Assembly: GCF_006345805.1 (NCBI RefSeq)
Contig: NC_043002.1
Location: 13,516,001-13,580,000, forward strand
Source of the DNA: Octopus sinensis
Taxonomy: Eukaryota
DNA length: 64,000 nucleotides
Direction: 5' to 3'
Part shown: positions 1 through 64,000 of the stretch, piece by piece
Layout: the number at the start of each line of letters is the position of its first letter
Numbering within the stretch: position 1 is the first letter of the stretch
Program-made: the position numbers and the translations under genes
Notes under the pieces: generated by a model
Databases searched by the model: none
Told to the model about the DNA's origin: nothing
What the model saw: only the letters and a program-made list of their open reading frames with translations

Positions 1-164
1 TATATACTGTGTACCTCCCCACACAATAATGATAAAACTAATGATTATGATGATGATGGTGATAATGATGATGTTGATGATGATTATTTCTTTTATTCTA
101 TTTGTAGATCCTAATAAATTCTGAAAATGAAATGTATTTCAATCAACAATACCTTTATAATCAT

Positions 165-365
165 TGAACACACACACACACGTGTGAGTGTATATTTGTA
201 TCCCACACCATTTGACAACCGGTGTTGGTGTGTTTATGTAACAATAGAAAAATACTAGGCTTCAAATAACAAAAGAGCCAGGGTCGATTCATTCGACAAA
301 AATTCCTCAAGGTGGTGCCCCAGCATGACCGCAGTCTAATGACTGAAGCAAGTAAAAGATAAAAC
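165..365 (+). mobile_element. SINE family A, 3' half (diverged)
   Basis: Matches the 3' part of other family A copies (ttgacaaccggtgttggtgtgttta...ggtcgattcattcgac...ccagcatgaccgcagtc...gtaaaaga). Confidence 0.8.
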
Positions 366-1331
366 AAAAAAAAATTGTTTTTTTTTCTTTATACAGGTAA
401 GAGTGAAATTGACCCACTTTTATTACTTGATTTGATTTAGTGAATTTCGGCCATCAATAATTATATTCATTGCCCGTAAAAACAAAACAAAACAAAAAAA
501 AAACAGTGCCTTTGAGAGCATGTGAACTCTTGATCTTTCGTTACATTTATTGACTCGGTCATCATCATCACTCACTTTACTTCACTTACCATTTGATAAA
601 AAATGAGATATTAAAATAACGAGAACTTCTCAAGTACGCCTGGCCGATAAAAACTTATGAAGCTCTCAATCCCAGCATTTGTGACTTTGGGTTCACGTGC
701 GTTTATATACACAAGGCTGGGCCAAAAGTTCCTTCGAATTTTCGTTGCTGACTTTCGGTTTCTTGTATGACCCTGTTATATCATTAAATTCAAACGATTC
801 GTACAACGTTGTTGAATTGTTTATTCTGAACTTTCTCATATAACATATACTCTTTTATTCTTTTACTTGTTTCAGTCATTTGACTGTGGCCATGCAGAGC
901 ACCGCCTTTAGTCGAGCAAATCGACCCCACTGATATTCTCTTTGATTTTCACACACGATAAAATAAGTACCAGTTGAGCACTGAAACTGATGTAAGTGAT
1001 TGGCCCTGCACCCTCGAAATTGTTTGCCCTGTGCCAACATTCGAAACCAGCGTGTGAGATTCGAAGGAAACGATAATAAAACAGAAGGGAATATAACAGT
1101 ATACAGGTGTACTTGAACGACTAATATTATTCGGTTAAGATAACATTGTTTTAGTTTCAATGTCTGATATGAGATCAAACGATTTGCCAGCCAATCGAAT
1201 GTTGAAAAGGATCCAACTAGTGATCTCGTGAGAGAGACATGTTAACCGCAGTATACATACAGATAAGCAACCGTCCATCTATTCATCCATCCATGCATGC
1301 ATGCATACATACATACATGCACGCACACATA

Positions 1332-1333
<2 letters not shown>

Positions 1334-1421
<88 letters not shown>

Positions 1422-1770
1422 GGCTGCCCCCTCGTTATCGAGTATGGCCATTGCACGAAGCTTAACTATTATTAGTGCTGTGATCGAATGTGACTTTTTA
1501 GCCCAGCTAAAGATCTACAATATCTTGTACAGAATTGGCAGCTAAAACCTTTACCGGTAATAGCCGGCTGTAGTTGTACCTTTGCATGTCGTTTAAGTCC
1601 TCCAGCTGAATTACACTCTCTTCCACATGCCCGACAGATATGATTAGTATGGTGTGTAACACCACCACCAGTGACCAGGTTGTCACTCATCTGTCTCACT
1701 TTAGAACTACGAAGATGACTCTTGAGTCCAGCTTTACTGAGGCAGGGTCTTGCACAGACACTGCATGTCA
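1334..1770 (-). mobile_element. 5'-truncated RTE-type LINE 3' end with three C2H2-like fingers and a (TAA)n tail
   Basis: ORF 1472-1801(-) encodes CSVCARPCLSKAGLKSH, CRACGRECNSAGGLKRH and CQFCTRYCRSLAGLKSHIRSQH*, followed by a short 3'UTR and (TAA)n. A second copy is at 28110-28367. Clade assigned from the C-terminal CxxC..S..GL..H motif. Confidence 0.7.
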
Positions 1771-2107
1771 CATACATACATCCATACATACATACATTCA
1801 AATATACTCATCGTTGGACGAGCGTGACCATCGTTGACAGAGGTGTCAGCGACACTCGTGCAAGGCTTTTAAGTCACGTGCGTCTTGCACGACACCACAA
1901 TGGCTCGTACTAGCAATATCACGAATCCCTGAAACCAGCAAAGGGCAAGATAGCCGGCTCAGTAGAGCAGCGTGTTTTATACATGTGCATATGTCTAGAC
2001 AGGCAAATATATGTATGAGTGTACATACATAAAACAGAATATAAAGAACTGCATGAGCACTGACTCAAAATACTCGCACATACATAAACATACATACACA
2101 TCTCCCC

Positions 2108-2328
2108 TCTTTTACTCTTTTACTTGTTACAGTCATTTGACTGCGGCCATGCTGGAGCACCTCCTTTAGCAGAGCAAAGCGACCCCAGGACTTATAATTT
2201 AGAAGCCTAGTATTTATTATATCGTTCTCTGTTGCCGAACAGCTAAGTTACGGTGATGTAAGCACACCAGCGTCGGTTGTCAAGCGATGCTGGGGGGACG
2301 AACACAGACACACACACACAGACAGACA

Positions 2329-2365
<37 letters not shown>

Positions 2366-2527
2366 GACTGGCTTCTTTCAGTTTCCGTCTACCAAATCAA
2401 CTCACAAGGCTTTGGTCGGCCCGAGGCTATTGTAGAAGACACTTGCCCAAGGTGGCACGTAGTGAAAATGAACCCGGAACCATGTGGTTGGTAAGCAAGC
2501 TACTTACCACACAGCCACTCCTGCGCT
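2108..2527 (-). mobile_element. SINE family A, full length
   Basis: tRNA-like head with A/B boxes (tggctgtgtggtaag...ggttcatttt), internal (CA)n tract, gtaaaaga-type tail. Confidence 0.9.
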
Positions 2528-2595
2528 TACGTTGATAATTTTGTAATCCTAAGGAAGGAACTTTGGATCTGGGTTTGAAACTGCTTATTTCTTCA

Positions 2596-2975
2596 TTGGC
2601 TGAGAAGCTTGCTTCACAAGCACTTGGTTCCGGGTTCAGTCTTACTACGTAGCACCTTGGGCAATGTCTTCTGCTATAACCACGGGCCAACCAAAGCCTT
2701 GTGAGTGGATTTGGTAGATGGAAAGCGGAGGAAGCCCATCGTATGTATGTGTATATATGTGTGTGCGCACGCGAGCGCGTGATTGCGTCTGTCTTCACAT
2801 TGTGTCTATGTTTGACATCACCTCTGATTAACAACCGGTGTTGGCATGTTTACTTCCACGTAACTTAACGGTTCAGCAAATAATTAAGTACTGGGGTCGA
2901 TTCATTTGACTAAAATCTCTCCAAGGTGGTGCTCCAGCATGGCCCTTTTTTAATGACTCAAACAAATAAAGATAA
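2596..2975 (+). mobile_element. SINE family A, diverged
   Basis: agcttgcttc...ggttccgggttcagtc...ccttgggcaatgtcttct...ccaaagccttgtgagtggatttggtaga. Confidence 0.85.
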
Positions 2976-3004
2976 ACGAACATACATATATACATATGTT
3001 CTTT

Positions 3005-3652
3005 TCTGCTCTAGGCACAAGGACTGAAATTTCGGGGAAGGGGGCCAGTCGATTTGAGCGACTCCAGTATGCAACTGGTACTTAATTTATCGACCGCGAA
3101 AGGATGAAAGGTAAAGATGACCGCGGCGGAATTTGAACTAAGAACTTGAAGACAGACGAAATACCTATTTCTTTACTGCCCACAAGGGGCTAAACACAGA
3201 GGGGACAAACAAGGACAGACAAAGGGATTAAGTCGATTACATCGACCCCAGTGTATAACTGGTACTTAATTAATCGACCCCGAAAGGATGAAAGGCAAAG
3301 TCGACCTCGGCGGAATTTGAACTCAGAACGTAACAGCAGACGAAATACTGCTAAGCATTTCGCCCGGCGTGCTAGCGTTTCTGCCAGCTTGCCGCCTTAC
3401 ATATATACACATATTTATTTCTTTATTGCCCACAGAGGGTGGGGCTAAATATAGAGGGGACAAACAAGGATTGAGTATGGGATTATGACGATTACATCGA
3501 CCCCAGTGCGTAACTGGTACTTATTCAACCGATCTCAAAAGGATGAAAGGCAAAGTCGATGTCGGCGGAATTTGAACTCAGAAGGTAACGGCAGACGAAA
3601 TATCGCTAAGCATTTTGCCCGGCATGCTAATGATTCTGCCAGCTCGCCTCCT
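3005..3652 (-). mobile_element. SINE family B cluster (one multimer plus one monomer)
   Basis: Reverse complement of ggcggcgagctggcagaaacg...gagttcaaattccgccgaggtcgactttgcctttcatcctttcggggtcgat; the body is repeated. Confidence 0.9.
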
Positions 3653-3656
3653 TACA

Positions 3657-3989
3657 TCTATATTCATAAATATGTAATGGTGTCTGTATGTGTTTGGGGT
3701 TACTCCTCCCACACCGTCCAGCCGATTTTAATGATTTTTGACACATAGGTAGATCACATAGCCCGAAGTTCAAATGAGGCCGGAATTTTTCGGAAACTCG
3801 ATAATGCTCAGTTGGCATCGATTTTTGTGAGCTCAATCGGACGTTTGAATGGAAATTCCCATAACGATGTTATTTTTCCTTCTTAATTGGTAATAGTTGA
3901 CACGGGGAACGTAGAAGATTTCAACGTAAGGTCAGAGGTGGGCTTAGCTTCAACACGGAAAACAGAGCAATGCCGGGTCCAACAGCTAA
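3657..3989 (+). mobile_element. Non-autonomous Helitron-like element
   Basis: 5' TC start (TCTATATTCATAAA). The 3' end gagcaatgccgggtccaacagCTAA resembles the hairpin+CTAG ends at 7418 and 9848. Confidence 0.6.
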
Positions 3990-4287
3990 TATATACATAT
4001 ATTGAAAGAAAAAATAGAACATTTGTGGAGAAGTAATGAGAAACCCACAGCACTAATATCCGGGTTACATATGTTCTTATGCCTCCATTATCATAGATAC
4101 GGTGGGTTACGTAACAACAGAGTTGCATAGAAACCTAGAAATGCTTGGATTCTATCAAAAAGAGCACGAGTGGACTGATTCACACTCATCCAGATAAAAT
4201 CGATGAAAAGAACTAAATTTTTGTAAAGCATTTCACCTGGGTGGGCAGATGCACACAACCTTATATACATAGGAAATATATATGAAC

Positions 4288-4685
4288 GCGCATAGGAGTG
4301 GCTGTGTGATACGTAGCTTGCTTCCCAACCACATGGTTTCGGGTTCAGTCCCACTGCGTAGCATCTTGGGCAAGTGTCTTCTACTAAAGCCTCGGGCCGA
4401 CCAAGACCTTGTGAGTGTATTTGATAGACGGAAACTGAAAGAAGCTCGTCGTATATATGTATATATATATATGTGTGTCTGTGTTTGTTCCCCCAACATC
4501 GCTTGACAATGGGTGGTGGTGTGTTTACGTCCCTGTAACTTAGCGGTTCGGCAAAAGAGACCGATAGAATAAGTACTAAGCTTACAAAGAATAAGTCCTG
4601 GGGGTCGATTTGCTCGACTAAAGGCGGTGCTCCAGCATGGCCGCAGTCAAATGACTGAAACAAGTAAAAGAGAATGAAAGAGAAT
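4288..4685 (+). mobile_element. SINE family A, full length
   Basis: Complete head, internal TA/TG tract and tail. Confidence 0.9.
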
Positions 4686-4834
4686 ACATAAAGTGTACTG
4701 AAACAAAGGCTGTGCGTTCTGTTGTGAGACTTAAACCTCCGAGTGCAAATTTATACTCCCGCGCACACAGATTGCACGTACACACACACACGCACGCATG
4801 CATGTGTGTACACTGTATGTAGTGATCGTTGAGT

Positions 4835-5120
4835 GGAGGCACATGGCCTAGTGGTTAGAGCAGCGGATCGCGGGTTCGAATCTCAGACCGGGCGATGTGT
4901 TTGTTAATGAGCGAAACACCTAAGCTCCGCGCGGCTCCGGCAGAAGGTAATGGCGAAACTTCTGCTGACTCTTTCGCCACAACTTTTTCTCACTCTTTCC
5001 TCCTGCATCTTGCAGCTCACCTGCGACGGACCGGCGTCCCGTCCAGGTGGGGAACCTATACGCCGAAGAAACCGGGAAACCAGCCCTTATGAGCCAGGCA
5101 TGGCTCGAGAAGGAACAACA
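4835..5120 (+). mobile_element. tRNA-derived SINE with a V-domain-like segment
   Basis: A box tggcctagtgg, B box ggttcgaatct, body cctgcgacggaccggcgtcccgtccagg resembling the V-SINE domain, and an (AAC)n tail. Confidence 0.7.
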
Positions 5121-5966
5121 CTGTATCTAGTGATGGTTGTGTGCAAATGAATCATAATTGAATCATAGACAATGAAAGAAGGAAAAGCGAGCATCCTTAA
5201 TAGATTCGAGTAGAAGTGATATCAGGAAAGAACTAAGTAATTCAGAGAGAGAAAGGGTGGAGAGGGGGGAGAGAGAGGGAGAGAGAGAGGGAGAGAGAGA
5301 GAGTTACAGTTGACTTGTTATTGTGGTAGAAAAAAAAAAGAAAGGAAAAGAAAAGAAAAAGAGATCAACAGAAACGAAGAGAGTTAGATTCGCAACCATG
5401 TTGTTTCTGGTTCAATTCCACTGTGCGGAACCTTGGGCAAGTATCTGCTGCTTATAGTCCTGGGCCAATCAATACCTTGTGAGTGAATTTAGCATATGGA
5501 AATGTGTGGAATACTGTTGTGTACACACACACTCACGCACACACACACATACACACATACACACACAGACATGCACATATGTGTATATACATGTATAAAT
5601 ATATACACACACACGCTCACACGCTCGCACACGTATATGTGTGTGTGTATGTACACACGCATGCACATATATTTATATATATATGTATAAATACACACCT
5701 CCATGTATATGTGTGTGTATATGTATGTACACACAGATACACACACACACACACACACACACTCACACACATCACCAGTGGTTAATATATTCGAAAAAGA
5801 AGCATACTCTAAAGCAGTGATTCCCAAACTATTTTGCAGGCTGCCGCCCCCTTGGCACTCGGGCCACATTCCTTGCACCCCAACCCAACTAACCATCACA
5901 AACATAAACCTCTTTCTGGGGCAAATTCAAAGCAACTGTATTTAACAAATAAAACTTAACCCTAAT

Positions 5967-6140
5967 GGCGCAAGAGTGGCTGTGTGTGGTAAGTAGCTTG
6001 CTTACCAACTACATGTTTCCGGGTTCACTCCCCACTGTGTGACACCTTGGTCAAGTGTCTTCTACTACAGCTTCGGGCCGACCAAAGCCTTGTGACTAGA
6101 TTTGGTAGTCGGAAACTGAAAGAAGCCGATTTTGTGAGTG
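5967..6140 (+). mobile_element. SINE family A, 5' half
   Basis: Head runs up to the internal microsatellite, where a Helitron is inserted. Confidence 0.85.
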
Positions 6141-6146
6141 TGTGTG

Positions 6147-6183
<37 letters not shown>

Positions 6184-6186
<3 letters not shown>

Positions 6187-7418
6187 TATTATAAAAGGCA
6201 GATTTTATCTGCCTCCCTTTGTCACTTATAGAAATCTACAATACAGGATTTCTTCAATTACAATTTACCTAGCATTTTTAAGAGTAGAATGCATCGGGTC
6301 ATGCCAGGTCCAGTTTTTTAAATTTAAACTCCAATTAAGCAAAATTTACAGAAAACTCACATTCTGGTGTGTATGTCAAATGCTTTTCTTAGTCTGGTTT
6401 ACAGCACACGCAAACGCACACACACAGTGTGCAACGAATAAACTGAAACTAATTCACTGTGTGTGTTGACAGGTAGACAATAGAATGCGATGGCGATGGC
6501 GATGTAATATTTGTTCCTGTCTATCACGCTGATAGATACATGAGTAAAATGTATGGCAAGCTAAGAGATAAGAGTGAGTGAAAATGTTCTTGGAAGAGAG
6601 TAAATAGCGACAGAGTGATTTGAGGAAGACTAAACTGAAAGTATGAAACAGTGTTTATGTATAAACAGACGACACTTATATATAGTTATTAATAAATGTA
6701 TGCATCCGTTTAACCCTTTCGTTACCAAACCGCCCGAATTAACCTATTCATATTTAAATGAGAATATCAGAGTAAATATCTTTAGTACATTCGTGAAAAC
6801 ACGTCATACACTTCAAATACAGTTTTGTATAAAAATCGAAGTGTAATTTTAATTCCGTGAATTATGGGAGATTTTTTTCCGAAATTTGTTCCTATTGTGT
6901 TTTCAAAATTTGTAATTCTGACAAAAAATGGATACGAATTTCATTATATCAAGCAGCGAGTCAGAAATCGAAGGATTTTCTACTGAAGACCTTCATAAAT
7001 CTAACTCTATGACTGAAAAAAAAAGCATCTTTATATAAGAGTGAAGTTGTGTGTCTGTCTCCTACGATTTAGATTCGTAACTACTCCCACATTTTGCGGT
7101 GCAGTTTAACCAAAAGCGGGTATCTTATAGTCGTGATTCATATCGAGCCCTTCTGGGTATTAGCGCGCGTCTACGATGAGTCTACGATTTAAAAAAATTA
7201 CCATCATATTTTTCCATTTTAATGCATTTATTCGCTTTTATATAAGGGAAGTAACTCTCTAAAATATCTACGATGTGTCAACGATTTAAAAATAAAATTT
7301 ACCTTAATTTTTTTTCAATTTTTAATGCATTTTTTTCTATTTTTTGACTATAACTCTCTAAAAATGCTTATATAGTTATTTCCCTTACAACCCGAGCAAC
7401 GCCGGGCGATACTGCTAG
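6184..7418 (+). mobile_element. Composite non-autonomous Helitron
   Basis: A|TCTTATTATAAAA 5' end, subterminal hairpin CCCG-agcaacgc-CGGG, and CTAG|T 3' end. A second internal TC start lies at 7028. Confidence 0.8.
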
Positions 7419-7447
7419 TATAGTATATATATATATATATATGTATA

Positions 7448-7541
<94 letters not shown>

Positions 7542-7587
7542 ATATATGTATATATATATATGTATATATATATGCATATATATATGA

Positions 7588-7662
<75 letters not shown>

Positions 7663-7707
7663 ATATATATGTATATATATATATGTATATCTAAATGTAT
7701 ATATATC

Positions 7708-8060
7708 TCTTATTATAAAAGGCAGATTTTATCTGCCTCCCTTTGGGAGTTATACAATCTACAATATAGGATTTCTTCAATTACAATTTACCTTGCATTT
7801 TTAAGAGTACAATGCATCGCGTCATGCCAGCTCCAGTTTTTAAATTTAAACTCCAGTTTAAGCAAAATTGCAGAAAACTCACATTCTGGTGTGTGTGTCA
7901 AATGCTTTTCTTAGTCTGGTTTACAGCACACGCAAACGCACACACACAGTGAGCAACGAATAAAATGAAAGTAATTGACTTACTGTAGTGAGTGATTCTT
8001 TCACTCTGCCTCCCACTTCCTCTTTCCACACAGACACGCAAATATATAATAAAATTGTAA
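7708..8060 (+). mobile_element. Helitron 5' module (partial copy of 6184-6460)
   Basis: Near-identical to the start of the 6184 element. Confidence 0.75.
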
Positions 8061-8208
8061 GCTAACGCGTGCGTGTGTGTGAGTGGGTGTTTGGGGGTGT
8101 GCGCGTGTGTGTGTGTGTGAGGGTGCGTGTGTGTGTGTGCGTGTGCGTGAGTGTGTGACAGGAAAGTTTTTTTACGGACTAATATAACCCTTATATCCAA
8201 GTAGCAGA

Positions 8209-8672
8209 AAGATAAGACAGTAGGTGTGATTTGAGGGAGATTTGGCTGCATTTCTACCATGGTCTAGCTGCATGTAGGGGTCTCCCTCATAGGCTCATAC
8301 ATACAATATATACATAGATAAGACAGTAGGTGTGATTTGGGGGAAATTTGGCTGCTATTTCTACCAGGTCTACTGCCATGTTGGGGTCTCCCTCATAGGC
8401 TCATACATACATATATACATAGATAATACAGTAAGGTGTGATTTGGGGGAAATTTGGCTGCTATTTCTACCAGGTCTAGCTGCCATGTAGGGGTCTCCCT
8501 CATAGGCTCATACATACATATATACATAGATAAGACAGTAAGGTGTGATTTGGGGGAATTTGGCTGCTATTTCTACCAGGTCTAGCTACCATGTAGAGGT
8601 CCCCCTCATTGGCTCATATATATATACATACATAAGACAGTAAGGTGTGATTTGAGGGAGATTTGGCTGCTG
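8209..8672. repeat. Minisatellite, ~105 bp unit, ~4.4 copies
   Basis: agataagacagta(a)ggtgtgatttgggggaaatttggctgctatttctaccaggtc...cataggctcatacatac repeated. Confidence 0.95.
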
Positions 8673-8751
8673 TCTCAGGTCTGTTAGGCCTTCTCATGTA
8701 AACTCAAGCTTTCTCATGCCTTGAACATAGACCAAAGCAGAGAATGTATTC

Positions 8752-8990
8752 TTTTATTCTTCTGCTTTTTCCAGCCATTGGTCTGTGGCCATGCTGGGGC
8801 AATGCCTTGAAGAATTGTAGTTTAATGAATCAACTCGTTTTATTTTTGTAAGCATTGTACTTATTCTATCTGTTTCCTTTGTCAAACCACTAGGTGACAG
8901 GGATGTAAACAAACCAACATTCGTTGTCAAGCAGTGGTGGAGGACAATCACAAGCACAGACACGCACACACCACACATACATGCATACAG
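8752..8990 (-). mobile_element. SINE family A, 3' half (diverged)
   Basis: gtggccatgctggggca...gtacttattctatc...gttgtcaagc. Confidence 0.75.
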
Positions 8991-8997
8991 ATATCAC

Positions 8998-9028
<31 letters not shown>

Positions 9029-9044
9029 TATGTGGTATATATTA

Positions 9045-9300
9045 TTGCAGCGTGGAAGGTGTTGTAGTAAGCCATTTAAGAAACACACAAAAACCGTTAC
9101 ATTCACTTCACATTTAAATTTAATTTGCCAAAATATTTTCGTCGCTTTGAGACCGCGACCTGTTCACTGACAAAATATCGTGCTAACAGGTCGCGGTCTC
9201 AAAGCGATGAAAATATTTTGACAAATTAAATTAAATGTTGAAGTGAATCTAACGTTTTTGTGTGTTTCTTAAATGGCTTATAAACACCTTCAACGCTGCA
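9045..9300. repeat. Fold-back element (~120 bp arms) in a TA tract, PLE-like remnant
   Basis: Arms are reverse complements (gcagcgtggaaggtgtt.../...aacaccttcaacgctgc) and carry an HHR-like motif. Confidence 0.85.
9124..9174 (-). ncRNA. Type I hammerhead-like motif, G3-C8 core variant
   Basis: UUUGUCA-GUGAACA-G-GUCGC(ggucucaaa)GCGAC-GAA-AAUAUU-U-UGGCAAA. Confidence 0.65.
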
Positions 9301-9459
9301 ACTGTTTTCGTTCCAGCACACGATCTCAGATCAATCCTTGCTATGCAAGTACTCTGCCCCTCATATATATTTACATATATATATATATATATATGTTATA
9401 TTGTAAAAACAGTAAGATAACAAGAAGAAAGAGACCTCATATTATGTAAATAGAGGAAA

Positions 9460-9848
9460 TCTTATATATAAAGTGAGGTTGTGTGTCTGTCTCCTACGAT
9501 TTAGATTCCTAACTACTCCCACATTTTGCGGTGCAGTTTAACCAAAACCGGGTATCTTATAGTCGTGATTCATATCGAGACCGTCTGGGTATTAGCGCGC
9601 GTCTACGATGAGTCTACGATTTAAAAAAAAATTACCATCAATTTTTCCCATTTTTAATCCATTTTTGACATATATAGGGAAGTAACTCTCTAAAATTTAT
9701 TATTAAATCTCAGAACGTAAAAAGCTACAGTAAACACCCCTCCCCCTTTGTGGTTAGCATATTGAGATGGCTATTATACTTTACATCTCTAAAAATGCTT
9801 ATATATTATTTCCCTTACAACCCGAGCAACGCCGGGCGATACTGTTAG
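9460..9848 (+). mobile_element. Short non-autonomous Helitron
   Basis: TC start, same body and 3' hairpin as 7028-7418, ends TTAG|T. Confidence 0.8.
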
Positions 9849-9902
9849 TGTATATATTATTATATATATATATTATATATATATATATATAATATATATT
9901 TT

Positions 9903-10011
<109 letters not shown>

Positions 10012-10032
10012 CATATATATATAATATATATA

Positions 10033-10103
<71 letters not shown>

Positions 10104-10106
10104 ATG

Positions 10107-10138
<32 letters not shown>

Positions 10139-10772
10139 TGTGTGTGTGTGTGTGTTTGTGTGTAAACGGTCGCTTGACACTGATGCTAGTGTGTTTACGT
10201 CACCGTAACATTAGCGCGGTTCGGCAAAAGTGACCGATGGAATAAATAACAACCTTAAAATAACCACCGGGTTAAAACGTAAAAGACGTCCTCATGAAAC
10301 GTATGTAACTTTTTATTAAAAGCGTTACTTTAGCTCCGCCATAAAATATATTTTATTAGCCAAGCCGTGTCGTCAAAAATGACGGCTAATTGTAGTATTT
10401 TATATATAAATATGGTACGAAGCCAAGTTTTTAAGTTACTTTTCAACTACAATCGTTTTAAATTCTTGATATACCCCAGCAATAATTCTTTTCTCTAATG
10501 AATTTGTATATGTTTGTGTAGGTGCTTGTGATTGTAATAATTACTTTTAGCGAGACAGATAGAATGTGGACGGTAAATCGAATTAATACACTTGTTATCA
10601 ATGTTATCCAGTGGTTGTCTTTTGTTACTGAAAGGACGCTGGTTCACACATACAAACATACACATACTTCCCTTGTATCCGCACACACATACACACACAT
10701 ATACTCACGGAGAGCTGAAGCGCTGTTTGATTTTTCTTTTCAGCGTTGAAGGATAACCATCCCACTTCCATT

Positions 10773-10820
<48 letters not shown>

Positions 10821-11028
10821 TCACACATTCACATACCTCCCTTTTACACACACTCACACACACACATTCACACAGAAGCATAAATTTCATCATAGCAGAA
10901 ATCAAAAGCATACAAAGGGAGTTTACTTTCCTTTCAATGCGATAGGAGTTATTTCCCTTACATTCAACGTGAGCTAATTTTCAGAGAGTATACCTTTTCA
11001 GTTTTGAAGTTGAACAAACATAGATACA

Positions 11029-12322
11029 GGTGCAGGAGTGGCTGTGTGGTAAGTAGCTTGCTTACCAACCACATGGTTCCGGATTCAGTTCCACTGCGTG
11101 GCACTTTGGGTAAGTATCTTCTACTATAGCCTCTGGCCTACCAAAGCCTTGTGAGTGGATTTGGTAGATGGAAACTGAAAGAAGCCCGTCGTATATATGT
11201 AAATGTATATATATATATATTGTTACGGAATCACCCGTCGTCGCCCGTCCCGAACGGCTCACACAAGTTCCGCCACGGAACCCAAAGAGGCGGAGAGAGG
11301 AGATACAGATAGATACTGCCACAACCTCAACAGCACAGAGATACAGAGGCACAACCCGAGATACACCCAAAGAGGCAAGGCAACAACTGGCAACACTGGC
11401 TATATTCAAACAACAGTTTATACGACAATTACAATTGTTACAACATCAAGATACATCAAGCATGCACGTGACTACTCAATACATAATACAACAGCATTTC
11501 AGAGTACAACTCAAAGCATAATACAACATCATGTAACAATTCAAGAGTACACGTCCCAAGACAACAGTTCTTAAAGTCTCTTCCTAAACATCACAATCAA
11601 CAAGTCATTTACTCTTCTTCTTCACAATGTCCTTTATCGACCACATCGACAGAGTCTTGACTGTTCTTTTCACTGTTCAATACACCGTGACACATATCAA
11701 TGCAAAAAAACATACCTCATTCCTAATTGAATCTGCCAGTGTCCCATTCCTCTCAATACTGCTAATTCCTCTGAATACTTAATTCCCCTCTGTGCCGCCA
11801 AGCTTTCTCGCATCCAACTTGCTCCTAAGAATTCCAACGCTTGCTCCTTAAATCCAAGGTCCGTCTGTCTTCTTCGAGGACCGGCCAGCGACTGCCCTTC
11901 TTGACGACCAACTGCGAACTACCAGACCTCACTTCGTCTCTGTGCTTCCTCCACCCCCTCATCTCCCTCTTATAGCCTTTCTATTTGCTATCTCATTCCT
12001 TACTCTATCTATATCGCCTGCTGTCTCTTAGCCTCTCCATCCGTCCCCTACTGCTTATACCCTATCTCTATTTGCTCTCAGCCCTTAATCTGTCCCTTTT
12101 CTCTTACTGTCAATACCCTCTCCATCTGCTCTTAGATTCCCTTAATCTGTCTTCCTCTTTCACATTCTCACTGACCCTCTATCAAAAACCACACGAGGTC
12201 ACAGGTCATTCCAAAAACCATCAGTCCTCCATAGACAAAGAACCCGTACAATTTCACCAGACATCATGGTTGCCATTATTCCTATGTGGGTCACCAGAAA
12301 TGCACCTAGGCAACCGTAACAA

Positions 12323-12354
<32 letters not shown>

Positions 12355-12570
12355 TTGTGTGTCTGTGTTTGACCCCTACCCCCAACATCGCTTGACAACC
12401 GATGCTGGTGTGTTTACGTCCCGGAACATAGCGGATCGGCAAAAGACCGACCGATAGAATAAATACTAGGCTTACAAAGAATACTTGGGGTCGATTCGCT
12501 CGACTAAAGGCGGTGCTCCAGCATGGCTGCAGTGAAATGACTGAAACATGTAAAAGAGTATAAAAGTATA
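11029..12570 (+). mobile_element. SINE family A split by an LTR insertion
   Basis: 5' half at 11029-11220 and 3' half at 12322-12570. Confidence 0.9.
11221..12321. mobile_element. Probable solo LTR (~1.1 kb)
   Basis: Inverted termini TGTTACGG...CCGTAACA (TG..CA), non-coding, inserted in a TA tract. Confidence 0.7.
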
Positions 12571-12721
12571 AGACTATATTAAGACTATATTATTCGTTAA
12601 TTTTTTGATCACCGCTCGAAAAGGTAATGCTGACCTAAATATTACTTTTCTCTGTTCATATATGGTTGTGTGTTAAGAGGTTCATTTTTCAAGCAGTTGG
12701 CTGCAGGTTCGTTCTCAGAAG

Positions 12722-12821
12722 NNNNNNNNNNNNNNNNNNNNNNNNNNNNNNNNNNNNNNNNNNNNNNNNNNNNNNNNNNNNNNNNNNNNNNNNNNNNNNN
12801 NNNNNNNNNNNNNNNNNNNNN
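12722..12821. other. Assembly gap (100 N)
   Basis: Run of n. Confidence 1.
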
Positions 12822-12857
12822 TCTAAAAAAAATATATAGTCAAATAAATTAAACATA

Positions 12858-12892
12858 ATATCATGAATAGCGATAGCGAAACCGGTCGATAT
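12858..12892 (+). ncRNA. Minimal type I hammerhead-like motif, A3-U8 core variant
   Basis: AUAUC-AUGAAUA-GC(gaua)GC-GAA-ACCGGU-C-GAUAU. Confidence 0.6.
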
Positions 12893-13049
12893 ATTAAAAA
12901 TTATATTAAAATCATGTAAGCGAGCGTATTTTCTTTTTTAATTTCTTATATACATTACAACCCACCACGTAGGGACAATCGAAATTCCTCTTTTCTGTTA
13001 CTACTACTATATGTATATATATATATAATATCCTCTATATATATATATA

Positions 13050-13238
13050 GTGACGTATATTTGCCATTTCGATATGGCTACCCCTAAGGGTGGGTGCTAC
13101 TGTAGTTTTTAGCCACAGGAGGACACACTCCTCCAGCTGGCCCTAGACACACTTGTTGAACGGAGTCTCCTGGGGCTAAAAACTACAGTAGCACCCACCC
13201 TTAGGGGTAGCCCTATAGAAATGGCCAATATACGTCAC
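13050..13238. repeat. Fold-back element (~70 bp arms) in a TA tract
   Basis: gtgacgtatatt...ggctacccctaagggtgggtgctactgtagtttttagcc and its reverse complement. Confidence 0.9.
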
Positions 13239-13533
13239 GATGTGTTACCGCTACTGTATATAACTCACTTTTGATATTTATCATTATATATATATATATA
13301 TAATATAATATAATATTATATATATATATATATATTATATATAAATCGTAGACTGTTTGATTTCATCATTTTTCTTCTTTTTTGCCATGTTTGGATTACA
13401 AATATTGTTGTCTGTGGGAGACATATTTTTTGTAGAAAAAGGAAATAGTAGTCTTTTGGTTGTTATTTCTAAAATTTTCGGTTTGTGGTCAAGCAACTTG
13501 TTGCAAAACCCTTACTGTTATGATTTTATATAT

Positions 13534-13591
<58 letters not shown>

Positions 13592-13672
13592 ATATATTAT
13601 ATATAGATATATATGTACATACGTACATCTAAACGTATATAAATATATATATAAGCATATGTGGGTGAAGGA

Positions 13673-13937
13673 CATCCTGCTACTGTCTGTTATGGGTGGG
13701 ACTCCGTTCAACATGTTGTGTTGCATCCATTTTGTAGTCTGGGTCACATGAGGTACATCTATACATAAAGTTATGCCCGTCGATTTAGGGCATATAAACA
13801 ACATGACAGCCAAAACAGAGGATCTTTAGCGAGACACAACTTTATGTATGGATGTATCTGATGTGATCCAGACTGCAAAATGGATGCAACACAGCATTTT
13901 GAATGAAGCCCCACCCATAAGGGACAGGAGCAGGATG
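13673..13937. repeat. Diverged inverted repeat (~100 bp arms), MITE-like
   Basis: catcctgct...tgtgttgcatccattttg...atacataaagtt versus the reverse-complement right arm. Confidence 0.85.
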
Positions 13938-14004
13938 GGTAGAAACGATCATTGCACAAAATAAAGATTAATACCTAATCCATCTACTGGTTACTTACTC
14001 AATT

Positions 14005-14450
<446 letters not shown>

Positions 14451-14999
14451 GATACATATATATATATATCTGCAAGTATGTTTGCTCGTAGGAATGTGTA
14501 TATGTGTTTGTGTGTGTGTGTGTATGTGTGTGTGTGTGTGTATGTATATATGCACACACACACATATGATAGTTGAGGGGATAAGTACAATCCAAGCGAT
14601 CTCATCATCGCTTCATTGAGACACCTGACTAACGTAGTGTTCTAATAACGGGAAGATTAGTTTCGCTTCAGTTAATTTTAAAAGAAGCTCTTCACCAATC
14701 GAAAGTATGGACACCCAGCAGGTAAGTTGGTCAGACATGTTTCTCAAGTTATAAGCTTGGTATATGAATACATGTCTATAAAGATATGCAAGCTAATTCT
14801 TTACGTTTTGCTATGGTACTAATACTGATTACTTATAGTAATCCTAAATACGATAAAGAGGATAAGAAAAAAGAATATGAAGAATCAAGATTCAAGAGAA
14901 GTAGAATGCAAAGAAGGAAGAGGAAAAGAGAACGAAGAAGAATAAGAAGCATTTGATTATTTTTTGTTTTGTTGCTGGTGCTTGTTGTGTAGTTTATTA

Positions 15000-15051
<52 letters not shown>

Positions 15052-15329
15052 TTACCATTACAGCCTACCATAAATTTTACTTCTCTTCATTTTTCGCATT
15101 TAGTATCCTGTTAAGATTAATATAGTCTAGATCTTGTCTGCTGTTTCATTACTTTGTTCTTATTTTATATATATTCTTTCCTCACTTTACAACAGCATAC
15201 AACGCTTGACCGGTGCACTATGAAAGAAACTATCTCTTGACGGAAGTCTGATGACGGGACACTTTAATTAATTAACCAGAAATGTTTTAGAAAACAACGA
15301 ATCAAAATTAAAAAAGATATATTTATATA

Positions 15330-15425
<96 letters not shown>

Positions 15426-15428
15426 CCC

Positions 15429-15485
<57 letters not shown>

Positions 15486-15549
15486 TATGATATTATGTAT
15501 ATAATACATACATATATATATATACACATATATATATATATATATGTGT

Positions 15550-15630
<81 letters not shown>

Positions 15631-15907
15631 TATAGTCATAAATACGCTACATTAAACACATAAGGAATCCACTCATGGGATTCAACAGCTAGAAAGGCAG
15701 CTAAGTTCTATAACCAAAGTAGGGATAAATTCGACAGGAACGAATATATATATATACACACACACACAAATTATTGGGGTTTAGTTCACAGTGATAAACG
15801 ATTAAGTTTCGCTAGGTAAGGGCTGTAACGGATTACTAGGGCCCCAATGTTATAGCCGAGGCGGTAGTTATGGATCAATTGCAGATTTCCGATATAGAAG
15901 ATATAAT

Positions 15908-16057
15908 ATTGTTAAAGAAGACCACAAACGTTAAGGCAAGGCAAACATCTCGAGTCATATACATTATTACTGAGTTTTTCCTAATTTTTCAAATAATATA
16001 GCGTGTACGACTTGAGATGTTTGCTATGCCTTAATGTTTGTTGTCCTCTTAAGCAAC
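15908..16057. repeat. Diverged inverted repeat near TA tracts
   Basis: caaacgttaaggcaaggcaaacatctcgagtc versus gacttgagatgtttgctatgccttaatgtttg. Confidence 0.8.
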
Positions 16058-16293
16058 TTTATATATATATATTATTATATATATATATATATATATGTGT
16101 GTTGTGTGTGTGTGTGTGGTGTATATATATTCATACATACATATATATATACATTCATTTAATCAGCCGAAATTGCTAGGATGATCCGTTCTTGACTGTC
16201 CGTGTTTTTTGTATCGTCTTCTAAATGTTTTACGCTCTTGTCCCAGTTTGTATTTTTCTACATATAATATATATATATATATATAGATATATA

Positions 16294-16860
16294 CTAGCAG
16301 CTAAGCTTCACCCGGTCGGTTTGAATGGCGTGGTATTCGACTTGTTTGGGCACGCTTACGTTAAAAAACAATTTTAGAACGAATTTTTTCTGTCAAAATG
16401 CTAAAATAACTGACCAATAAAAAAAAAACAACCAAAATTCAACCAGATCAAAAAATAATCCAAAAACTAAGCGAACAAAGATGAACCATCCCACTTCCAT
16501 TGAGCACGCACACATACACACAAATACACAAACACACATTCACATAACTCCCTTTTACATACACACACATATATTCACACAGAGTTGAAACGCTGTTTGA
16601 TTTATTTTTCAGCGTACAATTTATCTCATCCTACTACTAAGAATGACATCACTCCTTCCTTCCTTATTCATCTATCACCCCTTCCTTTCTCATTCATAAA
16701 CACAAGAGTATTATTATAGTAGATTATCTCGGTAACCATGGGAGCTATGAAAAATACAAAGCCCAGCAAACCACCGGATCATTCTACACATCTGTGTAAT
16801 TTTTCGCGCAATTTCACTCAAGACAAGATAGAATCGCCCATGCCAAATTTATATATATAT
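16294..16860 (-). mobile_element. Helitron-like non-autonomous element
   Basis: CTAG end with residual hairpin (cttcacccgg). Shares internal blocks (aaccatcccacttccattg, cgctgtttgattt) with 10700-10890. Confidence 0.55.
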
Positions 16861-17634
16861 ATATATATCGGAATGAAGAAGTAGAGTGTGTTAGTGAGCG
16901 AAAATATGAAAGAAAGTGTAACTGGAAACCAAATATTTGCAGAAAAGTTGATCGACTTCGAACTGCTGGAAAGAAGCGATGATTACGACACGGAGAAGTA
17001 AATACAAAATGTGAACTGGAAGTAGGAAATGCGGCAAAATGACAATAAAAAAGTGAAGCAACTCAAAAGAACACAAAAGGAAGAACAGAATCAAGGCACG
17101 AGGTAAAAAAATTAAAAAGAAGATAAGAAATACTGAAGTGAATGTAAAGAAAATAAATGAACAAATACTTAAAAGGAAAACATTAAAAATATCTGAAAAG
17201 ACCCAAATATATCTTGTCCTGTCATTTTTGACGGATCTGTTCTTGAATAAAACAACATTTTGTGTTTTTCAGTAGAAGTTAAAAAGTTTAAGAATGTGAA
17301 AATGCAATTCAATCCATCAATCAGAAGACGTCGTAACAACGTGACTTTTGTACATAAAAGTCGAAATATTTGAAAATGTTAAAGCGCTAATCAAACTTGA
17401 CAATCTACGTCATAATGATGAGTTTAGTGGAGAAGAAATGAAATCCAACGTTCAGAAATTTAGAAATACGTTATGACTTAATGCCAAAATTTACCTTATA
17501 TAAAAAATACCGAATATGAGTAATAGAAAATTCGAAATTATAAAGCTGGGAAGTAATTTACATTCTTTTGTCCCTTTAACTGAGCTCTCTTTTGTCTCGG
17601 ACACACAGACACACGCTATCTATCTACCTGCACA

Positions 17635-17692
<58 letters not shown>

Positions 17693-17713
17693 GTATCTGC
17701 TTCCCTCTCTCAG

Positions 17714-17808
<95 letters not shown>

Positions 17809-17864
17809 GTCTATCTATCTGTCTATCTGTCTCTGTCTCTTTCTATCTCCCTCTTTCTTTTTCA

Positions 17865-17906
<42 letters not shown>

Positions 17907-18370
17907 ATGTTGTTTCCTCGACTACCTATAAACACATTCCCCCTTTTACTCACGCATACCAACTCATTCTTCACTCTCACTCACTCACTCTTTCTTTCAC
18001 TCGTCCCCCCCTCTCTCTCTCCCTCGATATATATATAATTAAAATCTGAGAATTCACTACTGCTGCTCAATATTGTGCTTCCACTAATCAAGAAACTGAT
18101 AGAGATTCAGGAAAATGGTTAAGTTTAGTCAAAACGAAGCTCCAAATTAAGTTTAAAAAATGGCAATCACGCCTCAGTAGAGCATTAGTAAAAATATAAT
18201 GAAGCCAACGATAAAAATAGAAAGGAAAATATACAGTGAAGCATATACGTACATAGATTTTATACAATTATCAAAACACATAGAATTCAATACAGAGATG
18301 TACATGATGTACATAAATACGTATATTACCACTGACAGTCACACAGAGAAACAAATATAGGTATATTTAG

Positions 18371-19553
18371 ATAAACATTATTTTAAATACACAGAGAAGC
18401 AAAACTTATATAAAGATAGACACATATTTTAGCGTAGGTACATGTGCAGTCAGGCATACAGCACACAGCCCAGAGACGGACATACGCATTCAGACGCACA
18501 GAAACAGACTCACGTATATATACAAGAACGTGCACATACAAGCACACACACTCATTACTCTTTTATTTGTTTCAGTCATGTGACTATGGCCATGCTGGAG
18601 CACCGCCTTTAGTCGCGCAAATCGACCCCGGGACTTATTCTTTGTAAGCCCAGTACTTATTCTATCGGTCTCTTTTTGCCGAACCGCTAAGTGACGGGGA
18701 CGTAACACACCAGCATCGGTTGTCAAGCAATGCTAGGGGGACAAACACAGACACACAACACACATACATATATATACATATATACGACAGGCTTCTTTCA
18801 GTTTCCGTCTACCAAATCCACTCACAAGGCATTGGTCGGCCCGGGGCTATAGCAGAAGACACTTACCCAAGATGCCACGCAGTGGGACTGAACCCGGAAC
18901 CATGAGGTTGATTAGCAAGCTACTTACCACACAGCCACTCCTGCGCCTATATTTACATAAACATTATTTTAAATACACAGAGAAGCAAAACTTATATAAA
19001 GGTAGACACATATATTAGCGTAGCTACATGTGCAGTCAGGCATACAGCACACAGCCCAGAGACGGACATACGCATTCAGACGCACAGAAACAGACTCACG
19101 TACATACAAGAACGTACACATACAAGCACACACACTCTTTTACTCTTTTATTTGTTTCAGTCATGTGAGTATGGCCATGCTGGAGCACCGCCTTTAGTCG
19201 CGCAAATCGACCCCAGGACTTATTCTTTGTAAGTCCAGTACTTATTCTATCGGTCTCTTTTTGCCGAACCGCTAAGTTACGGGGATGTAACACACCAGCA
19301 TCGGTGTCAAGCAATGCTAGGGGGACAAACACAGACACACAAAAATATACACATACATACATATATATAATATATATATATATAATATATATATATATCT
19401 ATATATACATATATACGATACGGGGCTTTCTTTCAGTTTCCGTCTACCAAATCCACACACAAGGCTCTGGTCAGCCCGAGGCTATAGTAGAATACACTTG
19501 CCCAAGGTGCCACGCAGTGGGTCTGAACTCGGAACCATGTGGTTCGTAAGCAA
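18371..19553 (-). repeat. Tandem duplication of ~185 bp flank plus SINE A (two ~590 bp units)
   Basis: ataaacattattttaaatacacagagaagc... starts at 18371 and 18957, each followed by a minus-strand SINE A. Confidence 0.9.
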
Positions 19554-20416
19554 ATTTTAGTTTCCAACTTTTATTTTACCGAAATTTATATTAAAAAGTA
19601 ACTTAAAAATTGATGTGAAACTATTGGTTTGAAATTATCAATTTCACTTTTTAGAATTTATGTTTTTTGTAAAAAACGTATCCAATGTTAATTATTAGTT
19701 CATTAATAAGCAAACTCGGTTATTACACTGAGGTAGGGAAGAATTTATAGAAATGATTTGCTTCATGCAAGAGGTTGTATGTCTACGATTAGTGATAACC
19801 AATCAACGAATTTTATTGATCCTCTCAAATATATAATAGGAAACTTAGTTTAACTTCAATCCTTAGTTATTTGGAAAAAAAACATAATTAATACAGTTCT
19901 ATATTTAAGAGATGAGGGATTATGTACATTATTTACATTTGACGGATATTTGACGGGCATATGGCGTAGTGGTTAAGAGCACGTGCGTGTGTGTGGGCGT
20001 ATATAGACGTGTGTGGGTATGTGCGTATATGGCGTGTGTGTGCGTGCATAAGGGTATGTGCGTATATAGACATGGTTTACTCTTTGTATACTCCCTTTGT
20101 TACCCTTAACCCTATTTTTTTCTTGTGCTTGTGCGTATGTAGACGCGTGTATGAACCTTTATGGTGCGCGCGTGTGTGTGCGGGTTTGTATGTATATGAG
20201 GGTGAATGAATATATAGCTTTAGGCGCCCGCACATGGGTGTGCGGGCGCACATGTGTAGGTATGAACAGGTGCGCTTATGCGAATACTATGAACTTTTAC
20301 CTCTTACTTTACTCCCTTACTTAGCGGTCATTCGAATAGCTCTTTTGTCTTAATAACGGTCAATCACACAGTAATTTTTTTTGTATAACGGTCATTTTTC
20401 ATAGCATTTTTGCGAT

Positions 20417-20488
20417 GGCTGGATAACTGAAGAGATGGCGGCGTGTATTTCCACCTCGGCATCCGAAACTTGGAGTTTTATCGTAGCT
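20417..20488 (+). ncRNA. Type I hammerhead motif, canonical core
   Basis: GAUAA-CUGAAGA-GAUG...CAUC-c-GAA-ACU(ugg)AGU-U-UUAUC. Helix I extends GGCU/AGCU. Homologous to the 53.2-53.4 kb fold-back. Confidence 0.7.
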
Positions 20489-20516
20489 ACCGAATAATGT
20501 CATATATTACATTTAC

Positions 20517-20558
<42 letters not shown>

Positions 20559-20564
<6 letters not shown>

Positions 20565-20651
20565 AGGGTAGGCAAAAGAATTTGCTTCACCACACATCGA
20601 ACTTTAGAAATAGTGTGGTGAAGCAAATTTTTTTGCCTAAACCTTATTATA
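20559..20651. repeat. Short fold-back in a TA tract
   Basis: taggcaaaagaatttgcttcaccacac versus gtgtggtgaagcaaatttttttgccta. Confidence 0.85.
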
Positions 20652-20752
20652 AAAATATCGTTTAAGTTTACCAATAATGGTCTTTACAAACCGAATCACT
20701 ACTTGGGGGAATTATCAATTATTAATTAATTAATTAATTAATTTTACCCTAT

Positions 20753-20788
<36 letters not shown>

Positions 20789-20792
20789 ATTA

Positions 20793-20828
<36 letters not shown>

Positions 20829-20829
20829 T

Positions 20830-20998
20830 GTATAAGAGGTTAATTTTCGATTTCTGTCTCTGAAATCCACTCACAAGGCTTCGGTCAGCCCAAAGCTTTA
20901 ACAGAAGACACTTGTCCAAGATGCCACGAAGTGGAACTGAACCCGGAACTATGTGGTTGGGAAGGAAGCTTCTTACCACACATCCATGCCTGCGCCTA
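20830..20998 (-). mobile_element. SINE family A, 5' half
   Basis: aaatccactcacaaggct...gaacccggaactatgtggttg. Confidence 0.85.
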
Positions 20999-20999
20999 T

Positions 21000-21850
21000 A
21001 TGTAATATTTTTAAGTGCTTCTTCTTTGAGGATTGATCCTCTGACATCTCAATTCTGCAACTGCATTTGTATCAGGTTGGCTGTGAATATCATGCTAAAA
21101 TTCTTGTATTAATTTCTCTTTGGTAATAAACCTTGAAAGCTGAAATGACACCCAAGTCAGTTGAATTAACGTTGCAGCGTTTGAAGGAAGGAAATTACTT
21201 TGATGTTCTTTAGTGACAAATTATTTCTGTGTGTTGTGCAACTGTCAACTGTCAAGACAATTTTTCTCTTTAATTCCAAATCCCACAGAACTAACCAGTT
21301 GTTAAATATCACTGGAGTCTTCCACACAGTTTCATTAAACCAATAATGAACAGTAAACTTTTGACATTCTTGAAGCAACGATGATTTTAATTTTTTTTCC
21401 GATCACTCCAAATTCTCATTCCTGCTTCTTCATAGCGCAAAAGCCAACTGTCATTTGCTGCTTTGAAGATTTAATTCCTGCGACATTTTTGTTTTTAAGC
21501 AAATAAGTTATCTTGGGTATTGCACGAAAAAATAAAACATCGTTTCATCTGAGTTGTAAATATTCTCAGGAGAATATTCAGTAATAATGTTAGGCCATTT
21601 TGTTTTAATCTCACATCAGCTGATGAGAAGAGAAAAACCCAGAAAAAAGGGAAAGTTCAACCATTTTTCTTCGTTAAGTACATGATATTCAATCGCCATA
21701 GCTCCATATCAAACCACCAGTCAGTGTCAAAATTACTTGAGCCATTTCTTTTCCAAAAGATGGATGTTTCTTTTCAGTAAAGTTGTTCCGATGTTCGCTG
21801 CGTCTTTCACCTGTCTTTCGAGCAATTTTCAGAGAAGTTTACACACATTT
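21000..21850 (-). pseudogene. Decayed pogo/Tigger-type (DDE_1) transposase
   Basis: Minus-strand fragments ITEYSPENIYNSDETMFYF, FNNWLVLWDLELKRKIVLTVDSCTTH...LKNIKVISF and DLGVISAFK; frameshifted. Confidence 0.85.
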
Positions 21851-21879
21851 CTTGGTACCTTATGCTATGACTTGACTTG

Positions 21880-22870
21880 ACAGCATTCACCCGGGGTGGG
21901 TTGAGCTGACTTCATTCATCCTCAATGCTGCATCTCTCACAAACGCCGACCAGATGCTATGGTACCTTGGTACTATATTTTTTATTTCGAAGTTGATATA
22001 TGAAAATGATTTGTAGTATGGTGTCACGTTTAGTTTGACAGGTGCATCTGTCAAACTATTACAACACACAGACGATGGATAAGATACATCAATTCGCTTT
22101 TTTTTCTATGACTTTACTCTCGTTTCTTGTATTGGAACTAGGACTAGAATTTTTGGTGGGGACGAGGGTTAATTTATGGCTTTACTATTGATGTAAATTT
22201 CTCAGAGAGTATTTCTTAAAGTCACCACGCATCTACAAATATGACAACGTTGCACTGGGGCACCGGGGTGATTTTTGATATTGGTTTTTCAAAATAAAGG
22301 GTGTCATATATCCATAAAATACGGTAGTGGGCATATTCAGTTAGCGTCCCTTTACAAAAAATATCCAAACATTTCCTTTGACTCCTCCACTTTTGTGTAT
22401 CATCCTTTTGTAAATCTTCAGAAGACGAAAATTAGCGAATGTGCTTTCACCGTTCTTGTGGTTGACATATTTGAAATGCAGATCTCATTAGTCTTGGAAG
22501 CTCTGTCATTAGGTTCTTCAGTTTGGCAGTTCCTGTCATAGGAGATTCGTTTTTGATTACTAATTAGTTCCTGGTATCATTTATGCGAGTGATTTATAAT
22601 TAATGTAATATGAATGTTGCACCGTTGATGGCTGTGTTTTCTTCCCATAACATGTCAGGTGTTTCTTGTGGGTAATCTCCTACAGGGGTATCTAAAAGTG
22701 TAGCCATTAGCGACTTCCATAGAACCGTGGATAGAATTAGTTATAAAATGTACGGTACACATAATATGTTCTTCATTCACCATCTGTCAGTACGAAAGGT
22801 CTTTGAAAAAAAAAAATCGAAAGGCAAAGATTTTGAACAGATGCAGTTGAACTGAGGGGCTTTGTGGCTT
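21880..22870 (-). pseudogene. Highly decayed coding-like remnant, possibly Helitron RepHel
   Basis: Only weak motifs (ATLL...PDMLWEE); no continuous ORF. Confidence 0.25.
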
Positions 22871-22876
22871 TCATCA

Positions 22877-23108
22877 CTCTTTACTCTTTAACTTGTTTCA
22901 GTCATTTGACTGCGGCCATGTTGGAGCACTGCCTTTAGTCGAATCAAATCGACCCCAGGTCTTATTCTTTGTAAGCCTAGTACTTATACTTTCGGTCCCT
23001 TTTGCCGAACCGCTAAGTTATGGTGACGTAAACAAACCAGCATCGGTTGTCAAGCGATGTTGGGGGGACAAACATAGACACACAAACACACACACACCAC
23101 ACACACAC

Positions 23109-23202
<94 letters not shown>

Positions 23203-23373
23203 TATAATACTACGGACTCCTTTCAGTTTCCGTCTACCAAATCCACTCACAAGGCTTTGGTCGGCCCGGGGCTATAGTAGAAGACACTTGCCCAAGATGC
23301 CACGCAGTGGGACTGAACCCGGAACCAAGTGGTTTGTAAGCAAGCTACTTACCACGCAACCACTCCTACGCCT
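22877..23373 (-). mobile_element. SINE family A, full length
   Basis: Complete head, internal microsatellite and tail. Confidence 0.9.
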
Positions 23374-23374
23374 G

Positions 23375-24075
23375 TTTACAATTTTGTTCCAAATGTTTGC
23401 AAATTTGGTAAATGGATTAAGTTTTGTATACTAATTATGAAAAAGAAATTCATTATTAAAGTTATTAGCCTTTAAAATTTGCAAAATTTGAGTATTTTAG
23501 CCAATCAGAAGCGGATATTTTACACTCTGTTCCCATAGTAACCAAAGATACTGCGCATGCGGACAAGAAGTGTAGGAAACAAACGTCGGTATAAGACACA
23601 CCGTTCAATGGTTGACTCGTATCTTTGTGAATTTATGTGGAGAAGGAGGCATGAGAAAAATGATTTATTTCATAAAATCTTAGAGTGTATTGCAAACTTT
23701 CGTTCTTGAATTTTTAAAACTGTTTTAAACAACGTTTTGACAGCTATTTCTAGTAACTTCTGTTGGTTTGTTCGTAGCTTTTACAGATTTAATTTGCTCA
23801 CCAATGTTTTAATGTTAACTTTGTTCGTGTATATTTTAATGTTTTGATGTTATTTCTAGCAACTCCTGTTGGTTTATTTACTGTTGCTAGTTTAATGTTT
23901 GGACATGCCAATCCGCGACACTCTGACGATGGAAGAGACAACGAACGCGCTGCTTTCTGATTGGTTGAAAATTCTGAAATTGATCAAACTTTGAACAACG
24001 AACATTTTGCAAACTTTTTCTGGAATAAATGAATAACAAATTCGGATTCAACATCAAAAATTACATCTATATGAT
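23375..24075 (+). mobile_element. Internally deleted Merlin/IS1595-like DNA transposon
   Basis: 23575-23709 encodes GNKRRYKTHRSMVDSYLCEFMWRRRHEKNDLFHKILECIANFRS* (SYLxEFxWR motif). Inverted subterminal blocks ttttagccaatcagaa / ttctgattggttgaaaa. Confidence 0.7.
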
Positions 24076-24087
24076 ACGCTTACGCTT

Positions 24088-24497
24088 TTACTCTTTTACT
24101 TGTTTCAGTCATTTGACTGTGGCCATGCTGGAGCACCGCCTTTAGTCGAGCAAATCGACCCAGGACTTATTCTTTGTAAGCCTAGTACTTATTCTATCGG
24201 TCTCTTTTACCGAACCGCTAAATTACGGGGACGTAAACACACCAATATCGGTTGTCTAGCGATGGTAGGGGAAAACATGGATACACAAGCACACACGCAC
24301 ACACACACACATATATATACGACGGTCTTCTTTCAGTTTCCATCTACCAAATCCCCGTAACTTAGCGGTTCGGCAAAAAAGACCGATAGAATAAGTTCTA
24401 GGCTTACAAAGAATAAGTCCTGGGGGGTCGATTTGTTCGAATAAAGGCGGTGCTCCAGCATGGCCTCAGTCAAATGATTGAAACAAGTAAAAGAGTG
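24088..24497. mobile_element. Two SINE A 3' parts joined in inverted orientation
   Basis: Minus copy 24088-24352 abuts plus copy 24353-24497. Confidence 0.9.
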
Positions 24498-24635
24498 AAA
24501 GTAATGTTTCTTGTAGGTTGAATTACTATGTACTTGATATCGCATTTGCTCGGTATATTTTGTGTTTAGAAGTGAAATTAATATTCTCTCTTGTGCAAAG
24601 GTATCGAGTAGGCAGAAACGTTAATACGTTAATAA

Positions 24636-24862
24636 AGGCGGCGAGCTGGCAGAAACGTTAGCACGCCGGGCGAAATGCTTAGCGGTATTTCGTCTGCCGC
24701 TACGTTCTGAGTTCAAATTCCGCCGAATTTGCCTTTCAACCTTTCGGGGTCGATTAAATAAGTACCAGTTACGCACTGGGGTCGATATAATCGACTTAAT
24801 CCGTTTGTCTGTCCTTGTTTGTCCCCTCTGTGTGTAGCCCCTTGTGGGCAGTAAAGAAATAA
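24636..24862 (+). mobile_element. SINE family B monomer
   Basis: ggcggcgagctggcagaaacg...gtaaagaaata; flanked by a repeated agaaacgttaat(a/t)cgt, a possible TSD. Confidence 0.9.
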
Positions 24863-25236
24863 GAAACGTTAATTCGTAAAAATAAAATGCGTGGCAGCAT
24901 TTCTTCCGGTTTTACGTTGTGAGTTCAAATGACACAGAGGTCGACTTTGCCGTTCCTCCTCTCGGGGTTGATAAAATAAGTACCAGTAAAGTACTGAGTT
25001 CGATGTAATTGACTAGCCCCATCACCAACATGTTAGGTATTTGCACCCATAGTAAAAAGATATCCCATACATAAAATGTATAGCCATCTATGTATCATAC
25101 TTAATGTATATACACGGTCGATAGGCCAGTTACTACGGTATTTATCCTGAGATAACATCTCTTATGGAATCTCTGTGTTAAAAACATAATAGATATCAGA
25201 GACAGAGGAAATACATCCCAGCAGCGCCCAGGGAAA

Positions 25237-25478
25237 GCATCAAGTGAATTTCAGCCTTATTAGGCCTTTTCAGCGACGCGTACCCGCAACCATCGGATGA
25301 AAAATCACTGCCTATAATATAGGAAAAAATTGAATAAAAGATTCGCTGGTACCCGCCTGATGTATCACTATAGTACATAAAAAGTTTCGTAGACAAAACT
25401 TAGAGTAAATAGTAAATATTTATGGTAAGACAACACTGCTATAAATTATATATTTCGATATGTCGCACGATCCTCAGA
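25237..25478 (-). ncRNA. Two degenerate tandem HHR-like motifs
   Basis: GCGUCG-CUGAAAA-GGCC(uaauaa)GGCU-GAA-AUUCAC-U-UGAUGC (25237-25279) and CUGAGGA...AUC-GAA-AUAUAU-A (25447-25478). Confidence 0.45.
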
Positions 25479-25826
25479 GAATATTTTGTTGTGAAGTGGT
25501 AAATATTACATAAATAATATGCAAGAAAGAAAAGTAAACTTTTCCATATTCGTAGATTATAATTATTACATACACACAAAACACACACGCACATGTGCTT
25601 ACCCTCACCACGAACATACACACACACACCATCCCCACACGCATCCACGCACCACGCATCCGCACACATCCACGCACACCACCACGCACACGCACCCATA
25701 TATATATATGTATATATATATAAATAATATATATATATGTTATATATATATAGATATATATATATATATATATATACACATAATACATGCGTATATAGAC
25801 ATGTGTACATATATATGTATATATAT

Positions 25827-25857
<31 letters not shown>

Positions 25858-25886
25858 ATATATGTATGTATGTATGTATGTATGTA

Positions 25887-26083
25887 TACGGTCTTTGTCA
25901 AAGGTCACCTAACAGTAAATCAAAACCATTTAATAAAAAGCATCAAAATATGAAACTTCATGAAAATTGTCCAAACTGAAGTCGTTCTTGAGCGACCACC
26001 ATATTTCCAAAGAAATAAATAAAAATCGATTAAGTATTTATGGAATTTTGATTTACTTTCGGATGACTTTTAGCCAGACCTGT
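25887..26083. mobile_element. Tc1/mariner-type MITE (diverged)
   Basis: Imperfect TIRs tacggtctttgtcaaaggtcacc / ggatgacttttagccagacctgta. Related pieces at ~710 and 30160-30265. Confidence 0.55.
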
Positions 26084-26180
26084 ATATAGACATCATAGAT
26101 ACACACACACACACCACACACACACACACTCACGTTCACACACACGCACGCACATACGTACCACACATGCATATATATAT

Positions 26181-26212
<32 letters not shown>

Positions 26213-26214
26213 CA

Positions 26215-26699
26215 ACAATCAAGGAACGGCCATGATAGGCCATTCACCCACTAGATAACAGCCAAGCTTCAACCGCAAATAAAGATTAATCCGTAAACAG
26301 GAGAAAATTTAAAAAACATTTACCTGTAATTTCTTGTACGATGCACCGTTTCATCTGCTGTTTAATGGTAAACTAACCTGATTAAATTAATCAAGCCAAT
26401 CTTCCATAGGCCCTCAGATTAGGTCAGATATTACCTGGCAGGGTCCGAAATCCTCGTGAAAATATCTGTTCCGACTTGGCTATTTCTTGCTGAAGAATCT
26501 GAGGCCTAAGAATTGGCTTGATTTATTTAATCAGGTTAGTTTACCATTAAACAGCAGATGAAACGGTGCATCGTACAAGAAATTACAGGGTAATGTTTTT
26601 AAATTTTCTCCTGTTTACGGAATTAATCTTAATTGCGGTTGAAGCTTTGGCTGTTATTTCTAGTGGGTGAATGGCCTATCATGGCCGTTCCTTGATTGT
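26215..26699. repeat. Large fold-back (~200 bp arms) in a TA tract with an HHR-like motif
   Basis: Near-perfect inverted arms. The right arm has CUGAAGA-AUCUG...CAGAU-GAAAC (26490-26564). Confidence 0.9.
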
Positions 26700-26814
26700 G
26701 ATGTTGACTAAAAATGGTCTATGACTATTTAATTTTTTCCCACTAGGCCGCTGGTGGCAAAAAGAATTCTACAAAATTTTTTTTGCCACCCTATATTGAT
26801 TAAATATATATATA

Positions 26815-26859
<45 letters not shown>

Positions 26860-26933
26860 CATTCATAAACATCTTCAAGGCCACAGTTTTCTAATACTGA
26901 ATACTGAAACAAGTGAAAGATAATAGTGTGGTG

Positions 26934-27112
26934 TGTGCAGGAGTGGTTGCGTGGTAAGTAGCTTGCTTCTCAATCACATGGTTCCAGGTTCAGTCTCACT
27001 GCGTGGCACCTTGGCAAGTGTCTTCTCCTATATCCTCTCCGATCAAAGCCTTGTGAGTGTGACGAAGACTGAAAGAACCCCGTTATATATATATATATAT
27101 CTTATATAATAT

Positions 27113-27155
<43 letters not shown>

Positions 27156-27400
27156 TGTATATATATATATAAATTGTGTACGTGTATGTGGTGTGTTTGA
27201 GTTGTTTGTTTTCCCTAACCACTAAAATCGCTTGACAACAGATGCTGGTGTGTTTAATTCCCCGTAACTTAGCGGTTCGGCAAAAGTGACGAATAGAATA
27301 AGTACTAGGCTTGTAAAAATTAAGTCCTGAGTTGGATTTGCTCGATTAAATGGAGTACCCCAGCATGGCTGCAGTCAAATAACTGAAACAGATAAAAGAA
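26934..27400 (+). mobile_element. SINE family A
   Basis: Head, TA tract, tail. Confidence 0.85.
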
Positions 27401-28109
27401 TATATATATATACATATATGTGGTATGTTATATGAATTTCTGGAAAGGAATGCCATAGAACTCAACAAATTTGTCAAAAATGGAGATGTTAAAATTTAAG
27501 AGAGTTTTAAATCTTGCGTGCGATCGTTTCGAACAGCGTAATTAAAATCATGCAAATACAAGGTTGAATAAAAATAATTAAATTAAATTAATTATATATC
27601 ACTGTTCTTTTCAGTGCAATAAGTATAAAACAAAATATTTTTTTACAAAGGACCTGATAAGGGAAATAGTAGAGAACGATTTCGGATATTCATATTTATC
27701 CTTATGAGAAAGAAAGAAATGTAAATCTAGTTAGGTGTAAACTAAAACTAAGGCAACTAACGGTTTGAAAAAGGTGAAAAAGGTTTTATGAGACGTTCCC
27801 TCTATAGAAGAGTAAGGAGATAAGTAATTCTAACTCCAAGTAAGTCATGTATCTATTTAATTGTATTTATATGTATAAATAAATGTATACATATATATAT
27901 ATATACATGTATGTATGTTTTATGTATGTATGTATGTATGTATGTATGTATGTATGTATGTATGTATGTATGTATGCATGCATGCATGCATGCATGTATG
28001 TATGTATGTATGTATGTATGTATGTATGCATGCATGTATGTATGTATGTATGTATGTATGTATGTATGTAGGTATGTATGTATGTATGCCTATGTATGTA
28101 TGTATATAT

Positions 28110-28367
28110 GTTACACACCATACTAATCATATCTGTCAGGCATGTGGAAGAGAGTGTAATTCGGCAGGAGGACTTAAACGACATGCAAAGGTACATGAAA
28201 CCCAGTTACAACTACAGCCGGCTATTACCGGTAAAGGTTTTAGTTGCCAATTCTGTACAAGTTATTGTAGATCTTTGGCTGGGCTAAAAAGTCACATTCG
28301 ATCACAGCACCAGTAACAGTTAAGCTTCGTGCAATGGCCATAGTCGATAACGAGGGGGCAGCCATAA
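28110..28367 (+). mobile_element. 5'-truncated RTE-type LINE 3' end (second copy)
   Basis: HHTNHICQACGRECNSAGGLKRH...CQFCTSYCRSLAGLKSHIRSQHQ*, same 3'UTR, inside (TATG)n. Confidence 0.75.
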
Positions 28368-28401
28368 TGTATGTATGTATGTATGTATGTATGTATGTAT
28401 G

Positions 28402-28433
<32 letters not shown>

Positions 28434-28956
28434 GTTAATCCAAACATGAAAACACAAAGAGAAAACACAACAACGCGAGGATGTATGTATACAATGTGGA
28501 AGTCAACTTAAGTCCGAGTAAACCTTCCGAGAATCCTAGAAGATTCTGTACGTGACTTCGTTTTGAGTGGATGAAGTGTTGCAGAACACTGAACTAACTT
28601 TTCAGCGTAATCACTTATAAAATCAATTGTACAACAGAAGTTTCGAAATCAGAAACCAACAACACTAAAGCAAGCTTTAACGAGAAATAGGATCTCTTCC
28701 CTGCTTGTGTTTCGCATGCTAGTTAATCCATAGCTTGGTCCCAAACAACTGTTACTACTCCTGGTCAGAGTAGACCAGAGAACAATCGCGTCTCAACTTT
28801 GGTTCCAGGTATAGGTGTAGATATGATCGACTTGCCCCATCTCTCAAAATCCCTGGCCTTGACTTGTACAGTGGAATATTTTGATCTTGGTGACTTATAG
28901 TGGCTACGAAACCGGGTACCCAGACTTATAAGTTCTCAGGTTCAAGAAAAATGTTA

Positions 28957-29028
<72 letters not shown>

Positions 29029-29047
29029 GTTTTTTTTCTATCTGTCC

Positions 29048-29078
<31 letters not shown>

Positions 29079-29172
29079 ATCTATCTATCTATTATCTATC
29101 TATTATCTATCAATCTATCTATCTAGCTCGTTAGCTATACATATATATATATAATTAGTATATACATATGTG

Positions 29173-29272
<100 letters not shown>

Positions 29273-29799
29273 ATGACTGAATCATAAACAGGAGAAAGAA
29301 TGACGGAATGAAATAGAAAATGGAAGAATACGTGAATACAGCAATGTCCCCCAAGAGAAAATGAAGTTATCCTAATGACAGGGAACGTATCCAGTCGTAA
29401 CTTACAGACCCGGAACAAAGATCATAATAGCAACAAAATAACAAACATGGCGAATGCAAAGGACATCAAATGCTAGATTAAACACCACAAAGAGAAGGAA
29501 ATAGCTGCAGAAGAAACGCTAATGCATGGGAACTGAGAAACTTATGACCAAGCAACGCTCAGGGAACAAATTGAAAGAAGATTTATTGGTTAAAGGACAT
29601 TATCAAAAGGAGAACGAGGTAGTGCAGTTAATGTTTAAGAAAGAAACGAAAGAGAGAAAGGGGAACGTTTGAAAACATATGGCGTTTGACGAACTTACGT
29701 ACAAAAAGACGTCGCTGTGTGGTTAAGAAGCTCGCTTTGGAACCGTGTGATTTCAGGATCAGTTTCACTACGCAGTACCTTAAGCAAGGAAAAATTACA

Positions 29800-29950
29800 A
29801 CCGTGTTTCGTGGTCTGCTACCACAACAGCTCCTTTATAGGATCCAATTAGCTCAAGACATCATCAGGATGAACCACGTCCGGTTTCGGCTCCTACACCT
29901 CTACCGTTTTGACGTGGCGCCCCCTCCCCTTTCGGAGATGTCTTCAGCTC
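29800..29950 (-). ncRNA. Two degenerate tandem HHR-like motifs
   Basis: CUGAAGA..CUCC...GGAGCC-GAA-ACCGGA-C followed by CUGAUGA-UGUCU...AGACCAC-GAA-ACACGGU-U. Confidence 0.4.
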
Positions 29951-30274
29951 TGGTGTTGGGTGCATGTCTTCTTTCTTCTGTTCCCTGGCCTCTTCGATGT
30001 ATCGTCAGCGAGTGTCAGCCTGTGACTGACTGACTTGTCAAATTTTTCCCTTTAAATAATCTTCTACAATATTCCAGCGCCGATCAATAAATGAGATTTA
30101 TTTACGTTTAACAATTGAATGAATTTAATTAAAGCATTTAAATATGAAACATCAAAAAAAAATGTTCAAACTGAAGTCCGTCTCGAGCAACACTATTTTC
30201 TAAATGAATAAATAAAATGGAATCTTATGTATTTATGGAATTTGGATGACTTTTGGCCAACTCGTTATGCATAT

Positions 30275-30686
30275 ATTTCTTTATTGCCCACAATGGGGCT
30301 AAACATAAAGGGGACAAACAAAGACAGACAAACGGATTAAGTCGATTACATCGACTCCAGTGCGTAACTGGTACATATTTAATCGACCCCGAAAGGATGA
30401 AAGGCAAAGTCGACCTCGGCAGAATTTGAACTCAGAACGTGGCGACAGATGAAATACCTATTTCTTTACTACCCACAAGGGGCTAAACACAGAGAGGACA
30501 AACAAAGACAGACAAACGTATTAAGTCGATTACATCGACCCCAGTGCGTAACTGGTACTTAATTTATCGACCCCGAAAGGATGAAAGGCAAAGTCGACCT
30601 TGGCAGAATTTGAACTCAGCACGTAACGGCAGACGAAATACCGCTAAGCATTTTGCCCGACGTGCTAACGATTCTGCCAGCTCGCC
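30275..30686 (-). mobile_element. SINE family B dimer
   Basis: Two body units joined at gaaatacctatttc. Confidence 0.9.
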
Positions 30687-31116
30687 ACACCCCAACTCGT
30701 TATGTATATCTGTTACCTTATTCTACGGCATATTGTACACCAATCTTATTGAAAATATGTATATATGTAACCTTAATCTACAGCTTTATAGCTGAGAAAA
30801 TATGTTAACTTCCACTCGTTCGCCCCTTCCTGTTGGTCCGTTACGTATTTTCAGTAAGATTGGTGGTTAAATTGGAGATTTTTACTTCCTCTCTTTAGCG
30901 GGTTGGTGGTTCGAGTACCCTCTAATATAATCAAGAATTTATTGTATAGCTGTTTAATGCTAATATCGTTAGCTGCAATTAACGTTATTGTTATTGCTAT
31001 AATTAATTATTTAATTTTGCCCCCGATAATAATGATAATAATAATAATAATAATAATAATATTAATAATAATAATAGTATCTTTACGAATATTTATTTTG
31101 AATATTTACACATTCT

Positions 31117-31178
<62 letters not shown>

Positions 31179-31201
31179 GATATATATATGTATATATATA
31201 T

Positions 31202-31277
<76 letters not shown>

Positions 31278-31278
<1 letters not shown>

Positions 31279-31491
31279 AACAATTAAAAATAAGGGCAAA
31301 AGAAGAACTTTTTATGCTAATATGCTGAGAAATAGATTTAAATCGTCAATCACACATACAATATACACCACTATAAATACATGGTGTGTATTTATATTGA
31401 TGTATATTTTATGTGGTGTTTGATGATTTAATGTCTATTTCTCAGCATATTAGCATAAAAGGTTTTTCTTTTGCCCTTATTTTTAATTGTT
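31278..31491. repeat. Fold-back element in a TA tract
   Basis: aaacaattaaaaataagggcaaaaga...atgctaatatgctgagaaataga and its reverse complement. Confidence 0.9.
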
Positions 31492-31649
31492 TAAAATTTT
31501 CACCTTAAAATGTATTTTAATATGCTGGCCACTTGAAATGTTTTTTGAAAAAATTTTATCCTATGTATATATATATTTTTTAATAACATTTTATCATTAT
31601 ATATACATATATATATATATATTATATATATATACACACACACACATAA

Positions 31650-31801
<152 letters not shown>

Positions 31802-33400
31802 AACTCCTTCCATCATTTCTGCGAAAATTTAAGATTATGACTGCAGATTCATGGCTGAAACAAATTTTTAAAAAATGAATATAAGGGTAATCCTACAGCT
31901 GAGCGAGCCTGCTAGAAATAACAACCAAATATCCCTAAAATTACGTCAGAGCATTTTATAAAAGAACATATTGTATATGATCCTGACCTATTTTGTTTGA
32001 AAAATAGGCTGGATGTTCACGGTTGGGACGTATTTTAATTAAATGTATACTTCATGTGTTTTGAATAGTGGCTAAACGACAACAGGGATTCGAATGGAAG
32101 ATTCCGGTTTTCAACCGCGCGGCGCTCAAAGTGATCCAGCAAGCTTCAAATTTCCATATGAAAGTGTACCTAAGTTTATAAGTAAGATTAATATAAATAT
32201 ATATAAAAAAAAAAAACGCAAAGAGTAATGCATAAATTTAGCATTTTCTATGATATAGGATTGCGCATTTCCATTAATCTAAGCTTCAGCTAAAAGTAAA
32301 AGAAAAAAAAAACGGTGGGAAAAGGGGAAAAAGGAAAAAAACAAAACAAACAGCGAACATGACACAACAATATTGATGGATTGAGTATGAAAAAGAAAGG
32401 CTGAAGATGACAGGAGAAGAAAGGTAGATTTCAATGAAAGTGACTGAAACGGCTATTTCAGTGGACTAGCTTTGTATATTTTGAACATGGTTAAATTTTA
32501 TTATTCTCCTCAGCTTAACTAAAAAAAGCTGCGCAAAATATATTAAAACAAAAAACGATGTTATTCAATAGAACGACTTAATGCAGTTGTCAGTTTATCC
32601 CTTATTAGTTTTCTGAACAAACTGACACTAAAAAAATATTAGTTTCTTTCATAAAGCTTTACATTGAAGAGTAACCAATAAATACTTCCTTCAACAAACG
32701 AGGCAGCTCATTTTTAAAATCCTTTTTTCTCTTCTTTAGTCATGTGTTTCTCCAATTACTAACTTTCGGCTTGTCAAAGGAAAACATTAATCTTAGTCAC
32801 ATTTTTTTCTCTCTCGCTGAATTTCTTACTCTTTGTCTCTTTCTTTTTCCTCTTTTTCCCCATTAGAGTGAGATATTCACAAGTCACGGACGTAACCTTT
32901 CCTCTATCGCAAAGCCGATAAATTAATTTTGACTGAACTCAGCAAACATGGACGTAGCCAAAATAACAAAAAAAAAACAAAAAGACGAAATCAAAATAAA
33001 CGTATTTAAACTAGAATCTGCCAATGAATGTGTTAATCCTCTTCAGTTGTTCAAGTCACGAGAGTCGACACTAATATTTCTTGATACATTAGAGTTAGTT
33101 ACTTTGGTCGCTGCTGATAAATAACTAAACTTTCTTTACACGAAATGAACTAATTTCTCTGAATATGCATGTCTATTAAGGAAAATAACAGATTGCTGAA
33201 AAGTTATTTTCAAAGAAATCCATCTGTTTAGTGCAGAGAAATTTATTTACTTGTGACCACAGCTTAAAGCTATGTGGATGGGGTCTAAGTAAGAAGGAAG
33301 CGAAATCATATTAGAAACGGCATACGTCAATGCTATACGAACCACCAACACTTATTTCGTCTTTATTTCCTGGAATAGCACCACCACCACCACCACCACC

Positions 33401-33446
<46 letters not shown>

Positions 33447-33984
33447 CTCTTAGACGATTAATGCGGGTTTCAAACCCAGCTTGGTCGTATGATTGGTTGA
33501 AATTACCGAAATAGGACAACTTTAACGTGAAATAACTTCGTAAATATAACGTGATATATCTTCGTAAATATAAGTTTTTCTCAAAACCTCTAAGAGTAAA
33601 AGATGTTTTATGTGACACATTCTACCAGTGTCCGAAGTTTAAAAGTGTTTAGTTACAAAAAATTATTTTTTAGATCTATAGGTCAAAAGGTAAAGATCCA
33701 TTTGTTTCGTATGTTTAATTATTTTTTGTTACCTCGAGCCTTAGGACTCGTAAGGCCGGTTGCCTATTTTCATGATGTATAAATGATCGAGATCATACCA
33801 TTCCTATGAGCTGGATGTCAAGTTGCACGGTTTAGGGCCAAAGGTTTTTGAGGGAAAGGAGTATGCCGATTACATTGACCCTAGGACTTTACTCTTACTT
33901 TATTTTATCACTCACTTCCCCACCAAAAACAGAGCCGGAAGCCAAAGTTGACATTAGCATTTATGTCCGACATGCTAACGTTTC

Positions 33985-34366
33985 TTATTTCTTTATTGAC
34001 CACAAGGAGCTAAACATAGAGGGGACAAACAATGACAAAGGGTTTAAGTCGATTAGATCTACCCCGAAAGGATGAAAGGCAAAGTCGACCTCGGCAGAAT
34101 TTGAACTCAGAACGCAGCGGCAGACGAAATACCTATTTCTTGACTACCCACAAGGAACTAAACACAGAGGGGACAAACAAGGATAGGCAAACGGATTAAG
34201 TCGATTATATCGACCGCAGTGCGTAACTGGTACTTAATTTATCGACACCGAAAAAATGAAAGGCTAAGTCGAACTTGGCGAAATTTGAACACAGAACGTA
34301 ACGGCCGACGAAATACGGCTACGCATTTCGCCCGGCCTGCTAACATTTCTGCCAGCTCGCCGCCTT
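33985..34366 (-). mobile_element. SINE family B dimer
   Basis: Same internal junction as the other multimers. Confidence 0.9.
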
Positions 34367-34992
34367 CACGTTTTTTATAGGCATTTACTTATGATGACAA
34401 TTCAAAACTGATGACAATGACAAATCTCTAAAAATGCCCGAATTATATCAACAAATATTTGAATTATATCAGCACATACGTACAAATAGAGTATAAATAG
34501 ATGCTGCTCGCATAGAGTTTTGTTCTCTGCGAGTCTACTCCTTCAACTAGTTTTCGCACCCCAGTTTGGAAACACTTCTATTTTAGATAAACACATATTT
34601 AAAGAATTAAGTATTCAATACTTACATAGCTTAAATATTTAGGATCCTTGTGGTTAGTTAAAATGTAGGAACGGGAAGAAAAAGACTGACCAAAGAAAAT
34701 AAATTTAACCCCGTTACTTTAGAGATAGAAGAATATCTTCCAGATATCTTGGTTTTTGAATTTATTGGATACAATTCTGTAGAAGTCGGTGAATATTACA
34801 GGCCAGCGAATCATTGTTACAGTCTAAAACAAATTTTCTCATAGCGCAACACTGTCTAGAGAAAGCAACCTTGGAGGGGTCTCTAATGTTTTCATGGTTT
34901 AGTTTTTGAAGTAATACAGAAGGAAACGAAGCACTTTTTGGATAAAAAAACCCCGACTCGTTTGCGTGTAGTTATGTAAAAGATTAACCTAA

Positions 34993-35029
<37 letters not shown>

Positions 35030-35433
35030 AATTTATAAATAAATAAATAAACAAAAGCGAAATGCAGCCACAGATATACTGAAAATATAGAAAATATAGC
35101 CAGAGAGACACTGTAAAAAATTAAGGAGGGACAGTCAAAGCTCGGATGCTTTTGATTATAAGCCTGCATCGTCAAAGCTGTGTGGCTAAAAAAAAAAAAA
35201 TACAGACTGTAAGTGCAGCAGTAGTATGAAGATAAGAGTACCAGTCAAATAATGAGGTTAATTTAATCGACTACCTCACCCCACCCCAATTTCTGGCCTT
35301 AAGCCATGATAGAAATAAACATATGTTTGCATCAGTGATGTCGTTGTTGTGAAACCTCCAAAAGTCAATTCTGCTTGGAAGAGGGGAACTTAGATCAGAG
35401 AATTCTAGCAGTTACCTTTCCGTCTTTCATTCT

Positions 35434-35516
<83 letters not shown>

Positions 35517-36912
35517 GTATATAATATATATAATGTATCTAACGTGATCCATTTTCCGTCTAAAAGATGGAATATGATTTTGGGTAGTTTGACTGCAATG
35601 TCTAGCATAGTGGCTCGATTAGAAGAGTTACAAGTGCGAAACGATTCATTGAATATACACACTGAATAAAATTATGTGTATCGATTTTCAATCTCGGTAA
35701 CATAAAGAAAATAAATATCTGTAATTATACTGGGCTTGATTTATTCGGCTTTATAATTTCCGCAGCTTCATGAATAAGTCATATGACAAGTTAAAGAAAA
35801 AAAAAATCTAATATCCTATTTATTAATGTGTTATACGTTAATATTATAGATTAATGCCTCGAAGGAAAGCGTTCATTTAAAATTTGTACAACCACTCCAA
35901 AACAAAAGACAATAACTGCGAGAAACAAGTAACTCTTAAAACTGCACCGAGTAACCCTGATTTAATCGATTACTTCAGGATAAGCTTGCTGCTTAATCGA
36001 AATTAACAGACATTCAAAGATCAAGCAGACTATAATGGATCACCTGTTGTTTTAAAAGTAAAGTTTTATTAAACTGACGTTTATTATTGAATTTCCTGCT
36101 TGTATTTCGCTGCAGGCGATTCCGTTCTGTCCTTGGGCGAGTCAATTAACTTCAGTTGCACCGAAGATTTAATTGTAATCTTAGAATTGTTTATTCAGAC
36201 ATGAATTCATTTCTCGTGTGATTTAATTGAATCAAAGTTCAGATAAAGCGAGAGAAAACCAGGGAAAGAATAAGAGAGAGAAAGCAGGAGAGGGAGAGAA
36301 TGAGCATGTGTGTGTGTGTGTGTGCGTGTGTGTGTGTGTGAGTGTGAGTATGTGTTTGGAAAGTTAGAAAGAAAGAGGCTGTTGACTGTGTAATACGTAA
36401 GCAAAATATTGCATTAAAAATTATTTTGAGTGTTTCGTTCTTCAAACAGTAACGTAAATGGTGACTGAAGTGGTACCGCACGTTCCTGAGCACCGGACCT
36501 CTATTTTGCCTTTGAACTCTCTCTCTCTCTCTCTCCACATAAAAATCAATAAATCACTTTACGAACCACAAAGTTTCACAAGATCAGCTTTTAACTGAAG
36601 TTGCTCTGTAGGCAAGTGAATCAAACGAAACAAAGTTTATGTGAAATAATAAACTACACAGAACTAGGAGACTTGTGTTGGTCTGTATTAGAAGTAGTTT
36701 GTTCAGTGACGAGAAATAAAATATGTGTCGAATGCCATTTGCTGCATGTCTGGTTTTATATCAGTGACCTTCTCCTGGATACACACTTTAACAAAAGATG
36801 AGTGGTGCCTCACTCCCAGTGGTCACCAGAACGGAATTAGGGCCTGTGTTATTGCTAAACAGTCATTGAATCTAGACTAGGTTCATCCGTACTTTTGACA
36901 GGATCTGATTTT

Positions 36913-37095
36913 AGTCTTACTAGGTTTCTAGTAACCCTCCTCACCAGGCAAATCTAGTGAGGGTGCCGCTTTAGTAGCTGGCGATCTGACCATACGATGA
37001 ATTGTACCGGATTCCATTTACCAGTAGCACTCATCAGAGACCTCTCAAAAGACCTCGCCTACCAGATTTGCCTAGCGAGGCGAGTTACTAGAAGC
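36913..37095 (-). repeat. Fold-back with a candidate HHR carrying an enlarged domain II
   Basis: Inverted arms 36924-36960 / 37052-37095. Minus strand reads GGUCU-CUGAUGA-[~100 nt]-GAA-ACCUAGU-A-AGACU. Confidence 0.5.
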
Positions 37096-37100
37096 CAATC

Positions 37101-37206
<106 letters not shown>

Positions 37207-37323
37207 TAATATAAAAATAATACTTATAGGTATACATACATAGTTCAAAATTATAAAAAAAATTAAAGAAAGGTGTAGGAACAGCAAGTGTATTAGTTTG
37301 ACGCTCGGGAAAAAGGTAAAGTA

Positions 37324-37357
37324 TTTTACATTTCGAGCCTACGCTCTTCGACAGAAA
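37324..37357 (-). ncRNA. Minimal HHR-like motif, A6U variant
   Basis: UUU-CUGUCGA-A-GAGC(guag)GCUC-GAA-AUGU-A-AAA; relative at 41120-41150(+). Confidence 0.55.
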
Positions 37358-37454
37358 GTAATATGAGGAAATAAATAAAGAGACAATAAAAAAGACGTGT
37401 TGAATGGTCCAACATACATACATACATACATACATACATACATACATACATACA

Positions 37455-37488
<34 letters not shown>

Positions 37489-38159
37489 CATAATATACAT
37501 ACACAAACATATATACGCATTCATATTTTTGTACATATATATATATATATATCCACACACGTACATACACATACACACATATGAATATGTATGAAGGAAA
37601 ACCTCTGTAATGGTGCAGGCAAGAATCGAAGTGTGATCAATATAGTTTTCAAAAGAAATGCCTTTCAACGTATGTTTATACGCTTATACACACATACATA
37701 ACACATGCATACATACATGCATATATATATTTATTTATAACTCACACATGGATGTATTTACATACATACATACATACATACAACATACATACATACATAC
37801 ATACATACATACACACACATATATATATATATATGTATATATCTATATTATATGTATGTATTCATACGTATAGATGCACGCATATATTGTGTAGAAAACC
37901 TGTTTGATGTTGAGCGACCCACACAACACAGGGACAACCGCATGCACAGACAAAAACACACACACATACACATATGTACACACCTCTGTACACACTCTCC
38001 CTCTATGTCTCTCTCACATTTACAAACAAATATATGTATTAGGAAACAGATGTGAATGACGATGTGTTTTTGTTGTATAATGTTTAATGACATAACCACC
38101 CACTCTGCAACTAAGGTTCATTTGGTTCATGTAGTCCAATATACATGTAGCCATTTGCA

Positions 38160-38952
38160 TGGCTGTGTGGTTACGAAGCAGGATTGCAATCCCGTTGTTT
38201 CAGGTTCAGATTTACTGCGAGGCGCCCTGGGAAAATGTCATCTACAATAGCCCCGGATCAGCCAATGCCTTCTCGGTGATTTTGGTAGGCTGAAACTGTG
38301 TGGAATCCCGTCATATACACACCACACGCACACGTATATATGTCTATGTGTATGTGTGTGTGTGCGCGTCTATATGATTATGTAGATGTCTGAATATGTG
38401 CGTCTTTTTTTGTGTTAGCCCACCACCACTGCTTGAAAACCGGTGCGTGTTCATTTACGTCCCCACAACTTAGCGACCTAGCAGTTCGGCCAAAGACACC
38501 GATGATATCAGTTCCATAAGGTGGTACGCAGGGCGATGAATGAAATAAAGAAGGAGAAAACTCATGATAAAAATTGTTCTCGTATATCTGTATAACTTGG
38601 TCTACGAATCTATTCGAAGACCAATGACGTCGCTACGCTATTTCACCAATAAGGTTTCCTTATTGGAATATTCTTCAGGGAATTAGAATTTTAAAGCTCA
38701 CCTAAGAAAGAATTTATTCTTTCATTCTCTTACTTGTTTCAGTCATTTTAACTGAGGCCATGCTGGAACACCCCCTTAAAGGGCTTTTGGTCGAAGCAAT
38801 CGACTTCAGGACTTGTTCCTTGTAAGTCTACTACTTATTGTACCGGCTTCTTTTGTTGAACCGCTAAGTTACGGGGACGTAAACACACCAGCATTGGTTT
38901 TCAAGCGATGGTGGCGGGAACAAACAAAGGTACACAAACACTCGCATATATA

Positions 38953-38997
<45 letters not shown>

Positions 38998-39060
38998 TAT
39001 TATATATATATATATATATTAGACAGGCTTCTTCCAATTCCGTCTAGCAAATCTACTCAC
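38160..39060. mobile_element. Two diverged SINE A copies (+ at 38160-38510, - at 38725-39060)
   Basis: Recognisable family A head and tail blocks. Confidence 0.8.
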
Positions 39061-39093
39061 GTATATGTATATTATATATATGTATATATGTTG

Positions 39094-39937
39094 TATCTGG
39101 GGAGAATAATTCTGTTTTAATGATTTAATGATTAACACACTCACCGGTTCAGTTTCCACTCATTTTCTAATCTATCTAATTTTTTTCTAAAAATTTTGTT
39201 GCTTCTTGCAACCTTTTTAATAGTTGTTGACTCTTTCCGTTATCGGAGCTGTGTTCTTTTTATTTGTGTGGGCAATACAGACAAAGAAGCATACATACAT
39301 ACATACATACATACATACATACATACATACATACATACATACATACACAAAAGGAAACGGAAACACATGACAATATACATATACGCACACTCCACACACA
39401 AGGACACATATGGAGACACATCCATACATAACAGACGCACGTACATAGTCACACAAACCCATACGCATAGACATACTCAAAACGCACGCAAAAACACATG
39501 CATATGCAGTATACATACAAACATACACACATACATATATATGCATACACACACATGCATGCATACATACATATACACATACACATGTATACATATGTAT
39601 ACATACATACATGCATACATACATGCATACATACATACATACATATACATACACACATACATACATACATACATACATACATACATACATACATACACAC
39701 ATACATACATACATACATACATATGTATACACATGCACACTGATACGCACAAGCAGACAAACAAACAAACAAACAAAAACGCAGCTCTAATAATGAACAG
39801 CAACTATTGAAGAGGTTGCAAGAAGCAACGGAAATTTTAGAAAAAAAAAAAAAAAAGTAAATGAATGAAAACTGAACCGGTGAGTGTGTCAATTAATGAG
39901 GCATTAAAACAGAATGACTCTCCCCAGACACAACAAA
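39094..39937. repeat. Inverted pair (~140 bp arms) of the U3-core HHR family around a microsatellite spacer
   Basis: Arms 39094-39229 and 39800-39937. Motif CUA-UUGAAGA-G-GUUGC(aagaa)GCAAC-GGA-AAUU-U-UAG at 39804-39840. Confidence 0.85.
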
Positions 39938-40011
39938 ATAAAATTCAACACACGAATTCACATAAAGAATCTTGCAAGCCAAATACAAAAGCGATATATA
40001 TATATATATAA

Positions 40012-40137
40012 TATTGGTAGCCATTTTAACATGGATGTCTGTTTGAGCGAATTCTTCGGCAGAAATAGTCCGAAACAAGAACTGGTCTGCTGGTCCCGTT
40101 GCTAGACGGTAGCAGCCATGTTGAAGTGGCTACGAAT
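40012..40137. repeat. Short fold-back between TA tracts
   Basis: attggtagccattttaacatgg / ccatgttgaagtggctacgaat. Confidence 0.75.
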
Positions 40138-40202
40138 AGTACCGGATAGTACAACTACTGCGTTGATCTCTTAGAGAAATTGTAGAACTAGTATTTTTGG
40201 TG

Positions 40203-40259
<57 letters not shown>

Positions 40260-40329
40260 TGTAGTATGTATGTATGTATGTATGTATGTATGTATCTCTC
40301 TCTCTCTCTCTATATATAATATATATATA

Positions 40330-40586
40330 TATCGGTTTAAGTAATTGAGATTCAAGTGAACTCTAATGAATTCACATGAATATGGTCCTTAACTAGGATG
40401 CACCGGAAATCTATATGGTGTTCACCATACGATAAGTGGGGTGATTACAAATAGGAAAAAAACAACAAGAATGGATTAAAATCTCGGTACAATTGTTTCG
40501 TACAATGACATCTTTAATAAGATATAAAAGATGTCCTCGTACGAAACAATTGTACCGAGATTTTAATCTATTCTTGTTGCTTTTTT

Positions 40587-40591
<5 letters not shown>
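40330..40591. repeat. Fold-back element containing HHR half-motifs
   Basis: Inverted arms 40451-40591 contain GUAC-GAA-ACAAUUGU-A. A degenerate AUGAAUA...GAAA lies upstream. Relative at 41300-41450. Confidence 0.75.
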
Positions 40592-40625
<34 letters not shown>

Positions 40626-40763
40626 ATATATATATATATTATATATATATATATATAATATATAGTTAATCAACCATGAAAACACAAACAGAAAACAAAA
40701 CAACGCGAGGACGAGGAACAAGTATAGTGTTATTGAACGCCCAGGGAAGGAAAGAAAAGAAGG

Positions 40764-40798
40764 ATTTAGCGTTTCGAGCGGAGCTTTTCGTCAGAAAC
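40764..40798 (-). ncRNA. Minimal HHR motif (canonical core, decayed)
   Basis: GUUU-CUGACGA-A-AAGC(ucc)GCUC-GAA-ACGC-U-AAAU. Confidence 0.55.
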
Positions 40799-40868
40799 AG
40801 GAAAAGGAAAGATCTAAGGAAGGGAAGACGAAGAAAAGAATCGTCAACGATACACACGCGGTCACATA

Positions 40869-40946
<78 letters not shown>

Positions 40947-41252
40947 CGACCAAAGATTGGTCCAGGCCATGTCTAACTTAATAGAACCACCTGATAGGAT
41001 TATCTAAATCGTTTTTCAGTCAAGTTTCGGATATGGATAATATATATTCATTCGCCATGTTGGACCGCTGAAATTACAAGTGTTTTTAAAAACTCTCTCT
41101 GTATATTTTCTCTTATTCCTTTCTGTTGAAGAACCTAAGCTCGAAACGTTTCATTCTTTCCAAGTGTAAGACTGATACGCTGGGTTGTTGTTCATACACC
41201 TGTCTTCGTCTTTTGTTTTTCTATAAATTTCAACTATACATACATACATACA

Positions 41253-41286
<34 letters not shown>

Positions 41287-41446
41287 CATATATATATATA
41301 AGTTCACCAAAATTTAGATTCAAATGAATATGGTACTTAAGTTAGATGCACCAGAAATTTGTATGATGTTATCCATATAAATCCATGGGGTGGTTATAAT
41401 CAAAATAAGCAACAAATTACCGAAGTCATTCTTGTTGCTTATTTTG

Positions 41447-41505
<59 letters not shown>

Positions 41506-41513
41506 TATATATA

Positions 41514-41551
<38 letters not shown>

Positions 41552-42869
41552 TATATATATTAATATATAATATATATAATCTAGATGTATATATACATAT
41601 ATATGTATGTATAATACATATATTATGTATAATTATATGTATAGGTGAGAGAGTTCGTATGAAGAGTTGGTATATATATATATGTATATATGTATATATA
41701 TACATATACATATATGTGTATGTATATATATGTATATATATATATACATATATATGTATGTATGTATATATATGTATATATATATACATATATATGTATG
41801 TATATATATATGTAAATATATATATGTATGTATATATATGTGTGCGTCTATGTGTGTGTGCATACACATATAAATATACTTTAACAAGAATAATAAATAT
41901 GAACTCTATACAAAGTATCGAGTAATACTTTAGTTTAATGCAAAGTAGTTATTATAACTTGGCATAAAAACAAACATTAATACATACATCTCTCTCTCTC
42001 TCTATCTATCTATCTATATACTTACACACAAACACACACACACATACACACACACATATATATGTATGCATATGCATATATATGTGCGCATACATATATA
42101 TGTATGAATATATGTCTCTGTATATATATAAACATACGCACACACACATATATATACTATAACTATAACATACATATTCATATATACATATCGTGTTTCT
42201 CTTGTAAAATATGAACAAATCTCATAAATATGTGTACACAACTGTATCGAGTTACATAGACCACCAGATATATTACATAAATGGATCTATGCACAGCACA
42301 TAGGAATGAAACGCACAGAAATCTACACACGCAGGCATATGTCTCCACATCAACGCCTATAGTCATCTAGAAGAACGTATGTACTTGCTTGGTGTTTTCT
42401 TGTAATGACTAGTAGGTAGTGTATACACACTCACACATATATGTATTTGCAGACTCTCTTACATATGCATATAAAAATATACTTATGGATACATACATGT
42501 ATATATATATAATTATATATATATATATATAATATATATTCATATTCATATATATATATATATATATACACATATATATACATATATATAATAGAGAAAA
42601 ATAGAGACCGTGAGTAAGAGAGAGGGAATGAAAGAGAGAGAGAGAGAGAGAGGGAGAGAGAGGGAGTGAGGGTGAGTGAACTACATGAATAGACCAAAGC
42701 TATATTGATTTATATAAGCGTGTAGTATATCTATGCATATGCATACGACATGAGATCACAGAACCTGCAAAAGATCACAGAACTTAATCAAAGGCTATAA
42801 CAGTTAAAGAAAGCAAGAAAAAGATAAAAAAAGTTTCACAGGAAAAAAAAAAGAACAAAAGTGAAAAAA

Positions 42870-42957
42870 AAACAACCAATATAAAGCAATACAGTACAAA
42901 AATATCAATAAAACAACCAATATAAAGCAATACAGTACAAAAATATCAATAAAACAA
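42870..42957. repeat. 41 bp tandem duplication
   Basis: aaaacaaccaatataaagcaatacagtacaaaaatatcaat x2. Confidence 0.95.
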
Positions 42958-42989
42958 GCTATTGAATGCAAAACGAACATTTATTTATG

Positions 42990-43145
42990 AGTTGTCCGCC
43001 ATTACCGTTAAACGATAGGCACGTGATTGGACCACGCTATTTAGTTCTCTTAAGAAAGACATTTTGAAACATTACGGTGGTAGAGGGCGTGCCAGTAGAC
43101 ACCGAAAAGGTGTCGCATTATGGCATTTTGCTTCCTCCGTTAGTG
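42990..43145. promoter_or_regulatory. Promoter-like motif cluster
   Basis: CCGCCATT (YY1-like), CACGTG (E-box) and ATTGG (CCAAT box) within 35 bp of unique sequence. Confidence 0.25.
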
Positions 43146-43510
43146 TCCGAGTTTTAGTTTTTGATATACTTTAACATTAGAAGGAATGGTTCTTACGGAT
43201 TACATAATATCTGTAAGAAAGAAAAAAAAACTAACGTGAACAGGAAAGCTATGAATGTTCGTGTCCGAATGATTTCAGTAGAGTGAAGTTTACTTGAACG
43301 TAGTAAAGGACAGATTTGCAATGGTAAACCAACTGTCATGCTATTTAACCATAGGAGGAAACTACGCTCTGCTTAAATGAATTTGCTTGAGTGTACCTGA
43401 TTTCTTTCTACGGCTATATATTAAAATATTCACATCTATCAAATATTCGTTCATATGGTGTAAATAACATGCATACATACACACACACACCCACAAACAC
43501 CCTCACACGC

Positions 43511-43542
<32 letters not shown>

Positions 43543-43796
43543 ATATATATGTACCCACACACATACACGCGTATATATATATATATATATAGCAAGTGAA
43601 GGGCTATAACATCGAGGCGGATACCGAATTTCTCTATGTAAAATGCTAAGGCTGGTTCCTTCAAATGGTGCGTTTTATGGTAAATTTTACTATAGAAAAA
43701 CCAACTGTAAATAGACATAAAGTTTGAATGTTCAAATTCTTTATTTTTCCTTATCAATACACACACACACACACACACACATTTATATATAGATTA

Positions 43797-44176
43797 AGCG
43801 CAGGAGTGGCTGTGTGGTAAGTAGCTTGGTTACCAACCACAAGGTTCTGCGTGGCACCTTGGCAAGTGTCTTCTACTCTAACATTGTGAGTGGATTTTGG
43901 TAGACGGAAACTGAAAGAAGCCCGTTATATATATATATAACGGCTAGAGTAGAAGACACTTGCCATATATATATATATGCATGTGTATATGTTTGTATGC
44001 CTGTCTTTGTCCTACCAGCATCGCCAGACAACTGATGCTGGTGTGTTTACGTCCTCGTAACTTAGCAGTTCGGCAAAAGGGGCAGATAGATTAAGTACTA
44101 GGCTTACAAAAAATAAGTCATGGGGTCGATTTGCTCGATTAAAGGCGGTGCTCCAGCATAGCCGCAGTCAAATGAT
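43797..44176 (+). mobile_element. SINE family A
   Basis: Head to near the tail; abuts the PLE fragment. Confidence 0.85.
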
Positions 44177-45260
44177 GTGGGGCCCATTCTCGTTCCCATG
44201 GCCACTCCCGAGAGTGGTAAAAATCACCAGCGAACGAGAAGCAGTTGAGTGAGAAGACTAGTTCAGCCACACGAACGAGTGTGGTACGTCGGATTGGGGG
44301 CTGGGTCGAAGGTCAAAGAAACGTTGGAGTGCACGCAGCCTCTCGTGGTGAGGGATCACCGTGTATAGGCTCTAGATGTCTAGAGTAAAGAGAAGTTTAG
44401 AGAGGCCAGCAGAGAAGAAGAAAGAGTTGAACAAACGAAGCGCATGGTTGGTGTCATGGATGTAAGAGGGCAGGGAAGCCACCAGAGAGCAAGGATACGG
44501 TCAAGTTATCTGTAGATGAGTTCGGTGGGGAAGTTACAGGCGGAGACGATGGGGCGGCCAGGCTTGTTAGGCTTGTGGATTTTGGGGAGGAAGTAAATTG
44601 TAGGGGTGTGAGGGGTGTTCGGACAATGAAGTTGGAAGCGGTGGGGGAGAAGGGAGGAGGAGATGAGGTCATGGATAATGGAGGACACAGTCTGTTGGTA
44701 GCTGTGCGTGGGGTCAGATGGCAGAGGGCAGTAGAAGTGGGTGTCTTGAAGTTCAGAGAGTTTCCGCCTTGTAGAGGTACACGCGCCGCAGCACCACGGC
44801 CATACCCTTGTCGGCCGGTTTTATGATGATGTCAGTGCGGCGTCGGGGACATTGAACGGCTGAGAGTTCGGCTGGGGAGATTTTCAGATGACGGGGACGC
44901 CTGGAAAATTTAAACCGGTCCAGAGCGCGCAGGCAGGTGCCCGCAAAAAGACCGACTGCTTGGAACTGGTCAGGAGCTGGTGTCTTCTGGGATGGTCGGC
45001 GGCCCAGTTCAGTGAGGCAGTCCTCCTCATTGGATGCTGGTGGAGTGTCGCAGAAAAGCGCACACAACCTAACACGGCGCACAAAGCCGTGGATATCGGC
45101 ACGAGTCTGAAATTCGTTGCTGGATGGAGTGAGGAGGATGAAGCGCAGACCCCTACTGTGGAGGAAGCGTTCTGCCCCAGAGAGAGGAACATCTGGAGGA
45201 ATGGTAACAACAGACGGAAGTGGAGAAGGGGTGGATGGGATAGAAGTAGGAGTGGTGGAT
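44177..45260 (-). pseudogene. Penelope-like element reverse transcriptase, decayed
   Basis: VVTIPPDVPLSGAERFLHSRGLRF, FVRRVRL, IIIKPADKGMAVV, YFLPKIHKPNKPGRPIVSACNFPTE, LFTLDI*SLYTVIPH, ELVFSLNCFSF and GVAMGTRMGP; has stops and frameshifts. Confidence 0.92.
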
Positions 45261-45369
45261 GGGAAGTGTGTATTTATGTGTGTATGTATTTATGTATATA
45301 TGTCTGTATGCAGAATACATATCTGTGTTTACGTGTGAGTGTGTTTATCCTAACGCGGTGCTAGGGCAC

Positions 45370-46040
45370 TGACTTAGAGAATTTATTCGAATAAATCGAC
45401 CCTAGTACATAGTATTTTTTAAAACCTTCTACATATTTTAAATTAGGGGGACGTAAACAAACCAATACCACTTATCAAGCGGTGGTGGGTAACAAACTGA
45501 AACACTAAGATACACCACCACACACACAGAGACGCACTTACAACGGGCTTTCACAGACTCCACCTGAATCAAATTCGCTCACCAGGCATTGGGAGGCCCG
45601 GGGCTATAGCAGCAGACACTTGTTCAAGATGCTGCGCAGTGGAACTGGACCCGAAAACACGTGGTTAAAAAGTGAGCCATGACTGTGTGTAAGAAAATTA
45701 GAGAGTACCAAGTAAATAGAGTAGAATAAGAAATTAAATTACTAGTATTTATTTGTAGCGCTCTAGTTAGAGTTTCGTGATTATTATGAGAGAACTTCTA
45801 AAACGTACGTGAAAAAGATATTAGCATTATATCTTTAAAAATAATATGATAATATATAATATATAATATGAGGCACAGAAGTGGCTGTGTGGTAAGTAGA
45901 TTGCTTACCAGCCACATGGTTCCGGTTTCAGTCCCACTGCGTGGCACCTTGGGTAAGTGTCTTCTACTATAGCCTCGGGCCGACCAAAGCCTTGTGAGTG
46001 GATTTGGTAGACGGAAACTGAAAGAAACCCGTCGTATATA

Positions 46041-46117
<77 letters not shown>

Positions 46118-46335
46118 ATGCGTGTATGTTTGTGTGTCTTTGTCCCTCAATATAGCTTGACAACCGATGGTGGTGTGTTGACGTTCCCGTAACTTAGCAG
46201 TTCGGCAAAAGTGACCGATAGAATAAGTACTAGACTTACAAAGAATAAGTCCTGGGGCCGATATGCCCGACTAAAAGCGGTACTCCAGCATGGCTACAGT
46301 CAAACGACTGAAACAAGTAAAAGAGTAAAAGAGTA
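45370..46335. mobile_element. SINE A copies (- diverged at 45370-45685, + full length at 45871-46335)
   Basis: Family A blocks. Confidence 0.85.
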
Positions 46336-47311
46336 GTATTTGACACACACAGATATACATATATATGCTCGTACGTGTATACACTCATGTACACTCACAC
46401 ACACATAAATGCATTTACGGTAAACAGATTTTTGCTGTGGTAGATGCTGTTGTCCGTCCCTGAATGCAGAATCACCCTCGATGCTTCAGGCCCTTCTACC
46501 ATAGGATTTGAGCTAACCGGGGCCATCCAATGATGTAGGCGATAGAATTTCTGCATAACAGTGTGAGCTTTGTTGATTTAGATGACGCAACTTTGGGCAA
46601 GATGTATCTTTTATTCTCCATACTTCAAGTTGAAAAAGAAATTCGTCCAATCAAACATCAATCAGTTGCTCATCTGAGCAGCATTAATCCATTCTAAAGA
46701 CATAAAAGAAAAAATAGGAATGGTCAAACACTAATTGGTATCAGAAGATAGACATCTAACAGCTGAGGTATTCGGGCAAATGATTTACGAGTTTATTGAT
46801 GAGCAGGTAAACTGCCTCGAGTCAAAACGATTCTTTTGGCGATGTTTAATTGGCTGACTTATCTTTTCAATTCCGGCATCGATTGGTTTGATCAAAATAA
46901 ATTTTTAAAAATTTTCTTTAGATCGAACCTTCTTTGCAGTCGATTGTTAACTTCCCATGTTTTCGAAGTGCCTAATGATATAGATGGCGTTTTAGCATAT
47001 GGAATATATTGATTGCGAATAAATTGCCATGCTACTGAAACATTTGTTGCATATATTGAACTGTCGTTATCATCTTTAATTATTATATTGCTTCACCGCG
47101 TGACATGTGCAGCTAATGTTTTCAGCCGGATTGGAATTGCAGATTACCTGATATCATTATTCAATTGCGATTACGTTAATAAATCTTGTGACTGGATGAA
47201 GAAATAGGAGTATTTATTTATTAGCATTCCTACAGGATACACTGCTAGATAAATAAATGGTGACAGCTAGCAAGCTAATAACCACGATCACTAAGATCCA
47301 AATCAAATAGA

Positions 47312-47403
<92 letters not shown>

Positions 47404-47453
47404 AAACACATACACACACACGCACGCGCGCACATACACACATATATATATTA

Positions 47454-47675
47454 AGGTGGCGAGCTGGCAGAAATGTTAGCACGCCGGGCGAAGTGTGTAA
47501 CCGTATTTCGTCTGTCGTTACGTTTCGAGTTCAAATTCCACCGAGGCCGACTTTGTCTTTCATCCTTTCGGGGTCGATAAATTAAGTACCAGTTACGCAC
47601 TGAGGTCGATGTAATCGACTTAATCCCTTTGTCTGACCTTGTTTGTTCCCTCTGTGTTTAGCCCCTTGTGGGTAG
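47454..47675 (+). mobile_element. SINE family B monomer
   Basis: ggtggcgagctggcagaaatg...ccccttgtgggtagtaaa. Confidence 0.9.
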
Positions 47676-49271
47676 TAAATATATATATATATATTATTAC
47701 CTTAGAATGGAAGACTGTGAACATCGACAAGCCCTATACAGTATGAAAGGAAAAAAAGACTTGATGCCAACGTTGAAGAAGTTCTATGCAAAAAGAAAGT
47801 CTCGAGACAAGAATTTCCAAATCTCAATAGTTAAGCATCGTTTAGTGAGCCATTGAAACTAGTCTTTAATTACTGCAGAAGCTGCATAAACCTGTGGAAG
47901 TCAATCATCTCGACCCATAATTTATTGAATGTGTAAATCTATTTAAATCCGCTTTCAAAAGTATTTCAGACTTTCGAAGTAAGGAAGTGGTTTTACGAGA
48001 TTCTATCCTTTGACTTTAGTAAATGTCTCCAGAGCCTGCAGAAATAATCAGGCAAAAACAGACATAAATAAAAAGTTAGGAGACCTGTGGTGATCTGCAT
48101 CAACAAATATTAAAGTTAAAACTTTCACATATTTCAATAGTCATAGATTATAATATTACCACAAATTCTTCCGAACAAACCTATAATACACCACTTTTAG
48201 TTGTCAGAATCTATTAACAGTTTCAAATTAAACCAAAGAAAGACATTCATAAAATAATAAATACATAATTTATGTATCTTGAAGTAAAAGTTCCTTGGTT
48301 ACGATTGGCAAGGTAATCAATTGTACACTCATAATTAGAAACCAACCGCATCAGTCAATAAAGTCTGCTGACCTGAAATATCAGAGTGGAGGTAAATAGT
48401 GGGAAGAAACTGTTCCAACAGTTTTTCTTTCACGGAATTATCGTATTTGATTAGACGAAAAGACAGGTCTTAACAGATTGAAGTGTTTGTCGACATCATA
48501 CGTGACAAAAGGCGAAATGAGATCATGCGAGTCACATTGAGCTTATGATGATTTTCGGTAAAGTATTAAAAACGAAATATCCACTTAAGTAGGTGAGATA
48601 AGAAGGCACATATATCTAGGAAATAAAAATAGACGGAAACAGGGAAAAAGAGCTACAGTTTAAAGAGTGACGGAGCGAAAAGAAAGAGATATTGCTGAGA
48701 GATGTTTAAAGACAATATTAAAATATTTGACTTGCATTTCGAAGAAAGTAGCGAGTTTATGGATATAAATTTGGCTGTTACTCTGCAAAGGTCATCAGAC
48801 CAAACAGAGAGAATAGTATATTTGAGAAATAGAAATTTTATGGTCGAATTTAAATTCCGCTTGACTTAAAATAAAATCAAGTAAATGATACTTTCGTTTT
48901 CTCTTGAGGGGAAACTTTTCGATATATAAAAATAATTTCGCCATGAGAGTCACTCTATATTGTAACAAAATAGTCAAAATAGATATATGGAAATATGCAT
49001 TGCAGTTATACATGTAACTATTCTGGGAAATATCACAATCTTTACTTGTAGTTGCTGTAATAAATAGCCAATAAAAGTTGCTCCACACATTAATTAATGT
49101 TTGGTTCGTCTATGTCTACTGTACTCGTCAGCGAAATAGAGAATAGAAATATTAAGCATATCTCTGATATATATATATATATATATAGTAAATTGTAGTT
49201 CGTAGTTGCCTCGCAATTCATAGGAAATAACGCAACGATGTGTCGCTTTCCTATATAAAGGCAGACAAAAA

Positions 49272-49325
<54 letters not shown>

Positions 49326-49359
49326 TGTAAAATAATAACGAAATTATTGTATACATATA

Positions 49360-49588
49360 TCTTTACTGCCCACAAGGGGCTAAACACAGAGAGCACAAAC
49401 AAGGACAGACAAACGGATTAAGTCGATTACATCGACCCCAGTGCGTAACTGGTACTTATTTAATCGACCGCGAAAGAATGAAAGGCAAAGTCGACCTCGG
49501 CGGAATTTGAAATCAGAACGTAGCGGCAGACGAAATACCGCTAAGCATTTGGCCCGGCGTGCTAACGATTCTGCCAGCTCGCCGCCTT
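49360..49588 (-). mobile_element. SINE family B inserted at the CR1 tail
   Basis: Flanked by a repeated gaaattattgtataca (TSD-like). Confidence 0.9.
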
Positions 49589-49597
49589 AAAATTATT

Positions 49598-50312
49598 GAA
49601 ATTATTGTATACAGTGCTCAGGTGCACCACAACTTGTCAAAAGTGCGTATAAAACATATACAGTAATGTACAAATGTCTGGAAAGTGAACAGTATATGAG
49701 TCAGATATATGCTTGCGTGTGTATGGAGGGGAGAAAATCAGGTGTAGTGTTGGCGAATCTCAGGAAGCATGGAAGTTTTGAAGGATGCAGTGCGCCGACA
49801 ACTAACAACTGATGGTGGCAGTTTGTTCCATGCTTCAGCAACTCTTAGCGTGAAAAAAATGTTTCCGAAACACATGGGAGCAGTGCTGTTTTCTGACTTT
49901 AAAAATATGTCCACGGGTGTTAGACAGGTGGAGTTTGAAAAGGTACTTAGAGTTATTGTTAGTAAGATGGTAAATAATTTTATGGGTGTCTGCCAAGTCA
50001 GTTGCCAGACGTCGGAGTTTCAATGTATTCATGCCCAGGGGAGTGAGGCGTTCAGAATATGGCAAATGCCTGATGGAGGGTATTCTCTTGGTTGCACGTC
50101 GCTGAACGGTTTCCAGACGATTAATATCCTGGGAAAGATAGGGGTTCCAGACCGGGGATGCAAATTCCAGCTGAGGCCACACCATAGCTATATAAAGCCT
50201 CAGATAGATAGCCGGAGAGCGGCTCACAAAGGACTTGGTAAGTGATGCCAAGACACCCTCAGCCCTCTTGGCAATTTTAGCAATGTGCTTTGTCCAACGC
50301 AAATCGCTGTAC
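49598..50312 (-). mobile_element. 5'-truncated CR1-type LINE (ORF2 C-terminus plus 3'UTR)
   Basis: DLRWTKHI...LEFASPVWNPY...INRLETVQRRATK...YSERL..L...RR...D...NTRGH. Confidence 0.92.
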
Positions 50313-50496
50313 ATGTCTATCAGAACGAACAACCGCGTGGATATTCTATTATCACCTTGTCTGTAGGATCTTCTTAAATTTCTTCAAACCACTCGAAGTG
50401 TTTGGTATTTTCAACAGATATTTTCAGAAAATGTAGTTCTGATGTAGTTTCGCATACTAATATGAAAATTTTATTCATTTTTAAAAAAGAAATTAG

Positions 50497-50648
50497 GTGC
50501 AGATCTGGCTTTGTGGTAAGAAGTTCGCTACCCAACCACATGGTTCCGAGTTCAGTCCCGCTGTGTGGCAAATATTTTCTACTATAGCTTCGGGCCGGCC
50601 AAAGTCTTGTGAGTGGATTTGGTAGACGGAAACTGTTAGAAACCGGTC

Positions 50649-50724
<76 letters not shown>

Positions 50725-50925
50725 TTGTGACTGTATCTATCCTTCACCACTGCTTGACAACCAGTGTTGGTGTTTTTACGTTCAGGCTACTTTGAGATTC
50801 GGCAAAATAGAGCGATAGAATAAGCACCAGGCTCTAAAAAAGGGTACTGGAATCGATTCTTCCGACTAAAATTCCTCAACGCGGCGCCCCAGTATGGCCG
50901 CACCTGAAACAAATAAAATAGATTA
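50497..50925 (+). mobile_element. SINE family A
   Basis: Diverged full-length copy. Confidence 0.85.
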
Positions 50926-52023
50926 AAAAATGATAAATGAAGAAAGTTACATGCATTTAAAATTTGGGAATTTTAGCCAATCAGCAGCCTCTGTTATAGA
51001 AATGGCACACATAAAACCTTTGCACGGTTTTTCGACCTGCTAGAAATGGCAGCCAAATGTTCCTTAAACCGCACCATATCCTCTAAAACCCCCCCTAAAA
51101 GGTCGAAAGATTGTGCCACAGCACCGTTTATTTTTTCGCTTGAAGTGGCCCTTGTACTTGGCACCTGTTGACTGTGGAACTGAACCTGAAACACATGGGT
51201 TGAGACCGAGTTTCATAACCACACTTTCGTGTTTCTTCCGATGGAAAAAAACAAAAGAAAAACAATCAGCAGCAGTAAAGTTAAATCATTATCAACTTCT
51301 TTATTAAAAGAACAAAGCAAAAAGAAAAAAAGAAACACTTTACGCCAAAAAGAGCAAAAAAAAAAAAGAAAAGAAAAGCAAGCAAGCAAACAAATAAATA
51401 TGAAAACAAAAAGCAACGAATCTAGTTTTATTTCTGATATATTCCTAGCAAATAAATTCACTTTATTTTGTCTATTCCCTCTAGGAATTGAGTCAATAGA
51501 AGTTAGGCCACATAATGTGAGGAACAAAGGTTTTTTTTTTAGTAGAATATGAAGCCATGGAGAGGTCATCAAGAGGAGTTAAATGATTTAATTTAATGAG
51601 AGCTGCAGGAAATCTAATCAGAATAGTTAAGTTAATAAACTTAAGAATCACTTATATAATTCGTTTTTAGACATTGAATATAAAACCTTTTTTGTAAACT
51701 TACCCAATCTCGTAATTGTAATTAATACGTGTGGTGTTTTATTCTTAGTTTTTAAATCTCAGAATCTCTCATTAACTCTTTCTGTTTCTTATTATCTTAT
51801 ACTGGACCACAGGAATATTGGTGGAACTTAAAATTTAAAACAGATGCCAAGTTGAAACACAACCAGCCACATAATGCTGTGTAGAACCACGCAATCAGCT
51901 GCCGTTTGGACCTCAATATGTGCAAATAATGACAGGAGAAAGAAAATGTTTATGGATCATTGATGAGGGGTTTGCGAACCCAGTACCCATGATATATTTT
52001 CAATTTCTTACCCATTATTAATA

Positions 52024-52620
52024 GGGCGTAGGAATGGCTGTGAGGTAAGTAGCTTGCTTACGAACCACATGGTTCCGGGTTCAGTTCCACTGCGTCGCAC
52101 CTTGGACAAGTGTCTTTTACTATAGCCTCGGGCCGATCAAAGCCTTGTGAGTGGATTTGGTAGACGGTAATTGAAAGAAGCCCGTCGTATATATATATAA
52201 ATGTATATATATATAAATATATATATATATGTATATATATGTTTTACTCATTATCTTTTATTAAATTTTTTATAATTTTGATATATATTTAAAATAATAT
52301 AAATTAATTAATTTTATGTATTGGCTTAAGTTTTTCATTGTTTGATTTGCCTAATAGTGGTTTTATCTCTAATTTAATATAAAATATGTATATATATATA
52401 TGTATGTGAGTGTATATGTTTGTGTGCCAGTGTTTGTCCTCCCAACATCACTCGACAACCCGATGCTGGTGTATTTACGTCCCCGTAACTTAGCGGTTCG
52501 GCAAAATACACCGATAGAATAAGTACTAGGCTTACAAAGAATAAGTCCTAGGGTTGATTTGCTCGACTAAAGGCGTAACTCCAGCATGACCACAGTCAAA
52601 TGACTGGAGCAAGTAAAAGA
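52024..52620 (+). mobile_element. SINE family A with an expanded internal AT tract
   Basis: Head 52024-52190, tail 52410-52620. Confidence 0.9.
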
Positions 52621-53201
52621 GGGAAATGGGATATGCGCTAACTCGCCTGGTACAAAGAATAGCTGAACTTGGATCCTTGGGGAGAGAACGCAACTTCATA
52701 ATTTATACGTTGCAAATGACTACGATATCTCGGACTTCCTTAAGGTGTAAAAGATGGTAGCCTGTCAAAAGTAACTCTAAATTAAGAAGAGAAAATGCAA
52801 ATTAAACATATATACGCATGCACATATATTGATACATACATATGTTCGCACATACATGCATACGTATGTACGTACGCACATACATGCATACGTACGCACG
52901 CACATGCATACAAACATACATACATACATACATACATACATACATAATACATACATACATACATACATACATACATACATACATACATAAAAACAAACAA
53001 ACAAAAATACCCTGTGGCTGATATCGAAATTCCAGTGAAGGAACCTTGGATCTAGGTTAGAAACCGGTTCTTTCTCAATTGACAAGAAATCTTGAAATAA
53101 ACTGAATAATGACATAATATATATATATATATTGGTAAAACGGTAAGATAACAAAAGAAAGAAAGAGACCTCAATATTATGTAAATAGAAGAAATTTATC
53201 T

Positions 53202-53423
53202 ATAAAATAATATGTTACATTACAAGATAGTCAAGATAAAACACTGAGTTTCAGATGCCGAAGTGGGAATCCACGACGCCATCTCTTCGGTTATCTGGCT
53301 ATTTGAAAACGCTATAGCGTTTTCAAATAGCGTTTTCAAATAGCCAGATAACCGAAGAGATGGCGTCGTGGATTCCCACTTCGGCATCAAGTTTTATCTT
53401 GACTATCGTGTAATGTAACATAT

Positions 53424-53431
<8 letters not shown>
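53202..53431. repeat. Palindromic fold-back carrying the 20.4 kb HHR family
   Basis: Arms contain GAUAA-CCGAAGA-GAUG...CAUC-U-GAAAC...UUAUC; centre tttgaaaacgctatagcgttttcaaa. Confidence 0.9.
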
Positions 53432-53497
<66 letters not shown>

Positions 53498-53600
53498 CAA
53501 AATGGGACAAGAACGCAAAACATCCAAATAGACGATACAAAAAACACAGACAGGTCATTCGAAGCCTTTAATCTTCAGTCAAGAACCGGATCATCCTCGC

Positions 53601-53683
<83 letters not shown>

Positions 53684-54131
53684 TGTATGTATGTATGTAT
53701 GTATGTATGTATGTATGTATGTATGTTGTATGTATGTATGTATGTATGTATGTATGTATTCTTCTGTCTTTCTTTTTGCCTATATTTTCTCGACTTATGA
53801 AGTGCATCTCAGGGAAACATCGAGCAGCGGCAGCGGAACAAATAACATCGGTTTAATAGATTAAATAATTATACTCTGGAACATGTAGTGAGTACTCTTA
53901 TATTTGTTATAATCGCTCCACATGCAAATATACACGCATACGCACTAATACACGCACATACATGCACACAGACAGGTATATACATACACGCATGTATTAC
54001 ATACTCTGAACATATTCATTACACACACACATGCACATGCGGCAAAAAAAAGACACACACGTACGCACGCGTGCGCGCACACATGCATTGATATACACGA
54101 GAAATTACGATAAACTTAGTTTTGTATCATT

Positions 54132-54233
54132 TGTTCCCTACGCACGTTTCTCCATTGTGGCTATTCGCAACCGCGGCATAAGACGTTCCAAGTGCAAGTG
54201 GATGCCGAACCACGGTAGATCATCAGGACAACA
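54132..54233 (-). ncRNA. Type I hammerhead ribozyme, canonical core, extended helix II
   Basis: UGUUgUC-CUGAUGA-UCUA.GUGGUU.CGGCAU...AUGCCG...AGCCAC.UGGA-GAA-ACGUGCGU-A-GGgAACA. Confidence 0.75.
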
Positions 54234-54246
54234 CTTTATTGCATTG

Positions 54247-54281
<35 letters not shown>

Positions 54282-54604
54282 TGTATATATACGTGTACTT
54301 GTGTGTATGTGTGTGTCTTTATCTATAAACGTACGCACACACATGCACACACACACACACACGCGCGCACTCATACACACAGACATAATCATCAAACTGT
54401 ATGTATACTCCAGTACAATCGCCTCTCCTACTGTACCCCCTTCACTATTCCCCATTCCCGAAATTCTCTCTCCTCTCCCCCCCCCCAAGTCTTTCCCTGC
54501 CTCCTACCTTCCCCCCACCTCACTTCCGTCGTCGATGTTTGGCTTTTAAACTTTACTGAAATTCTCTAAATATACTGTGTACTATTGAAAGTTTGCCAGT
54601 TCAA

Positions 54605-54680
<76 letters not shown>

Positions 54681-56928
54681 CAAAGCAAGAAAACAAACAA
54701 AAAAAAAATCAACAAAAACAAACACATTGGAAAAAGTATAAAAATAAAACTAGAATAGAAGAAAGATTCTCGAAGTTTCTGCCTCTGACCTTTTAACATG
54801 ATTAAACAGTTTCTCTTATAAATCACTAGTCAACATCGAACTCTTCTCTTCGATCACACACACACATATACACACACATACACAAAGGCACACACGCACG
54901 CACACACACACGGATGCAAACGCGCATGCACAGAAACACACGCTCACTTATATACAAACTCACACAAACACGCACACACACACCAATATAACGTATACGG
55001 AGGCTCATTGACATTCACATCCACATACATACACACACACATACATGCATACACGCGCGCGCACAATCATACACACACGCACACACACACGCACGCAAGC
55101 ACACACTCACACACACCAACATAATGTACAAGAAGGCACAATGACATTCACACACACACTCACACACATATAAGAACACACGCGCACACACACGGCCGCA
55201 CGCACACATACACACACACACACTCTCATACACACACAGACAGACACACATGCACGCACATCTGCACACATACACACACGCATACATAGGCACGCACAAA
55301 AACACACACACACACACCAACATGACGTATTCGAAGGTACATTGACATTCACATACACCCATACCCACAAACACGCACACGCACACAAACACACACACAA
55401 ACACCAGCACCCAGACACATTTGCATACACTCATATATAACACATACACACATCAATCCATGGACACTAAAAACGCATACACACTGGCGTGGGAACACTG
55501 CGCACATAGACAGCTTAATACATACACACACACACACACACACACATAGAGGATTACGTGCACACTACGACGGCCGTATACTGGTAAATTGACACATGCA
55601 TACATTCTGGCTGAGACACAGAGGCATACAGAAATACACACATCTAAACACGAGCACCAGACAAACAGACAGACACACACACGCATGCAGTAACAATGAT
55701 AGCAACGCCGCATGAGGAACTTTTACGCTCAGTTTTACAGACTGGCGCACACATACATACATACATACATACATACATACACATACATACATACATACAT
55801 ACACACATACATGCATCCATGCATACATACATACGCATATTCATACATATATACATACATACATACATACATACATACACACATACATAGATGCATACAT
55901 ACATACATACACAAATACATACACACATACACACATAATGCATACACACATATATGCATACATACATACATACATGCACACATATATACATACACACATA
56001 CATACATACATATATACACATAATACATACACACATATATACATACACACATACGTACATAATACATACATGCATACATACATAATACATACATGCATAC
56101 ATACATACATACACACATACATACATACATACACACATAATACATACACACATATATACATACACACATACATACATGCACACATATATACATACATACA
56201 TACATACACACATAATACATACACACATATATACATACACACATACATACATGCATACATATATACATACATACATACATACATACATAAAAATGCACAC
56301 ACGAGCAAGCAGTCACACATATAGCAAGAATAACAACGCACAGAATTGATTGACACACACACACCAACAGATGGACGTACACATACATAGGCATACAAAC
56401 ACATAGAGACATTTACACATATTCACACATAACTGCAGGAAAAAAAATGAAAATCATTGTTGGAAACTTAGTATACCATTAGGGCAGGCCTAGACAGATC
56501 AAAATGAGCACACACATACGCATGCGCGCATACAAACACACACACGTACATATTCCAACAGGCTCGCACATGCTATAGGGTTAGGTGCATCGTGTGTCCC
56601 AGGAACTGAAAGAACAGTCCGAAATCGATCTCGATCTTGGTTTCGAAGATTATCACTGGAGACGAAAGGGTGGTGCTACAGAATTTGCAGATGTGGAAGA
56701 TGTAATCCCCCCCCCCCCAAAAAAAAAAAACATGGAGTTGTTAAAATGCATCACTTTACAAGTGTTCCCCCACTGCTTGGAATAGTGGGAAACGCATCTG
56801 GACCGATTGCATTGCTTCAAATGGAAAATACTTGGAATACAGTTCTATATTTAAGAGATGAAGAATTATGTACATTATTTACATTATTTACATTTGACGG
56901 ATATTTGTCCTCATCTTGTTTGTTGTTA

Positions 56929-56972
56929 ACACAACGTTTCGGCTGATATACCTTCCAGCCTTCATCAGGTGT
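56929..56972 (-). ncRNA. Minimal type I hammerhead ribozyme, canonical core
   Basis: ACAC-CUGAUGA-A-GGCUG(10 nt)CAGCC-GAA-ACGU-U-GUGU. Family fragments at 19890-19952 and 57830-57880. Confidence 0.75.
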
Positions 56973-57110
56973 ATTGGGGAAATTTCGAACCTGGTTTCTC
57001 ATTCCTAAGGTATTTTTCGAAGTTGTTGTTGTTGTTATTATTCATTATCATTAAAATTATAATTATTATTATTATTACCATCATCATCATTATTATTATC
57101 ATCATCATCG

Positions 57111-57195
<85 letters not shown>

Positions 57196-57716
57196 CGAGT
57201 GCATGCCATCAAAGCCCAATATACCCATCATGACTACCCGTCTGATAAGAGTACACCAGGTACATGCATCACAACCATATGTGTATGACATAGTGATCTC
57301 ATATCAAGATAAATAGTGCATGACCTTGCAGGTGGGGCCCAATTAGAATTTTCTTTTTGTCGAGTAGCCCATCCCTCTCAAACGGTTCCTTAATAAGGGT
57401 TGTTTAAGGACGTTGAACGAAACACCCATGTTTCCGAAGGTGTATTATTCAAACCCCAAAGAATCTCTCTCAACACATGGCTATGCTGCTCCACCACTAC
57501 TTCTGCTCGTGATCAGAGATGCACATATCATCAGCCACTAAGAGACATGGTCAACTGGTTAAGGTCAAACAACTGACAAGCAAATCTGTGGTATTGAGCA
57601 GAATATTTGCTGTAGCCCATCTTTTATACCAAGACAAAACAATGTACATGATAACACTTCCAATCAGTTAAGATCAGAAGCCATGAGAGCCACTGCCTGG
57701 TACTGCATCAGGGCAT
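57196..57716. mobile_element. Unclassified insert within (ATT)n
   Basis: ~520 bp of complex sequence bounded on both sides by ATT repeats. Confidence 0.45.
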
Positions 57717-57730
57717 TTATTATTATTATA

Positions 57731-57778
<48 letters not shown>

Positions 57779-58108
57779 ATCATCATTATTATTCAGGTAA
57801 CTGCCTGGAATCGAACTCGGAATTTTGGGGTATATCAGCCGAAACAAATATCCGTTAAATGTAAATAATGCAAATAATATACATGGAATATTTTGAACAT
57901 GAGCAAAACACAAGCTTAACCCGTTTACCAAGGCATATAGAAGTGAGATTACAATACACCTGTCCCTTGAACGAGACGCCAATCGGTCGCAGAGCTAACT
58001 TCCCTGTTTATATCCTGGAATTTCTTTGCGGATCATTTGGACAGGAACAACATGGAAGGAAGTGTTCTGCTGCAGAAAAAAAAAACAAACAAGAAAAAAC
58101 AATGCACC

Positions 58109-58179
58109 GCTCGGCACGGGTATCGAAACCACGACCTTACAATACTGAGTGTAACACCTTAACCATTAGGCTACGTAGC
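58109..58179 (-). pseudogene. tRNA-like pseudogene or isolated SINE head
   Basis: A box TAGCCTAATGG, B box GTTTCGATACC. D and anticodon stems pair, but acceptor and T stems are broken and the anticodon loop is 8 nt. Confidence 0.6.
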
Positions 58180-58506
58180 TTCGGAAAACCACGGGTAAAT
58201 GTAAGGATATACAAAGGAGCCGGTACTTTGTTTTATGCGGTTTCTTATTTCGTAATAAAACTAGCGAAATGATGTTTACGTCTCGTGGGATTCCAGTGTT
58301 TACTCAACTCAAAATGCGCGCGCGCACACAAATACACACACACATACACACAACATACACACATAGACACAACAAACACACAGACATATGTCACACGCAC
58401 ACACATAACACACACAATAGACATACGTAACAATAATAAAGATGTAGTACATTTCTAAGCTATCTGCACGGATAACTACAAATAATATGATTGCGTACGT
58501 ATATAC

Positions 58507-58562
<56 letters not shown>

Positions 58563-58613
58563 GTATACATACATATATACATACATATATATAATATATA
58601 TATATATATGTAT

Positions 58614-58644
<31 letters not shown>

Positions 58645-58657
58645 ATATATATATTAT

Positions 58658-58708
<51 letters not shown>

Positions 58709-58865
58709 CTGTGTGTGTGTCTATGGATACAGCAGCAGTATTTACAACGAAATTGCAAATAGCTCTTCGAAATCCCCTTGATACAGGTATAATGCATTAT
58801 AGTGTAGCCACAAAATCTCTCCTCTCGTCTAGCTGATTTGCTCCGTGTATATATATGTATATACA

Positions 58866-58928
<63 letters not shown>

Positions 58929-58941
58929 ATATACTCAAATG

Positions 58942-58973
<32 letters not shown>

Positions 58974-59411
58974 AGTATGTATATGTATATGTATGTATAT
59001 ATGCGCATGCTTCATGTGTACACAGCAACACACGTAATAAAAGGTGCGTAAGTATATCTGCATGTGTACGTATGAGTGTATGTGTTTGTGTATGTGAGTG
59101 TATATGTATGTATGCGTGTGAATATGTGTGTTGCGCCTGTGTTTGCGCATTATCTTTATCGTTGTGTGGATGTTTGCGGTATGTATGTATGTATGTATGT
59201 ATGTATGTATGTATGTATGTATGTATGTATGTATGTATGTATGCATGTATGCATGTATGTATGTATGTATGCATGTATATATGTATGTATGTATGTATTT
59301 ATGTATGTATGTATGTATGTATGTGTGTATGTATCTATCTATTAATCCAAGCACTCACACGAATATATAGTTATGTACACATACACATATACATACGTAT
59401 ATACATGCACA

Positions 59412-59479
<68 letters not shown>

Positions 59480-59699
59480 TAGTGAGAGATAGAAATATCG
59501 TGGTATGAATAAACAGATAGGGTGAGAGAGCGAGAGAATAAGAAGACGGCGAATTGGAATGGTGGAAGGCCATGTAAAGATCAATAGATGGTTTTCAACT
59601 TGTATCAATAGTAATGAATCAACTTCTTGATATAGATTCACTAAAAATCAACAGTAGGTGTCTTGGGTGAACAATGCCAACAATGGTATACTCATCGTA

Positions 59700-60720
59700 T
59701 TGTATTTTATATATTAGACATCTTCTACATCAGACATGTCTTTCACATGTCTATATCAGACATACTATTGTCTCTTCTATGTTAGGTATCTCCTATACGA
59801 TAGTGTCTTCTATATCAGATATACTAATGTACCTTCTATATCAAATATCCATATCAAACATCTGTATCAGACATCTTCTATATCAAACATTTACACCAGG
59901 CATGATATTGTAACTTTTATATCAGACATCTACATCAGACGTCTATATTAGACGTCTTGCATATCATTTATCTATCTCAGACATATACTGGATTGTTCGG
60001 AAAGTTCGTGCCGATTTATCGTAGCCTACCTTTCGACTTAATTTAGAACATGGTTGAGTCCATAAAATAGGATTTGACTACACCTCCATTTAGAGCACAG
60101 TTTAAGCTATCTTTTCTTGGAAGAAGGTTTATGTTCCTATAACCTGTGTTAATTCTGTAACCCTTTAAAGGGTTAATAAAGTTCATTTTAGGCACTTGAT
60201 ACTTTGGGAACCAGACAAAAATTGCTGCAGCTCAGCTGGGATGTGTTACCCAACACTCCATATTCACCAGATATTGCTCCTTCGGATTTCCACTCATTCA
60301 GGTCTCTGCAGAATAGTCTTAATGGTAAAAATCTTAAATCTTTGGATGACGTAAAAAAGATACTTTGATGATTCTTTGACATGAAACCACCTCAATTCTG
60401 GGAAGAGTATTTTCAAGTTAAAGGAAAGATGGAGACGCATTGTGCAACAAAATGGTTCGTATTTGGTTGATTAAAAATGTAATGGCAAGTATTTATTGAC
60501 TTTTTTCTTTCCTTTAAAAATCGGCACGAACTTTCCGGACAACCCAATATATCAGATATGCTATCGTATGTTCTATATAAGGCATATTAAACATACTAAA
60601 GTTTCTTCTATGTCAGACATAATAAGTACCTTGCATATCAGACATCTACATAAACGTCTATATGAGACATCTGGATCAGACATCTGTATCTTCCTTATTA
60701 GACATACAATTGTATCGTTT
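59700..60720. repeat. Degenerate short-unit tandem repeat (tatatcagacatct-like), interrupted by mariner
   Basis: atcagacat / attagacat variants recur on both sides of the mariner. Confidence 0.8.
59986..60549 (+). mobile_element. Internally deleted mariner
   Basis: ~30 bp TIRs (tactggattgttcggaaagttcgtgccgattt / aaatcggcacgaactttccggacaacccaata), TA TSD, and WDVLPNTPYSPDIAPSDFHSFRSLQN transposase motif. Confidence 0.95.
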
Positions 60721-60853
60721 TTATTATCGACCATTACAACACCTGTGCCACGGCACAGCTGTATTGTGCCGCGTATGCTTTGCAAGCGCCCAGCATGCTT
60801 TGAAGCATTGTCGAGAACTGTCCATAGATTTGGAAACTTGGGAGGTATTTATT

Positions 60854-61745
60854 AAGGCGGCGAGCTGGCAGAAACGTTAGCACGCCGGGCGAAGTGCTTA
60901 GCGGTATTTCGTCTGTCTTTACGTTCTGAGTTCAAATTCCGCCTAGGTCAACTTCGCCTTTCATCCTTTCGGGGTCGATAAATTAAGTACCAGTTACGCA
61001 CTGGGGTCGATGTAATCGACTTAATCCGTTTGTCTGTCCTTGTTTGTCCTCTCTGTGTTTAGCCCCTTGTGGGTAGTAAAGAAATAGGTATTTTAATGCA
61101 CTTCATTGGTGCAAGCGTATTTATTTACATCAAATTGCATTAGGCGTGTCCATTTTTGCTTTAAAATAAAGTTCATTTATTTCAAAGAGGCTAAACCTAG
61201 AGGGGAGAAACAAGGACAGACAAAGGGATTAAGTCGATTATATCGACCCTAGTGTGTAACTGGTACTTAATCGACTCTGAAAGGATGAAAGGCAAAGTCG
61301 ACCTCGGCAGAATTTGAACTCAGAATGTAACGGCAGACGAAATACCAATTTCTTTACTACCCTCAAGGGGCTAAACACAGAGAGGACAAACAATGACAGA
61401 CAAACGGATTAAGTCGATTATATCGACCCCAGTGTGTAACTGGTACTTATTTAATCGACTCCGAAAGGATGAAAGGCAAAGTCGACCTCGGCAGAATTTG
61501 AACTCAGAACGTAACGGCAGACGAAATACCTATTTCTTTACTACCCTCAAGGGGCTAAACACAGAGAGGACAAACAAGGACAGACAAACGGATTAAGTCG
61601 ATTATATCGACCCTAGTGCGGAACTGGTACTTATTTAATCGACCCCGAAAGGATGAAAGGCAAAGCCGACCTCGGCGGAAATTGAACTCTGAACATAACG
61701 GCTACGCATTTCGCCCAGCGTGCTAACGTTTCTGCCAGCTCGCAG
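60854..61745. mobile_element. SINE B monomer (+, 60854-61090) and trimer (-, 61185-61745), tail to tail
   Basis: Family B sequence; the trimer has two conserved internal junctions. Confidence 0.9.
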
Positions 61746-62285
61746 CCCTACAAAGTAATACGTTTGGTAGGACTGAACATTCGGTCAATTCGCTCCCACG
61801 ACTTGATTGTTACTTGTTTTACATCTCTTGGAAGCAAGAAATTCGAGCAACATCGGCGGAATTCAAACTGAAAAATGAAAAAAATCAAAAACAAAAATTA
61901 AAAAATCAAAGACTATTGCAATGTATGGTGACCGAGTCGCTACTGTTTCTGCTAATACTCTTTCGCTGAGAATTTGTGTGTGTGTGTCTGTGTGGGTCAG
62001 AGTGCTTGTGGGGTATTGTGCGTGTGCATATATCTGTGTTTGTGTATGTGTGCGTGCGGGTATATCTGTTGTTGTATGTGTATGAGTGCGTGTATTTTGT
62101 GCTTGTGTGTAAGCGTGCACGTATGTATGTGTGTGTGTACGTGTTAAGTTTTGTGTGCGTGTGTGTGTGTGTGTGTGTGTTTGTGGTACGTTTTTAATGT
62201 GTGTATGTGCGTGCGTGTGCGTGGGCTATGGTTGGTGCTTGTGTATGTGCTATGTTTTGTGTGTTTGTGTGCGTGTTATATCTTC

Positions 62286-62335
<50 letters not shown>

Positions 62336-63037
62336 GCTGTTTGTTTAGTGATTCCAAATACTTTCTGACAAAGATAAAACTTAATATCCCGAAGCTCGAG
62401 TGACATTTTTGTCAGAAAGTACTGACCTCGCAAACTTAGAAACTTATTTAAAGTCGATTTAATATCTCAAATGCCTTAGATAAAATGTTAATACGATTAA
62501 TATTCGACTCTGAGCAGTAAGATAATCAGAGTGCTTGAGTGGAAATCTTCCAACGTACTTAGTCGCTTTCTCTTTCAGTTCTGAGTTCGATTTTTGCTCA
62601 GGTCAACTGTGCATTACATCCTTCTGAAATCAAACGGCGATCGACTGGCCTCTCATTCAAATGAATGTTCTGATCTCGGGCACTTAGACGCTATGAAAAC
62701 CGTATAACTTGCCCTGTGAGTCCTGAGATCCGAGATAGTAATGCCAGGGGTTGATGATGATGATGATGATGAGGAGGAGGAGGAGGAGGATGAAATCGAT
62801 AATACAAGTATCAAATGTTAAAAACTAAAATTATAGTTTTGCGGATAATTATGTTCGTCGTTAATGACGGACAGTTAAAAAGTAATTATATTTATAATGC
62901 GTTTCGACCGGTTTAATCAACGATCGTCAGCAGCTTTCATATTCCTCTATAGCTTTTACTTGATTCAGTAATTAGTCTACGGCTATGCTTGTGTACTGCA
63001 TTGAAAGGTTTTAGTTAGTCGAACAAATCGACTAATT

Positions 63038-63310
63038 TTGTTGTGTCTGAGAAGAGTCATTCTCTTTTGGTGCCTTATAATTTCACACACTCACCGGAAA
63101 AATTTCCACTTATTTTTTATTTTTATTTTTCTAAAATTTTCGTTGCGTCTTGCAACATTTTCAATAGTTTTGACCCAAAATAAAAAACAAAACAAGTGGA
63201 AATTTTACCGGTGAGTGTGGGAAATTATAAGGTACGAAAAGAGAATGACTCTCCCTAGACAAAACAGAATATGCTTCAACACTCGAACTCACATAAAGAA
63301 TCTTGCAAAA
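63038..63310. repeat. Fold-back of the U3-core HHR family, inserted in a minus-strand SINE A (62950-63655)
   Basis: Inverted arms agagtcattctcttt...cacactcaccgg; homologous to 39094-39937. Confidence 0.85.
63131..63167 (-). ncRNA. Minimal type I hammerhead-like motif, U3-A8 core variant
   Basis: CUA-UUGAAAA-U-GUUGC(aagac)GCAAC-GAA-AAUU-U-UAG. Confidence 0.6.
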
Positions 63311-64000
63311 CAAATCCCATATCCAAAACGAAATCGACTTAGGTTTTGTGCTTAAAGTTTGATATCTACTGTATCGGCCTCGTTTGCCAAACCGATAAGT
63401 CACGTGGACGTAAGCAAACCAACACCTGTTGTCAAGATGTGGATGAAGGTGTGAAAAAAACAGGCACAATGACACACACGAGCATACACACACATATATA
63501 TACGACGGGTTTCCACACAGTTTCCGCCTACCAAATTCTTTCACAAGGCATTGGTCTGTCTAGGACTTTAATTGAGGACACTTACCCAAGGTGCCGCGTA
63601 GTAGAGCTGAACACGAAACCACGTTGTTGAAAAGTTAGCTTCTTAACCACACAACCTACTTAACTAGAAACATCTATTTCTGAACTATGAGCAATAAAAC
63701 TCTTACCCTCCCGGTCATTTATAGAAAAATTATAATCTTCTTTAAGATTATTTCACTACGAAGGAAGCAGCTCAAATAAACGTCGAGAATCTATTACAAA
63801 CTGTAAAAGTAAAGCTTAATCTTATCAGTTAGATTGGTATGGAGACTTATTACTTCAGGAACAAATCATATATACCCAGTTTGAAATTGACAAGAAAATT
63901 TACTTTGCAACTGAAATTTTCTGAAATTCTCATATTTCATATCTACATTGACTGTTTCAAAATGCCTTGATGTCTTATCTGTATAAAATAAATATATCTT

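Follow-up and report, generated by a model that had tools for sequence, protein, structure and literature searches.

We analysed a stretch of 64,000 nucleotides of the Octopus sinensis genome (contig NC_043002.1, positions 13,516,001 to 13,580,000; hereafter the window). At 9124..9174 its minus strand carries a minimal type I hammerhead-like motif with a G3-C8 core, recognised from sequence, folding and a structural descriptor and comparable in architecture to the minimal hammerheads (min-HHRs) in the parts of PMC4209133 considered here. The core, G3 U4 G5 A6 A7 C8 A9 (GUGAACA), occupies 9167-9161 on the minus strand with the 3-8 pair swapped, and is the master state of about 6,100 copies. Helix I pairs 9174-9168 with 9130-9124 over 7 bp, including one U-G wobble. 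An additional G (9160) stands between A9 and 10.1, and helix II (9159-9155 with 9145-9141) is 5 bp long with a 9-nt loop. G12 A13 A14 (9140-9138) is followed by the palindromic helix III AAUAUU (9137-9132, A15.1 to U16.1) and by U17 at 9131, the last letter of a UUU site, and the predicted cut falls between 9131 and 9130, again on the minus strand. A preliminary description, made from the letters alone, had listed a helix I of 7 bp, a helix II of 5 bp, the GAAA, the AAUAUU and the UUU site; each of these is present, on the minus strand.

Helices I and II form and helix III is a palindrome, which gives the motif a three-way junction. The literal consensus C3 U4 G5 A6 N7 G8 A9 is not matched, owing to G3 and C8. 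The relaxed core is complete, with a Watson-Crick 3-8 pair, U4 G5 A6 A9, G12 A13 A14, A15.1-U16.1, H17 and G10.1-C11.1. Our descriptor accepted any Watson-Crick pair at 3-8 and, at its strict level, helix II of at least 5 and helix I of at least 6 bp; at these helix lengths 9124..9174 was the sole match in the 64-kb window. Dinucleotide shuffles (n=60) gave 0 matches at any of three strictness levels. The 51-mer (9124-9174) had a folding energy of -13.2 kcal/mol (z = -2.1), and when two 51-mers were cofolded a plain duplex (-29.4 kcal/mol) was preferred over the double hammerhead (-24.2 kcal/mol). Rfam reported no hammerhead over the window at the gathering threshold, nor in 9000-9400 at E <= 10. 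Its miRNA matches at the locus were set aside, as they merely reflect a long hairpin.

Two further hammerhead-like sequences were seen on the minus strand of the window. At 56968 (motif about 56975-56928), next to a TTA repeat, lies a minimal type I hammerhead that has the canonical CUGAUGA and an additional nucleotide; its sequence suggests that it is probably the pseudo-LTR (pLTR) of another Penelope-like element (PLE) or retrozyme family. At 63164 there is a weak U3-A8 match with 3-bp helices in an apparent degenerate inverted repeat, which may be due to chance. The window also contains a SINE-like repeat of 184-255 bp in tandem, at 3186-3662, 30274-30642 and 61185-61702.

The inverted repeat and its carrier

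The motif is held in the left arm of an inverted repeat of 257 bp (9045-9301). The left arm (9045..9184, minus strand) is a 5'-truncated pLTR copy that begins 17 nt upstream of G3, reaches the first (short) 3' end at about +121 and adjoins a TA repeat. The right arm (9185..9352, plus strand) is an inverted pLTR copy without a hammerhead. It starts within the core, at A6 (9185), so that the 5' strand of helix I and G3-U4-G5 are missing, and it has T in place of C11.1 at 9208. It then passes through a tail of about 60 nt to the second (long) 3' end, continuing about 50 bases beyond the inverted repeat to a TA repeat. An ATG in this arm (9273-9275, plus strand) is, in tandem copies, in frame with the ORF of the element.

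The second arm had been described as offering UGACAAA, a fully Watson-Crick partner for helix I. The letters TGACAAA are indeed present, at 9219-9225 of the plus strand, and they display the usual fully paired helix I of the family, in which the wobble position is A in 62 of 70 arms and G in 7. As a helix I partner the arm does not serve: it has the opposite strand sense, lacks G3-U4-G5, has C11.1 changed and is complementary to the motif. For a transcript of the whole locus, a hairpin is predicted at -168.5 kcal/mol, which exceeds by 58 kcal/mol the stability predicted when the hammerhead helices are forced (-110.3 kcal/mol). Since the right arm is antisense and the long hairpin is favoured, the idea fails, and we consider it highly improbable that the two arms cooperate, with the second providing an active ribozyme with a flawless strand for helix I. 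The copy in the window is itself probably inactive, because the antisense arm is predicted to pair with the motif and sequester it.

Helitrons have a 5' TC, a 3' hairpin followed by CTRR, and ends that are fixed across copies. The inverted repeat lies within a composite repeat of about 2.15 kb (7706..9848, plus strand) that begins with TC and, in sister copies, terminates in a hairpin and then CTAG, as in a non-autonomous Helitron-like element. Between 53 and 58 of 58 loci match it throughout 7750-9800, and the matches fall away at both ends. The palindrome is thus best described, from the sequence, as a passenger within a Helitron-like repeat, which multiplied it. The composite repeat (7706-9848), which is young, has also captured a 106-bp tandem array (8210-8671) and a SINE-like piece (about 8850-9000). 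Our initial two genome searches yielded only this Helitron-borne subfamily; as all 58 loci belong to it, they were counted as one insertion event and excluded as evidence for conservation.

Copy number and core conservation

A 20-base pattern, left free at positions 3 and 8, was searched across the genome with the reversed pattern as control. The pattern gave 6,114 matches and the control 0. G3-C8 was present in 93 of 100 among the matches listed of the 6,114, and no C3-G8 was found among the 100 matches listed of the 205 that lacked G3. A sample unselected for the core was obtained by choosing 96 arms by a downstream anchor, 70 of which include the core. Conservation across copies had been set beforehand as the test on which the motif could fail, and the core was conserved: of these 70 arms, 69 have G3 and 67 have C8. 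The remaining core positions were canonical in the anchor-picked arms. Loop II differed among subfamilies, and stems and core did not. In contigs of eight sequencing runs under four organism labels, no core-position variant was present among those listed. At L122:7501 (also 7437, 7476 and 7503), A>G reached 7-29% in five runs that may be RNA vs 0.1-0.2% in three large unlabelled runs; the pattern resembles A-to-I editing of the hairpins that inverted pairs of pLTRs would form, with the runs coming from different individuals and their RNA status being a guess.

These counts indicate that G3-C8 is the master state of a family of about 6,000 copies. The identity across copies reflects a recent master rather than selection on each copy. 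Copies with G3 and without C8 numbered 375, and 100 of them that were listed had G (42), U (42) or A (16) at position 8. G8 was present in several subfamily backgrounds. Because G8 was commoner than a transversion should be and occurred in several backgrounds, mismatched G3·G8 templates may either recur or have transposed and spread.

The parent element

A long reading frame was found next to the motif. Locus L247 contains an unbroken frame of 1,042 aa followed by the motif, and inspection of motifs in P0001 and L247 against Fig. S2 of PMC8557442 revealed a single ORF with reverse transcriptase (RT), a cysteine linker and then a GIY-YIG endonuclease. In 21 of the 30 best endonuclease loci the motif followed on the coding strand, at a distance of about 870-1,140 nt downstream, with GUGAACA in all; 20 of the 21 passed the descriptor and one had a 1-base deletion, and three may be duplicates. 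The downstream flank fetched for the other 9 of the 30 contained no motif, and a relaxed scan of all 30 found no canonical hammerhead behind the ORF. Locus L412 is a complete pLTR-ORF-pLTR unit with G3-C8 in both repeats. In L412, as in tandem copies, the ATG of the pLTR is in frame with the ORF. The motif of the family is therefore located in the pLTR of a PLE, and further PLE traits, namely inverted 5'-truncated copies, an optional tail and microsatellite targets, were found together with the pLTRs.

The best database match of the element protein was an Octopus vulgaris protein (56%). Pfam assigned 0 families to the ORF, and a few homologs of the protein carry PF00078, PF01541 or PF26215. 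As in the Nematis and Neptune PLEs of Craig et al. (2021), in the sections of PMC8557442 compared here, the element combines RT, cysteine linker, GIY-YIG and a DK-S-G motif with TA-repeat targets, inverted 5'-truncated copies and an optional tail. By eye, the linker is closer to that of Nematis than to that of Neptune in the portion of Fig. S2 of that paper used. The parent is best described as a young Nematis-like PLE, a clade call made by eye from a short linker, with a tree that was built without reference Nematis and Neptune proteins. According to those sections of PMC8557442, canonical hammerheads are universal in PLEs with a C-terminal endonuclease; unlike these, the octopus family carries only the swapped hammerhead. 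Membership in Naiad, which has an N-terminal GIY-YIG and DKA and would explain missing hammerheads, was rejected, as the endonuclease is C-terminal and its motif is DKSG. A non-LTR retrozyme, with ORF-less head-to-tail units that each contain a hammerhead, was likewise rejected, as the window copy is a head-to-head pair and the family has an ORF of its own.

The link to the ORF also bears on whether the motif could be a chance hammerhead look-alike within a foldback DNA transposon (MITE). The 257-bp inverted repeat at the locus and the failure of Rfam to match a hammerhead would fit such an origin. It is largely refuted by the direct joining of the sequence to the PLE ORF at both ends, and the empty result of the 60 shuffles speaks against it too. 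The arms are moreover unequal, 5' ends vary between copies, 3' ends are bimodal, and the corresponding place in a sister family is taken by a hammerhead with C3-G8. We regard a chance origin as the least probable of the explanations considered.

Comparison with related families

The closest sister family, represented by protein P0002, is 56% identical to the element protein and groups with it at 98/97 in the tree, where one long-branch row intrudes on the grouping. The placement of L171, L172 and L191, which are short and long-branched, is unsure; L095 (no alignment) and L190 (below the length cut) were left out of the tree. The hammerhead of the sister family occupies the corresponding position and shares the extra G and U16.1-U17. 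Among the matches listed of 2,453, it has C3 in 95 of 100 and G8 in 100 of 100. The proposal that GUGAACA is the compensatory G3-C8 flip of C3-G8 was thus borne out by a homologous family that carries C3-G8. Position 9 of the sister hammerhead is C in 94 of 100 and A in 5, among the matches listed of 2,453. At L426:2575-2625 the sister motif has an imperfect helix III palindrome, and this family presents a high-copy natural A9C variant.

Four of the 14 closest metagenome loci have a motif behind the ORF. L143 (47% identical; motif at 4973) has C3-G8 with a U15.1-A16.1 flip, and L144 (46% identical; motif at 2497) has U3-A8 with C9. L147 has a canonical C3-G8 hammerhead, and L153 a weak A3-U8 candidate. 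No motif was found in the other 10 of the 14, of which 6 have less than 270 nt of 3' flank. Position 3-8 stays Watson-Crick in these relatives while the helix sequences change. With C3-G8 in the sister family and U3-A8 in the metagenome, the G3-C8 swap looks like a derived compensatory change, and the ancestral state was likely C3-G8, as suggested by few taxa.

Given the role of A9, a C at position 9 should lower hammerhead activity. The U15.1-A16.1 flip has low activity according to the part of PMC3088659 used here. The clade thus tolerates further core changes, C9 and U15.1-A16.1, that should lower activity.

Insertion ends

The ends of the 96 arms were measured from G3. The 3' ends were bimodal, with one group of 45 between +116 and +127 and another of 49 between +182 and +186. 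The 5' ends of 65 arms lay at -27 to -5, including 32 at -23 to -20. Helitron-borne replicas account for eight of the 96 arms, five of them at -17 and three at +3. Just 2 of 96 began at the predicted cut (+36), both at inversion junctions with microhomology. There is no genomic footprint of cleavage at the predicted cut, and this argues against activity.

For another PLE, two internal reverse-transcription starts are known to define a tail (PMC11167929); the tail is about 60 nt here vs 30-40 in that study. The ends suggest a similar course in the octopus element. Transcription would start just upstream of the motif, near -23, and reverse transcription would begin at two internal sites, some 125 and 184 nt downstream of G3. 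Uncleaved RNA would be copied in this way into thousands of inserts of 150-200 bp in TA-type repeats, often head-to-head. Cleavage, if any, would take place slowly or later, on tandem RNA, and insertion would not depend on it. The window copy would be one head-to-head insert that was then spread by the Helitron-like repeat. At L121:5265-5243 (minus strand), a stretch resembling a branch point and a pyrimidine-AG tract ends precisely where many inserts begin (about -23 from G3); it may represent either a start site or, suggesting an intron, a splice acceptor.

Discussion

In structure and place the motif resembles the PLE min-HHR, and its cleavage is putative. The min-HHR consensus, a type I hammerhead in the pLTRs of metazoan PLEs, was given by Cervera and de la Pena (2014, PMC4209133). 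In the parts of that paper considered here, min-HHRs share with the octopus motif the type I form, the extra nucleotide between 9 and 10.1, G10.1-C11.1, the palindromic helix III and an NUH site, as well as U-rich and AU-rich flanks, a pLTR position, and inverted and solo copies. An oyster entry there also has a UUU site. Unlike those min-HHRs, the octopus motif has G3-C8 in place of C3-G8, a 6-nt helix III palindrome and a 7-bp helix I. The sole 3-8 variant found in the same parts is U3-A8. Perreault et al. (2011, PMC3088659) list the natural core variants U3-A8, U15.1-A16.1 and A6C in the portion drawn on here; their set shares with ours a natural compensatory change at 3-8, which is U3-A8 instead of G3-C8. 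The final filter described there rejected core deviations unless they had been tested. No natural G3-C8 was found in the literature searched, and the large variant set of Lunse et al. 2017 may contain one. The motif is a genuine natural G3-C8 form of the min-HHR, which has become fixed in a young family whose frames are intact and whose sister family has C3-G8.

The same swap has been engineered elsewhere. In the PAc (Poseidon) PLE hammerhead, the C3G/G8C double mutant partly restores cleavage (PMC11167929), and C3G/G8C is partly active in other hammerheads, according to the portions of PMC8495972 and PMC3884650 that deal with it. The PAc hammerhead cleaves only with the protein of its element (PMC11167929). 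The octopus family is like PAc in its PLE context, in two internal reverse-transcription starts giving a tail, and in insertion that would proceed from uncleaved RNA. Unlike the PAc mutant, the octopus swap occurs naturally and is fixed in an element whose frames are intact, and it is known here from genomic sequence.

We are inclined, by a modest preponderance of the evidence, to regard the motif of the parent element as a ribozyme capable of slow self-cleavage, for which a second copy, by pairing of AAUAUU, and probably the protein of the element too would be required. The main alternative, less probable to us although a serious one, is that the motif is a hammerhead-derived fold without useful cleavage, its 3-8 pair and helices being retained at the start of the PLE RNA for a structural role or for protein binding, or else carried along with a successful master. 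Inserts that derive from uncleaved RNA are consistent with such a fold, and so are the excess of G3·G8 among copies that lack C8, C9 in the sister family and L144, and the flipped 15.1-16.1 in L143. PLE hammerhead mutants still insert in vitro, with no RNA ends at the cut (PMC11167929), and minimal PLE hammerheads cleave poorly in vitro in the experiments of PMC4209133 to which we refer. However, missing ends at the cut site were also reported for a PLE hammerhead that cleaves in dependence on its protein (PMC11167929). The restored 3-8 pair and the paired 15.1-16.1 flip are what selection on an active core geometry predicts, and all other core positions are canonical in the G3-C8 family.

The pLTRs that are joined to the beginning of the ORF fit a non-cleaving fold by their excess of G3·G8. 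Eight distinct ones were found, five with G8 (L408, L409-L411, L419), two with C8 and one otherwise changed; three of the five with G3·G8 look like duplicates, leaving about three independent events. The excess may mean either that catalysis is dispensable or that uncut tandem templates survived, the number being too small to choose between these. We also considered a more far-reaching proposal, that a PLE sub-clade with deliberately slowed hammerheads explored the four Watson-Crick 3-8 pairs, along with C9 and U15.1-A16.1, and that the G3-C8 ribozyme cuts tandem RNA in vivo so frequently that full-length copies come preferentially from templates with a disabled upstream ribozyme (G3·G8 in 5/8 vs about 3% genome-wide). 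It is speculative and, in our judgement, unlikely; if true, it would provide genomic evidence for what PLE hammerheads do.

A slow ribozyme, which remains our preferred reading, would be unsurprising as biochemistry, given the partial activity known for the engineered swap. Hammerhead descriptors have C3 and G8 hard-coded, so families of this kind, with about 6,000 copies in one genome, are missed by Rfam and by CUGANGA-based searches. A natural and fixed G3-C8 beside a C3-G8 sister and U3-A8 relatives would be evidence that it is the pairing, and not the identities of the paired bases, that selection maintains. These families would also provide naturally matched variants with which to ask what purpose hammerheads serve in PLEs.

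Follow-up and report, generated by a model that had tools for sequence, protein, structure and literature searches.

A decayed copy of a dispersed repeat carrying a hammerhead-derived motif with a predicted long rod as helix II

The 64,000-nt stretch of DNA analysed here (the window) carries on its minus strand, at 54132-54233, a hammerhead-derived motif that is real and lies in a decayed copy of a dispersed repeat. We put at about 0.6 the probability that this copy is a decayed member of a family of ~150 bp units with a rod-like helix II, likely a Penelope-like stub, with self-cleavage that is likely poor or absent in this copy.

A complete core on the minus strand

All core letters of a type I hammerhead (CUGANGA, GAAA and UH) were found by inspection and by a descriptor scan of the window (Table 1), and three helices can be closed round them: an open-ended helix I with 6/7 positions paired, a basal helix II with 10/12, and a helix III of two pairs. 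U16.1 corresponds to 54140, A17 to 54139 and the C2.1-G1.1 pair to 54227/54138, while helix I includes one G-U pair and a G.G mismatch at 54229/54136. The preliminary description had claimed that every core nucleotide is present and that the site is GUA; both claims are borne out, and the strand, which it did not give, is the minus strand. GUA is a natural, active triplet whose rate is somewhat below that of GUC (PMC1636495; statements resting on cited papers refer, here and below, to the parts of those papers available to us). An AAUAAA hexamer stands at 54235-54240 (minus strand), 9 bases ahead of the core, and the Saccoglossus (2) motif in Fig. S3 of PMC4209133 has a similar A-rich word at the same place.

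Table 1. Features of the motif, its repeat and a neighbouring gene remnant
Feature	Position	Strand	Basis or remark
Homology extent to the dispersed repeat, ~150 bp stub (decayed copy)	54099..54245	-	contigs, whose loose ends stack up at 54099/54100 and at 54245
U/A-rich tail after the ribozyme	54099..54131	-	~7-9 bases near 54116-54120 apparently missing relative to many copies
Helix I, 3' strand	54132..54138	-	sequence, descriptor scan, fold
GUA triplet	54139..54141	-	sequence; predicted cut between 54139 and 54138
Helix III	54140..54147	-	monomer: two pairs and GUGC loop; dimer: 8-pair duplex with two G-U
Core box G12-A15.1, GAAA	54147..54150	-	sequence and descriptor scan
Helix II domain, 69 nt	54151..54219	-	predicted unbranched rod in four segments (12, 6, 5 and 4 positions)
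Competing helix, 3' arm (predicted)	54170..54177	-	partner 54216-54209; three private letters needed
Core box C3-A9, CUGAUGA	54220..54226	-	sequence and descriptor scan
Helix I, 5' strand	54227..54233	-	6/7 pairs with 54132-54138
(CA)n run, 5' border of the element in this copy	54249..54277	.	sequence
Broken 5' part of a Penelope-type reverse transcriptase gene	~44100-45214	-	stops, frameshifts; tblastn

The descriptor combined the core with helix I, a short helix III and a helix II that had to close with four pairs and could reach 100 nt. At each of three strictness levels it matched the window once, at this motif, compared with means of 0.0125, 0.0025 and 0.0025 matches per shuffled window in 400 block-wise dinucleotide shuffles. 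A looser version matched the window four times, so that the above-chance result rests on the strict levels, at which a complete hammerhead core is commoner here than expected by chance. Rfam, the scan that the preliminary description had named as a check, returned no match in the window at the gathering threshold and no hammerhead at E values up to 10; as it also misses the textbook short core at 56968, our control, this negative result is uninformative.

The window reads as animal genomic DNA and is microsatellite-rich, with 36% G+C and many short interspersed repeats, and the motif sits within ~150 unique bases between the (CA)n run and CA-rich sequence below 54095. A textbook minimal hammerhead of the Penelope type occupies 56976-56928 (minus strand; core 56968-56936) beside a (TAT)n run, with CUGAUGA, an extra A, a 5-bp helix II, GAAAC-GUU and a helix I of ~4 pairs. 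Further short hammerhead-like cores of unrelated sequence, partly decayed, lie at 62930-62901 (-), 40794-40771 (-), 38678-38654 (-) and 20427-20469 (+); the short core pattern has five matches in the window, including 56968, against 0.58 expected. Other landmarks are the end of an ORF at 49838-50383 (-), a mobile-element remnant that has no Pfam match and is presumably LINE-like, a DDE_1 transposase piece at 21169-21402 (-; E 4e-7), a zinc-finger piece at 1475-1807 (-), also a mobile-element remnant, and an assembly gap of 100 N at 12722-12821.

An old dispersed family and the rod of its helix II

By blastn the window holds neither a second nor an inverted (fold-back) copy of the motif, as the preliminary description had stated. 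That statement applies to the window alone: sequencing runs contain tens of copies that are 80-95% alike. Contigs of four of the 24 listed runs were aligned to 54090-54248 at 80% likeness. Three DNA runs, which represent the same copies rather than independent samples, yielded 61, 77 and 60 contigs, none of them 95% or more alike to this copy (9 per run at 90-95%, the rest at 80-90%); a fourth run, guessed to be RNA, gave three contigs of other copies, which carry no strand or end information. Summed over contigs, the depth is highest at 54132-54137, where it reaches ~50-65 times the depth of a single listed contig; this indicates tens of copies, an estimate in which alleles may be counted twice and copies beyond the 80% threshold are missed. 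Beyond 54099 and 54245 the loose ends agree at just 0.47-0.62, with a few contigs possibly sharing ~10-15 more bases above 54245, and no joints between repeat units occur among the contig alignments listed for the four runs. These statements rest on evidently filtered family tables, which list 27 of the 202 pieces, 23 of the 141 rows of loose ends and other letters at just five places. The motif thus belongs to an old dispersed family of tens of diverged copies of ~150 bp.

At 54121, 20, 25 and 9 contigs of the three DNA runs have loose ends with a continuation that, by eye, is shared. Also by eye, 54240-54245 (minus strand) can pair with a downstream segment that other copies have before 54121 and this copy lacks; such pairing would lengthen helix I past an internal loop, although the indication is weak, a six-pair match arising easily by chance. 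The stretch of this copy was found in seven of the 24 listed runs, under three organism labels and from four studies, and no RNA run is listed among them. Pattern scans for relatives elsewhere gave 0 loci in one scan of metagenomes and at least 118 in another, and at least 120, 0 and 14 loci in scans of viral contigs; against 252 pattern-matched loci, blastn of the motif reached a best E of 0.36, with no homolog, and the single locus of the 252 that fits a long-helix descriptor does so weakly and in a chance-like manner.

Helix II is what makes the motif unusual. When it was closed by constraint, the best fold of this copy alone was an unbranched rod, and it is from this constrained fold, first obtained before the copies were compared, that the register was taken. 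In register, the 27 positions comprise 18 Watson-Crick pairs, four G-U pairs and five mismatches, with U10.1-A11.1 as the closing pair and no extra base after A9. The preliminary description had reported a long helix II running through three segments with G-U pairs: the length (69 nt, a rod of up to 27 pairs) and the G-U pairs agree with our analysis, whereas four segments fit better than three.

Other copies differ from this one at 11 places in the 69 bases, each in several contigs. At five of these places the other copies form a Watson-Crick pair where this copy has a mismatch or wobble (54215, where the variant makes up about half of the depth in other copies, 54181, 54180, 54175 and 54170), five differences fall in loops (54206, 54184, 54179, 54173 and 54166), and one, at 54198, loses a lone pair outside the register; no register pair is broken. 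Under a null of 11 random changes, at least five gains with at most one loss arose in a fraction of 1.15e-5 of 2,000,000 trials (mean 0.9 gains and 6.0 losses; at least four gains alone in 0.5%). Contigs running past the loose-end stacks at 54165 and 54169 (14+7, 13+12 and 9+5 contigs in the three DNA runs; agreement 0.55-0.76) continue in the same register and free of gaps. The 11 places were read by eye from the listed majority letters and the loose-end stacks, so that the letters come from 30-letter majority cells and the 27 listed pieces rather than from whole copies, and the gains are one-sided, short of covariation in both partners. Three helix ends were extended in register after the comparison, and two of the gains (54175 and 54180) rest there. 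Left uncounted were a single-contig loose end before 54209, whose changes would make one pair weaker and reverse the gain at 54202/54170, and a change at 54155 in two contigs, which would pair with either letter at 54215. The comparison supports an ancestral helix II that was probably a long unbranched rod, better paired than that of this copy. A branched form of helix II, in which a palindromic loop would be of the kissing type, was noticed by eye in a family majority cell; it may be an alternative fold, but we prefer the rod, which engages those bases in a larger number of pairs.

The fit between rod and core bears on whether the two belong together. The rod starts on the base right after CUGAUGA and ends on the base right before GAAA, and its basal part reaches the pairing given above with p=0.002 when the 69 bases are shuffled (p=0.04 for positions 5-12 alone). 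An ordinary hairpin element, such as the remnant of an inverted repeat, with a hammerhead core by coincidence, could be argued from the several matches per window of the loose descriptor, the 100 nt that the descriptor permitted for helix II and the lack of support from Rfam; we regard it as very unlikely, given a p of ~0.003-0.013 per window for the strict descriptor, the exact abutment of rod and core, and the better pairing of the family at that place. A protein-coding remnant is less credible still, to the point that we reject it: although a minus-strand frame (54248-54141; 36 codons) is open over the whole motif and meets its stop at the cut site, phmmer against 1.84 billion proteins found two matches, both to multi-stretch repetitive proteins with 11-19 residues covered, and two overlapping frames have no Pfam match.

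Predicted folding and activity of this copy

Left to fold freely, this copy does not adopt a hammerhead (z = +1.33), and its fold is dominated by an eight-pair competing helix, three of whose pairs require letters private to this copy (54170, 54173 and 54175). Over four flank lengths, the pair probability of basal helix II is 0.006-0.10, and forcing the hammerhead fold costs 8.0-11.3 kcal/mol with helix III closed and 7.2-10.5 kcal/mol with helix III open for a dimer, compared with 1.2-2.7 kcal/mol (helix III open) for the short core at 56968, which served as internal control. As the folding program scores neither the hammerhead core nor tertiary contacts, 'inactive' is a prediction; on this modelling, self-cleavage of the copy is likely weak or lacking. 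The preliminary description had ranked the motif as the best intact candidate. Intactness is contradicted by the free fold, by the loss of five Watson-Crick pairs of helix II relative to the family and by the gain of the competing helix, and the 56968 core, whose predicted fold is far better, arguably has the stronger claim to being intact within the window.

Could this copy nonetheless be an active ribozyme, cutting a minus-strand host transcript as a monomer, as a dimer or with the help of a protein? Its core letters are all intact despite 11 differences from the family among the 69 bases of helix II, five runs under three organism labels contain the complete stretch (three of the five possibly being the source of this DNA), and a protein-dependent Penelope hammerhead is known (PMC11167929). 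We nevertheless think activity improbable. Besides the predicted misfolding, the loss of pairs relative to the family resembles neutral decay, chance alone would leave a core of ~15 letters unchanged in a fair proportion of copies this diverged, and the preliminary description had picked the best-looking one.

Helix III consists of an A-U pair followed by C15.2-G16.2 (54146/54141). The octamer ACGUGCGU pairs with itself at 8/8 positions, the two in the centre being G-U wobbles; its energy is -8.8 kcal/mol, compared with -9.8 and -13.3 kcal/mol for two perfect palindromes. This is in keeping with the earlier statement that this helix is self-complementary by way of wobbles. Two pairs with a four-base loop are the helix III size typical of invertebrate hammerheads (PMC7229834), the match of our motif to that size being our own count of pairs. 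Coral and mussel hammerheads cut as monomers at 0.8 and 0.1 per minute, an axolotl motif with the same helix III size cuts to 22% in an hour and better as a dimer (PMC7229834), and most invertebrate type I motifs show monomer cleavage (PMC7761336). As helix III is of typical size and comparable motifs cut as monomers, dimer folding, with which the motif had been called consistent, would be possible without being required, and a tandem partner for this copy is absent from the window.

Origin, significance and comparison with known hammerheads

Type I hammerheads in Penelope terminal repeats are mostly dispersed, variable single motifs with a palindromic helix III and low activity (PMC4209133). 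Our motif shares with them the self-complementary helix III region (8/8, two G-U) and the many dispersed, diverged single copies; it has neither the extra base between 9 and 10.1 nor the G10.1-C11.1 pair of the Penelope consensus, and exceptions that lack these features exist in Fig. S3 of PMC4209133. In an active Penelope element, reverse transcription starts, and insertions end, a short way 3' of the hammerhead, which needed protein to cut and whose cutting was dispensable for insertion (PMC11167929); the stub described here ends ~40 bases past the cut site, in agreement with a start just 3' of the hammerhead. In one contig of the presumed RNA run, the sequence at 54156 is joined to what looks by eye like part of the family's downstream flank in inverted orientation; we count this for the Penelope link because inverted truncated copies are typical of Penelope elements (PMC8557442). 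We also count the reverse transcriptase piece listed in Table 1, 9 kb from the motif and at most a putative parent; it is 44-50% identical by tblastn to proteins with reverse transcriptase and GIY-YIG domains. A short interspersed repeat near 44100 appears to truncate it. Beside the motif itself no reverse transcriptase or endonuclease remnant was found, 21 Penelope-type proteins matching by tblastn only at 44-45 kb and at a 4 kb spot (E=0.44), and this particular copy is not flanked by an ORF with reverse transcriptase and GIY-YIG.

On the reading that we favour, the ancestral RNA would have cut itself after GUA, either as a monomer or via a self-pairing helix III. By analogy, a Penelope-type reverse transcriptase may have initiated a short distance 3' of the ribozyme and terminated early, and such early stops would have scattered stubs into AT/CA-rich DNA. 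Later point changes are predicted to have weakened the rod and built the competing helix in this copy, which, if transcribed, would mostly misfold.

We hold it to be unlikely that the family is instead a non-coding element, retrozyme-like or SINE-like, that has master copies of its own, possibly tandem arrays that yield small circular RNAs; this copy would then be a solo, decayed monomer rather than a Penelope terminal-repeat stub. The canonical size of helix III (two pairs and a tetraloop, above the minimal form) and the lack of an ORF adjoining the motif agree with such an element, and solo monomers occur in retrozyme families, which are themselves considered descendants of Penelope repeats (bioRxiv 10.64898/2026.07.22.740005), so that this explanation grades into the Penelope one. 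It is weakened by the lack of a tandem copy in the window, of joints among the listed contigs and of any copy more than 95% alike, and by a unit of ~150 bp, at the low end of the 150-450 bp of animal retrozymes (PMC7229834).

Hammerheads are familiar from the repeats of animal retroelements, and a lone decayed copy would carry little weight. A cephalopod genome is among those with hammerheads on record, with 235 Rfam matches in the giant squid (PMC6962438). It is the size of helix II that sets the family apart. The usual helix II has 4-5 bp, some viral motifs have 6-8 bp (PMC13725137) and Penelope motifs 7-8 bp (PMC4209133); the domain found here is about three times the longest in a reference set of 56 motifs, and the family's paired length about twice that of the sole long natural case found in the literature. 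Our literature search revealed no helix II of this length in any animal type I hammerhead. The Penelope and Terminon variants reportedly treated in 2017 by Lunse and by Arkhipova may include long-helix-II forms, so that the claim of novelty is provisional. With that proviso we offer, as a speculation with the odds clearly against it, that the family represents an undescribed class of animal type I hammerheads with a rod of ~27 pairs, whose well-paired members would still cut, with an internal loop of the rod replacing loop 2, and whose rod might be a functional module, bound by the element's reverse transcriptase or offering a double-stranded target to editing or small-RNA enzymes. Such a class would be invisible to Rfam and to published short-helix descriptors, and genomic counts of hammerheads would be too low. 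Were well-paired copies to cut, they would widen the natural size range of hammerheads, reveal a class missed by standard scans and provide a natural test of substitutes for the contact between loop 1 and loop 2.

Akin to the hammerheads of Penelope pseudo-LTRs (Cervera and de la Pena 2014, PMC4209133), our motif is of type I, has a short helix I and a self-complementary helix III, and lies in AU-rich flanks as one of mostly dispersed single copies with a high sequence spread; Saccoglossus (2) of Fig. S3 in that paper also shares the absence of the extra base, the GUA site and a palindromic loop. The Penelope set differs in its helix II domain, which exceeds 23 nt in none of the 56 rows of Fig. 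S3 and has 69 nt here, and in a G-C where our motif, which has no adjoining Penelope ORF, has U10.1-A11.1. With the canonical type I hammerheads of animal non-LTR retrozymes and Schistosoma Sm-alpha, the motif has in common a helix III of two pairs and a tetraloop, a helix I of 6-7 positions and no extra base after A9; those hammerheads, however, have a helix II of 4-5 bp, a contact between loop 1 and loop 2 and tandem arrays (PMC7229834, PMC7761336), whereas our motif lacks both a terminal loop at that distance and a tandem arrangement. A naturally long, segmented helix II, of 5, 4 and 4 bp with internal loops, is found in the sCYDV-RPV (+) satellite RNA, although this is a plant satellite RNA and no animal genomic repeat, with a 6-bp helix III, a closed helix I and about half the paired length (PMC1636495). 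Finally, the discontinuous Clec2 hammerhead resembles our motif in that a big insertion in one arm hides it from standard searches, but it is of type III and carries an insertion of 150-1500 nt in helix I, in a 3' UTR (PMC6155905), whereas in our motif it is helix II that is elongated, with pairs all along the arm.
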